From IMG/VR virus record IMGVR_UViG_3300021093_000054, positions 9,219 to 73,218 of that record: 64,000 bases of DNA; one strand, written 5' to 3'. A program made the position numbers and the translations under genes. Every line of letters begins with the position of its first letter. Position 1 is the first letter of the stretch. This stretch comes from a virus. Shown one piece after another: positions 1 to 64,000 of this stretch. Below the pieces are notes generated by a model, which saw only the letters and a list, made by a program, of their open reading frames with translations, was not told where the DNA came from and did not search any database.

Positions 1-566
1 ACTCCTAATTGTTTAATACCTTCATTAGATTTTGGTGTTAAAACGAAATTATCGATTGCCCATTCATCTTTCCACGGTTCACCAATTTTCCCCATATTCA
101 AATCATCTACAGAAACCCAATGTGTTATTTCAGGGTTATCGTGAAGGTATTGTTTTATTTCAATTGTTCGGGTTTGTTCCAATTCCCATCGTGGTGACCA
201 TATAAAATTACTATCGTAATCTTTACAATTTTGTATGTTTGGTGTTAGAGCAATTGGTCGTTTGATAATCCCTTGACTCTCGTAGTAATCACCAAGTTCT
301 TCTAATGTCGCATGAAATTTCCAATCTGAAGATACAACAATTTCACAACCAGTTTCTTCAAGAATTTCATTAAGTATCTTAATTGCCTTTTTATCAAAAT
401 CATCAAAACGATATTCTACAGGAGCATCTTTTTTATCTTTACTACTATCTGGATTTTCACTACGATATTTCGCCCATTTTTTTAATCGTCCACCCCAATT
501 GTTTGATAGACATATAACTGAGTCGTTATCAAGGAACAAAATTTTATGATTTTTAGTTTTTTCCAT
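1..566 (-). CDS. HAD-superfamily (Swiss-army-knife RNA-repair type) domain protein, runs off left edge
   Basis: Read manually (not in ORF track): MEKTKNHKILFLDNDSVICL with DxD motif, IVVSSDWK, WVSVDDL. Confidence 0.7.
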   Translation of the reverse strand, partial: MEKTKNHKILFLDNDSVICLSNNWGGRLKKWAKYRSENPDSSKDKKDAPVEYRFDDFDKKAIKILNEILEETGCEIVVSSDWKFHATLEELGDYYESQGIIKRPIALTPNIQNCKDYDSNFIWSPRWELEQTRTIEIKQYLHDNPEITHWVSVDDLNMGKIGEPWKDEWAIDNFVLTPKSNEGIKQLG

Positions 567-684
567 TTTATATGATATTTATAGATATAGTAATTGATTA
601 AATGTTTTTACAAAGATAATGAAAAATGAATAAAAAAGAGTATGGTGGTTTTAAGTGGGAAGTTTTTAGATAAAAAATTATTTT

Positions 685-1041
685 TTAAACCCCAACAAAA
701 TCAATACAATCTAAATTGTATTTTTTTTTAACCCAATACTTAACAAAATCATATGTTTCCGAATAGTCTGTGTTTAACATACTAAAAATTGGGTCGATTA
801 CTTTTTTTGAATTTAAAAATATTTGAAGGTTGGTTTGTTCAACTAGAAAAATTGTTGACTTATCGTCTTTATGGTTTAAAGACTTATACTTTCCTTCTCT
901 TGTTGTTTTTATCTCCAAATTACCATAATGTAATTCAAGGAATTTTTCAATACGATTTTTTTCTTTATCTGTCATTTTTATCAAAAAATGATTCGAATGG
1001 ATGTTCGCCCATTCTTTTTTTATGTTTAAATTTATAACCAA
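685..1041 (-). CDS. hypothetical protein
   Basis: ORF co-oriented with neighbours; true start may be the internal Met (MTDKEK). Confidence 0.55.
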   Translation of the reverse strand: MVINLNIKKEWANIHSNHFLIKMTDKEKNRIEKFLELHYGNLEIKTTREGKYKSLNHKDDKSTIFLVEQTNLQIFLNSKKVIDPIFSMLNTDYSETYDFVKYWVKKKYNLDCIDFVGV

Positions 1042-1103
1042 TAAATAATACTGTAAAAATTATTAACAAAATCATAGTTTAAATATATAAAATTATTTTA
1101 AAT

Positions 1104-1136
1104 AAAAAAACCCCAACTTAGTAGTATTGGGGTTTT
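1104..1136 (-). terminator. intrinsic terminator
   Basis: AAAACCCCAA/TTGGGGTTTT stem with A-tract on + side, downstream of 1156..3363. Confidence 0.7.
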
Positions 1137-1155
1137 AATTTTTATTATTTTTTAA

Positions 1156-3363
1156 TTAAGGTACAATAAATAAACCATTTGTCGCCGGATCTCTCCATAC
1201 AGCACCTGTTGGTAATCCTGATGCACTTGTTGGCACATTCATAATTGAAAGATTGTTTACAAATGTTGCGCATTGTCTATTTGTTGTTATATCAGAGCCG
1301 ACTATAAATGAAAGACAATCATTAACAGAATTGTTTTTACCACCTAAAATACCAGATTTTGATTTTGTAATTTTATTACATTCACCACCTGAAATAACTG
1401 AATGCTGGGCGTAAACAGTGTTTTGGAAACCGTTACCAATTAAATTAAATCCACCATTTAAAGCTGTATTACAATAACCACCAACAATAACATCAGAACC
1501 ATTTGTAGTATTATATATACCTGCACCAATAAACGCAAAGGAACCACCTTGATTAGTAGTATTATATATACCACCACCAATAATACCATTGTCGGACCTA
1601 TTTAAATTACTTGAACCCCCTACTATTGCCGCACCACAACCAATTGCTGTGTTTGAGCACCCACCAATAACAGAAGCATGAGGTCCACTAAGATAGTTAA
1701 GTTCTCCACCTAATATTGTTCCAAACCCACCAAGTTCAACATAATTGTTTTTTCCACCAACTACACTTGAAAACGAGCTATATACTTTATTAAGGTTACC
1801 CCCAACTAATGATGAACACTGTCCTTCTACCGTATTTTTTTCACCACCTAAAATTACATTTGAACCACCGTATGGTGAAATAGTGTTACAAAAACCACCA
1901 CCAACTACAGAACATTGTGCTGCTGAAATATTTCTTTCACCACCAACAACTGTTGATGACCAAAGATAACTTAAAAGACAACTACCTGCGGTATTATATA
2001 TACCACCTAGAACACTAGATCTCATACTTAATACTGTGTTATATTCACCAGCACCAATAAATCCATATTTACCAGAAGAAGTATTATATTTACCACCAGC
2101 TATTGTTGCATAGTTACAACTTGATGTGTTATACCTACCACCACCCATAACACTATAAACCCCAGACGCAAAACTATTATTACCAGTTCTTAAAACAGAA
2201 CAAGTTCCAGAGCCAGCAACCATTACACCAGAACCACCACCAGTGCTAAATCCAGATGCTGTAACTGTAGATCCGTCTGTGTTTGATAAAGTTAATACAC
2301 CTGTTCCATTATTATAAGATGCTCCAGTCAAGTAGATATCAGTAAATCCAGTTAAGAATCCAGAGACATTAAATGTATTTCCAGAGTTTGTTGTAAATGT
2401 TGCAACACCGGTATTAGAATCATACGTACCACCAGTTACAGTCATATCAGATGATAAAATACCAAGGTTTACAGTATAATCATTTCCATCATTAACAGAA
2501 GCCGTTAAATCAAAAGTTCCAGGATTCCAAGTAAGTCCAGTTAAGAAATAATCTGTTCCACCTGTATATAATCCATTAATTGTTACAGAACCATCTTGTC
2601 TATCTAATGTTAATGTTCCATTAGAATATGTTCCACCAGTTACATAAAAATCATCTGTTAAAAACCCAGAAGTATTTAATGTATTACCATTAGAATTTGT
2701 TAAAGTTAAAACACCAGTTCCATTATTATATGTTAAACCAGAAACAAATACATCTGTTGTTGTAACACCAGTCACAACAAAACCAGAAGAATCTAAACCT
2801 AAATTAATCACAGCACTACCAGAACCAACATTTCTAATGTTAAGATTTGGAACATAAGCAGTATCTGGAGCTGAGGCTACAATATTTGACCCAGCAAGAA
2901 CTGATGAACAATTACCAGTAACTTTATTATTAAAACCTCCCAATACAGAACCATATGTACTAATTACTGTATTTGATTTACCACCACCAACAGTTGAGTA
3001 ATTACCTATAGAATCATTTGATTCTCCACCTAAAATTGATGAATATGTACCAAAAGCACTATGACAAAGTCCTCCACCAATTGTTGAGTAATCACCACTT
3101 GGGTTCATTCTGTTAAATCTACCACCACCTATAAAACCTCCATAAGAAAGTATTGTGTTTCCACCACCTCCGGCTACGGTTGAATATACGGTATTACCAC
3201 TTATTGTGTTTTGGTATCCGCCACCAATTGTTGTGTATGTTTGTCTTGCATTATTTCCTCTACCACCAGAAACTGTTGCATAATTAGCTGGAGCTGTATT
3301 ACAATTTCCTTGTCTCACTGTTGAAGTTGAAAACCCAGGATTGTCAATGATTACATAAGCCAT
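1156..3363 (-). CDS. Gly/Asn/Thr-rich repeat protein, probable tail fibre or adhesin-like virion protein
   Basis: Many (S/T)xxGGxxN beta-solenoid-like repeats flanking VTGGTYxNGTLTL repeats. Confidence 0.65.
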   Translation of the reverse strand: MAYVIIDNPGFSTSTVRQGNCNTAPANYATVSGGRGNNARQTYTTIGGGYQNTISGNTVYSTVAGGGGNTILSYGGFIGGGRFNRMNPSGDYSTIGGGLCHSAFGTYSSILGGESNDSIGNYSTVGGGKSNTVISTYGSVLGGFNNKVTGNCSSVLAGSNIVASAPDTAYVPNLNIRNVGSGSAVINLGLDSSGFVVTGVTTTDVFVSGLTYNNGTGVLTLTNSNGNTLNTSGFLTDDFYVTGGTYSNGTLTLDRQDGSVTINGLYTGGTDYFLTGLTWNPGTFDLTASVNDGNDYTVNLGILSSDMTVTGGTYDSNTGVATFTTNSGNTFNVSGFLTGFTDIYLTGASYNNGTGVLTLSNTDGSTVTASGFSTGGGSGVMVAGSGTCSVLRTGNNSFASGVYSVMGGGRYNTSSCNYATIAGGKYNTSSGKYGFIGAGEYNTVLSMRSSVLGGIYNTAGSCLLSYLWSSTVVGGERNISAAQCSVVGGGFCNTISPYGGSNVILGGEKNTVEGQCSSLVGGNLNKVYSSFSSVVGGKNNYVELGGFGTILGGELNYLSGPHASVIGGCSNTAIGCGAAIVGGSSNLNRSDNGIIGGGIYNTTNQGGSFAFIGAGIYNTTNGSDVIVGGYCNTALNGGFNLIGNGFQNTVYAQHSVISGGECNKITKSKSGILGGKNNSVNDCLSFIVGSDITTNRQCATFVNNLSIMNVPTSASGLPTGAVWRDPATNGLFIVP

Positions 3364-3473
3364 TTTTAATTGTTTTTTTTTTATTTATTATTTACTTTTA
3401 TATAAATACATTAAAACAAATTAAAAACAAAAAAACCCCAAAACTTTTTTAGAGTCTTAGGGTTAAGAGTAAA

Positions 3474-3617
3474 TTAGATGTTGTGTGATTCGAGAATTTG
3501 AGTTTTAAGTTTTGACTTACTTAAATGTTGAACGCTTGATTTTTAACTTTTGAATGCGGTATCAAATCTAACCATCGATTCTTGCAAGTTGTAGATTGAA
3601 AATCACAAACATTCTAA
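3474..3617 (-). ncRNA. candidate structured RNA / 3' UTR element
   Basis: Ends 3474-3490 and 3601-3617 are near-complementary and enclose nine TCAA/TTAA/TCGA units spaced 7-9 nt. Confidence 0.45.
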
Positions 3618-4082
3618 TTACTCAGCTATTTGGTCTTCGTAAGGTTCCAAATATGTTACCGAATTATGATAATCCAGTTCGTCTTGTAATTGTTCAATTC
3701 TCGATTCCAAGAATTTAACTTCATTATCCCTTTCTACGGCAGTAATTTCACTTACTTTTACTGTTTGAGTTTCATTTCTTCTTGAATAATAATCCTCTGA
3801 AACACCATTTGTACAATCTAATGCTTTTAAATTTTTAACAACTGATTTTAATTCAGACATTAAAAAGATTTTATCATAAAAAATAGTGTTTGCTTGATGA
3901 ATTTGTGTTTTAAGTGCTGTCAACTCATCAACTTTTGTGTAAATTGTCGCAAGAGTTTCTTTTGTTGAATAATCTCTTTGATTTCCTTCGATTACTGAAT
4001 TGTTCTTATGTAATCTAACCATTAGTTCATTTACTTCGTGAACTAACTTGTTTTTTAATTTTAATGCTTGTTTTACTGTCAT
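3618..4082 (-). CDS. coiled-coil protein, DIP1984-like
   Basis: MTVKQALKLKNKL...LKTQIHQAN...LQDELDYHN pattern recalled for this family. Confidence 0.5.
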   Translation of the reverse strand: MTVKQALKLKNKLVHEVNELMVRLHKNNSVIEGNQRDYSTKETLATIYTKVDELTALKTQIHQANTIFYDKIFLMSELKSVVKNLKALDCTNGVSEDYYSRRNETQTVKVSEITAVERDNEVKFLESRIEQLQDELDYHNSVTYLEPYEDQIAE

Positions 4083-4121
4083 AACTTATTTTTTTGTGTT
4101 AAAATTATATTATATATTTTT

Positions 4122-4442
4122 TTAATAGTCAACATCTTCTGTCAAACAAATTTCGGTTTTTGCTAAATCACTATAAACCCAAATTTCATATCCTAAACCG
4201 CCAGTACCTTTAAACTTATATTCAAAATTACCATACATACCATAAACACCATAAATGTGTCCCATCCATTCGTTGAGTACTTTGCTTTCTTTTGAATGAA
4301 TTGTAAAAGTCATTGGTTTAAATCCATCGTCACCTAAATCTTGTTTTGCTTCTTGTATTGGTTTTGGGTTATTTCTTACCTTTTCACCCTTATCAATAAT
4401 TCGTTCTCGCATTTTGTTTAATCTTTCAATTTCTCTTTCCAT
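4122..4442 (-). CDS. hypothetical protein
   Basis: ORF in tightly packed - strand operon. Confidence 0.6.
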   Translation of the reverse strand: MEREIERLNKMRERIIDKGEKVRNNPKPIQEAKQDLGDDGFKPMTFTIHSKESKVLNEWMGHIYGVYGMYGNFEYKFKGTGGLGYEIWVYSDLAKTEICLTEDVDY

Positions 4443-4451
4443 TTCAAAATT

Positions 4452-5012
4452 TTAATTATTATTTTTTATGATTTCAGTAACCTTTAATGACCAAGGATCA
4501 AAAAAGGTATCTGTGTTACATATTTCAATTGTGTTTGTAAGAGCATTAAAATAAATGTCTCCATTTTTAATTGGTTCCATTAATTTTTTAAGATATCTTT
4601 TACCTTCGTATTCAACATACAATCTTTCGTCCCTATGTTCATCACATAATGTATAAATCCAACCATTGATTGTATGTTGTTCTCCAGGTTCTCCACAAAC
4701 TTCACAAACCTGGAATGTTTCTTTTTCTGCTTCAATAACAAAGTGAAATCCGTTTTTAGGTAGATTATCCAAAAATATACTCATACCTCCAAACTTTTCT
4801 TTTACATTAACAAAACTTTTATCCCAACCAAGTGCAATTAACGTTTCAAATAATCTTTGGACAATACCCAACCAACCGTTACCAATATTAAATTCATTTC
4901 TTTTAAGTATTGGTCCTTTATCAATTCTATATGATCTTTGTAGTCCTCCAATTTTTTCAAGAAAACTTTCAAACTCTTTGTCTGTTCTATGATTATTGTT
5001 CATTCTTATTCC
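4452..5012 (-). CDS. hypothetical phage protein with CxxC...CxxH motif
   Basis: VKEKFGG and CEVCGEPG...TLCDEH; start uncertain (track gives 5039). Confidence 0.55.
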   Translation of the reverse strand, partial: GIRMNNNHRTDKEFESFLEKIGGLQRSYRIDKGPILKRNEFNIGNGWLGIVQRLFETLIALGWDKSFVNVKEKFGGMSIFLDNLPKNGFHFVIEAEKETFQVCEVCGEPGEQHTINGWIYTLCDEHRDERLYVEYEGKRYLKKLMEPIKNGDIYFNALTNTIEICNTDTFFDPWSLKVTEIIKNNN

Positions 5013-5430
5013 CATTCTTTTTTCTTTCTTGTCTAACAATAGTTAATGTATTTGATAGTGTCCAGTAAGATTCCCAGAACCCACCTCTATCATCAAGGAA
5101 GATGTTTGCATATAACTTTCCATTAATACCATAAGGTCTATCCCATTCTGGGTGCATTTCATTTATTCCGTGGACTTCAATACCTAAAGTTTCAACTTGT
5201 TCTTTTGCATTTTGTAATTGGTCCTTACTTCTTGCTGTGTTTATCAAAAAGTATATTCCTTGTTCTTGACATTCCAAAATCAAATCAACCATTTTTTTAC
5301 AGTTTTCTTTGATTTCTTCATTATAAGGAATGATTGTATCGTCAAGGTCACAGGCAATTATTATCTTACCGTTTTTCAACCATTCCTTAGCTAATCTGTT
5401 TGTATAAAAATTTGCGTGATGTCTAATCAT
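4993..5430 (-). CDS. HAD-superfamily hydrolase
   Basis: IIACDLDDT, NTAR, KLYANIFLDDR motifs. Confidence 0.75.
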   Translation of the reverse strand: MIRHHANFYTNRLAKEWLKNGKIIIACDLDDTIIPYNEEIKENCKKMVDLILECQEQGIYFLINTARSKDQLQNAKEQVETLGIEVHGINEMHPEWDRPYGINGKLYANIFLDDRGGFWESYWTLSNTLTIVRQERKKNGNKNEQ

Positions 5431-5436
5431 AATTTA

Positions 5437-6483
5437 TTAATTCCCAAATCCTACTTTACCTAAACCTTTAATTGTTGGTGTTTTTTTCAATCCTTCAAGG
5501 TTATCTATTGTTTCTTCAAAAGTTCTACCCATAACAATAACTGAAATTACAACTTCTTTTAAATGTGACAAAGACATTCCTTCAGTTTTTTTAATCCATT
5601 CTTCAATATCAATACCTTTTAAATCTTCTTCGCTTAATTTGTGTTGGATGTATGCTCTTCTGATGTCTCCATTCGGAAGTTCCACCTTATATCTTCTATC
5701 AAAACGAGATGGTCTATTGGTAATCCTTTCCTGTAATTTTTCTGGGTAGTTTGTTGTTGCAATATAAACAACACCTTCAATTTGTTTTACACCATCAAGG
5801 ATATTTAATAATCTTGCAGTTTGATGTCTACCTTCACCCGCAAGTGAATCAATGTCTTCTAATAGAACAATAAGTGGTCTATTAGGTTCAATTTTTCTAA
5901 ATGTTCCAATAAATGATGTAAACATTTCAACATCTTCTTCATTTTTGATATTAATTACAATACCGTCTTTTTCAATAATTTGTTGTGATATTAGTTGGAT
6001 TATCCCTGATTTACCACATCCAGGTTCACCATACATCAAAATACCTCTTTTGTGGATATAGTTATATTTTTTATAGTTGTCGGCTCTATTCCAAAAATTA
6101 TCAATGTCTTTTAAAATGTCAGTAATTTCATATGACGGTAAACGGTACAATTCGTCAGTTTTGAATGGTTGTTTTTTTACGGTATATGTTGATAGGCTAC
6201 TATTCCAACCTATTTCATATACACCCGCGGGAACTTTTGGTACTGTTGGGTATGCTGGTGCATATTCATTATTTTTTAAACTACTCCAACAAGAAGGAAC
6301 ATCTTTGTCAACTGTTTGTTCCTCTTCCTTATCTATCACTCTACCAACAACAGGTTCATCCATTCTTTCATCATCAGTATATTCTACAGTTTCTTCAATA
6401 TATTCTTCACTCATTTTATTTCTTTTTAGAATTTCTTTTAATTCTCTTTTCCAGTTTCGTTCCATTGTTCTATTTTTTCCCAA
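5437..6483 (-). CDS. AAA+ ATPase
   Basis: Walker A GEPGCGKS, Walker B LLEDID, ATTNYPE, RPSRFDR; true start may be internal (MSEEY). Confidence 0.9.
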   Translation of the reverse strand: MGKNRTMERNWKRELKEILKRNKMSEEYIEETVEYTDDERMDEPVVGRVIDKEEEQTVDKDVPSCWSSLKNNEYAPAYPTVPKVPAGVYEIGWNSSLSTYTVKKQPFKTDELYRLPSYEITDILKDIDNFWNRADNYKKYNYIHKRGILMYGEPGCGKSGIIQLISQQIIEKDGIVINIKNEEDVEMFTSFIGTFRKIEPNRPLIVLLEDIDSLAGEGRHQTARLLNILDGVKQIEGVVYIATTNYPEKLQERITNRPSRFDRRYKVELPNGDIRRAYIQHKLSEEDLKGIDIEEWIKKTEGMSLSHLKEVVISVIVMGRTFEETIDNLEGLKKTPTIKGLGKVGFGN

Positions 6484-6638
6484 TCTTCTTTTCTTGTGGC
6501 CACTGTAATCCCATCAATATTAAAGAATACTTCATCTGTAAAAATCCTTGGATTACTTATTTTGTTTGGGTCTACATTTATTTTATCGTAGTAGGTTCCT
6601 TCATTCGCAAACCTAACATAGATTTCAACCTTGTTCAT
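6438..6638 (-). CDS. hypothetical protein
   Basis: Short ORF overlapping both neighbours in the operon. Confidence 0.5.
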   Translation of the reverse strand: MNKVEIYVRFANEGTYYDKINVDPNKISNPRIFTDEVFFNIDGITVATRKEDWEKIEQWNETGKEN

Positions 6639-7740
6639 TTTCCTGTTGAATTAAGTGTTCTACAATTTGTTTTTCTAATTCTTCTTTACGGATTTCTAGT
6701 CGTAGTTTTAAATCTTCCAAATATTCTTCAGTATTTTCGTCCATAACTGGAACTTCGTCTTTTCCGTGCGGTTCAAGAACAGGCATTGGTATAATACGAC
6801 CACGTCTTCTCAAACGTTGAGCCGGTGCCAATCTTGGTAATTCATCACTAACCGTAATTTTTTCTTCAGCTAGTTGTGAATCTTCTGGTAATGGTCCGTT
6901 GTGTCTTCTCATTTCATTTTTTTCATCTTCGGAAAATAATCTATAATTTGGAATTGTAGTTGGTGATTTTGAATCACATTCCATTAGAATTATTTGCAGG
7001 ATGTTCATTGGAAGACCGGTTTGTATTGTATCAATTTGTTTATCTTCCTGGTTATATGTTTTAAAAGCATAATCTTCGTGATTATTTTCAAGTTCATATT
7101 GGTTCGGAAAATATTTATAAAATGCAAACTTTTTATTTTGTTTTTTATCAATAAGATAGATTAAAATTCCTTTTGAATGGTTATAAAAATATGCAGAATC
7201 ATTAACCATTGCAGTACACCATTTTGTTTGATAACCGTATGAACAAGATGCAGCATAAGTTAGTGGTTTAAAAATCATATAATTATCGTCTTCAAAAATC
7301 TTATGAATTTCTTTTTTTGATTTTTTAAACATTTCACGATTCTTTGCCTCAAATAGCTGTTCTTCCAACATATCCCAGGAATCATATTTACTAATATCTT
7401 TTTCAATGATAACACCTTTTTCCATTAGTTCTGTGAACTCAATAAATCTTTGCATTTTATTCCAAGAAAATATAAAGTCACAAAAAAAATTTCTTGACAA
7501 CATATTTTCGAAAGAATCCATTGGTACTGTTTTTTCAATTGGGCTTTGGTGAATTGAGTCTGATTTTATTGGTCGAAAACTATCTTGTTCTGATTGCCAA
7601 TATTCAATTCTTTCATTCAACATTTTAACCAAAAACTGTGAATATTTTTTGGTGTTTGTTGTGTCAAATTTTGCCAACATATTGGCAATTGTTAGATTTA
7701 AAATCTCATTTTCTTTTTTTAATTTCTTAATTCCCATCAT
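6625..7740 (-). CDS. phage protein with PLT..AS..YG..TKWC motif
   Basis: IFKPLTYAASCSYGYQTKWCTA; paralog of 12871 and 25521. Confidence 0.6.
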   Translation of the reverse strand: MMGIKKLKKENEILNLTIANMLAKFDTTNTKKYSQFLVKMLNERIEYWQSEQDSFRPIKSDSIHQSPIEKTVPMDSFENMLSRNFFCDFIFSWNKMQRFIEFTELMEKGVIIEKDISKYDSWDMLEEQLFEAKNREMFKKSKKEIHKIFEDDNYMIFKPLTYAASCSYGYQTKWCTAMVNDSAYFYNHSKGILIYLIDKKQNKKFAFYKYFPNQYELENNHEDYAFKTYNQEDKQIDTIQTGLPMNILQIILMECDSKSPTTIPNYRLFSEDEKNEMRRHNGPLPEDSQLAEEKITVSDELPRLAPAQRLRRRGRIIPMPVLEPHGKDEVPVMDENTEEYLEDLKLRLEIRKEELEKQIVEHLIQQENEQG

Positions 7741-7933
7741 CTTCTTTATTTTCTATTAAACAACTTGCTAACACATACAACTGAAATAGTACGAATATTA
7801 CAATCATAAGAAAACTATTCCAGATTGTCCAATTTAAAGGATTAAATTCGTCTTGAAAAAAACATATTACTGCATACCAAAAAAATTCTTTTGCAAAAAA
7901 TTCTTGTTTATTTAGTGTATACCGATTTTCCAT
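7727..7933 (-). CDS. small membrane protein
   Basis: Two hydrophobic segments. Confidence 0.5.
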   Translation of the reverse strand: MENRYTLNKQEFFAKEFFWYAVICFFQDEFNPLNWTIWNSFLMIVIFVLFQLYVLASCLIENKEDDGN

Positions 7934-8175
7934 TATCTTAAGACAAAAGGATGAATAATAACTGCAATTTTTTCTACCCTACCTTCCTGTGGTATTACAG
8001 CTCTATCTTCTTTTACAACAATATCCATAAGTCCAGAATCTTCTTTTAATCTATCGGCCTGGATTTTAACTTCTTTTTTTGCGTCTTCTTCGTTTTTGAA
8101 AAAACCGAAATACGAATCACAGTTTCCGGTTTTATCACAAACACCAAAAATGATGTTTCTTGCTGGTTTTATCAT
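7933..8175 (-). CDS. hypothetical protein
   Basis: ORF coupled to next gene by 1-nt overlap. Confidence 0.55.
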   Translation of the reverse strand: MIKPARNIIFGVCDKTGNCDSYFGFFKNEEDAKKEVKIQADRLKEDSGLMDIVVKEDRAVIPQEGRVEKIAVIIHPFVLR

Positions 8176-8214
8176 AATTTAATTTTTTATAAAGTTAAAA
8201 AAAAGGTGATTCTA

Positions 8215-9345
8215 TCAATGGGAATCACCAACATTATTTTTTTCTCCATATATCAAATAGTCAGGGTTTATAACCTTTGATACTTTTCTACGGTCACCAC
8301 TTTCGTGTTTTACTACAACACCTTCGTGTGGTACTTTGGTACCTTTTATATTGTTATTGAAAACAAAACTATCTTGTTTTTTTTTATTCCACCGACCCCA
8401 ATGTAAAAGTTCAACCTGTGGTAAATCTAAGACATCAAAGTGAGCAGCTTCTGCTGGATAACGTTCATATTTACCATCAACCTCAACGTCAAAACCTGCA
8501 AATTTTATATCAGTTAAACCATAGTCGTAGTTTTTTTGTATTCCTACGCCATATATTTCACCATACACTATAAAACCACTTTCAAGGTATTCGTAAGTAT
8601 CTTTAACGTGAGTCCATAGTTTTTTACGTATATCATATTTTTTTGCAACATCGTCCCAAACATCAGAAGAGAAAAACCCTTGTGAGTCAGAACCTTTTTC
8701 AACATTATGAGAACCATAAACATATTCAAAACCAGCCCATCTATCACCAAAGAAAGATGTAACTCGATCCCATAAAGATAATTTTTTCTTTCTAACTATA
8801 CCGTAACGAGCATTGGTCCCATGTAACTTACGAGTTATAACAACCAAATCTTCTTCAGTAAACATATCGGGTACGTTCTTTTGATTTGGAAACTTGTAAT
8901 ATATGTGGAAGTTTGGATTTTGATGATACTTCATTTTACGTTCACCTGAAACCAAAGTTATAACTTTTACTGGTGGTTCGTATTTAGTTATATCTAATAC
9001 ACCCATCATGTCTTGACCTTCAACAAACCCGTCTACTGACATTTTTGATTTGAAAACTTGACCTAATGACATTATTAAACATTCAGAGTAAACTCCACGA
9101 AGTTTTACAGTTCTAACTCTTCGACCATTACGGAGGTAATTAGTAACACCTAATTCATCAGATAATTTTTGTGGTATTACAGCATCAGTAGTTGCAACAA
9201 CAACAAGATCATCAACCTTATATTCTCCTTTTTTGGTTATGGCATTCCAACCACCAACAGTTACTAATTCTATATTGTCGGCACCTAGTATTTCAGATAC
9301 TGAACCTATTACTCCAACATATGCTACACTATTCTGATTTTCCAT
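8215..9345 (-). CDS. RNA ligase (DRB0094/Rnl2-like) with N-terminal OB-like domain
   Basis: Motif I KLHGTN, YGEIYG, FDV, EGVVVK, KVINPDY; N-terminal ADNIEL...VRTVKLRGVYSE. Confidence 0.88.
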   Translation of the reverse strand: MENQNSVAYVGVIGSVSEILGADNIELVTVGGWNAITKKGEYKVDDLVVVATTDAVIPQKLSDELGVTNYLRNGRRVRTVKLRGVYSECLIMSLGQVFKSKMSVDGFVEGQDMMGVLDITKYEPPVKVITLVSGERKMKYHQNPNFHIYYKFPNQKNVPDMFTEEDLVVITRKLHGTNARYGIVRKKKLSLWDRVTSFFGDRWAGFEYVYGSHNVEKGSDSQGFFSSDVWDDVAKKYDIRKKLWTHVKDTYEYLESGFIVYGEIYGVGIQKNYDYGLTDIKFAGFDVEVDGKYERYPAEAAHFDVLDLPQVELLHWGRWNKKKQDSFVFNNNIKGTKVPHEGVVVKHESGDRRKVSKVINPDYLIYGEKNNVGDSH

Positions 9346-9349
9346 ACAA

Positions 9350-9381
9350 CAAATATAATTATAATATATTTAATAAACAAT
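9350..9381 (-). promoter_or_regulatory. Bacteroidota sigma-A type promoter
   Basis: - strand aTTG-N20-TATATTTG, 4 nt before ATG of RNA ligase. Confidence 0.65.
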
Positions 9382-9402
9382 ATTTCCTAATATTTATTAC
9401 AT

Positions 9403-9810
9403 ATGAACCTACAAGAAAACATACAGAGAATTAAACAAATGATGGGACTTCTTAAAGAAGGACTGCACGACACATCTTGGCAAAATGAAGAGGGTGATAA
9501 AATAACTCTTATGGATTTATTAGATGCGACGCAAGACATACCTGTGGAAGAATATTCGGTAGAAGAATTAAAACCACACCTATTGACTTGGGATGGTGAT
9601 GAAGATGAAATTAAAAAAATAGAAAAGTCAGATTTAAAATACCCAATATTAATATTTGTTAATGATGATGGTGAATTTATTAGTATTATTGATGGGCACC
9701 ACAGAGGACAAAAGGCGGTAAGGAAAGGATTAGAGACAATTAAGGCTAAAGTAATACCAATTAATTATTTACCTAAAAAAATAAGAAAAGTTTTTTCACA
9801 TCTAAATTAA
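9403..9810 (+). CDS. ParB/Sulfiredoxin N-terminal-like domain protein with MNLQENIQRIK leader
   Basis: YPILI...IIDGHHRGQKA motif. Confidence 0.7.
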   Translation: MNLQENIQRIKQMMGLLKEGLHDTSWQNEEGDKITLMDLLDATQDIPVEEYSVEELKPHLLTWDGDEDEIKKIEKSDLKYPILIFVNDDGEFISIIDGHHRGQKAVRKGLETIKAKVIPINYLPKKIRKVFSHLN

Positions 9811-9812
9811 TC

Positions 9813-9842
9813 TGAACCCACAAGAAAACATACAGAGAATTA
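9813..9842 (+). repeat. 30-bp direct repeat of 9404-9433 (1 mismatch)
   Basis: TGAACC(T/C)ACAAGAAAACATACAGAGAATTA at the gene start and just after its stop. Confidence 0.9.
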
Positions 9843-10352
9843 TTCTTCAGAATATTCTTTCTTCATAGATCTTGGTTCAACAAAATCCCACTTTGTGTTT
9901 TCAAATTCTGTAACCCATTCACTAACATCTTCTCTTGTCCATATTGGACCAAAAGACGGTCTGTATTGAAATGGTAGACTATCCCTATTTTCCCACTCAT
10001 CAAGTCGTTGTGTTACATCTTCAATAAAATTTTTATTCTTAATGTATTTAATCCACTCTCTGTAATCATATTCAGATTTAATATACATAACATCACCGTA
10101 GTTATAAAACTCCATTTCAGGAAATTCTAAATTTGGGTTATTGGTATAAACATCAACAATACCGTTGTCTCCGTTGTATTCACCACAAAGTTCTTTTAAT
10201 GAATATAAACTGGATGGTTTTTCTTCCCAAACACTACCGAACTGACGTACAGAACAAATGTAGATATATCCATCTTTATATGAATGAATAAATCCTTCAA
10301 TTTTATTTCTCAAAGAAATAAGTTCGTCCATTGTTAGTTTTGATAAGTCCAT
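9840..10352 (-). CDS. hypothetical protein
   Basis: ORF. Confidence 0.6.
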   Translation of the reverse strand: MDLSKLTMDELISLRNKIEGFIHSYKDGYIYICSVRQFGSVWEEKPSSLYSLKELCGEYNGDNGIVDVYTNNPNLEFPEMEFYNYGDVMYIKSEYDYREWIKYIKNKNFIEDVTQRLDEWENRDSLPFQYRPSFGPIWTREDVSEWVTEFENTKWDFVEPRSMKKEYSEE

Positions 10353-10388
10353 ATTATATTCAATTATTGATTTGTTTTAATTTTTCTT

Positions 10389-10646
10389 TCAATTAAATTT
10401 TACAAATTGTTTGAGTTTATCGTGTAATTTATAAGAATTTTGGTAGTAGTTACCCTTTTTGGTTCTTTTGAGTTCCTTATCGTGGTATCCAGAATTATAT
10501 GCAATGTTTACCATATCTTCTTCATCTTTTTCCATATTTTTAATATGTTTTTGGATTTCAGATAATACATCTTTGATTTCATCATTTGATGTATTATTCT
10601 TTTTTTGTTCTAACCATATATTGAGATTTTGACGATATGTTTTCAT
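10389..10646 (-). CDS. hypothetical protein
   Basis: ORF with 4-nt overlap to upstream gene. Confidence 0.55.
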   Translation of the reverse strand: MKTYRQNLNIWLEQKKNNTSNDEIKDVLSEIQKHIKNMEKDEEDMVNIAYNSGYHDKELKRTKKGNYYQNSYKLHDKLKQFVKFN

Positions 10647-11056
10647 ATAATTTCTTTTTTAACTATTTTACCTTCAATAAATCTTGACAGAACAAATGAT
10701 TCAACCGATTTTTCAGAATTATTAAGTAATGCCATTTCCTGAAATAACTTTTCATAATCTTCTTCAGTTATTAAAGTGCCGCTCATTCTTCCTTTATCAC
10801 CAACCATTTGTATTTTAAAAGAACCATATGGTTCTGGATGATGTTCTTCAACCATAATCAAATTATCAAATTCAGAACCTTTTGTTTCATCTAATTTAAC
10901 TAACTTACCTTCATCATCTCTTTTATAGAAAGCACTTCTATGATACCCACAATCTGGACAAGATGAAAAAAATTCACCACTCTTATAATAATAATCTTCA
11001 AAACAATCCTGTGATTCACATCTAGGACAATCAACATAATTTATTACACTTCCCAT
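10643..11056 (-). CDS. zinc-ribbon protein
   Basis: CPRC...CPDCG. Confidence 0.6.
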   Translation of the reverse strand: MGSVINYVDCPRCESQDCFEDYYYKSGEFFSSCPDCGYHRSAFYKRDDEGKLVKLDETKGSEFDNLIMVEEHHPEPYGSFKIQMVGDKGRMSGTLITEEDYEKLFQEMALLNNSEKSVESFVLSRFIEGKIVKKEII

Positions 11057-11062
11057 AATTTA

Positions 11063-11434
11063 TTATTTATCTGTATTATACAATCCGTCTTTTTCGTCGT
11101 CTTTCATCATTTTAACTATCGCACCTTCTCTTTTGTATTTTCTCAAAAGATTGAAGATTTCCTTGATATCTGTAAATTCAGATGGTGGCGAGTCATTTCT
11201 TCCTGGAAGAAACATCACAGTAAACCCATGGTTTGCTTGGAAATTTTCTTTAACTCTCATACCATTGATTTCACTAATATAAACCCAAGGAAAGTTTCCT
11301 GATAGTTTTACATCTATTCCTATTTTTTTAAGCCTTTCAATAAACACTCCGAGTTTATCTGTACTTATTTGTGTGCTACTTTTTGTTTCCATTTTATATG
11401 TTCCAAATTTAGTTTTTACTTCCATAACATTCAA
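11063..11434 (-). CDS. hypothetical protein
   Basis: ORF. Confidence 0.55.
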   Translation of the reverse strand: MNVMEVKTKFGTYKMETKSSTQISTDKLGVFIERLKKIGIDVKLSGNFPWVYISEINGMRVKENFQANHGFTVMFLPGRNDSPPSEFTDIKEIFNLLRKYKREGAIVKMMKDDEKDGLYNTDK

Positions 11435-11582
11435 GTTTTTTATCCGTTACATTCCACAAATCTTTTTTTCCTTCCGTCATATGACAGTTGTGTTTCTTTC
11501 CGGTTCTTTTTCCGAACTCCACAATCATATCATTATGACGATTACGAATAAGATGAGGACATTCTTTGCAAGGTTTTTTCAT
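11409..11582 (-). CDS. 57-aa Cys/His-rich protein (not in ORF track)
   Basis: MKKPCKECPH...HNCH...ECYGSKN; directly preceded by TTTG-N20-TAACTTTG promoter (11587-11618). Confidence 0.65.
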   Translation of the reverse strand: MKKPCKECPHLIRNRHNDMIVEFGKRTGKKHNCHMTEGKKDLWNVTDKKLECYGSKN

Positions 11583-11618
11583 GCTACAAAGTTAAGAAAT
11601 GTTTTTTATTAAAACAAA

Positions 11619-12179
11619 TTATTTTTTGAAATTGTAAGATTTTTGAATTGGTCTTTTACCATATCTTTTTTCCATAAGTTTTTGGTGTAAATCCCAATTT
11701 AATATTGATTCGTTTGTTTGTTTCAGTTTTTTTGATACTTTTTTTGTTAATTCTTCGTTAAACTCTACCCCATGTCTATCATAAAACTCATCAACCAATC
11801 TATCTGTTGACATATTGTTTTGTTTCAAAAGAATGTAAGCTCCAAGATCGGCTTCTATTTCATCTTTTTCAGAACGAGGACCGTTATGTTTCAATAATAA
11901 ATGGGCAACCTCGTGTGCTTCAATAAATTTAAGGTCTTTCATATTCAGACCATCATTACCTAAAAAAATTTCCCCATCAATTATTATTAAATTTTGTTCT
12001 GGAAAATAAAACCCATAACCATATTCATCGAAAAAATTTTTTAACTCTAAATAGTTTGTATTGTTTTCGAAAATAACTAAAATATTAATGCCAGCTTTAA
12101 AATTACTTTCATAAGATATTAAATCTTTTTCCATTTCTTTTAATAACTTATACTGATTTTCAGTTATAATGATTTTCAT
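11619..12179 (-). CDS. HEXXH metallopeptidase-like (ImmA/IrrE-like) protein with MKIIITENQ leader
   Basis: AHEVAH...EIEAD. Confidence 0.65.
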   Translation of the reverse strand: MKIIITENQYKLLKEMEKDLISYESNFKAGINILVIFENNTNYLELKNFFDEYGYGFYFPEQNLIIIDGEIFLGNDGLNMKDLKFIEAHEVAHLLLKHNGPRSEKDEIEADLGAYILLKQNNMSTDRLVDEFYDRHGVEFNEELTKKVSKKLKQTNESILNWDLHQKLMEKRYGKRPIQKSYNFKK

Positions 12180-12205
12180 ACATATAAATATATTGGTGTT
12201 GTGAT

Positions 12206-12859
12206 TTAACCCACAACACCAACTAAATCATCTAGGTGATGATCTCCGGACATATCAGACCCAATCGGTCTTTTATCCATAATTTTGATTATTTCATCAA
12301 TACTATATGGGTCCAACCCATTTCCATCAACACCAACATCCATTCTTTTACCATTACCAAATTTAGCTTCCCTACCAAGATGTACATGCCCGTGTAGATG
12401 GATTACACCTTTATTTAGACCGTGCCAACTTTGTAGTGGATAATGACATAAAACAAAGTTTCTGTCATTTATTTTAACTTCCAAGTAGTGGTTTACACTT
12501 AAAAATCTATTTCGAATGTCGTCTCTGTTGTTGACTATGTGCTGGTCGTGATTTCCAAGTATTAAGTGAATGTTTTGACAAACCAATCTATCAAGGAATA
12601 AACCAATATTATCAAAACCACCAAATGAAACATCACCTAACATTATTAATGTATCATCTTGACCGACATAATGATTTATACCATCAATAAGCCTTTCATT
12701 CATTTGGTCTATTGTTTCAAAATCCCTAACCGAATCAACTGGTATTTCACCATCTTTTTTTCTCCAGTTTGTCACACCACGAACAATATTTTTGTGTCCG
12801 TAGTGTGTGTCTGAAGTTATATATACTTTTCCTGTTGTTAATATTTTTTTAAAACTCAT
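12206..12859 (-). CDS. calcineurin-like metallophosphoesterase
   Basis: SDTHYGH, LGDV, GNHD, CHYP, HGHVH. Confidence 0.9.
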   Translation of the reverse strand: MSFKKILTTGKVYITSDTHYGHKNIVRGVTNWRKKDGEIPVDSVRDFETIDQMNERLIDGINHYVGQDDTLIMLGDVSFGGFDNIGLFLDRLVCQNIHLILGNHDQHIVNNRDDIRNRFLSVNHYLEVKINDRNFVLCHYPLQSWHGLNKGVIHLHGHVHLGREAKFGNGKRMDVGVDGNGLDPYSIDEIIKIMDKRPIGSDMSGDHHLDDLVGVVG

Positions 12860-12870
12860 AATTTTTATTT

Positions 12871-13827
12871 TTAAGGTAAATCATCTAAATAATCTATATT
12901 ATAATTTACATCTGGTCTACTACTAACTGTTTGGTTTTGTTCAGAACCAATTAATCTTTTAATTCTTTCAATCATATCATTTGAAAACATAGCCCTTATT
13001 GAATCGTTATTTGTTGGATTAATTATAGCTTCAGTATTTGTGGAACTCCAAATTCTAAGTGTTTCTTGTACAATATCATTAGCCGTTCTGGGTTCCGAAT
13101 AATCAGATATTCTTCTTCTAATTGTTGATACATCATCCCCCCAACCAATTAAATCGCCGGTTGTTTTATTTTCTTGCAATTCTTTTCTAATTTTTAAAAA
13201 CAATTCATCCGGAATAAAGTTAATAAACATTGGATCAACTTCTTTATCTAATTGATCCCAAGCCTGGAACTTTTCTTTTGAAAATTCCCTTGAGAAGGCA
13301 ATTTTTGTATCCGTTTTTTTATTTAAAACATAAACCAATCTATGTGTTGATAAATATTGATTCCAATACCTTTCTTGTGTTACACACCACTTTGTATTTG
13401 CTCCATACACTTGTGATGCTTCAAAACTTAATGGTGTTAAAATAAACCAGGTGTCATCTTCATAAATCTTTAAAATTTCTTTTTCAAGTTTTTTTCTATT
13501 TTCAATTTCTTCGGCTAACACAACAACTTCATTTAATTCTAAAAAATTAGTGTAATGGCTAATATCTTTATTTTTAATCCTATTTGCTTTTGAATGTCTT
13601 TCAAATTCATTTAGAGTTTCAATTTCACCAGAACCAAATAAAAATACACCCATATAACCCATAAATTCATCTTTATTAGAACTGTAATAGTCACTATCAT
13701 TTTTAAAATTTTTAATTAAAAATTCTGTGTACTTATACGAATCCGTTGGGTCCAGAAAAGATATAATATCAATTAAAGATATATTCAGATCCGGATGTTG
13801 TTCTTTTAATCTATCTAATCTACTCAT
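12871..13827 (-). CDS. phage protein with TKWC motif
   Basis: LTPLSFEASQVYGANTKWCVT; paralog of 6625. Confidence 0.6.
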   Translation of the reverse strand: MSRLDRLKEQHPDLNISLIDIISFLDPTDSYKYTEFLIKNFKNDSDYYSSNKDEFMGYMGVFLFGSGEIETLNEFERHSKANRIKNKDISHYTNFLELNEVVVLAEEIENRKKLEKEILKIYEDDTWFILTPLSFEASQVYGANTKWCVTQERYWNQYLSTHRLVYVLNKKTDTKIAFSREFSKEKFQAWDQLDKEVDPMFINFIPDELFLKIRKELQENKTTGDLIGWGDDVSTIRRRISDYSEPRTANDIVQETLRIWSSTNTEAIINPTNNDSIRAMFSNDMIERIKRLIGSEQNQTVSSRPDVNYNIDYLDDLP

Positions 13828-14213
13828 AACTTTATACTGAATCTGTTTTTCATTTGTTCTATTTTATCTTCTGGAACTCCGTGTTGGTTTTTTCCTTCGT
13901 GACGATTTTCAATTATTATTGAAAACACTTTATAACCAAATTCTTTTGCTAATTCAAAATAAGGTTCCATTTCCCATTCTGTTGTAAAGGTATTTGAAAC
14001 AACAATTTTTTCAACATCGGCTTTCATATCTGTTTTTACTTTATGTTGACACCAATTATGTGCATTGCCAATTCTATTTGAATCAAAGTTGTAGTTACTA
14101 TCTTCATCCAAAAAGAACATGTCAGCTTCGTAATGATTATCAGATAAAGTTTTAGCAAATGTTGATTTACCACTTCCTGGTATTCCTCTTACAATATATA
14201 ATATTTTTTCCAT
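13824..14213 (-). CDS. P-loop kinase (polynucleotide-kinase-like)
   Basis: RGIPGSGKST, EADMFF, VSNTF, HGVP. Confidence 0.8.
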   Translation of the reverse strand: MEKILYIVRGIPGSGKSTFAKTLSDNHYEADMFFLDEDSNYNFDSNRIGNAHNWCQHKVKTDMKADVEKIVVSNTFTTEWEMEPYFELAKEFGYKVFSIIIENRHEGKNQHGVPEDKIEQMKNRFSIKL

Positions 14214-14217
14214 AGTT

Positions 14218-14430
14218 TTAAGCTTTAATCCAACTTGATTTATTTTCTGGATTTACCTTAATTAAACCCTTTTCAATTAAATCATATGCAATACCCCAAG
14301 ATTTATACGCGATGATTTTGTCTTGTCCTTTTTTATTTTTAGTCTTAAGAAATATATAATCAAAATTCCAAACTAAACCTTCTTTTTCAAGTTTGTCTAA
14401 AAATAATTGTTCTCTCTTGTTAACTTTCAT
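14218..14430 (-). CDS. hypothetical protein
   Basis: ORF with TATCTTTG box (14435-14442) 4 nt upstream. Confidence 0.6.
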   Translation of the reverse strand: MKVNKREQLFLDKLEKEGLVWNFDYIFLKTKNKKGQDKIIAYKSWGIAYDLIEKGLIKVNPENKSSWIKA

Positions 14431-14477
14431 AATACAAAGATATAAATTTTTTTTTTATCTTACAAGTATTTATTAAT

Positions 14478-15488
14478 ATGAAAATTATAATTTCTGAATC
14501 ACAATATAATAAATTATATTCTTATAATAATCCAGGTGTCAATTTAATTATTAATGAAGTTGCCGGTAAAAAACTTACACCATTAAGTGAAGGTTGGTTA
14601 AATACTCTGGCCGACATTGTTGGTATTTTTGACCCAACAGGACTTGTTGATATTGGAAATGCCGTTTCATACTGGCACCAAGGAAAAAATACATTTGCCT
14701 TATTAACGTTAGTTTCTGCAATACCTGGTATTGACTGGGCAACAAAACCTTTTATTTTGGGTAGTAAAATTGTTGCTGGTGCATCTGAAACAAAAATACT
14801 TGGTTGGTTAGTAAGAACACTTAACAAATGGATTGGTAAAGTTTTAGACAAAATAGATAAGATGTTACTTTCTAAAATACCAATTGTTAAAAACTTTGCA
14901 GATGCTATGAGATCATTTATAAATGGTCTTAAAAAAGATTCAGAAATGAAATTAAACGAATCCAAACTTTATAAGATATTAACTGAAGATGTTGATTTTG
15001 ATAAGGCTTATCGTGAATTTTTCCCAAAAATTTATAAATCAGTATGTTTAAAATATGCAAAAGGTGATGGTGAAAAAGCTCAAGACTTTTGTCAAGATGG
15101 GTTTATAAAGGCTTACAATAAATTAAGTCAGTTTAGAGGTGATAATTTAGGTGGTTGGATTGCGATGATTGTAAGAAACAATATTCTTGATGAATTAAGA
15201 AAAGAAAAAGGTTCAAAAATTCAAGATTTTGATTTTGGTAGATATGATGCAAAACAAGAAGAATATGATGATTCATTTATGGGTAGATATAGTGAACAAG
15301 ATATTCAAGATGCAATAAATACATTATCACCACAATTTCAAAAGGTTTTCAGAATGTATTATTTTGATGGAATGAAACACCACGAAATTGCAAAAAAATT
15401 AGGTATTTCCGATAGTACATCAAAAACAAACTTACTTAGAGGAAAAGTAAAAGTTAAAGATTTCTTAGAAAATTTAAAGGAGGCATAA
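14478..15488 (+). CDS. fusion: leader + pre-toxin-TG-like domain + ECF sigma-70 factor
   Basis: C-half AQDFCQDGFIKAY...WIAMIVRNNILDELRK (region 2) and LSPQFQKVF...HHEIAKKLGISDSTSK (region 4); N-half DIVGIFDPTGLVD...SAIPG. Confidence 0.8.
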   Translation: MKIIISESQYNKLYSYNNPGVNLIINEVAGKKLTPLSEGWLNTLADIVGIFDPTGLVDIGNAVSYWHQGKNTFALLTLVSAIPGIDWATKPFILGSKIVAGASETKILGWLVRTLNKWIGKVLDKIDKMLLSKIPIVKNFADAMRSFINGLKKDSEMKLNESKLYKILTEDVDFDKAYREFFPKIYKSVCLKYAKGDGEKAQDFCQDGFIKAYNKLSQFRGDNLGGWIAMIVRNNILDELRKEKGSKIQDFDFGRYDAKQEEYDDSFMGRYSEQDIQDAINTLSPQFQKVFRMYYFDGMKHHEIAKKLGISDSTSKTNLLRGKVKVKDFLENLKEA

Positions 15489-15558
15489 GCCCCCTTCAAA
15501 ATTGGGTCGACATTGAATGTCAACTCTCCACCACCTTGTTTCATTAAACAAGGAAAAA

Positions 15559-15999
15559 TCATTGCCTTATCATCCAGAAGTAATAGTTGGTACCATTACC
15601 GGATCCCATTGTTATATCTGTAAATTTTAATCCATTCATAAAACCCATATTCAAATTACCTTGATATATTGTTCCACTTAAATTACCAAAAGGTGTAAAG
15701 TTTAATGTCAAATTATAAGCCGAAGCTGTTGGGTAAAAGGAATACAGACTTTCTATTCCATTATAAGTATATGTGTTTAAATCTAAAAAAACAATGGTGT
15801 CATTCAAAGGAATTAGATTTCCAAATTCACCAACCCTATATTGATTTATAACCCAAACTTGTCCAACCAAATTATATGCCGTATCGATTTGTGTTGAATC
15901 CGTAACTATTGGTTCTGGTGGATTTGGTGGTCCAAAATTTTCCTTATGACAGGATGTTAAACCTAACACAATAAATAAACTAATTAAAAAGTATTTCAT
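15559..15999 (-). CDS. putative lipoprotein
   Basis: Signal peptide with LTSC lipobox. Confidence 0.65.
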   Translation of the reverse strand: MKYFLISLFIVLGLTSCHKENFGPPNPPEPIVTDSTQIDTAYNLVGQVWVINQYRVGEFGNLIPLNDTIVFLDLNTYTYNGIESLYSFYPTASAYNLTLNFTPFGNLSGTIYQGNLNMGFMNGLKFTDITMGSGNGTNYYFWMIRQ

Positions 16000-16000
16000 A

Positions 16001-16276
16001 TTATCTTGTTACTAATGCTTCAATTTTACTTTTAACTTGGTCTGTAATTGTAAATTCTTTAACAGATGTAATTACAACAGACTCATTCAATACTTTAGAC
16101 GGAATGTGAACCAAAAAGGTATCACCATCAAAAAATGATAAATTGTTTTCCAATTCAATGCAACCGTGAACCATCTTCAAAAACAATTTGAACTGAATTT
16201 GATCCATAAATGTTTCATTTACCAATTCACCCATCTTTTCGTGTGTGATTCTAATATTGTATCCTTGTTTATTCAT
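16001..16276 (-). CDS. hypothetical protein
   Basis: ORF with TTTG-N20-TATCTTTG promoter at 16281-16312. Confidence 0.65.
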   Translation of the reverse strand: MNKQGYNIRITHEKMGELVNETFMDQIQFKLFLKMVHGCIELENNLSFFDGDTFLVHIPSKVLNESVVITSVKEFTITDQVKSKIEALVTR

Positions 16277-16435
16277 AAGACAAAGATATAAATAAAAATC
16301 AATTAAAACAAAAAACCCACAAATATTTTTTTACAAACTTTGTGGGTCTTTAAACTAAACCATTATTTTTTTAGAAGAAGGTGGATTAGGTTTTTTTGTA
16401 AAGATAAATATATAGGAGTTTTCAAAAAAATCAAA

Positions 16436-16855
16436 TTATTTTAAAACTTTTTGTATTAATTTCAATAATTGTTTGTTTTCTTTTGAAATATCAATATTTT
16501 TTTCAGAAAAATACTGACACTTAGTATGTTCGTGACCATCTTTTGCTCTTTCTAAATTTGGTAAAACTTTTTTTTTAGATTCAAATGAAAAAACATACAT
16601 CATACCTTTTTTTGTTGTTCCATCATTTTTATATCTATTGATAAAACCAACTAAATCAATTTTATTTGGTAGTTTAATATTTGTTTCTTCTTTGTATTCT
16701 CTGATTGCTGCTTCCGTTGGTGATTCCTTACCTTCTATATGTCCTGAAGGTATTGACCATTGATTTGGTAATGATTCTTCTGGACTTCTTTTACAAAGTA
16801 GGACTTCATCATTGTGTTTTAAAATAACACCGGCATATCTTTTAAATTCATTCAT
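16436..16855 (-). CDS. NUDIX hydrolase
   Basis: GHIEGKESPTEAAIREYKEETNI Nudix box. Confidence 0.9.
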   Translation of the reverse strand: MNEFKRYAGVILKHNDEVLLCKRSPEESLPNQWSIPSGHIEGKESPTEAAIREYKEETNIKLPNKIDLVGFINRYKNDGTTKKGMMYVFSFESKKKVLPNLERAKDGHEHTKCQYFSEKNIDISKENKQLLKLIQKVLK

Positions 16856-16873
16856 GATACTATATTTATAAAT

Positions 16874-17224
16874 ATGAATGAAGTAAAAATAAATAATAAC
16901 CTATTCAATGTTATCACAGTTTTAACTGATAGAGACATTCAGAATGGTATGATGGGTAAAAAATTTAATGATAAATTTAATGGAATGTTATTTGTTATGG
17001 AATCAGGTCAACATTCTTTCTGGATGAAAAACTGTGAAACGTCACTTGATATTATTTTTATAAAAGATATGAAAGTTTCTAAAATACACAAAAACTGTTT
17101 ACCTTGTAGGGAACAAAAATGTCCAACATATCCAGGTGAAGGTGACTTAATATTGGAAATTGCTGGTGGTGATTGTGATAAGTACGATATAAAAGAAGGT
17201 GATTCTGTATATATTGAAGCTTAG
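16874..17224 (+). CDS. DUF192 family protein
   Basis: GMLF...FWMKN...LDIIF...LEI pattern. Confidence 0.8.
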   Translation: MNEVKINNNLFNVITVLTDRDIQNGMMGKKFNDKFNGMLFVMESGQHSFWMKNCETSLDIIFIKDMKVSKIHKNCLPCREQKCPTYPGEGDLILEIAGGDCDKYDIKEGDSVYIEA

Positions 17225-17868
17225 TTTTTAATATGAATTATATTGTCAAGTATATTTGGATTTATTAATAATTCATTTGGTGTTGTTTTTATCATAAGAG
17301 CCTTACCACTTTTTGATTTAGAAGATTTTATATTGGAAAAATCTAAAATTTCAACTTGGAATCTAGTTATTGAAGTGTATGTACCATTTTTTAGTTTTTC
17401 ACCATAAATTGAATTAAATTCTTTTAAATAGAAAATTGTGTATTCTGGAATTTTCTTTGAAAATTCAATTCCATCGTACGTAACCCAGTTTTCTGAATTT
17501 TTAGTATTACTATATTCTTGAAAGGAATTTTCAATAGCAATTTTTAATTTACTTAAATTTTCAAAATCGCATTCAAATTTTATTATGTAATCTGTATAAT
17601 TTTCAGATATAATGACATTTGAAATTCCGTCTTGTTTGATTAAATTTTTTTTAAAATTAAATATTTTTTGTTTTATTTCTGGTAGTTTTAAATTTTTCTT
17701 ACCATTTATACTATCTAATAACAATATGGATGATACATTTGTCTTACTTTGACTCAAGTTTATAACATATTTAAACTTTCCGCTACCATCGTTGTTTAAT
17801 TGTATTTCATCTATAAGTTCGACACAAGATGTCAATAAAAAAAGTAATATGAAAAAAAAATATTTCAT
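17221..17868 (-). CDS. putative lipoprotein
   Basis: LTSC lipobox, LNNDGSG. Confidence 0.6.
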   Translation of the reverse strand: MKYFFFILLFLLTSCVELIDEIQLNNDGSGKFKYVINLSQSKTNVSSILLLDSINGKKNLKLPEIKQKIFNFKKNLIKQDGISNVIISENYTDYIIKFECDFENLSKLKIAIENSFQEYSNTKNSENWVTYDGIEFSKKIPEYTIFYLKEFNSIYGEKLKNGTYTSITRFQVEILDFSNIKSSKSKSGKALMIKTTPNELLINPNILDNIIHIKN

Positions 17869-18704
17869 TAATTTTCTAACTTACTAATATGATTTTGTAG
17901 GTACCACATTGCTTTTTTCAAATCTTCCAGCTCTTTACTTGGGTCCTTTTTACCGGCTCTTGAAATATATTTAACGGTATTACCAAGTGCAAAACCCAAA
18001 TTCCAGGCATCAATAACTTTAATTGTTTCATATGGATTTTCTTCTCCACCGTAATGTAATGGGTGGTCAACAACTTCATATGGTCTCAAAATATCTTTAA
18101 GTGTATATATGTTTGGTTGTTTTCTTTCACCCCAAAATGCACCATCAATATAATATGTTTCAAAACTTGACCAATTAAGTGAATCAACACCATTGTCAAC
18201 ATCTGGAATATTAATATTTGATGATTTATAATCATCAATATAAACAACACCACCTGGTTTTAGTCTTGGTAATGTGTTTTGTACGTCTTGGACCAAACAA
18301 TCAAATGTATGACAACCATCTATTTCTATAAAATCAAATAACAAATCGTTTGATTGTATAAACTTAGGTACTGTTTCTAGTGAGGATCCAGGAACTAAGT
18401 TTAGATAGATTTCGTGTTTTTTTGCTTCTTCTGCCAAAATTTCAAAGTTAGGTACCGTACATTCGTGTTCACACAAATCAAATACGTGAATAGAAACTGG
18501 GTTATTAGGATATTGACCAGAGTTTTTCATAGATGCAATCACATCACAAATTAGTAATGCTGAATGACCCATATTAAATCCAATTTGGATTAATGATTCT
18601 GGTTTATAATTTGAAATTAAATCACTTAAAGTTTTTTGTCTTTCTGGAAACCAACTAATGTTTCCTTCTTGACAATCATTTCTCATTCCTTCTAATAATT
18701 CCAT
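17868..18704 (-). CDS. class I SAM methyltransferase fused to C-terminal DUF3310-like domain
   Basis: IQIGFNMGHSA, IDGCH, IDDY; C-terminal VDHPLHY...FALGNTVKYISRAGKK..EDLKKAMWYL. Confidence 0.75.
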   Translation of the reverse strand: MELLEGMRNDCQEGNISWFPERQKTLSDLISNYKPESLIQIGFNMGHSALLICDVIASMKNSGQYPNNPVSIHVFDLCEHECTVPNFEILAEEAKKHEIYLNLVPGSSLETVPKFIQSNDLLFDFIEIDGCHTFDCLVQDVQNTLPRLKPGGVVYIDDYKSSNINIPDVDNGVDSLNWSSFETYYIDGAFWGERKQPNIYTLKDILRPYEVVDHPLHYGGEENPYETIKVIDAWNLGFALGNTVKYISRAGKKDPSKELEDLKKAMWYLQNHISKLEN

Positions 18705-18841
18705 TATTTTTTAATATTTTCTTTTTTTATTTTCTATTTGAATTTTACTACTAAAATTTCTGATTTTCTTACCCAAATCCATATCATTGGGTGTTTCTTC
18801 AATCAATTCTTTGATTTTTTCTACTGGGATTGTTGCCATAG

Positions 18842-19618
18842 TTATACGTTTAATTCTTGTTTGGATTTTTTATAATTTTCAATCATTTGTTTTTGTCCAA
18901 CATAAGCAATCAACTTTCTTTTAAACATTGGTAGTAGTGTTTCATTTATTGGAAAATCACCCCTACTTATCATTTCAATTACAGGGAGTTTCTTTTTATC
19001 TTCTGTTGTCCACTGACTAAAACTATCAATAATCTTTGGGATTGTCAAACTTTTTTTGTCTCCTGAATATATTAAATTAGTAACAACTTTACTTTCTGGC
19101 GACCCCTTTGCTGCTGGTTTTTTTTCATATTCCCAGATGTTTATTACATTACCAATTGTAAAATAAAAATAACCTTTATTTTCTAAAATATTTTTATTGT
19201 TCTTTTTTACTTTGAGATGAATACTATCATATACAAGTTCCCAAACTGATTTTGCCATTCCAAAATATTCGTAAATTCTTGGTGCCGAATAAGATAGAAT
19301 CTTTATAAATTCTTCATATTCATCTTTGGACATTACTGGAACGTCTTTGATTTTTAAATCCTTTACAAGTAATTCATCATCAACTGTTTGGAATTTCTTA
19401 TTTGTATATAGGAGTTTTTTATCTTTTACTAATGTTTGGACATTTGCTAAATGTAATGATAGTTCAATAAAACCTGGATATAATTCCATATTATCGAGTT
19501 TTTCACCCATTTTTTGAAAGTACGATAAAAGTTTGTATTCTTTGTGTTCTCTGTCAATTGGTTTTTCAAACATCCAGTCGGTGTTCATTAAAAATTCTAT
19601 TTTCTTTTTTCTTGCCAT
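18842..19618 (-). CDS. hypothetical protein
   Basis: 258-aa ORF. Confidence 0.65.
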   Translation of the reverse strand: MARKKKIEFLMNTDWMFEKPIDREHKEYKLLSYFQKMGEKLDNMELYPGFIELSLHLANVQTLVKDKKLLYTNKKFQTVDDELLVKDLKIKDVPVMSKDEYEEFIKILSYSAPRIYEYFGMAKSVWELVYDSIHLKVKKNNKNILENKGYFYFTIGNVINIWEYEKKPAAKGSPESKVVTNLIYSGDKKSLTIPKIIDSFSQWTTEDKKKLPVIEMISRGDFPINETLLPMFKRKLIAYVGQKQMIENYKKSKQELNV

Positions 19619-19656
19619 CTGACATAATAATAATCATTTAATATAACCTGTAAATA

Positions 19657-21189
19657 TTAATTAATCCTCATAACGATATATTCAGTACTATTGATTGTTA
19701 TTTCTTCATATTGACCATCGTAACCATTAAGAGTTTCACCATAGTCGGCATTATTTTTTAAATCTTCTTTGAGTTCTTCCAAATCCATAAAATCTGAAAA
19801 ATCTGTATAACCCATATCTCTTAAAAAACTTAATGCGTCTCTTTCTATATCATCCAAATAGTTTTCAACGGCTTCTCCAATATCGTCATCACTTGGGTCA
19901 CCATCTGGATTATCTTTTATTTCTTGTATTTCATATTCAATATCAGATATTCTTTCGTCTCTAGTTTCTTCTTGTTCTTCTGTGTCTTCATCGTCATAAA
20001 TTTGATGTGGTGAAACAACGGCACCATTTTTATATAAAACCCAATGACTTCTTGACGAGTCGTTACTTGTATTTTTATATTGAAACCTATTACCTTCGGA
20101 ATCTTCAAAATCAAAAACATTACCATCTTCTTTTGTAGGTAATGAAATTGGTGCTCTCACACCTTCATATTCATAAACCCATTTTTCCATTTCAAGTAAC
20201 CAAATTTCTTCTTCTTGGTCATCACTTAGTTGGTTTTCAACACCATACGAATCTGGAGAATCCCTAACCCATTCTTCAACAGCGTCTTCAAAATAATCTT
20301 TAACCTTTTCTGAATCAATGTAGTTGGATAAATAATCTTTACTGAAATAATCATTTGGCCTATCTAACATATCTTCATAATATGCCTCAACAGAATCTTC
20401 AACTTCACTCATTGTTCCAACGGCATATTCATAACCAGTTGATAATGATTCAAAAGATGTCATATCATAGTGTGTTCCATATGGGTATAAATCATAGACA
20501 TCAGTTTTATCATCTGTTAAAGTTTCAATTTCTTCTTCAATTTCATCTATTTTTTCTTGCAATTCATCATACTTTTCATCATAATCTTCTAGTTCGGTAC
20601 TAAGATTTGATTGTTCTTCTTCTAATTCTTCTAATCTATTTTTTAATTCTTGTAGTTCTTCTTTTTCGTCACTATCCAAATAATTTAGTTCATTCCTATC
20701 TGTTGCATATATAAATGCCGCGTGTGCTTTTTCGCCTTCTTCGTTAGTATCATTTAAATTCCATTCGTTTTCTTCTCTTCTAACTTCCTGTTCATCAAAT
20801 TTTGCTTTTTGTTTTCTTGCCGCAATTACTTTTTCATATGGTGTTGACCAGTATCTTTTAGATCCGAATACTTCAACATTATCTAATGATTTTATTTTTG
20901 TATGTGATATATCGATATTTCCATTGACTTTAATTGGTCCCAAATCTGTAAGATGTATTTCATTTTTGAATGGTTGAAAATCTAAGGACCCGTCAATGAC
21001 AAGTTTTTTTCCTCTAAACGCTCTTAGTTTTGGTATTAAGTTTGCTTGATAATAAACATTTTTTAATAAGACATAGTATTCTTCTGGTGAAATTACAATT
21101 TCTTGTTCACCTTGTTCACTTTGTTCTTTAATTATGTTTTTAATCAACTTAATTAGATTTGACTCTGTCAATTTCAAAACTTTTTTCAT
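19657..21189 (-). CDS. highly acidic protein with MKKVLKLTESNL leader
   Basis: D/E-rich; probable start at MKKVLKL (track start 21207). Confidence 0.65.
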   Translation of the reverse strand: MKKVLKLTESNLIKLIKNIIKEQSEQGEQEIVISPEEYYVLLKNVYYQANLIPKLRAFRGKKLVIDGSLDFQPFKNEIHLTDLGPIKVNGNIDISHTKIKSLDNVEVFGSKRYWSTPYEKVIAARKQKAKFDEQEVRREENEWNLNDTNEEGEKAHAAFIYATDRNELNYLDSDEKEELQELKNRLEELEEEQSNLSTELEDYDEKYDELQEKIDEIEEEIETLTDDKTDVYDLYPYGTHYDMTSFESLSTGYEYAVGTMSEVEDSVEAYYEDMLDRPNDYFSKDYLSNYIDSEKVKDYFEDAVEEWVRDSPDSYGVENQLSDDQEEEIWLLEMEKWVYEYEGVRAPISLPTKEDGNVFDFEDSEGNRFQYKNTSNDSSRSHWVLYKNGAVVSPHQIYDDEDTEEQEETRDERISDIEYEIQEIKDNPDGDPSDDDIGEAVENYLDDIERDALSFLRDMGYTDFSDFMDLEELKEDLKNNADYGETLNGYDGQYEEITINSTEYIVMRIN

Positions 21190-21272
21190 ACAACAATAAA
21201 TACCCAAAACTTTACAAATATGAATGTTTGAAGATATTTATATAGAAATAAACCTAATAAAAACAAATTATT

Positions 21273-21422
21273 ATGGGATGTGGTTGTAAGAACAAAGGAA
21301 ACCAAGCGGCAGCACCTCAACAAGCAACAAGAACTGAACCGGCACCAAAACCAGCTGTTCAGAATCAAACTGTACAAGAGTCTGTTAAAAAAGTAATCGA
21401 AAAGTATTACAATAAAAAATAA
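21273..21422 (+). CDS. 49-aa MGCGCK small protein (not in ORF track)
   Basis: MGCGCKNKGNQAAAPQQ...KYYNKK; TATTTAT motif upstream and terminator downstream. Confidence 0.65.
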   Translation: MGCGCKNKGNQAAAPQQATRTEPAPKPAVQNQTVQESVKKVIEKYYNKK

Positions 21423-21448
21423 TTTCCTTTGGCCAAAGAAAAATTAAG

Positions 21449-21474
21449 GGTGGAAAATTTTTCCACCTTTTTTT
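21449..21474 (+). terminator. intrinsic terminator
   Basis: GGTGGAAAA/TTTTCCACC followed by T-run. Confidence 0.7.
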
Positions 21475-21487
21475 GTATTTATAAGAT

Positions 21488-22612
21488 ATGGCAAAATTAG
21501 ATCAATTTCTTGAGTGGTTCCACGATGGTAGAGAATATTATTACAATAATTTATTAAACACATTTCAAACGACTCGTAAATTTCTCCAAACCGTAATTAA
21601 ATATGGTGAACAAGACAATATTGATATTTCATATATTCCATCTAGTGAATTTGAAGAAGATGAAGGATTATTTGACTTTTTAGCTGAAAATGGTTTTTTA
21701 GATGATATAAAATATGGAGATTTAGAAGACCATTTAAGAAATTATTATCTTCTTTGGTTGATGAATAAAGATGAAATCGGATGTTTGAAATTTATATGTG
21801 ATAATATCCTTACAGATGTTGAACCAAGAGATGATGGGTACTGGTTAAGGTTAAGGGATAGAGAAGAACTTGCTGATTTTTTTAGAAGTAGTAGTAGAAG
21901 AAGTGACTATGATTTACAAGATATTGCAAAACAAGTATTAGGTGATGGTCTTGATTATGATAGATATTGGAATACAACTGATGATGTTTATAGAGATGTT
22001 ATTGAAGAACTGGATGAAAAAAATATTCGAACTCTTGCAAATTACATTTTAGGAAGTATTGGAAATATCGATTTAAATACTGATGATTATAATTCAGATT
22101 TTTTTGAAGAATTGGCTCAAATACAAGCTCGTGATGGTGTATTTCAAATTACCCAGGATAATGTAATGTCTTTAATTAAAGATGATGACGCTATGAATGA
22201 ATTAATGAATGGTAAGGATTTATCTGATTTGAAAAGTGATTTATATTCAATACATAGTAATGCTTATAACAGTACTTATGAAAATACGATATATAGTCAA
22301 GTTATGGAAGGGCTTAAAGAATATTTTTCATCCCCAATTGATGTAGTTGCAACAAAAGTTGGTGAAAAAACAAAATATATTTCATACATTAAAATTCGTG
22401 ATTTCTACGGTAATGTTATGAAATTTATTGAAGGAAATCTTGGTGGTGGTTGGAATGAAAGTGTTTTAGAATACTTTGGTTCATATACAGGAATGATGAA
22501 TCAACTATTCAGAGAAGATGTTTATGAACCAATTGATTTTAGAATCGATGACTATCCAGATTATAGAGAAGTTGACAAAGCAATAAATGATTACTTCAGT
22601 GACTACATTTAA
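21488..22612 (+). CDS. acidic hypothetical protein
   Basis: 374-aa ORF, TATTTATA upstream. Confidence 0.65.
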   Translation: MAKLDQFLEWFHDGREYYYNNLLNTFQTTRKFLQTVIKYGEQDNIDISYIPSSEFEEDEGLFDFLAENGFLDDIKYGDLEDHLRNYYLLWLMNKDEIGCLKFICDNILTDVEPRDDGYWLRLRDREELADFFRSSSRRSDYDLQDIAKQVLGDGLDYDRYWNTTDDVYRDVIEELDEKNIRTLANYILGSIGNIDLNTDDYNSDFFEELAQIQARDGVFQITQDNVMSLIKDDDAMNELMNGKDLSDLKSDLYSIHSNAYNSTYENTIYSQVMEGLKEYFSSPIDVVATKVGEKTKYISYIKIRDFYGNVMKFIEGNLGGGWNESVLEYFGSYTGMMNQLFREDVYEPIDFRIDDYPDYREVDKAINDYFSDYI

Positions 22613-22664
22613 CAACTATTTATAAATTAAATTAAAACTTGTATCCATTATAAAAAAATGGAAT

Positions 22665-23360
22665 ATGAGAAAAATTAACAAAAATTCAAGAAGAGGTATT
22701 GTAAACCTATTTGCCGATTTTATTCTTACAAGAATAGATAAAAAAGAAAATTCAATTATCCAGGTAACAGATTGTGAATCATTTATGGTTATCCACGGAC
22801 AAACAACATCAAAAGACGTATTGGATTTAGATAAAATTAAAACAGACTTTTTTGAGTGGTTTAAAGATATTTTAGATGTGGTTGGAATAAAACAGATTAA
22901 TACTTTAGATATTATCCGTTACGACCAGGAAATCAACAACATTGAAAAGGGTTGGATTAATGTAAATAAAGAAGTGTTCGTTGAAGAAGATGAACCTATT
23001 CACGAACTTAATGTATCTTCTGAATTTCCATACGGTTACAGTTTAAATTGTGGTAGACTTATGACTTATTATTCACACTATGTTTTTAATCATATGTATA
23101 GTCTTATGGGTGTTGACAGTTTGAAATTTTATTTCACAAAAGAAGAAGATGAAAATGAAGATTTAAAAATTAAAATTATATCTGATTCTAAATATAACAA
23201 AGACATTATCAAATCTTTAGTACTTGACGTATTTTCTTTTGATTTAGAAGACTTTAAAGAATATGTTAAGGATTATGACCTTTTACAAGACATCTTATTT
23301 CCTGGTAAAGATAAACCATATACAAAACAAGATAAGTTAGAACACATAATAGTATTCTAA
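22665..23360 (+). CDS. hypothetical protein (weak MetK N-terminal resemblance)
   Basis: FADFIL...VIHGQTTS; lacks GHPDK. Confidence 0.45.
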   Translation: MRKINKNSRRGIVNLFADFILTRIDKKENSIIQVTDCESFMVIHGQTTSKDVLDLDKIKTDFFEWFKDILDVVGIKQINTLDIIRYDQEINNIEKGWINVNKEVFVEEDEPIHELNVSSEFPYGYSLNCGRLMTYYSHYVFNHMYSLMGVDSLKFYFTKEEDENEDLKIKIISDSKYNKDIIKSLVLDVFSFDLEDFKEYVKDYDLLQDILFPGKDKPYTKQDKLEHIIVF

Positions 23361-23392
23361 AAAGAAACCCCACCTTTTGAGTGGGGTTTTTT
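23361..23392. terminator. bidirectional terminator between convergent genes
   Basis: AAACCCCAC/GTGGGGTTT with A and T flanks. Confidence 0.75.
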
Positions 23393-23394
23393 AT

Positions 23395-23679
23395 TTAATC
23401 AATTAAAAATCCTTTTATTATTTCAAAACCTTCATTGATATCGTCAAAGTCTCTATCTGGTGCAAAAAGTTCTGTATTTGGGTTATCTTCTGGAGATTCA
23501 ATCAACATAAAAGCCGGAACATATTCATTACCTGTTACTTCAACAAATAAATCGTATTCCGCTTCGTGTTCGTGAATATCTCGATCAACATATGGAATAT
23601 TTTCTTTATCCAACATTTCTTTTAGGTCCACACAGAAAGGACAACCTTTCATTGTGAATAACACTGCTAACTTATCCAT
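23395..23679 (-). CDS. glutaredoxin-like protein
   Basis: CPFC, YVP. Confidence 0.85.
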   Translation of the reverse strand: MDKLAVLFTMKGCPFCVDLKEMLDKENIPYVDRDIHEHEAEYDLFVEVTGNEYVPAFMLIESPEDNPNTELFAPDRDFDDINEGFEIIKGFLID

Positions 23680-23989
23680 TAATTAATTCTGTTACTAATC
23701 CGTTTATTTGTCCTTCACTTAACATACCAACTCTCGTTTCAATAACTTGTCCTGCATTAAATATTTTTACAGTTGGGATGCTTCTAACACCAAGGGCTGC
23801 ACTTACTTCTTGATTTAAATCGACATTCATTGTGTACATTTTAACATCTGAAGTATTTTGATTTGCTACTTTTTCAAAAGCTGGTTTCATCATACGACAA
23901 GGTCCACACCATTCTGCCCAGAATTCAACAATAACTTTCTTTCCGGCATTAATTTCATTTTGTAAGTCAACACTACTAATTTCCATCAC
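23672..23989 (-). CDS. trxA: thioredoxin
   Basis: WAEWCGPC, GVRSIPT. Confidence 0.92.
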   Translation of the reverse strand: MMEISSVDLQNEINAGKKVIVEFWAEWCGPCRMMKPAFEKVANQNTSDVKMYTMNVDLNQEVSAALGVRSIPTVKIFNAGQVIETRVGMLSEGQINGLVTELING

Positions 23990-24329
23990 TTTCTTTTAAT
24001 TTTAATAAATTTTTTATGAAGAACTTTGTTTCTTCTATTTTATCTGGTTCAAAATAAACCTTTATTTGGTAGAATGTTTCCATCCCATCCTTTCTTGATA
24101 AATATACAAAAATTCCGGATTTGTTTTTTAAGATTGCATCAGTATATGTTAATCCATCTTCATACATATTAATATCACAATATTCTAATGTAAATTTTTT
24201 TTCAATAAGAAGTTCTGGTGATATTTTAACTTTGGCAAACACTCGGCTCTTTGAATAAAGTTTTCCTTCTTTTTCGTACAATAATTTAAGGAACTCATCT
24301 TCCTTTTCAAAAAACTTTTTAGATTCCAT
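23976..24329 (-). CDS. hypothetical protein
   Basis: ORF. Confidence 0.55.
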   Translation of the reverse strand: MESKKFFEKEDEFLKLLYEKEGKLYSKSRVFAKVKISPELLIEKKFTLEYCDINMYEDGLTYTDAILKNKSGIFVYLSRKDGMETFYQIKVYFEPDKIEETKFFIKNLLKLKESDGN

Positions 24330-24346
24330 ATTTCAATATTAAAATG

Positions 24347-24368
24347 AAGTGGTGAAAAGTCACCACTT
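24347..24368 (-). terminator. hairpin / probable terminator
   Basis: AAGTGGTGA/TCACCACTT stem. Confidence 0.5.
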
Positions 24369-24373
24369 TATTA

Positions 24374-25129
24374 TTAAATCATTGTTTCAGCCAATTCCCA
24401 AAGTTTAGTATTAATATTGTTTTGTGATATAATATTTTCAATACTTTTCATTTTTGTTATTTTACCACGATTGTTTGTTACTTTAACACCACCACGAATA
24501 AGTTTTTCTTGTATTACATTAAAAACTTTCCACATATCATCACCTTCATCATCTTTTCTATTTGGTGTTAACAATCCAAGTATTTCTAAATCGGTCAATG
24601 TTTTTTCACTATTGAATCTGATTTTAGCCGATTCTCGAACAAAATCAATTTTTTCATCAGTTGTTAATTCACGACGCATCATACGACCAACCGATTGTTC
24701 AATCATTGGTAATTTTTTAGAAAATGAATCGGCCAATTGTTTAACATCGTCAAGTTGGAACTGATTATGTCTCATTGTAAATTTTTCAGCGACTGCTGTA
24801 GGTACTGTTAAACCATTAGAACATACCAATCTAAAAAGACCTGAACCCATGGAAAACGCGGCAGTTCCATTATGTGAATTCCTAACAATTGCCTCAACTA
24901 AAGTGTCACCAATTTTTGGTAATTCACCATTACGGAATTTGATTTCGTGAAGACTATGAATACCCTTACCTGTTTGTTTTACTGATGATACCTGCCAACC
25001 TTCACGGTCAAAAAATTCAATAACTTCTTCTGTTGGTACAAAAGTATATTTGCCAGTCATTTTTGGTGATGGTGAAGTTGCAAATACTGATGGTGCTGTA
25101 GATTTAATTAATTCTGGGGTGTATAACAT
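24374..25129 (-). CDS. DUF932/DUF945-like phage/plasmid protein
   Basis: APSVFA...YTFVPT...NSHNG...GLFRLVCSNGL...VFNVIQE. Confidence 0.8.
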   Translation of the reverse strand: MLYTPELIKSTAPSVFATSPSPKMTGKYTFVPTEEVIEFFDREGWQVSSVKQTGKGIHSLHEIKFRNGELPKIGDTLVEAIVRNSHNGTAAFSMGSGLFRLVCSNGLTVPTAVAEKFTMRHNQFQLDDVKQLADSFSKKLPMIEQSVGRMMRRELTTDEKIDFVRESAKIRFNSEKTLTDLEILGLLTPNRKDDEGDDMWKVFNVIQEKLIRGGVKVTNNRGKITKMKSIENIISQNNINTKLWELAETMI

Positions 25130-25197
25130 ATTTTAGATTTTTTTGATTACACTACAAAATTAGTAATTTTTTTTTAATTACAAAATTTTATATCAAA

Positions 25198-25488
25198 TTA
25201 ATTTAAAATAATATCACCAAAGCTTGTTTTTTGAATTACTTTATCAAGATATTTTTCTTTTTGTTTTGTAATTTCTGGAATTTTTAGTTCAACAACAATA
25301 CTAACAATCTGATTCCTTGAAAGTACAATGTCTTTTCCTTCTTCAAGATTCTTTTCGCACCTTTCTCTTAATTTTTTGTAGAAATCGTCTTTTTGTAAAT
25401 CACCAATTAATGTAATTAAATCATTTGGGTTATTTTCAAAGAAATTGACTAACTGAGTTATATAAATTTCTAAATCAACATTTTTCAT
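25198..25488 (-). CDS. hypothetical protein
   Basis: ORF. Confidence 0.55.
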   Translation of the reverse strand: MKNVDLEIYITQLVNFFENNPNDLITLIGDLQKDDFYKKLRERCEKNLEEGKDIVLSRNQIVSIVVELKIPEITKQKEKYLDKVIQKTSFGDIILN

Positions 25489-25520
25489 AAAAAATTTTTA
25501 GAATTAAGTTTTTACTAATA

Positions 25521-27491
25521 TCATCCTAATTCTGAACACATGTCAAAATATTCGTCAGGTCTATTTGTGTCCCAAAGTGTTGCGCCAGGTTCAATACTAA
25601 AATAATTTTTTAGTCCGGCTGGTAGATTTTCTTCTTTAAGATTGTCTGAACCAAGAATTGATATAAAGTCTAAACAATAGATATCTGCAATCGATTCTGG
25701 TAAAGTTTTTAAATTTTTATTGTTTGTTAAGTTAAGGAACGACAATCTTTTTAAATTTCCAATTTCTTCTGGTAATTCACTAATAATATTTTCAAATACC
25801 AAAGTTCTAACATTTGTAAATTTAGAAATACTTGATGGTATTTTTATTACAATAGTGTCATCTTTACTTTTATTTTCTATTTGTAAGAATCTTGTATCTT
25901 CCGGAATCAAATCAAATAATTCTTCAAGACCAAACATTCTGGCGTATTTAGCATTTGCGTCAGTTGGGTATGCAATACCAACAAAATTTGTTTTAAAGTC
26001 AGTTGTAAGTTCGTTTCTATATTTTTGTTTAAGACTTTTTAAGTACGGTCTCATTTCTTTACTTAACACAACTTCGATATCATTTTCTGAAAGGTCTTTC
26101 AAAGATTTTTGTAATAGTTTTTCTTTCTTCTTTGAAACATAATATGACATTCCACTTGGTGATAAACTTCTTACCATTGCGGCGCTTAATTCATTTCCAA
26201 GACCAATATATTTCTTTTGTAGTTCTTCTGGTAAATTACCAAATATATCTGCACCTTTTTGACCCATACCATTAAAGTCAGGACCTCTAAGTTCCATCCA
26301 TAATTCAATTTCTTGTTCACTTCCAAGTTCTGCTAGAGGGTCTGTTGTTGAAAGGTTGTAGTGTTTATATCTATTTAACTTTTCCTGGTCTTCTTGTGTA
26401 TATGGTTTTGCTTCCAAATATTGTTTTTTACCATCTAATACCGGAACTTTTTTAGTAATTTCAGACCAAGGAATTACAGTAGATCCAGCATATCTTCCAG
26501 AGTTAGAACCATCAGCAAGTCTCATTTCCCCATATCTATCAACCAAAATTACAGTTGCGTAATTCAAATCAGAAGAAGGTAAATTTTTATTAATGATATA
26601 ATAAAGTGTTAGGTTTTGATTCAATCTATAATTGTAATAATAGTTTCCTGAACCTTCCCAAGATGTACACCATCTTCTATCTGGTGCATGTTTTTTTCTA
26701 ATGTTAATACACTTATGTTTTTGATCTGGTGCAAATATTAACACATCATCATCTTCATAAGGAATATTAACATCACTTAAATCAATTTCTGGAACCGAAT
26801 ATTCACTTTCTTCCATTGGTGTATAACCATCAACAATATGTTCAAATTCTTCAAAATTCATAAACTTACTCAACTTTGAATTAATTGGTAGAAGTTCAAA
26901 GTGTCTAACAAATCTTTTCGCTCTTGGTAAGAAAGTTGTCATTGCATCTTCATCCGGATTTTCTTCGTGGAATTTTTGTGTAATTGCAGCAACAAGTTCG
27001 TTTATTCCTTGGTTATTAAATTTCGAAAAGTATTTAGCAACTAATTCATTAAGTTCGGTAGGATTAAATGACAATACATCTCTTTTAAATTCTTTAAGTT
27101 TTGGGAAATGTGTTTTAACTTCGAAAAACTTTTTGATATTAAGTTTTGTTAATTGTAAATCAACTTGTACTGTTCCTCTCCATTTATTGATATAATCTTG
27201 AACCATACCTTCAAGGTCTTTTTTACTTTTTTGTTTTGTAGATTTGTCAGTAATTAATTTTTTAACCTTATCATAGTCGTGTTTAAAAATGTCTCTATCT
27301 TCATTATCAAATGCTGCCTTAAATCTTTCAAAATCGGCAATTGTTTTTCTGATATCTTCTTCAGTATCTTCTGTCTGTTTAGAAAACTTATCCACAAGTT
27401 TTTTAACTGTTGATTCTGGGTATTCTAAAAGTATTTTTTTTGTTTGTAAATTTTCTTTTACAACTTTAGATAGAAGTCCAAGTAATTCCAT
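25521..27491 (-). CDS. WC-motif phage protein with C-terminal leucine-rich repeats
   Basis: RRWCTS region; IPSSISKFTNVRTL / LPEEIGNLKRLSFLNL / LPESIADIYCLDFI. Confidence 0.7.
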   Translation of the reverse strand: MELLGLLSKVVKENLQTKKILLEYPESTVKKLVDKFSKQTEDTEEDIRKTIADFERFKAAFDNEDRDIFKHDYDKVKKLITDKSTKQKSKKDLEGMVQDYINKWRGTVQVDLQLTKLNIKKFFEVKTHFPKLKEFKRDVLSFNPTELNELVAKYFSKFNNQGINELVAAITQKFHEENPDEDAMTTFLPRAKRFVRHFELLPINSKLSKFMNFEEFEHIVDGYTPMEESEYSVPEIDLSDVNIPYEDDDVLIFAPDQKHKCINIRKKHAPDRRWCTSWEGSGNYYYNYRLNQNLTLYYIINKNLPSSDLNYATVILVDRYGEMRLADGSNSGRYAGSTVIPWSEITKKVPVLDGKKQYLEAKPYTQEDQEKLNRYKHYNLSTTDPLAELGSEQEIELWMELRGPDFNGMGQKGADIFGNLPEELQKKYIGLGNELSAAMVRSLSPSGMSYYVSKKKEKLLQKSLKDLSENDIEVVLSKEMRPYLKSLKQKYRNELTTDFKTNFVGIAYPTDANAKYARMFGLEELFDLIPEDTRFLQIENKSKDDTIVIKIPSSISKFTNVRTLVFENIISELPEEIGNLKRLSFLNLTNNKNLKTLPESIADIYCLDFISILGSDNLKEENLPAGLKNYFSIEPGATLWDTNRPDEYFDMCSELG

Positions 27492-27585
27492 AAATTATTT
27501 TATTTATAAATATTATAAAACATTAAAAAATTAAGTATTTATTGTTTATATGTCAAATCACATCAATTATTATTTAAAATAAAAA

Positions 27586-27747
27586 ATGGAAAATAAAGAA
27601 TCAACAAAAGTAGGTTGTCAAGCCTGTAAAACAAATAAAGGTGTTATAAGAACACAAAGATTAGTTTTTACTTTAGGAACTATAATATCAGTATTGGCTG
27701 TTTATGGTGGTATAAGATTGATTCAAGATATTTCTTCTTTATTTTAA
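27586..27747 (+). CDS. 53-aa membrane protein with CxxC (not in ORF track)
   Basis: MENKESTKVGCQACK...one hydrophobic segment. Confidence 0.5.
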   Translation: MENKESTKVGCQACKTNKGVIRTQRLVFTLGTIISVLAVYGGIRLIQDISSLF

Positions 27748-28670
27748 TCCCTATGATATTTGACAAATTGGTTAATTAATAAATCACCAATAGTTTCTAA
27801 TTTAAAACCTTTTGATTTAACTCTGAGTGGTTTTGAAGTATCAAATGTCTTTGGAAATTTTATTGTTAAGGGTCCGTCTGGATGTGGGATTTCAAAAGAT
27901 TGTCCTTTTAAATCTTCTAAATCAAAATAAATATCATAAACAAGGTTGTTACCATACTTTTGGAAATTATTTTCTTTTTCCAATTGTATTCTAACAATCA
28001 AATCACCAAAAATACCATTTCTAAAATCACCCATTGATTGTAATCTCAAAAATTGTCCGTCATCAATGCCGTGTGGTATTTTCACTTCAACATTTTTCAT
28101 TTCGTCTTTGGTACCACTTCCAGAACAAACAAAACAAGGGTTTACCAAAACGTGTCCAGAACCACCACAACCATTACATTGCATTGAAACCATCTGAATA
28201 AACATTCCATTACCCATCTGTTTTAATATTTGTCCAGATCCATTACAAGTCGCACAAACCCTTTTATCACCACCACTTCCACTACAAGTATCACAACTTG
28301 TTTTTCTTTTGAATGTTATATTTTTCTTCTGACCTAAATATGATTCAAGTGTACCAATATTGACAGTTATATTTGTTGTGTGTGTTCTTTTTTCTTGTCT
28401 TTGATTGAACATAGAATTGAACATTTCCTGGAAAGTGGTTCCAAATCCACCATTCATTCCTGCAAAAGGATTTTTTCTTTCAATATCATACCGTTGTCTT
28501 TTTTTTTCATCACCAACAATATCGTATGCAACTGAAATTTGTTTGAATAGTTCTTCGTCGCCACCTTTATCCGGATGGTTTTCTTTAACTAACTTTCTAT
28601 ATGCTTTTTTTATTTCATCTTGTGCTGCAGTTTCTTCAACACCTAATATCGAATAATAATCAGTATTCAT
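27744..28670 (-). CDS. dnaJ: DnaJ chaperone
   Basis: J domain HPD, four CxxCxGxG repeats, C-terminal domain. Confidence 0.92.
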   Translation of the reverse strand: MNTDYYSILGVEETAAQDEIKKAYRKLVKENHPDKGGDEELFKQISVAYDIVGDEKKRQRYDIERKNPFAGMNGGFGTTFQEMFNSMFNQRQEKRTHTTNITVNIGTLESYLGQKKNITFKRKTSCDTCSGSGGDKRVCATCNGSGQILKQMGNGMFIQMVSMQCNGCGGSGHVLVNPCFVCSGSGTKDEMKNVEVKIPHGIDDGQFLRLQSMGDFRNGIFGDLIVRIQLEKENNFQKYGNNLVYDIYFDLEDLKGQSFEIPHPDGPLTIKFPKTFDTSKPLRVKSKGFKLETIGDLLINQFVKYHRD

Positions 28671-28716
28671 TTATTGTTTCTTTTTGATATTTTTATATAA
28701 AGATAAAAAAAATTTT

Positions 28717-29355
28717 ATGAAATATCTAATAGTTCTATTCAAAAATAAAGAAAGGAAAAAAATAATCAAGAAGTTTAAAACCTATGAAAGGGCTAAAAAA
28801 TTTTTAGATAATAGAATTTCTAACAATAATATTGTTTTTGATAAACAGATTGAAAATGGTAAGACTTGTAGTTTTGAAATTGGTCTATTGGAAAAAAATT
28901 CAAGTAATTTTGATTTATATTTTGTAAAAGATGAATTAGGTAGACAAGTCAAAGTAGATTTAGATGATTCTGAATATAAAATTTTACAGATACAAAAATA
29001 TCAAATAGAAGAATTAATTTTTGATATTTCAAAAAATAAAAAATTAACAATAGATGAATTCATTTCTAATTATTTAAAACGCGGTTCAATTAAATTAATA
29101 TCAAAACTAAATAATAAAATTGTTGTCCAGGATGACGATAATTTTAATTTATTTTCACTTAAGAGTGAAGAAGATTGTTATCGATTTACCCAAGTATTGC
29201 AAACGTATATGTTAGAAAAGAAAAGAGGTGATTGTATTATTGTTTTAGATTCATCTTTACCTCAAAAAAAATACCTTTATTCTCTTTTAGAGTCCAAAGG
29301 TATTTCAAAATCAATTCTATATAAAAAATCAACTACTTTTTTTACTGGTGAATAG
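28717..29355 (+). CDS. hypothetical protein
   Basis: ORF; probable start at MKYLIV (track start 28684). Confidence 0.6.
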   Translation: MKYLIVLFKNKERKKIIKKFKTYERAKKFLDNRISNNNIVFDKQIENGKTCSFEIGLLEKNSSNFDLYFVKDELGRQVKVDLDDSEYKILQIQKYQIEELIFDISKNKKLTIDEFISNYLKRGSIKLISKLNNKIVVQDDDNFNLFSLKSEEDCYRFTQVLQTYMLEKKRGDCIIVLDSSLPQKKYLYSLLESKGISKSILYKKSTTFFTGE

Positions 29356-29649
29356 TTTTCTTAGTTTAGAAAAAAAAGTTTCTTTTATGATTTCTTCTTC
29401 AATCATTATAGGTTCTTCTTTGTATGAATTTTCCAATATGAAGACAATTTCGGTACCAGATATATCTATTTTAATCTGAGTATCATCAATTTTTAAATTT
29501 CTAAAATTTGATTTAACAAAATTAAAATCGATTTGGTTTAATTCATATATCAATACAGACTTACTTCTTGGGAATAACCCTTGAATACCATCAACAATTA
29601 AAGCCAACTTTCCTAATGAATCTTCAAAACTGTTTTGATTCTCTGCCAT
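29329..29649 (-). CDS. hypothetical protein
   Basis: ORF. Confidence 0.55.
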   Translation of the reverse strand: MAENQNSFEDSLGKLALIVDGIQGLFPRSKSVLIYELNQIDFNFVKSNFRNLKIDDTQIKIDISGTEIVFILENSYKEEPIMIEEEIIKETFFSKLRKLFTSKKSS

Positions 29650-29804
29650 AGTGAAATTTTTTCTTTTTTAATTGGTGTTATTTCTTCTTTCTTTAATTTT
29701 TTAATCTGTTGAATGAAGTTTAATTTTTCTTTTTCTAAACTTTCCTGATCTTTTTTAATTTCATTCATTAACCACTCCATCTGGTTTTCCTGTTTGGTCT
29801 TCAT
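29613..29804 (-). CDS. small coiled-coil protein
   Basis: ORF overlapping neighbours. Confidence 0.5.
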   Translation of the reverse strand: MKTKQENQMEWLMNEIKKDQESLEKEKLNFIQQIKKLKKEEITPIKKEKISLWQRIKTVLKIH

Positions 29805-30189
29805 CTTCTAACCGTAAATTAAATTCTTTTATATCAAATTTTAAAGTTTGTAATTTGTCTAAGTTTTGTTTTTCAAAAATTTTCTTCAATTCTTCTACTT
29901 TGTTGATAAATAAAACTTCTTTTTCTTCTAATTCTTTATTATAGTCAATAATAGATTTTATATTATTAATTGTTAGTGAAACTTCTTTTTCATGGAAATC
30001 ACTAACAAATGAAATTAGTCTCATATTTGGTTGTGGATTGTCTTGTTCAACAACCTTGCCTTCAACAGTAAACTTTTTTGGTATTTTCCAATTTTGTGAA
30101 ATTTCAACATCAATTGATAAATAACCTTTGAGTTTTCTAATTGATTTCATATAAGGAAATATTTTTTCTAATTCTTTAAAAAATGTCAT
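29761..30189 (-). CDS. hypothetical protein
   Basis: ORF. Confidence 0.6.
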   Translation of the reverse strand: MTFFKELEKIFPYMKSIRKLKGYLSIDVEISQNWKIPKKFTVEGKVVEQDNPQPNMRLISFVSDFHEKEVSLTINNIKSIIDYNKELEEKEVLFINKVEELKKIFEKQNLDKLQTLKFDIKEFNLRLEDEDQTGKPDGVVNE

Positions 30190-30194
30190 AATTT

Positions 30195-30380
30195 TTAATT
30201 TAAAAGGTAAGTTATTATATAAGAAAGAAAAACACCAAAAATAATAATTTCAATCTTTGAAAAAGTTAATACTGTAGGTGGGTCATTGAATAATGACAAA
30301 ATAAACATAAAACTGATTCTTGTTACACTTAAAATTGAAAAAACAAAAAGAAATAAAAAAATATTATCTACACCAAACAT
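30195..30380 (-). CDS. small two-TM membrane protein
   Basis: Two hydrophobic helices. Confidence 0.55.
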   Translation of the reverse strand: MFGVDNIFLFLFVFSILSVTRISFMFILSLFNDPPTVLTFSKIEIIIFGVFLSYIITYLLN

Positions 30381-30382
30381 AA

Positions 30383-30559
30383 TTAATTTTTTCTTGATTC
30401 CAGAACTTCTTTTCTTAACACTTGCATCAAATCTTTTAATTCTTGTGCTGTTTTTCTAACTCTTGTTCCAGCTGTTTTGTTTCCTTTTTCAAATTTGTCA
30501 TAATCAAAACTTAATGACTCCACAAGGGTTTTAACTTTTTGAATTGTTGTCTCCTCCAT
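30383..30559 (-). CDS. Hc1/histone H1-like small protein (not in ORF track)
   Basis: 58 aa with KFEKGNKTAGTRVRKTAQELK...LRKEV. Confidence 0.8.
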   Translation of the reverse strand: MEETTIQKVKTLVESLSFDYDKFEKGNKTAGTRVRKTAQELKDLMQVLRKEVLESRKN

Positions 30560-30613
30560 TTTTTTATTATAAAAGTTTATTTTTAATATAATTTAATATT
30601 TTATTATACATTG

Positions 30614-31087
30614 TCAATAGATAACTGTCATATTACTATCTATGGACCTATATATTGTTAAAATAACATCTAAATCTGATTTTGTGAATGGTTTTTTTCT
30701 ATCGAACATATCAACAAAAAATTCTGGTATTGATTTTTTAACTTTGTCTTCTGGGTGATTATAAAATATTTCCTTAAAGAAGTCTTTGAAGTAATCATAG
30801 TGTTCACCGGTTTCATTAATTAAGATATTTTCTTTTTCAAATGTTTCTATTGTTTTTTTCCAACACCAATTAAAGTGATTGAGGTTGTCTTTGTCAGACA
30901 TTTCTATTTTACTTTCTCGTTCTTCTTCACTACCGCCAAGGTATGTGTCATATAGTATTGTAACGAGTGTATATGTAAAATCATAAAATAGGTCCATTTT
31001 TTCAAATACAATGTTATTTGTTTTGAACCAGATATCAACTTCACTATATTCTAATTGTTGTGTCAGGTAATTAAAAAAATTCTCCAT
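30614..31087 (-). CDS. hypothetical protein
   Basis: ORF. Confidence 0.6.
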   Translation of the reverse strand: MENFFNYLTQQLEYSEVDIWFKTNNIVFEKMDLFYDFTYTLVTILYDTYLGGSEEERESKIEMSDKDNLNHFNWCWKKTIETFEKENILINETGEHYDYFKDFFKEIFYNHPEDKVKKSIPEFFVDMFDRKKPFTKSDLDVILTIYRSIDSNMTVIY

Positions 31088-31136
31088 AAGATGTGTTCTT
31101 ATGGAGAATAATAAGTTTAATTATGACTTTTGTAAA

Positions 31137-32531
31137 TTATTGTGTCCTTTTTGAATAATTCATTAATTCTGAAATTCTTTTAAATTCTTCCTTAACTTTT
31201 TTACGTTTTTTAGGTTTTTCATCAAAAACGGGACTTGGTACTCTACCATATGATTCGTCTTTCCATTTTGATAATTGGTCAGATGCAAAATATTCGCCAA
31301 ATTTATCATTAACACCTGTGTTTTCTGCGTTTACCCAATCTTGGTTATTTCCGTTGCTTGAACTCCCTTTGATTTGTTTTTCAATGGTATCTTTTTTAGG
31401 TTTTATTTCATCATAATCAGGAATATTTTGTCCACCAATTTCAATATTGTAATCTGTACCTTCTTGATCAATTTCATAAGCCTTTTTATCCATTTTAGCT
31501 AACTGACCATTTCCTTTTGGAAAATGTTTTGGGTTTGTTTCATATTTACCTTTTGACCCATCTTTAATGTAATCTATCATCTTTTTTGCGACAGATTTTA
31601 AATAGTCTTTATTTTCTTTTCCAGATTCTTTATGAATTTTTTCGTACTTTCCAAGACCTTTTGGTGTTGCACCTTTTTTGATATTATCTTTTTCTTCTTT
31701 TACAATATTTTCAATAATATCAATAACTTCACTTTCACTAAACAAAGCACTTTCATCACCATCAACTAATCTATATAGTGTTTCTTCTAAATTAGAATTA
31801 TCGGTGTATTCTTTATCACCCATTTTAAATTTACCTCCTTTAGGTGTTTGTTTTAATTTATTGGTAAAAGCATTTCCTTCTTCCATTTCTTCATCAACAT
31901 CAACTTTACCTTTTCCTGGCCATCCTTTTTTGGATCTTTTTGCAAAATATAGTTCAGACATTTTTTCTTTTAATCTTTTAGGGACTTTTTCACCTTTTTC
32001 TTGATATTTTTGAGTTAAATCCTTTAAACTTCTAATTTGTAAATCTATATCTGCAATTGATTTACCAGCATGTTCACCAGTTTTTTTAACTTTGACATCA
32101 CCTTTCCATTTTTCATCTAATGGTATACCACCAGTACCAAACTGACCACCACCACATTCTTCACACATTTTACCTTCCATATAATCACCTTTCATACTAC
32201 CACCACATTCCATACAATCTTTTTCTTGTACATCACCTCTTAACATTTTAAAGTCTTGTCGGTCTAATCTTCCGTTTCTATTTTTATCAAGTTTACGCTG
32301 TCCTCCGTGAAGTTTTTCAAGCATTTCAGCACCACCACCTTTCATAGCACCACATTCAACACATTCACCTTCATAAAATTCATTACTACCACATTCACAT
32401 ACATTACCTTCTGCAACATAATCAAATGAATCTGATTTTATTTTTTCCATAACTTTATTGGCTTTATCCTCTAAAGTTTCAAGAATTATTTTATTTGCTA
32501 GTCTTTTTAAATATTCTTTAGAATTTCTCAT
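31137..32531 (-). CDS. charged protein with CxECG repeats and EF-hand-like loop, possible head/core protein
   Basis: CECG/CVECG/CMECG/CEECG, DKNRNGRLDRQDF; many (L/I/M)xE sites. Confidence 0.55.
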   Translation of the reverse strand: MRNSKEYLKRLANKIILETLEDKANKVMEKIKSDSFDYVAEGNVCECGSNEFYEGECVECGAMKGGGAEMLEKLHGGQRKLDKNRNGRLDRQDFKMLRGDVQEKDCMECGGSMKGDYMEGKMCEECGGGQFGTGGIPLDEKWKGDVKVKKTGEHAGKSIADIDLQIRSLKDLTQKYQEKGEKVPKRLKEKMSELYFAKRSKKGWPGKGKVDVDEEMEEGNAFTNKLKQTPKGGKFKMGDKEYTDNSNLEETLYRLVDGDESALFSESEVIDIIENIVKEEKDNIKKGATPKGLGKYEKIHKESGKENKDYLKSVAKKMIDYIKDGSKGKYETNPKHFPKGNGQLAKMDKKAYEIDQEGTDYNIEIGGQNIPDYDEIKPKKDTIEKQIKGSSSNGNNQDWVNAENTGVNDKFGEYFASDQLSKWKDESYGRVPSPVFDEKPKKRKKVKEEFKRISELMNYSKRTQ

Positions 32532-32552
32532 TTCGTTTTTTATTATAAATAT

Positions 32553-33251
32553 TTAGTACTTTGGATTTGACTTAAATTCCTTAGATATAATTTCTTTAAT
32601 TTCATTTTCAGTCAATCCGTATTTTTTTGACATAGTTTCAATAACCTTTTCAGTTGTTGATTCATTGAAGATATCAAGCGCTTTAATGTCTCCTTGATTA
32701 CAATAAGGAAATCTTTTACATTTTTTTTTAACCTGGACAAACTTGCCGCCTGGTAATTGTGTTTTACGCCATGATCTACCTTTTCCTTTGGGTGTATTAC
32801 CTTTCATTTTAATATCTTGAAAACTATTGGTATCATACTGACCACTAGAGCTTGAAGATGTTGCTTCTTTAAATTCTTTTTTTGAGAATAGTGGTGTATT
32901 ATCTAATGCCGCATATCCACCACCGGTTCCCATCGCCTCTTTATTTTCTGATTTTTTACCTTTACTATCTAATATTGACCTTAAAAATGCTTTTAATTCA
33001 CTTGGTTCTTTCAAAAAATCTTTTATTTTTTCTTTAATTTTATTTGCTGAAAGTTTTTTATTTTTTGCCAACAAATAAATTTCTTTCATATCGTCTGAAT
33101 GAATTAAATAATCTTCTGGTGAATTTCTTTCTGTGCCTTCATCTTCTGTAAATTCTTTTTTCATATTCGACACATCAGACCCCCTTAGACCAAGGTCGTT
33201 TGCTTGTCTACCAAGTTCAGATATAAACATATCTCTAAGTGAATCACTCAT
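32553..33251 (-). CDS. hypothetical protein
   Basis: ORF; EATSSSSSGQY, CKRFPYC. Confidence 0.6.
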   Translation of the reverse strand: MSDSLRDMFISELGRQANDLGLRGSDVSNMKKEFTEDEGTERNSPEDYLIHSDDMKEIYLLAKNKKLSANKIKEKIKDFLKEPSELKAFLRSILDSKGKKSENKEAMGTGGGYAALDNTPLFSKKEFKEATSSSSSGQYDTNSFQDIKMKGNTPKGKGRSWRKTQLPGGKFVQVKKKCKRFPYCNQGDIKALDIFNESTTEKVIETMSKKYGLTENEIKEIISKEFKSNPKY

Positions 33252-33496
33252 AACCCTTTGAATTTAGATTCCCAGAAACTTCTTTGTTGATACATAATTG
33301 TATAGAATTCTCTGAAAGATTTTATTATTAAGTCTTTGACTTCACCATTTAATTTACCATTTTTTTTCATTTCTTTGGTAATTCTTTCAACCAATTTATC
33401 TTCAAATTGTTTTGCAGTATTTGACCCAAGAAAGTCTTTCATTTCTTTTTTAATTAATGATTCAATTTCTCTTTTATCTGCTTGACTAAGTGCCAT
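33248..33496 (-). CDS. hypothetical protein
   Basis: ORF. Confidence 0.55.
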   Translation of the reverse strand: MALSQADKREIESLIKKEMKDFLGSNTAKQFEDKLVERITKEMKKNGKLNGEVKDLIIKSFREFYTIMYQQRSFWESKFKGL

Positions 33497-33906
33497 TATT
33501 TGAATAATTGTATATAAGTTATGGTTGCAAAAATAACCCCAGAAACAATTTCTATTATATTGTTTTTAATTTTAACGTTTTTAATTTCTTTTCTTAAATC
33601 CTTATTGTCTTCTTCTAATAATTTATATTTTTCTTCAGTACTTTTAATAATAACTTCATTATTTCTATCTTTTTGTTCAAGTTTTGAAATTATTGAGTCC
33701 TGGTCTTTTACTTTTTTTTCAAATTCTTCTATTTCTTTTTTATCCAAGATGTTTGTTTTTCTTAACTTATCCAATTCGTTAAGATCCTTTAAAACTTCCT
33801 TACCAATTTCTGTTGGAAAACAAATTATTGTTGTATCGACATTTGTTTTTTGGCTAAAACCAAAAAAACAAAGTGACAAGAAAATAAAAAATAGTATATT
33901 CTTCAT
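33496..33906 (-). CDS. membrane coiled-coil protein, possible spanin component
   Basis: Signal peptide, coiled coil, C-terminal TM; near amidase. Confidence 0.45.
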   Translation of the reverse strand: MKNILFFIFLSLCFFGFSQKTNVDTTIICFPTEIGKEVLKDLNELDKLRKTNILDKKEIEEFEKKVKDQDSIISKLEQKDRNNEVIIKSTEEKYKLLEEDNKDLRKEIKNVKIKNNIIEIVSGVIFATITYIQLFK

Positions 33907-33908
33907 AA

Positions 33909-34262
33909 TTAATATTTGTATCTAACCCTAAATGCACTATCAACTTGTTTGTTTGTCCATTTAGGAATTTCTTTTTCTTTTATTTCGTAATAGTTATTTA
34001 TTGTTGTTTTTTGTGACCTAATATTGTCAATATTTTCATTTATAATTTTAATATTTTTTTTGTAAACCGATATCGAATCGTCCAATTCTTTTTGTTTATT
34101 TTTCAAATCCAAAATCTTTTGGTCCAATTGGTCAAGTTTATATTTTAAAAGTTCACTTTTGTCTGGTGCTGGTGTGTAAACTTTAATTAACAAAAAAACA
34201 ACCATACCAATTAGTACGACTAATAAAATTTCTCTAAAATATTTTATAAAAAATTCTTTCAT
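33909..34262 (-). CDS. N-terminal TM + coiled coil, possible i-spanin
   Basis: Topology and context only. Confidence 0.45.
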   Translation of the reverse strand: MKEFFIKYFREILLVVLIGMVVFLLIKVYTPAPDKSELLKYKLDQLDQKILDLKNKQKELDDSISVYKKNIKIINENIDNIRSQKTTINNYYEIKEKEIPKWTNKQVDSAFRVRYKY

Positions 34263-34903
34263 TATTCTTTTGTTTTCTTTCTTACCGCAATTACTTTAGA
34301 CCATTTAGTTTTGAACTTTTCATAATATTGTTTAAGTTTATTCATCATTTTTAGAAATTCTTCATCAACTTGCATCATAGTACCGTTAATGTACACACCA
34401 TTGTTTTCACCAATTGAAAAGAAAAATTCCAAATCATATTCAGTGATTTTTCCAGACCATTCGACGTTGTTTGGATATAAATTCAATTTATTAAAATCAA
34501 CAATTTCAGCAACCTCATTAACAAATTCATCCATACTTTCTTGGAAGGCTATCTTATCATCTGTTGTTAGTTGTAAATCTTTTTCACTAGCTCCGTGGAT
34601 GTATAAAATTCCACCAGAAATTCTATATCCTTTTTTCTTATCTGATTTTTTTTCTTCTTTATCATCACCTGGTTCACCATCATCCGCAGTTTCATATTCA
34701 ATGTCCTTTTTAATACTATCCATAGGATTATCCCTTTTGGTAATATTATTTGGTTCATCTATTTTTCCAGTCTCATCTTCTGGCTGTTCCATTATAAGAC
34801 CATATCTTTTTTTAATTTCATAAGATTCTTTGATCATCTTTTCACCACCTAACATAGTTCTGGATGCTTTAAGTAAATTTCTAATTTCTTCGTAATTATT
34901 CAT
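34262..34903 (-). CDS. hypothetical protein
   Basis: ORF. Confidence 0.6.
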   Translation of the reverse strand: MNNYEEIRNLLKASRTMLGGEKMIKESYEIKKRYGLIMEQPEDETGKIDEPNNITKRDNPMDSIKKDIEYETADDGEPGDDKEEKKSDKKKGYRISGGILYIHGASEKDLQLTTDDKIAFQESMDEFVNEVAEIVDFNKLNLYPNNVEWSGKITEYDLEFFFSIGENNGVYINGTMMQVDEEFLKMMNKLKQYYEKFKTKWSKVIAVRKKTKE

Positions 34904-35492
34904 TGTCTAATTTTTTTATAAAATATTCAAAATCAAAAGCAGGACTCAAGTCTGTGGATTCTTCATCAATATTTGATCTTGTGATAATCCCACTAAATGT
35001 TTCCAGTCTATTTGTTTTTGTATTATGTCCAATACAAATTGGTTCTATATTAAACTTTTTAGATAACTTAATACAAAGTTCAGCTGTTTTATCCAACTGT
35101 ATTTGTGTATAAGGTTCCCAAAAAAAATAGTCTCTCCATTTCTTACTGAACACTTTCTCTTTATAAATACTCCCCAACCAGTTAATGTGATGATTTTTTA
35201 GTGGTTGTTTTTCTAACCAACCAAGATTTTCCAAAGAAATGATAATAGACTGTTTATCATACACAGTATTGTTTAACATTTTACCATAATGTTCATCATC
35301 CATTGTTTGTAAAACAATACCTTCTTTTGTTACAATGTAATGTGGTAATTTATCATATTTCTTGTTGTGTCTATTTCTCAATGCTGTTAAATATTCATCA
35401 GCATTTCTTGATGTGTGGGTTAAAACTATCTGAATTTTATTTTTTTCTACACCGAAATTATTGTTAATTTTTTTATCTAAAATTTCAAACAT
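34896..35492 (-). CDS. N-acetylmuramoyl-L-alanine amidase-like protein (candidate endolysin)
   Basis: IVLTHT, PHYIV, SIIISLEN, YTQIQL, DLSPAFD. Confidence 0.7.
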   Translation of the reverse strand: MFEILDKKINNNFGVEKNKIQIVLTHTSRNADEYLTALRNRHNKKYDKLPHYIVTKEGIVLQTMDDEHYGKMLNNTVYDKQSIIISLENLGWLEKQPLKNHHINWLGSIYKEKVFSKKWRDYFFWEPYTQIQLDKTAELCIKLSKKFNIEPICIGHNTKTNRLETFSGIITRSNIDEESTDLSPAFDFEYFIKKLDNE

Positions 35493-36534
35493 TCTTTTTA
35501 TATGTAAGTCTTTTTATACCACCAATATCATTTGTTGTTGTAGTTGTTTCCATAGGAACGTCTATCCAATAATCAACATTATCAAATAAATCTTCATCAT
35601 CTACTTGGTCGGTACTTGGTCGGTACTTGGTCGGTACTTGGTCGGTTTCTTCTTCAACTTGGGGGGTACTTGTGGGTTGGTTGTGGATTGGTTGTGGGGT
35701 TGGTAGATTGGTTGATTGAAAATTTTCATCTTCTTTTCTACTGGACTTGAATGCTTGATTTGTTGCAATAACCAAAGTAATTGCCAATGGATCAAAAACA
35801 AAAATCAGAATTAAAATAAAAAGATTTGCAGTTCTTTTTATTTCCCAATCTAAAAGTTCACTTACGTATTTGATTGCACCAAGTTCACTATTCCCAATGT
35901 CTTGTGATTCCATATCTAAAATCTGAACATCAAGTTTTGTTATACTATCGTTATAACCATCGATTCTTTTTGAAATTGTATCTCTTCTTGATTGTGCTTC
36001 TTTTAATTGTCCTTCAAATGATTTTCTATTTGCATTATTTGCTCTTGTAATTAATTGCCCAGTTCTTTGGTCTACAGTTTGTGTTGTTGTATTTGTAGAT
36101 AGTCCATCCCTTAATTTTGTAATATCACCATCGAGGGTTATTTTTTCTTTTGTTAATTCGGTTTTTATTTCTTCAAATCTTTTCTTTTTAACTTCAACAT
36201 TCTTTACTTGTTTTTCACTTATTTCAAGTTTTGCAATATTTCCTTGGAATCCGGTACTAAGTAATCCATAGATACCCAAAGAAGTAATAATTGATAATAT
36301 TATAAGTGCAATTGTCATATAAATTTTTAAGACACCATATGTTTGTTTCCATTTATCGTGAAGATATGTAGCTATTGCTATTTTAGAAATTTCAAGGAAG
36401 GATCCCATTATTATTACCGGAATTGCAACACCGACAAACACAATGGACAAACCAACAACACTATAATATGCTGCGGTTGCTGATAAACCAAGAGCACAAA
36501 ATAACATAAACCAGGGTAAAAATTTTTCTTTCAT
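35485..36534 (-). CDS. multi-TM coiled-coil membrane protein
   Basis: Three N-terminal TMs, coiled coil, IFVFDPLAI TM, low-complexity tail. Confidence 0.65.
   Translation of the reverse strand: MKEKFLPWFMLFCALGLSATAAYYSVVGLSIVFVGVAIPVIIMGSFLEISKIAIATYLHDKWKQTYGVLKIYMTIALIILSIITSLGIYGLLSTGFQGNIAKLEISEKQVKNVEVKKKRFEEIKTELTKEKITLDGDITKLRDGLSTNTTTQTVDQRTGQLITRANNANRKSFEGQLKEAQSRRDTISKRIDGYNDSITKLDVQILDMESQDIGNSELGAIKYVSELLDWEIKRTANLFILILIFVFDPLAITLVIATNQAFKSSRKEDENFQSTNLPTPQPIHNQPTSTPQVEEETDQVPTKYRPSTDQVDDEDLFDNVDYWIDVPMETTTTTNDIGGIKRLTYKKNV
35602..35645. repeat. tandem repeat (TACTTGGTCGG)x4
   Basis: Four perfect 11-bp units; degenerate TTGTGG(G/A)TTGG units follow at about 35670-35703. Confidence 0.92.
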
Positions 36535-36574
36535 ATTATATTAATATAGTTTATAAATACTTATTATAAAGGAT

Positions 36575-36958
36575 ATGAAAAATTCACTACTAAGGGAATC
36601 AATTAGGAAACATTTATTGTTAGAAAAAAGGATTGCAACATTGAGGTCCCAGATATCGATTACATTTGAAGTTAGATTAGACAAGGGTGGACATACTCAA
36701 GATAGACAAGTAGAGAGAAATGTTAGTAGGGGTGATATTAATTTATTATTGGGTAAAGCTGTTGATGAAATAACAACAAAAATTATTTTAAAAGAAATAA
36801 AAAATGGTGATGTTTTTATTGTTAGAAGTAAATCTGATAATTTATTCATCCCGGTCATACTGATTGAGGAAGACCCTTATAATTTTGTATTATTAACAAA
36901 AACTGTAATCAGAAAAAACGCTCAAGGTAGACCACAATTAACAATTTGGGTTGATTAA
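36575..36958 (+). CDS. hypothetical protein with LLRESIRKHLLLE leader
   Basis: ORF; HTQDRQVER is weakly RelE/BrnT-like. Confidence 0.55.
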   Translation: MKNSLLRESIRKHLLLEKRIATLRSQISITFEVRLDKGGHTQDRQVERNVSRGDINLLLGKAVDEITTKIILKEIKNGDVFIVRSKSDNLFIPVILIEEDPYNFVLLTKTVIRKNAQGRPQLTIWVD

Positions 36959-36959
36959 G

Positions 36960-37088
36960 TAGGATAGGACATTAGTATCTGAATCGTCTTCCATCTTCCT
37001 ATCGACTTAGGCTTGTTCATTCCTAAATCACTTCTACTTAACCCACCACCTAGAGCTCGTTAGTGACTTTTAACCCTCGTTGTTTGTG
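36960..37088 (-). ncRNA. candidate small structured RNA with its own promoter
   Basis: Complete TTTG-N20-TATCTTTG promoter (37092-37123) firing into a stretch with no convincing ORF and with stems GATTTAGG/CCTAAGTC and GATAGGA/TCCTATC. Confidence 0.5.
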
Positions 37089-37110
37089 ATACAAAGATAT
37101 GTTGTTTTTT

Positions 37111-38013
37111 CTAATTTACCAAACTTTTTTGATAAATATTTTGGAATATGTAAGAAATTACATCAACGGTCCATCCATTACCAATCATTTTTTTTCTTTG
37201 GTTTAAAGTTGCAATTGATGTGTAGTTATCTGGTAGTGTTTGTAATCTTTCGTATTCCAGAATATTAAGTTCCCTTAAATTTCCATCAACAACAACACCA
37301 TAGTTACAGGCCGTGTTTAGTGTATTTGTTTTACCGTGACTTACTCTACCTCTTCTTGTTTTACTCTTCGGAACTTCAAGGTTTACACAATCACCATTAT
37401 TAGCATACAAATATCCTTGTTTTGTTCCATTCCTTATTTTAAAACCTTCGTCGTTTATATCTAACACAACAAGGTGGTCGTTTATTATTTTTTCTGAACC
37501 ATCTGGTTTTAAAATATCTAAAATGTGAATGTTCTTATCTTCCATATTCTTATCAATTGGAATGTTAGTCCAATAAAGTCTTTGTCTTTTTTGAGCCGAA
37601 AAAAATTTACTGTCAATCATTATTGGTTCAACACCAATTGCGTCTGTTATAATTTTTTCCCATTCTTTTTTCATTACAACATTTTCTAAAAGAAAATATG
37701 TTGGTTTTACTTCATTTAATATTCTAACATATTCCCAAAATAAACCACTCTTTCCGTCAAATCCTGTATTGTCACCTGACCTACTAAATGATTGACATGG
37801 TGATCCACCTATAAGTAAATCAATTTTTGGTAATGTTGAGGTATCCAAACCTACAACACTACCTAATTGGATTGTATTTGGGAAATGGTGTTGTGTAAGG
37901 GAAATTGCGTGTTTATCAATTTCTGAAGCAAAATAATTATCAACTTCAATACCAGCTCTTTGTAGTGCTAGTTGTCCGCAGGAAATACCATCAAATAGAC
38001 TCAATATATTCAT
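37111..38013 (-). CDS. DNA (cytosine-5) methyltransferase
   Basis: LFDGISCG, GGSPCQ, LENV, QKRQRLYW, GNGW. Confidence 0.93.
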   Translation of the reverse strand: MNILSLFDGISCGQLALQRAGIEVDNYFASEIDKHAISLTQHHFPNTIQLGSVVGLDTSTLPKIDLLIGGSPCQSFSRSGDNTGFDGKSGLFWEYVRILNEVKPTYFLLENVVMKKEWEKIITDAIGVEPIMIDSKFFSAQKRQRLYWTNIPIDKNMEDKNIHILDILKPDGSEKIINDHLVVLDINDEGFKIRNGTKQGYLYANNGDCVNLEVPKSKTRRGRVSHGKTNTLNTACNYGVVVDGNLRELNILEYERLQTLPDNYTSIATLNQRKKMIGNGWTVDVISYIFQNIYQKSLVN

Positions 38014-38809
38014 ATTTCATATTTTTGAATATATGTTCTATAATACCTACGGTCCAACCATTTCCTAACATTTTATATCTTTGAGTATTGGAAACAACTG
38101 AAGAATAATTATCTGGAACATTTTGTAATCTTTCGTATTCAACTGGTGTTAGCATTCTAATATTACCATTATCCATAACACCACTCATTTGTTGATTACC
38201 AAATCCTTTATAATCTCTAGCAAGTAATGTTGCCGATTTATCACCACCAGGTTTATGTGTCTTTTTTTGGTTTGACACAATTATATGTTGACCACTTAAA
38301 AGTATATCAGACATTTTTACATTTTTATCTTCTGGTTGTTTTATATTTGAAATGTTGGTCCAGTAGAGTCGTTTTCTATTTTGTGCAGAAACAAGATTAC
38401 TATTTATTAAAATTGGTTCAACACCCATATGTTGTGTAATAACATCTTCATATTCTTTTTTCATCACAACATTTTCAAGTAAAAAGTATTTTGGTTTACA
38501 TTCTTCCATTAACCTAACAAATTCAAAGAACAATTTACTTCGTTCGTCTTCGAAATTTAATTGTTTACCAGCAAATGAAAATCCCTGACACGGACTACCA
38601 CCAATAAGTAAATCAATTGGTGGTAGGTCAGTTCCTTTAACTTGTGTAACATCACCAATTTGTATTGTTTCTGGATAGTTATGTTGTGTTACTTGTATTG
38701 CAAACTTATCTATTTCTGATGCAAAGTACTTATCATATTTAATACCAGCTTTGTTTAGTGCAATTTGTCCACAGGACATTCCATCAAATGAAGAAAGTAC
38801 ATTCATCAT
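37991..38809 (-). CDS. DNA (cytosine-5) methyltransferase
   Basis: FDGMSCG, GGSPCQ, LENV, QNRKRLYW, GNGW. Confidence 0.93.
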   Translation of the reverse strand: MMNVLSSFDGMSCGQIALNKAGIKYDKYFASEIDKFAIQVTQHNYPETIQIGDVTQVKGTDLPPIDLLIGGSPCQGFSFAGKQLNFEDERSKLFFEFVRLMEECKPKYFLLENVVMKKEYEDVITQHMGVEPILINSNLVSAQNRKRLYWTNISNIKQPEDKNVKMSDILLSGQHIIVSNQKKTHKPGGDKSATLLARDYKGFGNQQMSGVMDNGNIRMLTPVEYERLQNVPDNYSSVVSNTQRYKMLGNGWTVGIIEHIFKNMKYEYIESI

Positions 38810-39606
38810 AGATAGTCAAATAGTTCAGATGATTCATTACGAAGTCTACGAAGAGCTTTTTCTTTGATTTGTCTAACTCTTTCTTTTGTTAAGTTAAAAT
38901 CTGACCCAATGTCTTCCAAAGTTCTTGGTGTACCAGTAAGGCCAAAATAGTCACCGATGATTGATTTTTCACGGTCGTCCAAAACATTAAGTAATGACAA
39001 CAACTTGTCTTTAAGAATGTCTTTTGTATTAAACCCAGCGTCTGGAGCTACAGCATCTGGATTTTCAATAAGATCAATAAGTGTATCACCTTCTTCGTTG
39101 ATATTCATATCAAGATTAATTATTGAAGGAAGTCGGGCAAACTTATCATCCAGTTTTTTACCGGATTGTTCAACTTCTTTTTTTGCTTTTTGTAAATCCT
39201 GGACAACATTAACTGGGAGTCTGATTGTTCTTGCATTGTCATTTAGGGATTGAATAATTGATTGTTTAACCCACCACACAGCATATGAAATAAATCTTAA
39301 GTCTTTATTCCAATCAAAATTTTTAATTGCTTTCATAAGACCAAGGTTTCCTTCGGCAATAAGATCCGATAAATCAAGACCTTGATTCTGATACTGTTTT
39401 GCAACAGTGATAACAAAACGAAGATTTCCTTCCAATAGTTCGTCTTCTATTTTTTTTCTTTCTCTTTCCGAAATCTCTTCAGATTTCATTTTCAAAGCAA
39501 GCTCCTTCTCACGATCTGGAGTCATAACTTTAATCTTTCTAATGTCTTTTAGGTAGTGATAAATTTCGTCCTGATTAATTGGGGCACCGATGTTCTTTTC
39601 CTTCAT
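38806..39606 (-). CDS. RpoD/RpoS-family sigma-70 factor lacking region 1.1
   Basis: NLRFVITVAKQY, DLIAEGNLGLMKA, FISYAVWW, TIRLP, TKERVRQIKEKALRRLR. Confidence 0.93.
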   Translation of the reverse strand: MKEKNIGAPINQDEIYHYLKDIRKIKVMTPDREKELALKMKSEEISERERKKIEDELLEGNLRFVITVAKQYQNQGLDLSDLIAEGNLGLMKAIKNFDWNKDLRFISYAVWWVKQSIIQSLNDNARTIRLPVNVVQDLQKAKKEVEQSGKKLDDKFARLPSIINLDMNINEEGDTLIDLIENPDAVAPDAGFNTKDILKDKLLSLLNVLDDREKSIIGDYFGLTGTPRTLEDIGSDFNLTKERVRQIKEKALRRLRNESSELFDYL

Positions 39607-39608
39607 AT

Positions 39609-40145
39609 TTATATTTGTTTCGAATATTCGTCTAGTTTGTCTTTCTCAGCTCTTGTTAATGAGCCAATTCCATTCTGTAAAATCTTATCCAAAATTTCGT
39701 CAAGAGTCAAGTCACATACTTGATTTTTCAAAAATTCTTCAACACGAGTATTATGTTCTTCCATAAATTTCTTTATGTCAAAAATAGGTTTCTTATCCAT
39801 AAATATTTCTTTAACACGATTTTTGGTTTTTGGTTTCCTACCTTTTTTGTTTAATTTCTTCAAATGTTCCAAGTGTTCTGGAAGCATATTTGATGTCATA
39901 AATTTTGTTGTCTGAACAAGAACATACATAAAATCTGGTTTTTCATTATGTATTAAATCAACGTAGATTGTAAGTTCTGGTTGACACATATCAGATTCAA
40001 AGTGAAATATTGTATGGTTGTCACCAAAGACATAGGTAATATCATCAGATTTTGAAATTGTTGACAGTTCTTCAGCGATTTTTTGGTTGGTTTCTTCTTT
40101 GTCCCAGTTATTGTCGCAGGGATAGACGAATAGTAAGTATTTCAT
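39609..40145 (-). CDS. hypothetical protein
   Basis: C-terminal LDEILDKI...GIGSLTRAEK; TATCTTTG box at 40166-40173. Confidence 0.6.
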   Translation of the reverse strand: MKYLLFVYPCDNNWDKEETNQKIAEELSTISKSDDITYVFGDNHTIFHFESDMCQPELTIYVDLIHNEKPDFMYVLVQTTKFMTSNMLPEHLEHLKKLNKKGRKPKTKNRVKEIFMDKKPIFDIKKFMEEHNTRVEEFLKNQVCDLTLDEILDKILQNGIGSLTRAEKDKLDEYSKQI

Positions 40146-40227
40146 AGATTTTTATTTTGGTTCAACAAAGATAGTGAAAATATTGGTTTCTAAACTAACT
40201 TTTTTTAAAAAATATTTTCAGACTATA

Positions 40228-40526
40228 ATTGTGATTACATTTTATTTGTTGATGGTTCACAATAAACAACCTCTAAACCGAACTAACTAAATAGTTGTGA
40301 TTACCTTCCATTTAAGTATGATTCACAATTTTATTAAATATGGATAGTATATTGTCCGAGTTGTGATTACCTTTCATTTAAGGATGATTCACAATGCGCA
40401 CTGCCGGTTTGTCCGAACGATTTTTGTTGTGATTACCTTTCATTTAAGGATGATTCACAATTTCAATCGTTGGGGATGAATTATACGGCAGTTGTGATTA
40501 CCTTTCATTTAAGGATGATTCACAAT
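40228..40526. CRISPR. CRISPR array, 5 repeats (36 bp) and 4 spacers (30, 30, 30, 29 bp)
   Basis: Consensus (+) GTTGTGATTACCTTTCATTTAAGGATGATTCACAAT at 40360, 40426, 40491 (identical), 40294 (2 mismatches), 40228 (7 mismatches); unique spacers; palindromic ends TTGTGA/TCACAA. Confidence 0.95.
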
Positions 40527-40633
40527 GTGAATTAGGAAACTTTACTATTGAAAGGTTCTTATCATCAACAGAAGTTGTAACCAACTTCCTCCGAATAATT
40601 AAATTGGATGTCACACCACCCAGTTTTTGTTTC
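40527..40633 (-). ncRNA. candidate tracrRNA / omegaRNA-derived scaffold (or array leader)
   Basis: Inverted partial repeat copy at 40547-40569, perfect hairpin GAAGTTG/CAACTTC 40571-40588, second hairpin about 40603-40625. Confidence 0.55.
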
Positions 40634-41812
40634 CTATTTTTTTAAACTGTCAAAGAACTTTTTTGTCCCTAAATCTCTAATGTTTAAGGCAGCATTTAAA
40701 TCTCTATTCAAAATTTCACCACAATTTTCACATTTCCAGATTCTATCTTTTAATTCTAAATTTTTATTAATTGTCCCACAACAATTACATTTTTTACTTG
40801 TTGGTTCAAATCTACCAATTTCAACTAAATATTTTCCACTATTTTTTGTTTTATAACCAATCATAGTTTTAAATTTACCAAAACCAACATCAATTATACT
40901 TCTATTCAATCCAGATTTTTGTTTTACATTTTTACCAGGATTTTCTTTTGTACCTTTACTTGATTTTGTCATCCCTTTAACATTTAAATCTTCCATACAA
41001 ATCAAATCATAATTATCTACTAATTTTTTTGATTCGTTATGTAAAAAATTTTCTCTTGTATTAGCTACATTTTCATGTATTTTTGAAATGTTTTTTTTTA
41101 TTTTTTTATAGTTGTTTGACCCTTTTTTTGCTCTTGCTAATTTTCTTTGTAAGACAGTTAGGTGTTCTTGATTTTTAGTTAAATGTTTTGGATTTTCTAT
41201 TACTTCGTTATCTGATGTGACAACAAATGCTTTTACCCCCAAATCTATACCAACACTTTTTTTAACTTCAACTTTTTTAAAATTATTTGTGTACTCAACC
41301 ATAATTGAGACATAATATTTATTGTGTTTTTTTGAAATTGTTACGGTTTTGATTTTACCTTCAATAGGTCTATGATATTTAATTTTAATTAATTTTTCAA
41401 CCTTTGGTATTTTCAAATAGCCGTCATATGTAATATATAAATTTTTAGAATTTTGCTTTGTACTTGGTCTTGTTGTAAAACTTTGAGTGGTGTCGGATTC
41501 TTTTTTGAATTTTGGGTAACCCCCTTTATTTTTAAAAAAATTTTTATATGCCTTTGATAAGGCCTTCATTTCATTACAATATATGTTTACATCATATTCG
41601 TTTAGAAATGGTGCTTTTACTCTATAATTTTTTATATGATAATTTAATCCAAAATGTGATAAATTTGATTTACCACCCAACTGATAAATTTGTTTTTCAC
41701 AATCTAAAGAAACATTATAAACATATCTTCCGGCTTTGAAAGCCCCTTCAAAATATTCTATTTGTTTCTCTGTTGGGTAAATCCTATATTTATATGCTTT
41801 ATTTTGTTTCAC
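40634..41812 (-). CDS. tnpB: TnpB-family RNA-guided endonuclease (IS200/IS605 OrfB-like), CRISPR-adjacent
   Basis: N-terminal KAYKYRIYPT, RuvC-I GIDLG, RuvC-II CMEDL, Zn finger CNCC...CENC, RuvC-III RDLNAALNI; GTG start. Confidence 0.93.
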   Translation of the reverse strand: MKQNKAYKYRIYPTEKQIEYFEGAFKAGRYVYNVSLDCEKQIYQLGGKSNLSHFGLNYHIKNYRVKAPFLNEYDVNIYCNEMKALSKAYKNFFKNKGGYPKFKKESDTTQSFTTRPSTKQNSKNLYITYDGYLKIPKVEKLIKIKYHRPIEGKIKTVTISKKHNKYYVSIMVEYTNNFKKVEVKKSVGIDLGVKAFVVTSDNEVIENPKHLTKNQEHLTVLQRKLARAKKGSNNYKKIKKNISKIHENVANTRENFLHNESKKLVDNYDLICMEDLNVKGMTKSSKGTKENPGKNVKQKSGLNRSIIDVGFGKFKTMIGYKTKNSGKYLVEIGRFEPTSKKCNCCGTINKNLELKDRIWKCENCGEILNRDLNAALNIRDLGTKKFFDSLKK

Positions 41813-41816
41813 AATA

Positions 41817-41848
41817 CAAATATAGGATTTATTTTTTAATTGGTCAAA
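41817..41848 (-). promoter_or_regulatory. Bacteroidota sigma-A promoter for tnpB
   Basis: TTTG (41848-41845)-N20-TATATTTG (41824-41817), 4 nt before GTG. Confidence 0.75.
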
Positions 41849-44214
41849 AGTTTTGAGATATTATTTTGTTTTGTAATTTTTATCACACAATCTGCCCATT
41901 GTGAGACCATAGGATTGTGAGTTATTACAAACACTTTATCAAAGTATTCCTTAATCTTTACAAAAAATTCAGACACCATCTCCAAGTTGTCATTACTTAT
42001 TTTACCAAATACTTCGTCGAATACAATCAGATTGGGTTTTGGTAGAGAACATACTTTACTCAAAACTGATCTTAAGGCGAGTGATGCAATTGTTTTTTCA
42101 TATCCGGACCCACTAACCATTAACTTTTCAACACCAGTATTATTATCTACCTGGATAAACTCAACCTCGGATTTATCATTAATTCTGATTTCTAATTTGA
42201 AGTAACAAGAATCTTCCATCAACCTTTGTAATTCAGAGTTAATAAGTGGCATCATAGTTTTCATAATAATTTTACTAACACCATTCTTACCATAACTTTC
42301 AAGATACATTTTATAAATCTTATCCTTACTTTCTTCTTCTTTAATTTTTACAATTAAATTTTTGTTATTGGTAATCTTTTCCTTATTTGATTTAATTGTA
42401 TATTCATTTGTGTTAATCTGGTTATTCTTTTCTTTTAAAAGTTTATCATAACTTTCAAGTTTCAAGTCAGCTTTAATTAACATAGAATCAATCTGGTCGT
42501 TTGTTTTAATCTTGTCCTGGACCTCACCCCACCTTTTTAATTTATCTTCAAACCCAGAAATTTTCAAGTCACAACTTTCAACACTCAAATCATATTTTTC
42601 TTTGATAAGTTTGTTTTTCTCATACTCATCAAATTGTCTTTTTGTCTCAACAAATTCTTTTTCTTTGTTGGTTAAATCCGTCATTAACTTCTCAATAACC
42701 TTTTTTTGTTGTGTAAATCCATCAAGTTCAGATATTTTTTGTTGTGTAATTGCTGCGTTCATAAGTTCAATTCCACAGTGTTCACATTTAATACCACCCT
42801 TTACTTCTGACTTTAATTTTTCAATACCAGAAATCTTTGTTTCAAGTTCTATTTTTGAATGGAACTTAGTTTTATACTCATCTTTTACTTTGTCGTGTTT
42901 ATCTTCTTCATAAAATTGTTCTGGTTCAACAACCTTTAGTGTTGAAAGTAGGTCAACATAAGATTGTCTTTCTTTTTTCAAAGTTTCTATTTGTGATTTT
43001 GTTGTTTCTGGATTAAGTAAGGCAATTTCTTTATCGATGTCTGAATGTTTCTTTTTTAACATCGAATCTCTATAATCTTTTCCTTTTGCTATACCATCCT
43101 CAATTTCTTTTACTTCACTTTTAAGAATTTCAATTTGTCCTTCAAGTTCTGTGATTTTACTTTCAAAAGATTCAATATCTTGTTTTAATTCTTCTGAATT
43201 ATAGATATTTGATAATTTTGACTTACTAAATGATGAATAAATTTCTTTTGCAACTTCTTCCTTTTTCTTTAAAAATTCAAGACCCATAAATCTTGAAAGA
43301 ACTTGTCCTCTGGCTGTTGGTTTTGCTTCTAATAATTCTTCTAGGTTTGTTGCCGTTGTAAGAATTGTCATTAAGAAATCTTCCTTGGTCCCAATTGAAC
43401 TTTTAATGAAGGCTTCAGTTTCTCTTCTTTGTTCTCCGGTAAAGTTCTGTAAAGAACCATCGTGTAGTTTTTTAAAGAAATCAAGTTCTGTTTTAACATT
43501 CCATTCACCTTTCTTTGATTTTTTTCTTTCAATTTTTCTTAAAATTATATAATCTTCACCATCAATTGTGATTTCACCTTTAACAACAACCTCATCTTTA
43601 TCAGAAAATCTATTAAAAACTTCTTCAGCTTTTGATGTCTTTGTTGTTTCATTGAAGAACAAGAACATTAGTAAATCCACCGTAAGAACCGTCTTGCCAC
43701 CAAAGTTTGGTGGGTCCGATTCAACAACAACAATTCCATTCAACTTGTCAAAATCAAGTCGTTGGTTTTCGCCATATGATAAGAAGTTGGAGAACTCAAT
43801 GTTTCTTATGTACCACTTTTTAAACTGTGTTGTTTCAGAATCATCTTCTTTCATTTTATTCTCAACCATTTTATTCAAATCAAGAATTTCTGTAAGATGT
43901 TCTCCATACCCTTTGGATTCCAAAAATTTCTTTAACAAATCAAGTTGATAGTTAACGTCAGTTATGTTCATTGATACATCAACTGTTTGCATAGTTTCTG
44001 TGTCAACATTTTTTACTTTTGTAACAACATTAACATTTGTAGTGTTATACTTTTTTTGAAAGTAGTGTTTAACACTCTTCATTTTGTCTTGTGTGAAATT
44101 TTCTTGTAGGTCTTCCCACACCACCTGGATAGATGGGTTTTCAAACTTTGAAAAATCCAAATCTTTTATCATAATATTGTAATTGTATAATTTTGGTGGA
44201 TTAAATAAATCCAT
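41836..44214 (-). CDS. SbcC/Rad50 (gp46-like) ATPase
   Basis: FSNFLSYG, NFGGKT Walker A variant, coiled coil with CEHC hook, SGYEK, FDEVFG, ITH. Confidence 0.88.
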   Translation of the reverse strand: MDLFNPPKLYNYNIMIKDLDFSKFENPSIQVVWEDLQENFTQDKMKSVKHYFQKKYNTTNVNVVTKVKNVDTETMQTVDVSMNITDVNYQLDLLKKFLESKGYGEHLTEILDLNKMVENKMKEDDSETTQFKKWYIRNIEFSNFLSYGENQRLDFDKLNGIVVVESDPPNFGGKTVLTVDLLMFLFFNETTKTSKAEEVFNRFSDKDEVVVKGEITIDGEDYIILRKIERKKSKKGEWNVKTELDFFKKLHDGSLQNFTGEQRRETEAFIKSSIGTKEDFLMTILTTATNLEELLEAKPTARGQVLSRFMGLEFLKKKEEVAKEIYSSFSKSKLSNIYNSEELKQDIESFESKITELEGQIEILKSEVKEIEDGIAKGKDYRDSMLKKKHSDIDKEIALLNPETTKSQIETLKKERQSYVDLLSTLKVVEPEQFYEEDKHDKVKDEYKTKFHSKIELETKISGIEKLKSEVKGGIKCEHCGIELMNAAITQQKISELDGFTQQKKVIEKLMTDLTNKEKEFVETKRQFDEYEKNKLIKEKYDLSVESCDLKISGFEDKLKRWGEVQDKIKTNDQIDSMLIKADLKLESYDKLLKEKNNQINTNEYTIKSNKEKITNNKNLIVKIKEEESKDKIYKMYLESYGKNGVSKIIMKTMMPLINSELQRLMEDSCYFKLEIRINDKSEVEFIQVDNNTGVEKLMVSGSGYEKTIASLALRSVLSKVCSLPKPNLIVFDEVFGKISNDNLEMVSEFFVKIKEYFDKVFVITHNPMVSQWADCVIKITKQNNISKLLTN

Positions 44215-44217
44215 ATT

Positions 44218-44541
44218 TTATTTTTCTGATTCAGAAATTTGGTCTTCAACTTGTGGTTCTATTCTATCTTCAATTGAAAATCCACTACTATCAAATTGTG
44301 CTTCAAACATTTGAGTATTTTCTTCCTTAAATTCAACAATAGAATTCAACTCTACATCATTAACAATACTAAACGGAACTTCTTGTTCGCCAACCGAAAC
44401 GTTAAGACTTTCAGCTTCTTGTTGTTCTGCCATTTGTTTCATCATTTTATTTAACGCATTCTGCATTGCATATCTTTCTTGTGTAATTCTTCTGTTTCGT
44501 TTTGCAACCTTTGCTCGGTGCTCTTTAGCTTTTTTTCCCAT
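44218..44541 (-). CDS. hypothetical protein
   Basis: ORF. Confidence 0.55.
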   Translation of the reverse strand: MGKKAKEHRAKVAKRNRRITQERYAMQNALNKMMKQMAEQQEAESLNVSVGEQEVPFSIVNDVELNSIVEFKEENTQMFEAQFDSSGFSIEDRIEPQVEDQISESEK

Positions 44542-44553
44542 TTTTATTTATAT

Positions 44554-44949
44554 TTAATCGTTTAAAATTTCTTGTTCAGTTTCTGGTTCTTCGTAGTGTT
44601 GGACTTTTTGTGGTCTATTTTCTTCAAACCATTCAATTATTGAATTTATCGCCCAGACAGATCCGGCCGATAACATTCCATCAAAAAATACGGAAACATA
44701 TTCATTAAGTCCAATAAAATTATGAATAGGTGAAAAGAAAGTTAATGATAGAAAAAAACCAACCCATGTTGATGTACATAACATACATTGTATCAATTCT
44801 GAAATAAATTTTCCAAGACCATTAAAAGCCATGTAGTCACTATTACCCCAATTATGGATTGATTGTCTTAATCCGTTAAAAATTGATCCGTAGACCAGAA
44901 TGGTTGTCATTCCATATGCAACCAACATAAAAATTACTAATTGTATCAT
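44554..44949 (-). CDS. membrane protein (DUF1360-like)
   Basis: ELIQCMLCTSTWVG motif with TMs. Confidence 0.6.
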   Translation of the reverse strand: MIQLVIFMLVAYGMTTILVYGSIFNGLRQSIHNWGNSDYMAFNGLGKFISELIQCMLCTSTWVGFFLSLTFFSPIHNFIGLNEYVSVFFDGMLSAGSVWAINSIIEWFEENRPQKVQHYEEPETEQEILND

Positions 44950-45587
44950 AATGTATCATTTAAATTTGAACCTCTCAAGAATACTGCATTTAATTTATTT
45001 TGTCTAGTATTTTGTAGGTCCTGGTTTATTTTTGTTAATTCTTTTATTTTATCATTTTTTTCCGTGAGTTCCTTTCTCAATTTTTGAAGTGTTTCCTGGA
45101 GCATTTTTTCATTGCTGTCGTCTAACTTAATGTCTAAACTTTGTCTAAATTCATCTAATTCTTTATCCTTTTTAGATATTTCATCTTCCAACCTGGCGAT
45201 TTTTTCACCAAGTTCATTTTCATTACTTTTATCATAAACAGTAACTACTTTTTCTACAATTTTTTCAACTGGAACTTCTTTAATTATTTCTTTTTCAACA
45301 ATAACTTCCTTTATAACCTCAATAGGAACTTCAACCCGTTTTTCAATAATAACTTCCTTTATTAATTGTTTTTCATCAATAACATCAGTTTTTAAGTCAT
45401 TTTTACCCTCATTAAGTGTTTCTCCTAATAATCCGTATTTTTTTATATCAAAACCTTGTTTAAAACATTTATATATAAAACCATCAATGTCTTTAATTTT
45501 ATTTTCAGAACAAAATGCCGACACTGTCTGCATTATCTTTTCATTAAAGATTTTTGAGTAATTCGGTTCCATTTTCAATATCGTCAA
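44946..45587 (-). CDS. coiled-coil protein with EVPVEKIVE repeats
   Basis: ORF; start uncertain. Confidence 0.55.
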   Translation of the reverse strand: MTILKMEPNYSKIFNEKIMQTVSAFCSENKIKDIDGFIYKCFKQGFDIKKYGLLGETLNEGKNDLKTDVIDEKQLIKEVIIEKRVEVPIEVIKEVIVEKEIIKEVPVEKIVEKVVTVYDKSNENELGEKIARLEDEISKKDKELDEFRQSLDIKLDDSNEKMLQETLQKLRKELTEKNDKIKELTKINQDLQNTRQNKLNAVFLRGSNLNDTL

Positions 45588-46323
45588 ATGAATTTATTGA
45601 GAATTTTAGAAATGGTCTTGGGTTTTCAAGATCGGTATATGTATATTCCTTGGTTTCGAAATCATAAATTCCGAACCCGTGGTTTCTAATACTTTCACCT
45701 ATGTTCTGTTGAATTGGTGATCCAATCATATATCCTTTACCTGTTTTGAATTTAAATTCCTGTCTTTTATGAATATCACCACATAATACAATATCAAGTC
45801 CGTTGAACTTTTCAACATCATATGCTTCTTCACCAAAGTCAAACCCTAAATCCGTTTTCATGCCTTGGATTGGTCCGTGAAATAAACCAACTTTAATACC
45901 TGTTGCAACATTCAAATCTGGTGGAATATTACCCTGGTATTGTGAATAAACACACCAACTAACATTTTCATCTTCATAAACACCTCTATCTCTATAATAG
46001 ACAATATTTTTGTTATTTAATGAATTAATTATTGGTGTTAAGGTATCCAGCCTATCTAAATTATTTATGAGTGCGTCGTGGTTCCCTGGGATGATAATTG
46101 TTTTTGTGATTTTGGAACATTCGGTCAATACCCAACTTACAATTTCTATTAATTCAGGACTAACAGTGTTTTTTGAATGAACGAGGTCTCCAGTAAATAC
46201 AATTCTATCTGGTTCAATCTCTCTCCATTGATTGAGTGCATCTTCCATAATTGACCTATAAAGGTCGTGGTCTTTAAATAATCTGATATGAAGATCAGAG
46301 AAATGACAAATGGTTTTGATCAT
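45544..46323 (-). CDS. SbcD/Mre11 (gp47-like) nuclease
   Basis: SDLH, TGDL, GNHD, FHG, GDIHK. Confidence 0.88.
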   Translation of the reverse strand: MIKTICHFSDLHIRLFKDHDLYRSIMEDALNQWREIEPDRIVFTGDLVHSKNTVSPELIEIVSWVLTECSKITKTIIIPGNHDALINNLDRLDTLTPIINSLNNKNIVYYRDRGVYEDENVSWCVYSQYQGNIPPDLNVATGIKVGLFHGPIQGMKTDLGFDFGEEAYDVEKFNGLDIVLCGDIHKRQEFKFKTGKGYMIGSPIQQNIGESIRNHGFGIYDFETKEYTYTDLENPRPFLKFSINSFDDIENGTELLKNL

Positions 46324-46414
46324 ATTGTTTGTTTTTTTAAAAAATATACAAAATATTTTAATTTTTCAATACTTAAAAGATATGTATATATATAAATGTA
46401 TTAATATTTTTATT

Positions 46415-47257
46415 ATGAAAAAAAATACTTGGACTAATGAAGAAATTGAATTTTTAAAGGTAAATTACCCAATAAAAGGTGTTGATTTTTGTGTTGATAA
46501 TTTAAATTACACAAAATCTAAAATATTTGCAATGACTCACAAACTAAAACTTAAAATGTTACCTAACATTAAGAAAAAATATACGGGTAAACCAAACAAT
46601 CTATGCAATGTAAATCCTTCAAAATTTGAAAATATTGTTGATAAAGATGTTTCTTATTTCCTTGGTTTGTTATGGGCTGATGGTCATATAATACATTACA
46701 AAAGAAATTACCATATTGTTTTAACTATGTTAGAAGATGATATTATGAATATTAAATGGATTTTAGATAAAGTTGGTAAATGGAACTATAATAAAATTAA
46801 AAAAGGGTCAGAAAACTGGAAAAATCAGATTCGGATTACAACAAACAATAAGAGAATATACGATATATTATATAAATATGATTTTACTAAAAAATCAAAG
46901 TTTTCACCAGAAAAGTTGTTAAATTCTATACCTAATGAACTACATAGTTACTTTTATTTGGGACTCATAGATGGTGATGGTTGTTTTTACATCGGTAGAA
47001 CAAAAAAATCAACAGTAAGACAATTTTCAATTTCATCAACCTACGAACAAGATTGGTCTTATCTTGAAAAATTGTTTAATTCAATGGATATCAAATTTTC
47101 TATTAATAGGTATAATAGGAAATCTGGTAGTTCTTATTCTTTTATTAGAGTTTCAAATAAAAAAGACATTACAAAAATTGGTGAATATATCTATAAAGAT
47201 ATTGATAGATTTGGTTTAGATAGAAAGTTTTTTAAGTACAACCAAATAATTTCATAA
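46415..47257 (+). CDS. double-motif LAGLIDADG homing endonuclease, free-standing
   Basis: YFLGLLWADG and FYLGLIDGDG; probable start at MKKNTWTNEE (track start 46310). Confidence 0.85.
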   Translation: MKKNTWTNEEIEFLKVNYPIKGVDFCVDNLNYTKSKIFAMTHKLKLKMLPNIKKKYTGKPNNLCNVNPSKFENIVDKDVSYFLGLLWADGHIIHYKRNYHIVLTMLEDDIMNIKWILDKVGKWNYNKIKKGSENWKNQIRITTNNKRIYDILYKYDFTKKSKFSPEKLLNSIPNELHSYFYLGLIDGDGCFYIGRTKKSTVRQFSISSTYEQDWSYLEKLFNSMDIKFSINRYNRKSGSSYSFIRVSNKKDITKIGEYIYKDIDRFGLDRKFFKYNQIIS

Positions 47258-47260
47258 ATT

Positions 47261-47500
47261 TTACATTACAATTTTTGGTGGTGTTCCTAAATCATCGTAT
47301 CCATCTTCCTTGAATGGGTTTGGTGGTACAGGTACTGGTTCAAATCTGGGCGGAGCAATTGTTCTTGGATTTGAAAAAAATGGATCAACATCTTTGACTA
47401 TATTCATTTTTTCAACTATAGGTGTGATGTCTATGTTTTTGTTTTCAAGTTTACCGTACAAGTAACCTTCTAACCAGGCAAAAAATTCTTTGTGTGTCAT
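47261..47500 (-). CDS. hypothetical protein
   Basis: ORF. Confidence 0.55.
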   Translation of the reverse strand: MTHKEFFAWLEGYLYGKLENKNIDITPIVEKMNIVKDVDPFFSNPRTIAPPRFEPVPVPPNPFKEDGYDDLGTPPKIVM

Positions 47501-47682
47501 ACTAATTCTCTATTATAAAGATTTACTAAAATAATTCTTGCGAATTTAAAATCTTTAGCTTTATTTAATTTTAATCCATAAGCAAGTGCTACACTTTTAA
47601 GGTGTGGATATGCTTCACTTATTGTCATTTTTCCTATTTCCATATTAATCAAATAATTCAAATTCTTCATTAACAAATCCAC
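47497..47682 (-). CDS. small hypothetical protein
   Basis: ORF; real start probably internal (MEIGK or MTISEA). Confidence 0.45.
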   Translation of the reverse strand: MDLLMKNLNYLINMEIGKMTISEAYPHLKSVALAYGLKLNKAKDFKFARIILVNLYNRELV

Positions 47683-47857
47683 AGTTGTTACACATATAAG
47701 TTGGAAATGGGACTATGGTATCTTCATGACTTCCGGTTAATAGTTTTGGTACTTTCTTCAATAATACAACTTCTTTAAAATACTTTGATTTACATTCTGT
47801 GCATTGAATTGTTTCTTGTTCTCTTAAATTGATTTTTGGTTTAATAATGTCTTCCAT
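47645..47857 (-). CDS. small zinc-ribbon protein
   Basis: CTEC...CNNCG. Confidence 0.6.
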   Translation of the reverse strand: MEDIIKPKINLREQETIQCTECKSKYFKEVVLLKKVPKLLTGSHEDTIVPFPTYMCNNCGFVNEEFELFD

Positions 47858-47862
47858 TTTAT

Positions 47863-48726
47863 TTATTTTTTAAGCTTATTAAGCATTGGTCTTATATTCA
47901 TATTAAGTATAGTATTTATTGTGGATTTATCAACTCTGTATTCAACATATTCACGGTCTTCTGTTAATCTAACAATAATGCAACCAAATAATTTTATATT
48001 TTCGTATTTTGAACCTTCAAGCATTTTAAGAAGTAATTTACCATATAATGGAAGTTGTGTTTTATAGTGACCTAAAGCATTATTTGGTAAGTATTCAAAT
48101 GGTGATCTCATAGGTTTAATGTACTTTTGGACTATGAAGTTTTTTTCCTGGTTTGTTTTCCAGTCTGTGATTAATAATCCTATCTCACCACTTGTTCCGA
48201 CCACTAACCAAACCTTATCTGGTTGTCCGGTATAACCAAGTTCTGGATGTCCCAAAACAATTTCAGTATCAATTAAAACACAACCCCTCTGTTTTAATAA
48301 TTCAACATAGTTTTTTCCAGCAACAATCATTGTGTCACTTATAACAATTTGTTCTGCGTCACACTCAAATATTGGTTGTCTTAATTGTTTATTAACCTGG
48401 AACACTTTTAGGGTGTGGTCTTCTAAAAAATAATGAACTCTGGACCCCATATTTGTTGATCTTGTTCCTTTTTCCGCCCATTCAGCAAGTAGTTTTTCTG
48501 TTTCATCTGGGTCACCACCAGACATTTCAAAAGCTTTTTTTTCTGATGGAAACTCATCATAAAAAAGTTTCATTACCTTTGATACTGAAGGAAAATTAGA
48601 GTGTAATTTACCATCCAAATCAAGCATTGTGTATTTGTGTGTATCTTCTTCAAAAGTTAATTGTACCTCTTTTCGTCTTTTGGATAAGATATCTCTTATT
48701 TCTTGTGCTACTTTATATAAATCCAT
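47863..48726 (-). CDS. PD-(D/E)XK exonuclease
   Basis: GSRVH, E..., GQPDK, ITDWKT, YKTQLPLY. Confidence 0.8.
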   Translation of the reverse strand: MDLYKVAQEIRDILSKRRKEVQLTFEEDTHKYTMLDLDGKLHSNFPSVSKVMKLFYDEFPSEKKAFEMSGGDPDETEKLLAEWAEKGTRSTNMGSRVHYFLEDHTLKVFQVNKQLRQPIFECDAEQIVISDTMIVAGKNYVELLKQRGCVLIDTEIVLGHPELGYTGQPDKVWLVVGTSGEIGLLITDWKTNQEKNFIVQKYIKPMRSPFEYLPNNALGHYKTQLPLYGKLLLKMLEGSKYENIKLFGCIIVRLTEDREYVEYRVDKSTINTILNMNIRPMLNKLKK

Positions 48727-49628
48727 TAATCTCTTATTTCATAATAATATTCGTTTATTTGTCCTTTTAAATCACAGACATCTCTATCGTTTGGAAGTTT
48801 TACAATTTTAACTTTACCCCACAATTCTCCACCATTTAATTCGTGATATAATCTTACGGCATTTTCCCAGGCATCACCATCCAAACAAATTATAACATTT
48901 CCTTTTGCATTATTGTAGATTGTTTCAAAAAGAAGTTCTGACATATGTTTTCCAAGCATAACAACTGGATTATCCAAAAACATTCCATCAAATGCACCTT
49001 CAACAAGATATATGTCTTTATTCCAATCAATAAGATTTTCCCAAAATATTATTTGGTCTTTTTCGGCTTCGGGATTTCTATATTTAGCTCTACTATTTGG
49101 GTCCCAACTTCTTCCAACATAATAATTTAGTTCGCCTTTTTTATTATATGATGGTATAACTATTCTACCCATATGACTTCCTTTGTCACAAAAACCAATA
49201 CCAAATCTTTCGATTATTTCATCGGTTATTCCACGACTTTTTAAATAGTTGTATGCTTGTTTTCTTACGGGATATATTGGATGTGAGTCTTTGAATAGGG
49301 TAAAGTTTTCTGGAAGAACTACTTTTGGTTTTTTTACCTTTACAACTTTTTCATTTTCTTCTGGTCTTAAAATTAAATAAAGTTTTTTTAATTTTTTATT
49401 ACCAAATTTATCAAAAAGTTTTCCTAAATTTCCGTGTGTTCCTTCGCTATCACCACAGGCCCAACATTTATAAACACCATCAAAGTAATTTACTTCAAGG
49501 TTATGTTTGTTTCTTTCGTCATCACATACTGGACAATTAAAAGAAATTTGACCACGATTCGGATAGTGTAATCCGTGGTCGCCTAAAACTTCTTCTAATA
49601 ATTCTACGATTGCTTCTTGTTCATCCAT
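48726..49628 (-). CDS. DNA primase (Zn finger + TOPRIM)
   Basis: CPVC...CWAC, YLKSRGI, KYRNP, VEGAFD, LDGDA. Confidence 0.88.
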   Translation of the reverse strand: MDEQEAIVELLEEVLGDHGLHYPNRGQISFNCPVCDDERNKHNLEVNYFDGVYKCWACGDSEGTHGNLGKLFDKFGNKKLKKLYLILRPEENEKVVKVKKPKVVLPENFTLFKDSHPIYPVRKQAYNYLKSRGITDEIIERFGIGFCDKGSHMGRIVIPSYNKKGELNYYVGRSWDPNSRAKYRNPEAEKDQIIFWENLIDWNKDIYLVEGAFDGMFLDNPVVMLGKHMSELLFETIYNNAKGNVIICLDGDAWENAVRLYHELNGGELWGKVKIVKLPNDRDVCDLKGQINEYYYEIRD

Positions 49629-49656
49629 TCACTATAATATAAGTGAATTTTTTAAC

Positions 49657-50181
49657 TTAATCAAATATTAATTTTTTTCCGTTTCTTTTTGATTCATATA
49701 AATCGGAAACGTTGATATAATGTTTTAGAAATCTTTTTTCTTCAATTGAATTTGCATCGATTTTAATATTTTCATCTTTGTGTTCACATTTTGAAACCTG
49801 GATTGTGGACCAAATCCATAAATTTTCATATAACCAGGTATTAACCATATAATCATAATCCCAATTATTTTTTTCACATTCTTTATGAATATGTCTGCCA
49901 ATTTCTACAGTACCAATTACGTGATCACCCAACTTTTCCCTTTTTTCAATTGATTTTTCGGTTCTAATTGCAAGACTAAGACCACTTTGTGTCCCAATAC
50001 CCATATAACCTAAACCACGATATGAATCAAGTTTCAAATCAGCTTCTGGTGTGTTTAAATTTATTGCATTTTTTAAATCTATTAGTTTTCTGTAGAAATA
50101 CCTTTGGTATTTTTCTTTGTTTTCATTCCAATAGTGGTCTCTTCTAAATTCATTGAAATATTTTTTTACGTCTATACCCAT
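49657..50181 (-). CDS. hypothetical protein
   Basis: ORF with TATATTTG box at 50202-50209. Confidence 0.6.
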   Translation of the reverse strand: MGIDVKKYFNEFRRDHYWNENKEKYQRYFYRKLIDLKNAINLNTPEADLKLDSYRGLGYMGIGTQSGLSLAIRTEKSIEKREKLGDHVIGTVEIGRHIHKECEKNNWDYDYMVNTWLYENLWIWSTIQVSKCEHKDENIKIDANSIEEKRFLKHYINVSDLYESKRNGKKLIFD

Positions 50182-50268
50182 ATTCGAATTATATTATTCT
50201 ACAAATATAAGTAAAATATTTTAATTATACAACTTCACAAGATTTTTTGATTATCTATATTTATTTAT

Positions 50269-50490
50269 ATGCCAATAGACATAACAATTAACGATATTTC
50301 TGGACAAACACCTTTTGATATATATGTATGTAACACAGGACAAACTTATTGTGTGTATTCGGCAACAATAAATTCTGGTGACTTACCTTACACGTTTGAG
50401 GTTCCAATACCATTTATAAATTCTGAAGGTGTTAATTTAAGAATTGTTGATGATAATGATTGTCAGATAAATGAAATACTTCTAATATAA
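50269..50490 (+). CDS. small Ig-like/beta protein, paralog of the N-terminus of 59823
   Basis: SGQTPFDIYVC...YC vs SGTPPFNIYVC...YC. Confidence 0.65.
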   Translation: MPIDITINDISGQTPFDIYVCNTGQTYCVYSATINSGDLPYTFEVPIPFINSEGVNLRIVDDNDCQINEILLI

Positions 50491-52655
50491 TGGCTTGTAT
50501 TGAAAATAATTTTTGTATAAATTCTGGTGGTAATTTATTTGATGGACAATATACCACAGATAGTAATACTTATAATGGTTTTACATCATATACAGGTGAT
50601 AGTGTACCATTTTTTATTTATTATTCATTAACAGAAGATAGATGGTGTTTATCAACAAGTTTTGGTGGTAGTTGTTTACAATTTGGTCCAGTCGGTGTTG
50701 GGAGTGATTGTCCTGATTTTGACGAAAGTTTTTTTATTACCGGTGTCTGTATTACAACAACTACAACAACATCACCTTGTGATGTTTTTAATTTTGAAGC
50801 TATTTTTGATTGTTTGGTTCCAACAACTACAACAACAACTAAGTTACCACCAACAACCACAACAACGACAACAATTCCTTTTGATCCTTGTACTGGTGTT
50901 TCGGTTAGTGCATCAATTACTGCTTATACAACTACAACTACCACAATTCCAGTAACTACAACCACAACAACAGGAGTTATCAGGCCTTGTAATTTTGATG
51001 GCATTGTTACTTTCAATACGTTTGACGAATATATGAGATGTGGTAATAGTAAGAAATTTAAAGATTGTTTAACTGGGTTTGAATATTTTTCAAATGGATT
51101 AATCTTCAATGAATCTGGTGACACTTTGATTCAAAATTGGGTTTATAAATCAACAATTAATGGTATTTCTACTTGTGTTTCGTTTTTAGGTCTTGTCGAT
51201 AACATTAGTGGTTCAGATTTAGTTGTGATTAATGAAACATTGGGTTCTGAATTTCAAGGTGCTTGTTTAGAATGTGTACCAGATTCTACGACAACAACAA
51301 CGACCAAAGGACCTGCTGACTACTTTGTTGAGTGTGGTGATGGTTTTTGTCCTTTCGGTAATGTAAATTTTGGCCCTAGAGACAATCTTTCAACACTATT
51401 CAATTCTTGGAATAGATTTGCTCTTTTTGCCCCAAATAAATATCCTGGTTTATCCACATTAACTGGATTACAATCTAATGGTATTCTTATAACTAATGAT
51501 CCATCTTATTATTTTTGGACTGGTAGTACCAATTATTTGGGGGCATTTAATCTTGTAATGACAGAAGGTGAAAATGTTGGTCCAGTAGCTTCAGATTTTA
51601 GTAATGTTGATAAGTTTTATTATAACACGTATATTAATAAAATGATTTTTTCTTACGATGTTGGTGGAAGTAGTACATATCGATGGTCTACGTTTGACCC
51701 AACAGCCAATGTAAGTACCGCTTTAGGTAACCCAACAACAACACAATATTTAACAACTTCATCAAATTGGAAAATATCTGGCTTAACAAGTGTCCAATAT
51801 ACTGTCAGTGGAACTAGTAATACCGTTGTGTTAGCACAACAAAAAATACTTGATGCTGGTGGTACTCCTGAAATGATTCAATGTGTTCAAAATAGTGCTT
51901 TTGGAAATGGATTTTATAGTAATTGTGAATACACTAATTATGTACACGAAGTTACTTTAGGTAGTACTGATAATGATAATGATAAGATTGGTATTGTTTT
52001 AGCAGCTAAAAAAGGTTTAGGTAACAATCCTAAGGTTACTGATATGTTATCTTTAATCTTTAATGGTACAAATAATCGTGTTAATGTTGATTATAATCCA
52101 TACCAAGATGTTTATGCGTTTAACAATAATATGGGTTTAACAAGTGTTACGATAATGACTGGAGCAACAAATCCATTTGGTGCTGGTAATTATAACGTTA
52201 AGGGTCAAGTCAGAATTAAAATTATTAAAACAAATACTACTATTAGTATATATACAACACAACGTATGGGTCCATTAGGTATTGTACAGTCTGGAAATCC
52301 AAATCCATACACTCTGTTATATCAATTTGACTTAACAGATAAAACTACTTGGAATGCAGCACCTAATTATGCTTTGGGTAATGAACTTTTGAAATTCACA
52401 GGTGGGACAAGTTTTGGTTATCTGACAACATCACAACGTAAAAGTCAATTTTATGACATTTTATTTTCGAGCACACAACAACCTTCTGGTATTTTATATA
52501 GTAAAACAGTTTCGAATCCTATTTTAGGTAAAGTTTATTCATTTATTGATGTTGATGGTTGTTTCATATATAGTGGCAGTACGTTTAATTTTTCAAATTC
52601 TGATTTGGTTGATTTAACGATTGAAACTGTTAATAATAGTTGTCAAGATTGTTAA
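50490..52655 (+). CDS. Cys-rich protein with poly-Thr linkers, probable virion structural protein
   Basis: Repeated TTTTTT stretches; C-terminal DNDNDKIG lectin/TSP-C-like segment. Confidence 0.6.
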   Translation: MACIENNFCINSGGNLFDGQYTTDSNTYNGFTSYTGDSVPFFIYYSLTEDRWCLSTSFGGSCLQFGPVGVGSDCPDFDESFFITGVCITTTTTTSPCDVFNFEAIFDCLVPTTTTTTKLPPTTTTTTTIPFDPCTGVSVSASITAYTTTTTTIPVTTTTTTGVIRPCNFDGIVTFNTFDEYMRCGNSKKFKDCLTGFEYFSNGLIFNESGDTLIQNWVYKSTINGISTCVSFLGLVDNISGSDLVVINETLGSEFQGACLECVPDSTTTTTTKGPADYFVECGDGFCPFGNVNFGPRDNLSTLFNSWNRFALFAPNKYPGLSTLTGLQSNGILITNDPSYYFWTGSTNYLGAFNLVMTEGENVGPVASDFSNVDKFYYNTYINKMIFSYDVGGSSTYRWSTFDPTANVSTALGNPTTTQYLTTSSNWKISGLTSVQYTVSGTSNTVVLAQQKILDAGGTPEMIQCVQNSAFGNGFYSNCEYTNYVHEVTLGSTDNDNDKIGIVLAAKKGLGNNPKVTDMLSLIFNGTNNRVNVDYNPYQDVYAFNNNMGLTSVTIMTGATNPFGAGNYNVKGQVRIKIIKTNTTISIYTTQRMGPLGIVQSGNPNPYTLLYQFDLTDKTTWNAAPNYALGNELLKFTGGTSFGYLTTSQRKSQFYDILFSSTQQPSGILYSKTVSNPILGKVYSFIDVDGCFIYSGSTFNFSNSDLVDLTIETVNNSCQDC

Positions 52656-52670
52656 AATCACATTAAAAAA

Positions 52671-52723
52671 AAATATCGTCTAAAAAGACGATATTTAAAA
52701 TTATCATTATTTTAGACGATATT
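52671..52723. terminator. bidirectional terminator with alternative pairing
   Basis: AAATATCGTCT/AGACGATATTT plus a second arm TTTTAGACGATATT at 52710-52723. Confidence 0.65.
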
Positions 52724-53039
52724 ATCTTCTTCTTCTAAGATATCTTGATTCCGTAATTTGTTCTGATTCCATACTATCTTGACCCCAATTTTGGTTTGGT
52801 CTTTCACTTGCAACACCCATATCGTTTTTTTCACTTCTAATTGCAAATTCCAATTCTTTTAAGTCAGACATTATTTCATCTGGTGTTCTCGCACCCAATG
52901 TACCACCTCTTTCTTCTAAGAAACTTCTTACAAAGTCCATAGCACTTCTTTGTTCCATTTTTTCATCTTCAATTTCAAAAATGGTTCTTTTGATTATTCT
53001 TGATAAGTCTCTTTCTGTTAATCTGACTATTTTTTTCAT
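52722..53039 (-). CDS. small protein with MKKIVRLTERDL leader
   Basis: Leader shared with 19657. Confidence 0.65.
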   Translation of the reverse strand: MKKIVRLTERDLSRIIKRTIFEIEDEKMEQRSAMDFVRSFLEERGGTLGARTPDEIMSDLKELEFAIRSEKNDMGVASERPNQNWGQDSMESEQITESRYLRRRR

Positions 53040-53082
53040 ATCTTTTTTTATTATAAATATATAGATATTCTAAAAAAATAAT

Positions 53083-53691
53083 TTACTTCCAAATTTCCTT
53101 TGAATTCATATACCCTAATACACAGGTGTAGGCATCTGTCTGGTCAAAATTTTCTTTTTTGAGTGTGTTATTTTTAGTATAACCCCAGGTTATTTGTGGT
53201 TCACGTTTTGCAACTTTTTCCCAGATTAACATTTTTTTATCAATGTCTTTTGGTAATCCACCAAATAAAACGTATTTACCTTTATCATTTTCTTTAACCA
53301 ACTCTGGCCAAGCATATTTTCTTGCGTTATACGTTGAAATAAATTCTGGAACAATTCCTAAAATATCATAAACTTCTTTACAAATAAAACTATTAAATCT
53401 TAGTAGAGTTTGTATTGTATAGATATTATTTGAATTTAATAATGGTTCTTCAATTATTACTTTAACAATCCCTAAATTAACATATTGTTTTAGTTTTTCA
53501 GCAAAAATTTCTGATTTAAAAATTAACTCTTTTACTTTATCATCATTACCTTTTTCCATTTTTGGTCTTGGTGAAATATGTGTAAGTTCTAAAAGTTCTC
53601 TTCCTTGAATGTCAAATAAAGCCCAACCAATTGTTTTAGTTGATATGTCTAAACCTAAGACTTTTGGTGAATTTTTAATTTGTTTTCCCAT
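53083..53691 (-). CDS. RuvC-like Holliday junction resolvase
   Basis: LGLDISTKTIGW, IIEEP, DQTDAY. Confidence 0.75.
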   Translation of the reverse strand: MGKQIKNSPKVLGLDISTKTIGWALFDIQGRELLELTHISPRPKMEKGNDDKVKELIFKSEIFAEKLKQYVNLGIVKVIIEEPLLNSNNIYTIQTLLRFNSFICKEVYDILGIVPEFISTYNARKYAWPELVKENDKGKYVLFGGLPKDIDKKMLIWEKVAKREPQITWGYTKNNTLKKENFDQTDAYTCVLGYMNSKEIWK

Positions 53692-53740
53692 AAATAATAT
53701 TTTATTAAGATAATAACTTAAAAGGAATAAAACTAAATAA

Positions 53741-56668
53741 TTAGATGTCTATCTTAACTACGTATTGTTGGATACCTTGTCTTAAAGTCGGTGATTGTAA
53801 TTTAGACATAACAAGAATATCTTTATTGTCATCAAGTAGCGCAATTTCAGTGACATACGATTTTGTACCTAGTGTCCAGCTTGGATTTGTTGAAACTTGG
53901 AATTCACTTGAACTTAGATTTATTTTATATTTCATTTCATAAATTGTTGCTTGAATATCTGTTTCGAAAGACCCATAAAAATAGTATTCATCACCAAAAT
54001 TTAATGATTGTCCGGTATAGCCAATCGGTGTTAAACTAATATAATCATCCAAGTTGTAATATGGTGCTGAATCATAGTTATCTGGAGAAATAATAAATGT
54101 TGTCCCAGTTAACGAACTTTGAGTTATAAAACCATCTATGAAACTATTTTGGATTTGTGTTGTAAAATCTATTTTTTTCCACATTGCCGGATTGGGTCTT
54201 TGGCCTGTTTGTACTTTTTGAACGAGGATTTCAAATTCATCACCAAAAAATCCATTGGGTGTAATACAGGGTTCACAATTTGGTAAATAATTTGTTGTTG
54301 TAGTTGTTGTCATTGGAAATATAGTTGTGGTTGTTGTTAAACATCCACCACATTCATCAACCAAATCAATAATCAAATCACCAGTTGATTGAATACCAGT
54401 AGTTGAACAAACTACAGTTCCAGTGTTTCCTGGTAATGTAAGTGGTGATGTTTTTGTTTCATCACAACAAGGTGTAAAAATAATTTTTGTACTTCCAGTT
54501 AATTCTGTGTTAGTAATTTGATATCTACCACAAAATGGATTAGTTGTTGTTGTGGTTGTTGAACATCCACCACATTCATCAACCAAATCAATAATCAAAT
54601 CACCAGTTGATTGAATACCAGTAGTTGAACAAACTACAGTTCCAGTGTTTCCTGGTAATGTAAGTGGTGATGTTTTTGTTTCATCACAACAAGGTGTAAA
54701 AATAATTTTTGTACTTCCAGTTAATTCTGTGTTAGTAATTTGATATCTACCACAAAATGGATTAGTTGTTGTTGTGGTTGTAATTGGTTGTACGGTATAT
54801 GGTTGTACTAAACAGTTAAAATCACCACCAAATCTAACGGCAACATTTTTAGATACGTCAGGACTACATTCGTTATTATTACCTTTAATAGATGAATAAT
54901 AATTACAATGTAATGAATTTGTAAAACAATATGTGTTATTAATTCTATATGTAACAAACAAAGTTTGTGAATCACCAGTTAATATTCCTTGTGATGTTGT
55001 TGTTGTATCACAAGTATTTGGTGTTATCAAAGAAAGTTGTGGTGCTGGTAATGTCCAATTTCTATTTGATTTGTAAGACATTGCAGCAATAATTTCTTCA
55101 TCATCAATGATAATTAATTTACTATCTGGAAACACCTTACCAATTCTACTTGGTAATCCATCTGAATTAGGATTTGTGTCCCACAAATGATAATACCTAA
55201 TACCAGGTTGGTTCATTCCTTCATTTTTGGTAGATTGGATATAATGTGGTTTGAACAATTCCTTATCTTCAAATCCTGGTGGATCAACCCAGAACGTTTG
55301 ACCGTTACAACAATTTGGGTTCTTGTGCCACATCAACCAAGGAATATGTAATTTAAAGTTTCTTGCTTGTCCAGTTGTATTGTCTGGATTTGTTGGGTCA
55401 TAAGGTTCTAATGCAAATTTTTCACCATAAAAGAAATCAATCGTTTGATTTGTGTAATGAATTATTGCAATTGCTTTTTGTTCTTCTGGTTTTACTTGTA
55501 CAATTTCATCAAAAGAATTATAATAATAGGTATAACTTGTATCACTTTGACCTTTACTTGAATTATAACCAAAATATTCTTTACTTCCGATATAATCTAT
55601 TGAACCAAATTGTGTGTAGTCTTTAAATTGACTTGGTATTAGTCCAGCAGGATTTTCAGTCCAAGGAATGTTCATATTCCAAACTTTAACATCAAATTGG
55701 TCTGTATTACAAATAGATTCAAAATCAATAACTTGTTCACCCCAATGTGGCATAGGTGTTATACTATCGTATAATTGTGTCATCGTCGATGGATATATAA
55801 TTGTTCTTGAATAACAATCAACTGGGTAACAAGTATAGTTTGGTACATTTCTATCAACAGTAATAGTATTAAGACAAACATCAACAATCTTATATGTTAA
55901 CATAATAGTACAACTTTGTACTGGCATAAAACATTCTGGAACTGGGGGGAGAGGACATTGTGGACTTGGTGTTGGTGTCAAACACGGAGTTTTTGACGGT
56001 GTTGGTGTAGGTGTTGGTGATAAACAAGGTATAAGTGTTGTTGTTGTAGTTGTAGAAGTTGTAGTTGTTGTTCCGGTAGGTGTTGGTGTGGGTTTTGGTA
56101 AATTTATACATTCACAATTACAATCAGCTTTACCATCAAAAAATATAGTTATAATATCACCAATTTGTGGTTTTACTGTATTTGGTGTATTACATCCAGA
56201 ATAAATAAGTGTAATTTGATTTGTACCATTAAGTGTTGTCATATCAACAACATAGTTACCAGTTAAAGCGTATTGATTACCGGTTAGAACTTCCCAATTC
56301 ACTGTGGTTGCTGTTGTAATTCCACCAAAAAAACCTCTAAGTGGTGCTCTATTAAACACGGAATCTATTTGTGAATCCATAAATGGAATACCATATGTAT
56401 TCTGTTGGTTTGAATCAACATAATATGGGTATTTAACGTATTGTCTATTTGATTGTGGTACTCCAGTCGTGTTTTGACTATTAAAACCTGGTTCTAAAAC
56501 AAAACTATTTGATTGGTTATATGTTTGTGGTAATTTATCGTATGAAACTTCACTATCTCCAATTTGGAAATAAGATATTTTAAAATTACCTTGTGATAAT
56601 TTTTGTCTTCCAACGTCAGTTATTCTTGTGTTAACTAAACCTGATGTATTTTTAATTATGTATGCCAT
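53741..56668 (-). CDS. large Cys/Thr/Pro-rich probable virion structural protein
   Basis: ITDVGRQKL...YFQIGDSEV N-terminus, PTPTPT and poly-T linkers, YVTEIALLD...KL C-terminus. Confidence 0.65.
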   Translation of the reverse strand: MAYIIKNTSGLVNTRITDVGRQKLSQGNFKISYFQIGDSEVSYDKLPQTYNQSNSFVLEPGFNSQNTTGVPQSNRQYVKYPYYVDSNQQNTYGIPFMDSQIDSVFNRAPLRGFFGGITTATTVNWEVLTGNQYALTGNYVVDMTTLNGTNQITLIYSGCNTPNTVKPQIGDIITIFFDGKADCNCECINLPKPTPTPTGTTTTTSTTTTTTLIPCLSPTPTPTPSKTPCLTPTPSPQCPLPPVPECFMPVQSCTIMLTYKIVDVCLNTITVDRNVPNYTCYPVDCYSRTIIYPSTMTQLYDSITPMPHWGEQVIDFESICNTDQFDVKVWNMNIPWTENPAGLIPSQFKDYTQFGSIDYIGSKEYFGYNSSKGQSDTSYTYYYNSFDEIVQVKPEEQKAIAIIHYTNQTIDFFYGEKFALEPYDPTNPDNTTGQARNFKLHIPWLMWHKNPNCCNGQTFWVDPPGFEDKELFKPHYIQSTKNEGMNQPGIRYYHLWDTNPNSDGLPSRIGKVFPDSKLIIIDDEEIIAAMSYKSNRNWTLPAPQLSLITPNTCDTTTTSQGILTGDSQTLFVTYRINNTYCFTNSLHCNYYSSIKGNNNECSPDVSKNVAVRFGGDFNCLVQPYTVQPITTTTTTNPFCGRYQITNTELTGSTKIIFTPCCDETKTSPLTLPGNTGTVVCSTTGIQSTGDLIIDLVDECGGCSTTTTTTNPFCGRYQITNTELTGSTKIIFTPCCDETKTSPLTLPGNTGTVVCSTTGIQSTGDLIIDLVDECGGCLTTTTTIFPMTTTTTTNYLPNCEPCITPNGFFGDEFEILVQKVQTGQRPNPAMWKKIDFTTQIQNSFIDGFITQSSLTGTTFIISPDNYDSAPYYNLDDYISLTPIGYTGQSLNFGDEYYFYGSFETDIQATIYEMKYKINLSSSEFQVSTNPSWTLGTKSYVTEIALLDDNKDILVMSKLQSPTLRQGIQQYVVKIDI
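54340..54781. repeat. in-frame tandem duplication, period 222 bp (74 aa)
   Basis: 54340-54559 reads identical to 54562-54781. Confidence 0.9.
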
Positions 56669-56706
56669 CTATTTTATAAATATTTCTAAAAACTAAATTT
56701 ATATTT

Positions 56707-58770
56707 TTAATTTGGTTTAATTGGGTTTACTACCTGAACATCACAACATTTACAATTGTTGACAGTTGGCCTTCCTACGATATATAGATTAAAATCTCTA
56801 TTAGCACCGCGACATAATCCGACTGGTAAATTGTTTATAATGTCAGTATATGAACCAGTTATTGTTTGTCCACCACTTATTGTTAATTGTTTTGTGTAAA
56901 GTTTTATTTGTTGATTTTGTAATGGTACAGGTACTATACAATTAATGTTCAATGCTGGTTGACTATTTGTTATTATTGGTATTCCCATATTACCTAATCC
57001 ACCATCAAATGTGACTATATTATCTAATGTTGGGGTCGGTGTTATATTTGGTGGATAATAATTAAATTGAGAATATTGTTCAATCGAAAAAGTAATTGTT
57101 TGTGTTGGTGCAAGGTTTATTGATGGTTGTATTTGGAATGTATTTGAAATATCATCAATTGTTAATGTCAAAACAAAAGTTTGTGGATTTGTTTGTGTTA
57201 ATGTGACCGATGATGGTGTTGATAAATTACCCAAACTATCTTTTACAACAACAATATAGCTTACAGCATTTAGATTAGAAAAAGTGGATAGAGTACTAAA
57301 CGTTGTTCCATTATTTATTGAATATTGATAAGGTGGTAGACCACCATATGCTTGTATTGTTATACTTCCTTTTGTATCACAAATCAAATTGTTTTGTGTT
57401 ATATTTACACTTACTTCTTTGTAAGAAGTACAAGTACCAGTAGTCACTGTAATATTTATTATACTAGGATTACCAAGTCCTTGCCAACCAATTATAGGCG
57501 GTGTTGGTGTATTGTTATTAATAATACTACCAAAAACAGAACTTCCAGAAACAACCCACTGACTTGTGTAACCAGTATTAAAAAACATAAAATATTTTTC
57601 GTCGTCTGATAACCAACTTTGGTTACCATTTGTAATATTATAAGGCTCAAATTGTATTTGTTCAAAAATAACAGCCCCTAATTTTGAAGAACTTCTTTTT
57701 TTAATAGTCATACACAAATCACCATAAACTGGTAATGGTCTTATTGTGGTTGTTGTGGTAGTTGTTGGCGTTTCAGCAGTTAAGACACAAGTTGTATTTG
57801 CCGTAAAGTCACCATAATAATCAATAACAGTCGCACTATAACTTCCTACATTCAAATTATAAATTAATGGGGAAATACTACCAATATCCCATAAAATTGT
57901 ATATGGTGATGTGCCACCAGTTATTATCAATGTTGCAGCACCATCAAATGATTTTATTGATGAAGGGTGTGTTACCAAACATTCAACTTCCATAGGAAAT
58001 ATTGTAAGTACGTCACATTCATTTCTAGGTTGTATTGTTATTGGTGTAGAACAAGAACAACTTTCTTCTAAGTTAATTTCATAACCATAAGTTTCAACAC
58101 AACTTTGTACTCCAATGTATTTTACTTCATAACATTGTTGTGGAATTGGTAGTGGATCAGTTATTGTTAGTAGTATTGAATTGTTTGTGTGCCCAGAAAG
58201 GATTGGGTTTGCACTCGTAAATGTTGGTACACTACCATCACATGCCGAAATTTCATAACAATCCGTAGCACAAGGATTTTCTTCAACACAAGTCCTACAA
58301 CCCAAATCACCGAAAACATTTGGATTTTTAAATATTGGATAATAATTCGGTTGTATTCCCAACTTTATTAATTTTTTGTCGTAAACATAAAAACAACCAG
58401 AATAAGTTTGTCCACTTAGTGAAGAAGGAATGTAGTTATCACAATAAATAGAATCATCTAGATTTAGATAATCGTCATTAGCAAGAATTGTTATGTATTG
58501 GTTATCAATACAACAAGCACTTAAAAAATAACTTGAATTTGGTATTACAATTTTGTCTTTTTTGAAATTTGATGTATTGCCACTTATTGGAAATAATCCA
58601 CAAAAATTTACTATTGCACTTTCTTGTGGTTCAAAAATTTCTGAAACAGTATTACCAGAGCAATCAATAAAAGTTAGTGTTTCGGTTGTGGTACCAGTAT
58701 TTACAATACCAGTAACTTTACAAGTTGTAAAACAATTGAAAACAAGTGGGGGAAAATTAATTCTAGGCAT
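56707..58770 (-). CDS. Cys-rich protein with SprB-like repeats, probable virion protein
   Basis: DGAATLIITGGTSPYTILW...NLNVGSYSATVID; GSITIQAYGGLPPYQYSI...VKDS. Confidence 0.6.
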   Translation of the reverse strand: MPRINFPPLVFNCFTTCKVTGIVNTGTTTETLTFIDCSGNTVSEIFEPQESAIVNFCGLFPISGNTSNFKKDKIVIPNSSYFLSACCIDNQYITILANDDYLNLDDSIYCDNYIPSSLSGQTYSGCFYVYDKKLIKLGIQPNYYPIFKNPNVFGDLGCRTCVEENPCATDCYEISACDGSVPTFTSANPILSGHTNNSILLTITDPLPIPQQCYEVKYIGVQSCVETYGYEINLEESCSCSTPITIQPRNECDVLTIFPMEVECLVTHPSSIKSFDGAATLIITGGTSPYTILWDIGSISPLIYNLNVGSYSATVIDYYGDFTANTTCVLTAETPTTTTTTTIRPLPVYGDLCMTIKKRSSSKLGAVIFEQIQFEPYNITNGNQSWLSDDEKYFMFFNTGYTSQWVVSGSSVFGSIINNNTPTPPIIGWQGLGNPSIINITVTTGTCTSYKEVSVNITQNNLICDTKGSITIQAYGGLPPYQYSINNGTTFSTLSTFSNLNAVSYIVVVKDSLGNLSTPSSVTLTQTNPQTFVLTLTIDDISNTFQIQPSINLAPTQTITFSIEQYSQFNYYPPNITPTPTLDNIVTFDGGLGNMGIPIITNSQPALNINCIVPVPLQNQQIKLYTKQLTISGGQTITGSYTDIINNLPVGLCRGANRDFNLYIVGRPTVNNCKCCDVQVVNPIKPN

Positions 58771-58782
58771 ACTAATAAATAA

Positions 58783-59763
58783 TTAGTTTTTTGTTTTTTC
58801 AATGTAAGATTTCATAACATCAATATATTTTATTGTCGTACTATTCACATCTATATAATCAAAGTGATTTTTATTTTCTTTTAATTTTTCTATTGGGTCA
58901 ATATTAATGTAATCGCCTTTATAAAACTTTGTTGATTTTAAAGTATCAGTAACACCTGCCATATGTAATATTGGCATTCTTTCATATTTATCAACATTAT
59001 CTGTGGCCCAAGAAAAATCTAATTCTTTTGTTATTTCTGTTTTATAATTATTTAGCCATAGATTCCATAGAAGCGACCACATTTCAGCTGTCCAAAATTG
59101 TATTTGACCTGGGTTAATTGGAAACCTTCTTTGATAGTCTAACATTTGGTTATATAGTGGTGTACAATCATTATAGACTTTTTCCCAAAATTTATAATCA
59201 GTATTTTTAATCAGATATTGACCACCACCGGAATTTTTTTGATTTTCCTTTATTATATCAACATTGATTCCTACAACTTCAGCCATTTCTTTTATTAGTT
59301 GTCCTTTTTCTGATGATGGGTGTCTTGATTCATAATTATTACAACAATACATAATATAATCATAACCTATATATCCGATTGTATCAGATAGATAAGAAAT
59401 ATTATTCTTTATAAGTTTTTCAAAATCTGGTAATATTCTAAAAATAATATCAGCGTCGTGTAAAAATATATTTTTTCCTAGTTTTGGGAATTCTTTTAAC
59501 CATTGTGCAATAAGATATGGTTTTATACTTGGAATGTATGTTTTTACATCTCTATTGTCTTCGTAAAAATGTAAATTAATTCCTAAATTTTTTAACTTAA
59601 TTGCACCTTTACTCGGTTCTTTTGCTCCGTGAACAAGTGCTAGAATTACGTGAATTCGATTCGGGTTAATTCCTTTTTCAATAAAATTATGAACATACAA
59701 TTTTATTTGCCAATGAAAATAGGGAACATCAGGTTGTGCACTTAGAAATACAATGTCTTTCAT
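58783..59763 (-). CDS. GT-A glycosyltransferase resembling HPAT/SERGT peptide O-glycosyltransferases
   Basis: YFHWQ, KPYLIAQWL, HDADIIF (DxD), WTAEMW. Confidence 0.6.
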   Translation of the reverse strand: MKDIVFLSAQPDVPYFHWQIKLYVHNFIEKGINPNRIHVILALVHGAKEPSKGAIKLKNLGINLHFYEDNRDVKTYIPSIKPYLIAQWLKEFPKLGKNIFLHDADIIFRILPDFEKLIKNNISYLSDTIGYIGYDYIMYCCNNYESRHPSSEKGQLIKEMAEVVGINVDIIKENQKNSGGGQYLIKNTDYKFWEKVYNDCTPLYNQMLDYQRRFPINPGQIQFWTAEMWSLLWNLWLNNYKTEITKELDFSWATDNVDKYERMPILHMAGVTDTLKSTKFYKGDYINIDPIEKLKENKNHFDYIDVNSTTIKYIDVMKSYIEKTKN

Positions 59764-59822
59764 ATGAAAAATATATCTTAAAAATAGATAAAGTGAATTA
59801 ATTTATGATACTTGTGTTACAG

Positions 59823-60326
59823 TTATAATAACAGAAGGAATTTGAGGTCCATAAAGGGGTGCTGGGTCATATCGTAAAAAGGTATATTTATTTGAGGTCC
59901 ATTGAATTTCAAAATATTCTCCACCCCTAAAACTTTCAACAAAGATTCCCCATTAGCCGAATCGAAAGTTGGCCCATTGACTAATGTTGTGGATAAAGAA
60001 TTATATGATAAATCGTAACATGTATTCCCTGATGTAGAATATGATGGTGTAAATGACGCGTCTTGGAAAAGGAAGATATGAAAGTCTTCAAATTCCTTAC
60101 CATAAATTTCCTGACAGTTCAATAGATAAATATTTTCACAATTATTGAAGTCAATAACTTTTAAAATAATTGGTGTTGTTGAGTCTAATGGGGACGGAAC
60201 GTTAAAGATGTAAGGCGCTCCAACAATAGTTTGTACAAAATAACAATATGTTATGGTCGCATCACATACGTATATATTAAACGGTGGTGTACCAGAAAGA
60301 CTAACTATGTTTACTTGATTTGGCAT
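59823..60326 (-). CDS. chimeric/truncated structural-type protein
   Basis: N-terminus paralogous to 50269; short YDLS...LVNGPTF fragment, then an unrelated tail. Confidence 0.45.
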   Translation of the reverse strand: MPNQVNIVSLSGTPPFNIYVCDATITYCYFVQTIVGAPYIFNVPSPLDSTTPIILKVIDFNNCENIYLLNCQEIYGKEFEDFHIFLFQDASFTPSYSTSGNTCYDLSYNSLSTTLVNGPTFDSANGESLLKVLGVENILKFNGPQINIPFYDMTQHPFMDLKFLLLL

Positions 60327-60357
60327 CTACAATCGGAACTATTCATATAGATAAATA

Positions 60358-61296
60358 TTACTCACCGACTATTTCAATAACCTTTTCATATACTTGTAGT
60401 ACGGAGGGGTGACACTCAAACTTTTCTTTTTTTTCTAAACAACCTACTAAAGATGGTATTCCATGAATAGATCCCCACTCTCTAACGCCATATTTCATAT
60501 CAGATGCACAATGTAATCCGCATTCACCTCTAACATAATGAAACTTATAATCTTGACTTCCTTTTCTATACGGAGCTCTAAACTCAGGGTTAATTGAACT
60601 ACCCAATTGAAGGATTTCACAATCTGTTGTTCCTGCCAAATGCAAAAGACCAGAGTCCATTGTAATAAAACAAGAACATTTATTCAACAAGTGCCAAGTT
60701 TGATCTAAACTTGTTTGATTCATTAGGTTGTACCCAAGTTGGATTGGAAAATTAAATACGGGTTTTTGAACCATAGAATTTCCAATCTCAGATGAGTCTT
60801 TACCAACAGAAATTACAGATATCCCCTTTTCGTTCAATAGTTGAGTCAATATCTTCCAACTTTTGGCTGGCCATGTTCTTGAGTCCCAATTTTGAACAGG
60901 GTGAATTAAAACAAATTTTTTAGGTAAATCTGATAATATAACATCATCAGCAATATAATCCATTTTCATTTCATTGTTAGTTAACATAAACCCAAGATTG
61001 ATTGCATGAAATTGTTTAATGTCTATCACGTTATGTTTATTACAAACACCATTAGGTTTGTATAAAATATCAAAGGTAGAAAATACTTCATAATCATTTT
61101 TTACACGATCAAGTAAGTCAGGAGTATATTGAAAATTGTTTTCTACATAAGGTAAATTAGTAAAAATTTCAGGGTGATGTGATATAACAGATATTTTTTT
61201 ATTGTAGGCCTCACTCAATTTCCTAATTACAGGTGTTGCACACAAAGTATCGCCAAGAGCACGACAACCACTAATGTCTACACACATTTCTTTCAT
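60358..61296 (-). CDS. GT9-like (heptosyltransferase-type) glycosyltransferase
   Basis: ALGDTLCATP, RTWP, TMDSGLLHLA. Confidence 0.85.
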   Translation of the reverse strand: MKEMCVDISGCRALGDTLCATPVIRKLSEAYNKKISVISHHPEIFTNLPYVENNFQYTPDLLDRVKNDYEVFSTFDILYKPNGVCNKHNVIDIKQFHAINLGFMLTNNEMKMDYIADDVILSDLPKKFVLIHPVQNWDSRTWPAKSWKILTQLLNEKGISVISVGKDSSEIGNSMVQKPVFNFPIQLGYNLMNQTSLDQTWHLLNKCSCFITMDSGLLHLAGTTDCEILQLGSSINPEFRAPYRKGSQDYKFHYVRGECGLHCASDMKYGVREWGSIHGIPSLVGCLEKKEKFECHPSVLQVYEKVIEIVGE

Positions 61297-61347
61297 CTAA
61301 TAATATTAAGCCCTTCACAAATAAATTCAATAAATTATTTTTCTATT

Positions 61348-64000
61348 ATGAAAAAAATTAGGTTGTGTTATGTGACACCCCACCTCTCAACAGGAGGAAT
61401 GCCACAATTTGTTTTGAAAAGAATAGAATCACTTCAAAAATACCAAGATCAAATTGAAATTTTTTTAATTGAGTACTCTCAATTTAGCACAATTTATTTG
61501 GTACAAAGAAATAAAATTATTGATCTATTAGGTAATGATCATTTTTTTTCGTTGGGTGGATTCACAGAAGTTGATAAAAAATATGAATTGATTAAAATTT
61601 TAATAGATTTACAAATCGATATTGTTCACGTCGAAGAAATACCTGAAGGGTTCGAAAGTTTTAACAAAATTCCATTAGATTTATTGAACTCTTTTTATGA
61701 CAATAACAGAACATGGAAAATAGTTGAAACGTGTCATAATGTTTGGTATAACTCTGAAAACAAAAAGTTATATCCCGATGCTTACTCATTTGTAACCCCA
61801 TATCATTTCGAGACCTTCAAAGACAACACCCCTTTTAAAGAATTACACGTATATCCATATGAGGATAAAGTGACGACAATTCTTGAAGAGTTGGGAATCC
61901 CTTTTAATCATCATAGAATCCCGTTGTTACAAAAAATTAAGACAAGGGAAAAGTTGGGTATAGATCTCACAAAGACACACATTTTAAATGTTGGTCTGTG
62001 GACCTCAGGAAAAAACCAAAGTGAGGGTGTCGAGGTTGCAAGATTGATTGAAAAAACACACTCTGATTTACACTTCCATTTTATTGGTAATCAGGCGGAA
62101 AATTTCGAATCTTATTGGAAACCTGTCATGGAAAATTTACCAAGTAACGTAACGGTGTGGGGAGAAAGAAATGATGTAGATTCTTTTATGATGGCATGTG
62201 ATGTCATGATGTTCAACTCCAAATGGGAATGTAATCCACTTGTAGTTAGAGAAGCAATAAACTACGGATTGAAAATTCTTGCCAGAAATTTATCACACTA
62301 TCTTGGTATGTTCGATAAATATATCACACCTATCAGTTCCGATGATCCACTCGAAATATCAAAACAACTTATAGATCTTGTGAATAATGATGCATTTTAC
62401 GAATTAGAAAATCAGAAAGATTTTGGTGAAGAACTTTTAAAATTTTACAGTAAGGTAATTAATATGGAAAAAAATACAAATAAAAAAATAGAAACCAATT
62501 ATACATTCAATCAACATTTTGTTGTTAATCCTTTTTTAGAAATATTAGGAGAAGGTGAAAACAAATTAGACGTTAAGTTATTCGATGATGATACACTAAT
62601 TTATCAAAACAATATAAAATTAAATAGTTGGATAAAATTAAATCGTGAGTATTATACCAAATGGAGAACCGAGGTTAGTGAGAATGGAAAAATTATTTAC
62701 GAAAACGTTTTGGATTTAGAAAACAGGAGAGTTTACATTTCTTTTGGTTCAAAATCATTGGGCGACACTTTGGCTTGGATGCCGTATTGTGAAGAGTTTC
62801 GATTAAAACACAACTGTAAACTAATTGTTTCAACTTTTATGAACTACCTGTTTAAAGATCAATACCCCGAGATAGAGTTTGTAGAACCTGGACAAATTGT
62901 TTTAAATATTTATGCCCAATATAGGTTGGGTTGGTATTACAATGAAGATGGTAAGTTTAATACTAATATCCATAAAAATGATTTCAAAAGACAAACACTA
63001 CAAAAAACCGCAACCGATATTCTTGGTTTGGATTACCAAGAAATTAGACCCCAATTGAAATTACCTGTCGTTGAAAAGAAGAGAAAAGTAGGTATTGGAT
63101 TTCACTCAACCGCACAGGCGAAATATTGGAACAATGAAGGTGCATGGCAAGAAGTTGTTGATTATCTCAATTCCCATGGGTATGAATGTATGATCTATTC
63201 TAAGGAGGGTGATGGTTACATGAATAACAGATACCCACATAATGTGAAAATATTTAAAGGAGGAAATTTACAAGAAGTAATAAATGATCTTAGTACTTGT
63301 GAATTTTTTATTGGTCTCGGGTCTGGATTAAGTTGGCTAGCTTGGGCATGTGAGTTACCTTTAATTTTAATTTCAGGTTTCAGTGAAAAGTGGGCGGAAA
63401 CAAAATTAGACACCTACCGAGTAATAAATCAAAATGTATGTCATGGTTGTTTTAACCATTATAGATTAGATGCCGATGATTGGAATTGGTGTCCTCTTCA
63501 TAAAGGTACGGAAAAACAGTTTGAATGTACAAAAACAATAACACCAGAAATGGTTATTTTTGAAATAAACAAAATAATAAATAAAAAATTAATGAACGAA
63601 AATTTTAACGACCGTTCATTTGATTGGGGAAAGAAAAGTGATTGGTATGTAAATGCTGCAATCAAAGAAATATTTGAGGATAATATCTATGAAAGAATTT
63701 TTCAGGTTGAGGAGGGGGATGTTGTTGTAGATTTGGGGGCTTCTTTAGGGCCGTTTACATATTCAATATTACCAAAGAATCCTAAACAATGTTTTGTTGT
63801 AGAACCTTTATCCTATCATGTTGAGGTATTGAAAAAAAATGTTGGTCGAGAAAATGTAAAAATTATACAGGGAGCAATTACAGATAAAAAGAAAATAGAA
63901 ATCAGTTGGGACAACATTTCTGAAAGTGTACCAACATTTAGTTTTAAAGAATTCTTAGATGACAATAACATTGAAAAAATCGATTTTTTGAAATGTGATT
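61348..64000 (+). CDS. multidomain glycosyltransferase: GT4-like + Aah/TibC-type O-heptosyltransferase + FkbM-like methyltransferase (runs off right edge; not in ORF track)
   Basis: PHLSTGGMPQ...WECNPLVVREA; SKSLGDTLAW, FIGLGSGLSWLAW, CHGC...WCP...FEC; VVDLGASLG...VEP...IDFLKCD. Confidence 0.82.
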   Translation, partial: MKKIRLCYVTPHLSTGGMPQFVLKRIESLQKYQDQIEIFLIEYSQFSTIYLVQRNKIIDLLGNDHFFSLGGFTEVDKKYELIKILIDLQIDIVHVEEIPEGFESFNKIPLDLLNSFYDNNRTWKIVETCHNVWYNSENKKLYPDAYSFVTPYHFETFKDNTPFKELHVYPYEDKVTTILEELGIPFNHHRIPLLQKIKTREKLGIDLTKTHILNVGLWTSGKNQSEGVEVARLIEKTHSDLHFHFIGNQAENFESYWKPVMENLPSNVTVWGERNDVDSFMMACDVMMFNSKWECNPLVVREAINYGLKILARNLSHYLGMFDKYITPISSDDPLEISKQLIDLVNNDAFYELENQKDFGEELLKFYSKVINMEKNTNKKIETNYTFNQHFVVNPFLEILGEGENKLDVKLFDDDTLIYQNNIKLNSWIKLNREYYTKWRTEVSENGKIIYENVLDLENRRVYISFGSKSLGDTLAWMPYCEEFRLKHNCKLIVSTFMNYLFKDQYPEIEFVEPGQIVLNIYAQYRLGWYYNEDGKFNTNIHKNDFKRQTLQKTATDILGLDYQEIRPQLKLPVVEKKRKVGIGFHSTAQAKYWNNEGAWQEVVDYLNSHGYECMIYSKEGDGYMNNRYPHNVKIFKGGNLQEVINDLSTCEFFIGLGSGLSWLAWACELPLILISGFSEKWAETKLDTYRVINQNVCHGCFNHYRLDADDWNWCPLHKGTEKQFECTKTITPEMVIFEINKIINKKLMNENFNDRSFDWGKKSDWYVNAAIKEIFEDNIYERIFQVEEGDVVVDLGASLGPFTYSILPKNPKQCFVVEPLSYHVEVLKKNVGRENVKIIQGAITDKKKIEISWDNISESVPTFSFKEFLDDNNIEKIDFLKCD

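Follow-up and report, generated by a model that had tools for sequence, protein, structure and literature searches.

A 392-aa TnpB-type nuclease gene, the structured RNA scaffold that follows it and a short CRISPR array very probably constitute a self-contained miniature module for type V-like CRISPR interference, borne by a large phage. We analyzed the locus within a stretch of 64,000 nt of phage DNA (hereafter, the window), in which its main elements are arranged as follows:

41819..41847, minus strand: promoter-like site TTGACC-17-TATATT upstream of the nuclease gene (10/12 consensus matches)
41778..41831, minus strand: 18-nt inverted repeat, 94% complementary, whose loop contains the nuclease start codon
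40634..41812, minus strand: gene for the TnpB-type RNA-guided nuclease, effector of the system (392 aa, GTG start)
40622..40633, minus strand: A-rich linker from the stop codon to the scaffold
40527..40621, minus strand: structured scaffold of ~95 nt, tracrRNA/omegaRNA-like, continuing straight into the first repeat and kept in 12/12 aligned family loci
40228..40526, minus strand: CRISPR array with a period of 65-66, in which five 36-nt repeats alternate with four spacers of 29-30 nt
40491-40526, 40426-40461, 40360-40395, 40294-40329 and 40228-40263, minus strand: array repeats, gene-near first
40462-40490, 40396-40425, 40330-40359 and 40264-40293, minus strand: array spacers, gene-near first

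An earlier note on this DNA had described the protein as a TnpB with the three RuvC acidic residues and a zinc finger, and both features were confirmed in the predicted product. Pfam searches returned HTH_OrfB_IS605, OrfB_IS605 (E 7.9e-28) and Cas12f1-like_TNB (E 2e-20). Across an alignment of 23 relatives, neither the catalytic triad D190 (GIDLG), E274 (MEDL) and D371 (RDLN) nor the zinc-finger cysteines C342, C345, C361 and C364 (CxxC...CxxC) showed any variation. The AF2 model (pLDDT 83.5) found its best fold match in ISDra2 TnpB (8h1j; TM 0.75/0.81), and as modelled the nuclease is still a minimal TnpB fold, its chain ending ~20 residues past RuvC-III. Family proteins span 379-415 aa, from the smallest relatives (379-383 aa) to that of locus L027 (415 aa).

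The gene, the ~95-nt scaffold and the array were kept together in 12 other viral or metagenome loci, whose proteins are 53-61% identical to the 392-aa nuclease. Among 159 loci taken from viral and metagenome contigs, the 11 with at least 53% protein identity all bear the scaffold and 36-nt repeats with a period of 65-66, whereas the twelfth (L271) was picked up by the scaffold motif alone. The closest homologues are thus array-bearing, rather than array-less genes within IS ends, the arrangement that the earlier note had named as contrary to its reading. Counting the window, scaffold and array were retained in 13/13 family loci with DNA context, in differing genomic surroundings and with about 4-7 repeats per array. 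An exact-12-mer repeat screen of 239 loci, which is not exhaustive because it missed family locus L109, flagged array-like repeats in 13 of them: 10 family loci and 3 of 228 others. Only one of these three (L155) has its array downstream of tnpB, and its repeat is unrelated.

These relationships were mirrored in a phylogeny of 105 rows built by FastTree only, where the 13 array-linked proteins all fell into one 58-row clade (SH-like support 100, stem length 0.46; 45 of the 58 rows come without DNA context) that contained none of the 28 rows labelled array-less. The nearest array-less relatives (at most 46% identity) still have an overlapping omegaRNA and a C-terminal tail, whereas the array-linked clade has lost the tail and has a dedicated scaffold outside the coding sequence. 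Megablast of the locus against INPHARED phages gave no match, and the best relatives in cellular genomes, among the matches listed, were 38% identical. Gene, scaffold and array have been inherited together throughout a deep clade. Linkage in 12 other loci and the scaffold-repeat covariation described below bear out the view that nuclease and array form one unit. The accompanying proposal of a recent, nascent transition has to be given up, since the clade is old and diversified: the module, with its dedicated scaffold, is conserved in those loci at 53-61% identity within a deep, well-supported clade.

The stop codon and the first repeat are 107 nt apart (40527-40633), as previously noted, and this interval holds a motif that occurred once in the 64 kb and in 0 of 100 shuffles. 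Its predicted RNA elements are:

40606..40621, minus strand: scaffold 5' hairpin GGGUG[GUGUGA]CAUCC (5-pair stem, 100% paired, with compensatory changes in 2 of the pairs)
40611-40616, minus strand: loop of the 5' hairpin, matching the 3' end of each repeat by complementarity over 5 pairs (100% paired)
40559..40598, minus strand: long-range helix of UUAUU (40594-40598) with GAUAA (40559-40563) (95% paired, 2 compensatory pairs)
40571-40588, minus strand: variable hairpin inside the long-range helix, differing in sequence and present in each lineage as read by eye
40549..40555, minus strand: CCUUUCA box, candidate anti-repeat complementary to UGAAAGG of the repeat (7 pairs, 85.5% of cells paired)

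Taken together, the scaffold and repeat helices were paired in 94.3% of cells, compared with 43-56% when the partners were slid by 1-3 columns, and the covariation score of the structure was reached by 0/500 shuffles, with structure strings hand-drawn from the same 12 related sequences that were used for covariation. RNAalifold on the raw alignment returned the 5' hairpin only, the remaining helices being set by hand. The loop-repeat pairing contributed one compensatory pair (G-C to A-U in 3/12 sequences), and a competing hairpin within the repeat was paired in 72.7% of cells, versus 85.5% for CCUUUCA-UGAAAGG. The energy of the scaffold-repeat duplex in the window was not better than with shuffled repeats (z -0.87), and was clearly better only for L108, L109 and L028; the trans-pairing model hence rests on covariation among 12 related sequences and not on energy. 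On this alignment, scaffold and repeat change in concert, as is the case for a tracrRNA and its crRNA. An Rfam search of the locus yielded only a sub-threshold chance match (LPR69, 20.3 bits against a gathering score of 40), and an anti-repeat search through inverted repeats found nothing beyond a 17-nt, 76% match. In L108 and L109 the order is promoter-like site, scaffold, array and gene, an arrangement not known from IS elements, which argues that the scaffold is an RNA gene of its own and that the unit is not an IS.

Recounting the mismatches to the repeat consensus reproduced the series 0, 0, 0, 2, 7 from the tnpB side, with the most decayed repeat farthest from the gene. The 12 other loci keep the array with different spacers, as the earlier note had proposed to check: 52 of the 53 spacers read in family loci are distinct, and L111-L114 combine near-identical scaffolds with different spacers, the one common spacer (L112 and L114) lying at the far array end. 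Spacers thus turn over between near-identical loci. In L028, L109 and L110 the first repeat is reduced to its 3' half and fused to the scaffold. The first ~23 nt of the repeat (plus strand) resemble a 47-nt repeat family, one array of which (L011) adjoins a Cas1 gene. Neither IMG/VR nor 185,579 species genomes contained the exact 36-nt repeat, and a pattern with both repeat ends kept was likewise without a match in IMG/VR.

Protospacers were found neither in the phage's own 73-kb record nor in the other family and comparison loci, where the best foreign matches reached 13-22 nt. Searches of INPHARED with the window and L113 arrays, and of IMG/VR with the first 24 nt of window spacer 2 and the first 22 nt of spacer 1, were likewise negative. 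Candidates for the L271 array in INPHARED were limited to 26-nt matches to Enterococcus phages (E 0.4), which we took as chance. That the spacers are aimed at competing elements or the host, as the earlier note suggested, is thus a candidate reading for which these searches gave no protospacer. Most of the locus is contained in 21 lake-water DNA runs, probably of one campaign to which the source also belongs, whose contigs break within the array and hold no alternative spacers. One RNA-library run gave three low-depth contigs, 95-97% identical and hence from a relative, that cover parts of the nuclease gene only and none of the scaffold or array; such libraries can contain DNA.

In agreement with the earlier report that tnpA, cas1 and cas2 are missing from the 64 kb, no match to Cas1, Cas2 or Y1 transposase was obtained among the 77 window ORFs at E <= 1e-5. 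Six-frame searches of the entire 73-kb record and of three records from related phages likewise revealed no Cas1 or Y1_Tnp; all four are fragments, to which these negatives apply, and the Cas1 search detected its target in 7 of 14 known genomes used as positive control. As far as these fragments extend, the locus is not a complete adaptive CRISPR-Cas locus. Each of the four phage records has a single copy of the nuclease gene. The source is a large lake-water phage. CheckV estimates the carrier genome at ~290 kb, and the host is probably a Bacteroidota bacterium. An SbcC-like neighbour gene, sought for comparison of insertion sites, had no match in the three related records, which are fragments.

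The earlier note had described a complete host-type promoter. The TTGACC-17-TATATT site is present, its second box reading TAtaTTTG and ending 4 nt ahead of the GTG start. Judged by consensus matches, it does not exceed chance expectation (15 such sites in the region, 12.0 +/- 3.6 in shuffles). Relatives L027 and L113, however, have an equal layout with a TAnnTTTG box 4 nt ahead of the start codon. The site may be read as a Bacteroidota-type -33/-7 promoter. Only 23 nt separate the upstream gene from the nuclease start codon, which leaves no room for a transposon left end.

We propose that the gene, scaffold and array would be transcribed in one direction from the promoter ahead of the gene, and that the nuclease would bind the scaffold. 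The 3' ~20 nt of the repeat (UGAAAGG...UCACAAC) would pair with the CCUUUCA box and the 5' hairpin loop, rebuilding an omegaRNA-like fold with the 29-30-nt spacer 3' of the repeat as guide. The first repeat, covalently continuous with the scaffold, would serve as a natural single guide, and later repeat-spacer units would act in trans, each joining the scaffold in the way a crRNA joins its tracrRNA. The complex may then cut matching DNA beside a short 5' motif through its RuvC domain. Spacers would probably be added by host Cas1-Cas2 in trans, and the module would likely serve, while the phage infects its host, to act against rival phages or other mobile elements.

Very probably, the locus belongs to the TranC or V-U kind, being a miniature type V system whose TnpB-derived effector is associated with an array. 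This kind of system is already in print (Altae-Tran 2023; Jin 2025), including a 2026 preprint with a phage-borne TranC9 of ~414 aa. TranCs are transposon-CRISPR intermediate systems (Jin et al., Cell 2025, 188:6283, as summarised in PMC13565253). According to bioRxiv 10.64898/2026.03.27.714800 and PMC13565253, they share with our locus a TnpB-lineage, TnpB-sized nuclease beside a short array without cas1/cas2. Their guide RNA comes in two parts, a tracr-like scaffold and crRNAs, a division that is predicted here from covariation. The preprint (bioRxiv 10.64898/2026.03.27.714800) describes CauTranC9 as phage-borne (Caudoviricetes), with a clade mean of 414 aa, no ISDra2 C-terminal domain and 5 repeats. 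It agrees with our locus, by description only, in size, phage origin, absence of the C-terminal domain and repeat number, while the repeats of TranC clade 9 are given there as 38 bp, compared with 36 nt here. The only solved TranC, LaTranC (9jfo/9jfq), matched just the C-terminal 150 residues of the nuclease (E 5e-20), with a fold match (TM 0.65/0.55) poorer than that of ISDra2 TnpB; from this partial alignment and poorer fold we conclude that the nuclease is not of LaTranC's clade.

According to Altae-Tran et al. (PNAS 2023, PMC10691335), V-U6 to V-U45 are conserved TnpB-like clades with a downstream array and no other cas genes, and many of these branches are known from metagenomes only, with short arrays and small effectors. 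The likeness of these 40 branches to the clade of our locus is one of description. Two family loci (L108 and L109) have the array upstream of the gene, which the same source calls rare for type V. The best solved alignment for the RuvC half was with RdCas12n (9j09; Cas12n, V-U4; 171 bits, residues 151-387), and both proteins have an insert, KGTxENPGKNVxQKSGLNR, that ISDra2 TnpB is without. The N-terminal halves, in contrast, do not align (5.3 bits), and Cas12n, as described in bioRxiv 10.64898/2026.03.27.714800, has ~540 aa, expanded REC/WED and a tracrRNA-encoding tail, versus 392 aa and a scaffold entirely 3' of the stop codon here. We therefore ruled out a Cas12n identity, as only residues 151-387 align with 9j09 and there is no tracrRNA-encoding tail.

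Domains and fold match ISDra2 and ISFba1 TnpB over the full length (8h1j, 30% identity; 8iaz), and both here and in the IS200/IS605 omegaRNA a structured scaffold is encoded past the gene and has the guide on its 3' side. Unlike IS200/IS605 TnpB, the window locus is single-copy, with no tnpA and no IS ends, and its scaffold, unlike an omegaRNA, lies outside the coding sequence and leads into an array with several spacers, where an IS has a single guide at the transposon end. The description of an ordinary transposon TnpB is not supported, given one copy per record, the lack of tnpA and the scaffold-array-gene order of two relatives.

The plain TnpB domains and fold, and the fact that PMC10691335 leaves open tnpB insertion near pre-existing arrays, could suggest that an IS200/IS605 element simply landed by an orphan phage array. 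We regard this as scarcely credible: the 13 context-known clade loci keep scaffold and array in varied surroundings, scaffold and repeat covary, there is no tnpA, a single copy per record and no space for a left end in the 23 nt upstream, and protein identities of 53-61% exclude that the related loci are one recent clone. A mixed use, in which the nuclease takes only the scaffold with the first repeat and spacer and the other units are used by a Cas effector of the host, in the manner of phage mini-arrays that rely on borrowed host machinery, is quite improbable, even though it would accommodate the first repeats of L028, L109 and L110, of which only the scaffold-joined 3' half is left, the resemblance of the ~23-nt repeat start to the 47-nt repeats next to Cas1 in L011, and phage records (fragments) without adaptation genes. 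Full 36-nt repeats, including the scaffold-pairing half, are conserved and covary across the clade; the exact repeat is absent from 185,579 species genomes and IMG/VR; and the placement of the conserved array end next to the scaffold is in keeping with read-through out of the nuclease gene.

Domestication as repressors is on record for some relatives of TnpB (TldR, Cas12m and Cas12c; PMC13565253), and no spacer targets emerged from the phage's own record, INPHARED or IMG/VR, so that the module might be a guide-RNA-directed regulator or a homing/maintenance device and not an interference nuclease. This we hold to be highly improbable, as the RuvC triad and zinc finger are invariant in 23 sequences, the spacers are diverse and turn over, and none matches the 73-kb record of the phage itself. 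An interference module is thus our preferred reading. A bolder version of it is speculative and rather unlikely: an undescribed clade of the smallest CRISPR effectors (379-415 aa), confined to ~300-kb phages of freshwater Bacteroidota, that would use two modes per transcript (a built-in single guide and trans-paired crRNAs) and acquire spacers through borrowed host Cas1-Cas2, its array, one repeat end of which resembles the Cas1-linked, host-type 47-nt repeat, perhaps captured from, or shaped to, a host system and not arisen by omegaRNA duplication.

The novelty is lower than previously assumed, as V-U6 to V-U45 and TranC are published; because that includes a phage-borne system of similar size (~414 aa), the locus adds little conceptually. 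At 392 aa, with relatives of 379-383 aa, the nuclease lies at the small extreme of array-guided nucleases, a size that matters in practice where genome editors have to be compact. Two gene orders and a single-guide fusion occur naturally within the family and can be compared, and spacer turnover without adaptation genes in the phage records (fragments) raises the question of who loads the spacers. The locus is a clear-cut natural instance of a transposon TnpB turning into a CRISPR effector, in which the protein is still a bare TnpB and the RNA side is already a tracr-like scaffold with an array.

The earlier note had described a 392-aa TnpB-type gene, a 107-nt gap and five repeats bearing 0, 0, 0, 2 and 7 mismatches in order from the gene side, and each of these details proved exact. 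On the minus strand, a 792-aa ORF is followed after 23 nt by the nuclease ORF, and the locus then reads:

40634-41812, minus strand: nuclease gene, a 392-aa ORF with three TnpB Pfam domains
40527-40621, minus strand: scaffold, a non-coding stretch of ~95 nt ahead of the first repeat
40228-40526, minus strand: CRISPR array of five 36-nt repeats, starting 107 nt past the nuclease gene

Window spacers are 29-30 nt long, and the most decayed repeat lies at the array end away from the gene.

Nuclease gene and array are one conserved unit. TnpB homologues of the window protein number thousands, with a clear gap in their identity distribution that separates ~45 clusters at 52-95% from the remainder at 46% or less. 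Among the loci for which DNA was fetched (79 viral, 80 metagenomic), the 11 with a protein identity of 53% or higher all carry both a conserved ~95-105-nt non-coding stretch and an array of 36-nt repeats with a period of 65-66. Scanning IMG/VR with the scaffold motif matched six loci (two on already fetched contigs, three by chance), and the only addition, L271 from a phage contig of 187 kb, brings the family to 13 loci with the window. An exact-12-mer screen, not exhaustive since it overlooked the family locus L109, flagged array-like repeats in 13/239 loci, that is, 10 of the family and three of the remaining 228. Of these three, only the metagenome contig L155 (TnpB 37% identical) has its array downstream of tnpB, and the repeat is unrelated: six copies of ~36 nt with spacers of ~30-36 nt (L155:1827-2400), beginning ~180 nt past the stop codon. 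Here too a TnpB has probably become associated with an array independently. A FastTree phylogeny of 105 rows placed every one of the 13 array-linked proteins inside one 58-row clade (SH-like support 100, stem length 0.46) that held none of the 28 rows labelled array-less, L155 being counted among these despite its own array and row L048 being partial. The best relatives in 185,579 species genomes, among the matches listed, were 38% identical.

The segment running from the stop codon through the first repeat was aligned for 12 family sequences. RNAalifold predicted a 5' hairpin, GGGUG[GUGUGA]CAUCC, with two compensatory pairs, and three further helices were added by eye from the same related sequences and then counted. 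The hairpin loop forms five pairs with the repeat 3' end UCACAAC (100% paired), with G-C replaced by A-U where the repeat ends UUACAAC (three sequences). UUAUU and GAUAA form a long-range helix (95% paired, two compensatory pairs) around a hairpin that has its own sequence in each lineage, and a conserved CCUUUCA box faces UGAAAGG of the repeat (85.5% paired). An alternative hairpin within the repeat (72.7% paired) is less well supported than this last pairing. Taking all helices together, 94.3% of cells were paired vs 43-56% with partners slid by 1-3 columns, and none of 500 shuffles reached the observed covariation score, the structure being drawn from the same, mutually related sequences. 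Against shuffled repeats, scaffold-repeat duplex energy was clearly better in three loci alone (L108, L109 and L028); the window showed no such advantage (z -0.87). Comparative sequence evidence thus predicts the non-coding stretch to be a structured RNA matching the repeats.

Two family loci, L108 and L109, have the order promoter-like site, scaffold, array, nuclease gene, the scaffold starting at the 5' hairpin base a few bases past a TAnnTTTG box. Since scaffold and array here precede the gene, the scaffold would be a separate RNA gene travelling with the array rather than the tail of a tnpB mRNA, and the layout of the unit is not that of an IS element. In L028, L109 and L110 the first repeat is reduced to its 3' half and fused to the scaffold, resembling a natural single-guide RNA. 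In the nearest relatives that lack arrays (46% identity or less), likewise mostly on viral contigs, a C-terminal tail of 20-25 codons is overlapped by an omegaRNA-like sequence that stops just past the stop codon; neither feature survives in the array-linked clade.

Across the 13 loci 53 spacers were read, and 52 of them are distinct. Four loci with almost identical genes and scaffolds (L111-L114) differ in their spacer sets, and L112 and L114 have one spacer in common near the far array end while their scaffold-side spacers differ, as expected for polarised acquisition at the scaffold end. Judged by these spacer contents, the arrays appear to be live. Mean spacer G+C is 0.34 vs 0.31 for the loci. 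One L108 spacer occurs twice (2508-2537 and 2789-2818), the second copy after a partial repeat, which suggests that part of the array was duplicated internally. No Cas1 was found in four phage records by a search whose positive control detected 7/14 known genomes, and spacers may therefore be taken up by host machinery acting in trans. For none of the spacers was a protospacer found in the record of the phage itself, the fetched loci, INPHARED or IMG/VR, the last searched with two window-spacer prefixes. In plus-strand orientation, the repeat agrees over its first ~23 nt with a 47-nt repeat of period 77 at 18/23 positions, the very letters that the search pattern had fixed. This longer repeat, which we take to be a Bacteroidota type II-C repeat, occurs in several IMG/VR contigs, and its array adjoins a Cas1 gene in L011 (1900-6900; 7244-8173; Pfam E 3.2e-26). 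The similarity may be coincidental, or it may give a clue to the host machinery that loads spacers.

Residues D190, E274 and D371 and four zinc cysteines are invariant across 23 sequences. The AlphaFold model built from their alignment (mean pLDDT 83.5) best matched the fold of ISDra2 TnpB (8h1j; TM 0.75/0.81, 30% identity), then ISFba1 TnpB (8iaz), followed by AsCas12f, Fanzor2 and LaTranC (TM 0.65/0.55 for the latter). For the RuvC half, the best sequence match among solved structures was RdCas12n (9j09, 171 bits), with which the window nuclease shares an insert that ISDra2 TnpB lacks. No alignment with Cas12n was obtained for the N-terminal half. These fold and RuvC matches argue that the enzyme has the size and fold of a bare TnpB and stems from a TnpB lineage also ancestral to Cas12n.

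CheckV put the completeness of the 73-kb record containing the window (G+C ~29%) at 25%, so that the whole genome should measure close to 290 kb. Three related viral records are likewise fragments (24%, 64% and 8% complete), indicating genomes of ~290-370 kb, and the nuclease gene occurs once, uninterrupted, in each of them. A Pfam scan of the 77 window ORFs revealed a phage-type gene set (RNA ligase, two sigma factors, two C5 DNA methylases, DnaJ, thioredoxin, amidase, primase and an SbcD-like phosphoesterase) and a SprB-repeat protein, and no Cas1, Cas2 or Y1 transposase. The C5 cytosine methylase genes are adjacent and overlapping (37114-38809 and 38809-39606, both minus) and are followed by a sigma-70-family gene, the second sigma factor lying at 14478-15485 (plus). 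Amid minus-strand replication and repair genes, and adjoining the phosphoesterase gene (45547-46323), a 315-aa ORF on the opposite strand (46310-47254, plus) encodes a LAGLIDADG homing-endonuclease domain.

Upstream of the window nuclease gene lies TTGACC-17-TATATT, not above chance as a consensus match. L027 and L113 keep a TTTG ... TAnnTTTG layout ending 4 nt ahead of the start codon, which we take to be a Bacteroidota promoter type and which would presumably yield a nearly leaderless mRNA. This layout, the SprB-repeat protein and the low G+C suggest a Bacteroidota host. No separate scaffold promoter was seen in the window, so co-transcription of the scaffold with the nuclease gene, followed by processing, would be the simplest reading. 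An 18-nt inverted repeat (94% complementary, 41778-41831) brackets the start codon, one arm overlapping the second promoter box and the other falling within codons 6-11, which encode the conserved YKYRIY motif; weaker A/T-rich complementarity occurs in L113, and the structure is possibly a regulatory hairpin. Directly past the array, L027 (2460-2500), L106 (4600-4640) and L271 (minus strand) have a strong, terminator-like G+C-rich hairpin with a T run; none comparably clear follows the last repeat in the window. Lake-water DNA runs contain the locus, and contigs of one lake-water RNA library, a single low-depth record that may reflect DNA carry-over, are 95-97% identical over 40629-40959, 41070-41388 and 41745-41877, in the nuclease gene only. 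One of them stops 5 nt beyond the stop codon, just ahead of the scaffold.

Altae-Tran et al. 2023 (PMC10691335) describe 40 TnpB branches linked to arrays (V-U6 to V-U45), of which most lack other cas genes and 15 are known from metagenomes only. For such systems Jin et al. 2025 (Cell 188:6283), as summarised in PMC13565253, coined the term TranC and demonstrated a functional split of the omegaRNA into tracrRNA and crRNA. A 2026 preprint (bioRxiv 10.64898/2026.03.27.714800) reports tests of TranC clades, among them CauTranC9, from a Caudoviricetes genome and with an array that targets phages; its clade averages 414 aa, lacks the ISDra2 C-terminal domain and has five repeats of 38 bp. Phage TnpBs beside arrays are also reported from a landfill virome (PMC12607003). 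Our array-linked clade appears to fit the TranC/V-U kind in every feature tested and, compared by description only, resembles TranC clade 9, from which it differs in its 36-nt repeat. A literature search with four repeat and scaffold motifs found no related work, the sole matches being three unrelated papers, all due to one 12-letter motif. The proposal that this TnpB works with a CRISPR array thus holds, whereas the association is neither recent nor unprecedented, and the clade is possibly already catalogued among the published systems. What sets it apart is a very small effector, a distribution so far confined to phages, two gene orders and the fusion of scaffold and first repeat.

Follow-up and report, generated by a model that had tools for sequence, protein, structure and literature searches.

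Does the short stretch of DNA between a tnpB-type nuclease gene and a CRISPR-like array in a virus genome specify a guide-RNA scaffold and, if so, on which strand, and with which part of the array would it pair? We addressed this question in a window of 64,000 nucleotides from a virus record of 73,218 bases, which has a CheckV completeness of approximately 25% and a G+C content of 29%; DNA of this phage is contained in many lake-water metagenome runs. On the minus strand of the window, the tnpB-type gene (40634–41812; product P0001, 392 aa), the stretch in question (40527–40633; 107 nt) and the array (40228–40526; five 36-nt repeats) follow one another. The original prediction had read the stretch as an omegaRNA scaffold split so as to pair with the half of the repeat lying directly before each spacer, and all of the sequence elements it had listed are present at the coordinates given. 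This reading is supported by the structural plan of the ISDra2 omegaRNA and by the conservation and covariation seen across three homologous phage loci, and we consider it likely that the minus strand of 40527–40633 is an omegaRNA-derived guide-RNA scaffold, in effect a tracrRNA, for the adjacent TnpB-sized nuclease.

The protein was analysed by profile and structure-based comparison. P0001 exceeded the cut-offs of the Pfam families OrfB_IS605 (PF01385, 7.9e-28), Cas12f1-like_TNB (PF07282, 2e-20) and HTH_OrfB_IS605 (PF12323, 2.3e-11), and scored 295.9 bits against the NCBIfam model guided_TnpB (NF040570; cut-off 100), this general TnpB cut-off being the only one it passed among the NCBIfam families tried. 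The score for NCBIfam Cas12f2 was 62.9 bits, below the family cut-off of 450, and the matches of the PADLOC Cas12f and Cas12u4 models (294–298 bits) are taken as probable generic TnpB cross-hits. P0001 is collinear with ISDra2 TnpB (8bf8/8h1j; E 7e-47) over its whole length (residues 3–379). The RuvC triad D190/E274/D371, assigned in P0001 by the motifs GIDLG, MEDL and RDxNAA, and both CxxC pairs are invariant in all 34 aligned relatives and in the four array-linked genes described below. With its RuvC triad and zinc-finger cysteines fully conserved, the nuclease looks active, and P0001 is likely the effector of the system. Its homologues include thousands of TnpB proteins; among the matches listed, 45 have 52–94% identity to P0001 and the next group has at most 46%.

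The array contains five copies of the 36-nt repeat at a spacing of 66, 66, 66 and 65 nt, all read on the minus strand. Repeat 1 (40491–40526) adjoins the stretch in question, and the remaining array (40228–40490) contains spacers of 29, 30, 30 and 30 nt, repeats 2–4 and a terminal repeat (40228–40263) that is the copy most distant from tnpB and is degenerate (71%).

We then examined the window locus on its own. The original prediction had based the pairing on plus-strand 40547–40569 (ATTGAAAGGTTCTTATCATCAAC). When the scaffold is aligned locally with the reverse-complemented repeat, the 8-nt ACCTTTCA scores highest, and 13.6% of 1000 repeat shuffles do as well. RNAduplex gave z-scores of −0.7 on the tnpB strand and −3.5 on the plus strand. 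The anti-repeat of the window locus taken alone is thus no better than chance, and it is significant in no single locus; the thermodynamics of one locus (RNAduplex or cofold against shuffles) are uninformative. The covariance search that had been proposed as a check returned no Rfam family at the gathering threshold in the window, with chance-level matches only at E ≤10, and the covariation reported below comes from our own alignment of four loci. A candidate resemblance of the 5′ half of the repeat to a condensed copy of the stem-1 region was dropped, the same-strand similarity being not above shuffles.

Searches of IMG/VR identified three contigs of the same clade, namely, L005 (= L244 = L252), found by profile scan, and L253 and L254, found with the scaffold motif GGYGGTGTRACRTCCAATTT. 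Their TnpB genes encode proteins of 380 and 415 aa with 53–58% identity to P0001. The TnpB proteins of L253 (9652–10899) and L254 (1508–2755), both 415 aa, have a 7-aa N-terminal extension and an insertion of approximately 17 aa (YNERIKKNPNLDLKKPTPP) after approximately residue 105 of P0001. In each of the three contigs, the tnpB gene, a homologous scaffold of approximately 100 nt and an array of 36-nt repeats and 30-nt spacers follow one another on one strand, so that the gene–scaffold–array layout is present in all four loci with readable context (the window and relatives of at least 53% identity). The flanking genes are unrelated among the four loci. Based on record size and CheckV completeness (8–64% for these records), the implied genome size of the four phages is approximately 290–370 kb. 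In the window, the upstream neighbour of tnpB on the minus strand is an SbcC/Rad50-like gene (41836–44214), separated from it by 23 nt, and further minus-strand genes around the locus encode a DUF6576 protein, a sigma-70 factor and two C5 methylases. As separate observations, the SbcC/Rad50-like gene is one of an SbcC/SbcD-like pair (with 45544–46323), and the two C5 cytosine DNA methylase genes are adjacent (37111–38809 and 38806–39606, minus strand) and are followed by the phage sigma-70 family factor.

Wider searches returned few loci of this kind. Single-protein scans with P0001, P0014 and P0008 gave no close locus beyond the L005 contig, and profile scans covering viral, genome and metagenome contigs gave, among the matches listed, only relatives of at most 44% identity besides L005. 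A relaxed scaffold motif matched 112 stretches, of which only the three already known encode a TnpB relative. An array scan of 254 loci flagged 17, comprising nine from the window and the three contigs, seven other arrays and one low-complexity case (L245); no scaffold motif was found in the eight flagged loci outside the clade. The covariance model R1 gave nothing convincing in 21 more distant TnpB loci (best E 0.64 and 0.75). Some distant TnpB loci (at most 40% identity) also have repeat arrays within a few hundred bases, in some cases directly upstream of tnpB: L075/L214 (2688–2932), L211 (30–202), L145 (4142–4341), L090 (3832–6260), L112 (2052–2204) and L019 (704–1010). These may be further independent associations or unrelated host arrays.

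The structure was written on the tnpB strand of a four-locus alignment (A3: window, L005, L253 and L254), and the positions given here are those of the window (minus strand). Stem 1 (40605–40622; UGGGUG/CAUCCA with the 6-nt loop GUGUGA) has six base pairs in all four loci, with the consensus UGGGYG/CRUCCA and loop GUGURA. The UGUGA in its loop (40611–40615) is the 5′ strand of a predicted pseudoknot, the 3′ strand of which is UCACA at positions −7 to −3 of the repeat (40493–40497 in repeat 1). Stem 2 pairs AUUAUU (40594–40599) with GAUGAU (40561–40566), the latter inside a conserved UGAYRAYAAGA block, with the consensus AUURUU/GAYRAY. Stem 3 (40571–40588; GAAGUUG-GUUA-CAACUUC) is a hairpin of 7 uninterrupted base pairs closed by a 4-nt loop. 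The anti-repeat ACCUUUCA (40549–40556) is the 5′ strand of stem 4 and can pair with UGAAAGGU of every intact repeat (40500–40507 in repeat 1). Between the anti-repeat and repeat 1 lies a linker or leader of 22 nt (40527–40548), in which the pattern GUUUCC..AA..CAC is conserved in the window, L253 and L254 but absent in L005.

Compensatory changes were detected in each of the four stems and in the pseudoknot. For the four helices other than stem 3, 94% of 100 cells are paired, compared with 37–53% when the partners are slid by 1–3 columns, and double-sided compensatory changes were found in four pairs, one each in stem 1, the pseudoknot, stem 2 and stem 4. In a column-shuffle control, one of 500 shuffles equalled the observed covariation; relatedness can inflate this control. 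The four loci represent about three lineages, so that each helix rests on one compensatory pair. In stem 1, this pair is U-A in three loci and C-G in L005. The pseudoknot is paired in 20 of 20 cells, and a G-C pair is replaced by A-U in L005 (loop UGUAA, repeats UUACA). In stem 2, the four central pairs are kept in all four loci, with one compensatory change (A-U to G-C) and one U.G/U-A change. Stem 4 is paired in 31 of 32 anti-repeat:repeat cells; one of its pairs is compensatory (C-G to U-A), and three wobble changes preserve pairing on the tnpB strand only. Stem 3 occupies the equivalent place in all four loci as a hairpin of three unrelated sequences (−9.7, −8.0, −6.4 and −8.6 kcal/mol on the tnpB strand). 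Without a preset structure, RNAalifold returned stems 1, 2, 3 and 4, with compensatory changes in 7 of 24 pairs. Homologous scaffolds with covarying helices are present in three loci beyond the window.

This structure redraws part of the anti-repeat originally proposed. The ACCTTTCA/TGAAAGGT part is conserved, whereas the GTTG..TGAT/ATCA..CAAC part is paired in 65.6% of cells with zero covariation and was rejected. GATGAT is the 3′ strand of the internal stem 2 rather than a part of the anti-repeat, and UCACA at the repeat end is predicted to form the pseudoknot with the stem-1 loop.

Two further elements of this region were observed. The minus-strand segment ends in TTCAC at 40527, which the original prediction had likened to an IS200/605 right end, and the last 6 nt of the linker form a junction hairpin with repeat 1 (40518–40532; ATTCAC-ATT-GTGAAT). 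The junction hairpin covaries among the loci, being ATACAC-ATT-GTGTAT in L253 (approximately 9530–9545) and ACACA/TGTGT in L254 (approximately 1385–1400), and it can form at the first repeat only; it may serve as a processing site or as a signal for adaptation, or it may be left over from the right-end hairpin of a transposon. The second element is the 9-mer GTTCTTTGA inside the 3′ end of tnpB (40650–40658, minus strand), which is identical in all four loci and is read in a different frame in L005 (..RRSLIEI* as against ..KKFFDSLKK*). Its GUUCUU could pair with AAGAAC, AAGAGC or AAGAAU just 5′ of the anti-repeat, and the 9-mer may represent an extra 5′ helix of the RNA or plain shared ancestry.

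Anti-repeat pairing is symmetric between strands, and the original prediction had left room for a plus-strand RNA acting as a Cas9-like tracrRNA antisense to tnpB. Cofolding of the window locus alone favours this alternative (−38.7 kcal/mol on the plus strand, compared with −32.5 kcal/mol on the minus strand), as does the RNAduplex z-score given above, but the energy advantage of the plus strand is absent in L253, L254 and L005. The conserved G.U pairs of stems 1–4 would become C.A mismatches on the plus strand; repeat 4 of the window (UGGAAGGU) and the L254 repeats (UGAAGGGU) keep their pairing with the anti-repeat through U.G on the tnpB strand only. On the plus strand, stem 3 fails to fold in L253 and L254, reaching only −3.3 and −3.2 kcal/mol, respectively, compared with −8.0 and −6.4 kcal/mol on the tnpB strand. 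In addition, an intrinsic terminator on the tnpB strand directly follows the last, truncated repeat in L253 and L254, and the polarity of the array, with its degenerate repeat distal to tnpB, points in the same direction. The wobble pairs, stem 3, the terminators after two arrays and the array polarity settle the strand ambiguity in favour of the tnpB (minus) strand, and the Cas9-like plus-strand reading is very unlikely, with a minute chance of being correct.

We also considered that the crRNAs might be independent of any tracrRNA. In this case, the self-folded repeats (UUGUGA:UCACAA and CCUU:AAGG) would suffice, and the scaffold would serve the first guide in cis or be a relic omegaRNA. The repeat of the window is partly palindromic and folds on itself at −7.6 kcal/mol, which would compete with trans pairing to the scaffold, and a terminal repeat stem of 5–6 bp is possible in all four loci. 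The L005 locus is relevant in this respect. There, only a short loop separates the anti-repeat from a repeat-like first unit, and the true array comes afterwards; the 110-nt cis RNA folds into the stems described above with its last 9 nt (3′ end) free. The first unit of L005 looks like an unsplit, natural single-guide omegaRNA preceding a true array, and it has the appearance of a complete cis omegaRNA; in the other three loci, the anti-repeat is instead followed by a 22-nt linker and a full repeat. Nevertheless, the covariation of the scaffold strands of stem 4 and the pseudoknot extends to repeats throughout the array and is not confined to unit 1, and all four loci have kept the scaffold intact. 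The C-to-U change that L005 shows at repeat position −6 is matched by a G-to-A change in the scaffold loop and not by the repeat's own 5′ end, where it leaves a U.U in the intra-repeat stem; this compensation favours trans pairing. Taken together, these observations render tracr-independent crRNAs unlikely, and the split scaffold remains the preferred reading.

The arrangement might instead reflect chance or secondary adjacency, in which an ordinary IS200/IS605 tnpB with its own omegaRNA lies beside a phage mini-array used by the CRISPR-Cas system of the host. Orphan mini-arrays are carried by phages, and a search of the four records gave no cas genes. The insertion of tnpB beside a pre-existing array is also compatible with published work (PMC10691335). 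This explanation is set against the recurrence of the gene–scaffold–array unit in four of four loci with different flanks, and against the covariation between scaffold and repeat. Moreover, no match to the Y1 transposase TnpA (PF01797) was detected in any of the four virus records (8–64% complete), neither TnpA nor a transposon left end was found at the window locus, and the 23 nt to the upstream gene leave no room for a left end. The tnpB gene is present in a single copy in the window record and in each of the three relative records, and the features of an IS200/IS605 mobile element (TnpA or ends, several copies) were thus not observed. The 3′ end of the window's repeat presumably resembles the repeats of some Bacteroidota class 2 systems, and no array ending in the same 12 nt was found in 401 sampled Bacteroidota genomes (one phylum). 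We consider that a merely adjacent host array has a slim chance of explaining the locus, and we return to the split scaffold.

The spacers were compared with possible targets. No spacer recurs within an array or in another of the four arrays, and none gave a match to the phages' own records or to any of the related loci compared. Against cultured phages no target was found, the sole matches being eight Enterococcus phage records at E 0.4; in IMG/VR, the core of spacer 2 had no match and the exact repeat of the window had 0 matches. As a side observation, the spacer G+C content drops steadily from the tnpB-proximal to the distal end in three of the four arrays, as in L254 (0.47, 0.47, 0.40, 0.37, 0.33 and 0.20), while the window array (0.40, 0.53, 0.23 and 0.30, against a phage background of 0.29) is not monotonic and shows an overall trend only. 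This gradient suggests polarized acquisition of foreign DNA at the scaffold-proximal end, with decay or AT-drift of the old units. No cas1 (PF01867) was found in the window record or the three relative records (8–64% complete).

With regard to expression, a promoter-like site (TTGACC-17-TATATT; 41819–41847, minus strand) was detected by consensus scan just upstream of the tnpB start. Counterparts (TTGACT-17-TAGATT/TAAATT) occupy the equivalent position in L253 and L254, and this block is conserved in a four-locus alignment (A5); all of these sites are consensus matches. A terminator-like hairpin was not found after the window array (40228–40145), unlike in L253 and L254, and read-through into the downstream gene is possible, as the next gene on the same strand starts approximately 80 nt downstream of the array. 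In metatranscriptome X22, no contig lies on the scaffold or the array; its contigs are approximately 96–97% alike to parts of the tnpB ORF only (40629–40959, 41070–41388 and 41745–41877), come from a relative of approximately 97% identity and may reflect DNA carry-over. No usable transcript evidence for the module was obtained from metatranscriptome X22 or from runs X23, X21 and X19, run X21 giving a low-depth joint of 40396 to 40491.

From this anatomy, we infer the following scheme. The module would be transcribed from the promoter before tnpB, through the scaffold and into the array, and processed into two RNA pieces. The scaffold would fold into stem 1 with its GUGUGA loop, stem 2 and stem 3, and its ACCUUUCA would pair in trans with UGAAAGGU in the 3′ half of the repeat to form stem 4, the repeat:anti-repeat duplex, while the stem-1 loop and UCACA (repeat −7 to −3) would form the pseudoknot beside the guide. 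The two RNA pieces would thereby rebuild the guide–pseudoknot–stem architecture of a TnpB omegaRNA. The 29–30-nt spacer 3′ of the repeat would direct the RuvC nuclease to cleave matching DNA, presumably that of rival phages or plasmids. Repeat 1 could pair in cis as well, and in L005 the first unit, fused to the anti-repeat, would act like a natural single-guide omegaRNA.

If this scheme is correct, the locus offers a compact natural example of the passage from a transposon guide RNA to a tracrRNA and CRISPR array, in which the structural elements of the ancestral omegaRNA can all still be recognized and the fused and split states stand side by side in close relatives. It also provides a testable guide-RNA design for a 392-aa nuclease, consisting of scaffold 40549–40625 and the last approximately 20 nt of the repeat, and it would add evidence for minimal RNA-guided nucleases in large phages, probably directed against competitors. 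A bolder proposal is that these loci form an uncatalogued lineage in transition from TnpB to CRISPR, represented so far only by AT-rich virus contigs with implied genomes of approximately 290–370 kb, with effectors that have kept the ancestral size (380–415 aa) and a full omegaRNA plan in which array repeats supply, in trans, the missing strands of stem 4 and the pseudoknot, and with L005 keeping a fused first guide in cis. We put this forward tentatively and regard it as possible rather than probable; if true, the family would be a living intermediate in which the 3′ end of the omegaRNA was duplicated first and split afterwards. No new category is needed for such systems, as approximately 50 independent TnpB-to-type V events, along with the TranC class, have already been published.

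Finally, we compared the locus with known systems. A solved reference is the ISDra2 omegaRNA, which is described as having a scaffold of 116 nt with stems 1–4 and a pseudoknot that joins bases −5 to −3, immediately 5′ of the guide, to bases −105 to −103 beside stem 1 (PMC10097598). Its stem 2 has four Watson–Crick pairs flanked by non-canonical ones, its stem 4 corresponds to repeat:anti-repeat 2 of Cas12f, and its pseudoknot to repeat:anti-repeat 1 (PMC10097598). The protein is collinear with ISDra2 TnpB, and the predicted phage RNA repeats the plan of stem 1, pseudoknot, stems 2 and 3 and a guide-proximal stem 4. In contrast, ISDra2 is a mobile element that has TnpA, transposon ends and only one fixed guide, while the phage locus is without TnpA or ends, the array repeats supply the 3′ strand of stem 4 as well as that of the pseudoknot, and the RNA sequences have no similarity to each other. 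The structure predicted by comparison, together with the RNAalifold result, agrees with an omegaRNA/Cas12f-type guide architecture. Cas12f (V-F) shares the miniature effector, the array downstream of the gene and a tracrRNA that pairs twice with the repeat, as pseudoknot and stem (PMC10097598); unlike Cas12f, P0001 is without enlarged N-terminal parts, and the Cas12f2 model stays below its cut-off.

The system is most likely a phage-borne TranC- or type V-U-like system with a split omegaRNA/tracrRNA. According to 10.64898/2026.03.27.714800, PMC13565253 and 10.1101/2025.09.28.678669, the TranC class (Jin et al., Cell 2025) is defined by the functional separation of the omegaRNA/reRNA into a tracrRNA and a crRNA; the phage loci share with it an IS605-descended TnpB-like nuclease linked to a CRISPR array and, most likely, a split omegaRNA. 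The solved LaTranC, however, matches P0001 over the C-terminal RuvC only (E 5e-20), far more weakly than ISDra2 TnpB does. As described in 10.64898/2026.03.27.714800, CauTranC9 of TranC clade 9 comes from a Caudoviricetes genome and has five 38-bp repeats, with a clade mean of 414 aa, and a consistent tracrRNA structure is reported for only two TranC clades, 3 and 11 (its Figure 1e–f). The likeness extends to phage carriage, ancestral TnpB size (380–415 aa here), the absence of REC/WED expansion and of nearby cas genes, and approximately five repeats, whereas the repeats are 38 bp there and 36 bp here. The phage family could be TranC clade 9 or a neighbour of it.

The type V-U candidates V-U6 to V-U45 (Altae-Tran et al. 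2023, PMC10691335) resemble the phage loci in being TnpB branches that lack adaptation genes and whose downstream array is conserved, and many of them are known from metagenomes only. The adaptation genes (cas1/cas2) of type V systems were not found here, an absence that does not disqualify membership; the same paper describes many V-U and V-F systems without them. Like type V systems, the phage loci have a predicted anti-repeat tracrRNA between effector and array, suggested by the covariation of stem 4 and the pseudoknot with the repeats. In PMC10691335 and PMC12669027, approximately 50 independent recruitments of TnpB to arrays are inferred, including 40 V-U branches, and the array almost always lies downstream of TnpB, mirroring the position of the omegaRNA. 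The same arrangement is seen here, with a RuvC effector and a conserved adjacent array directly downstream in all four readable loci.
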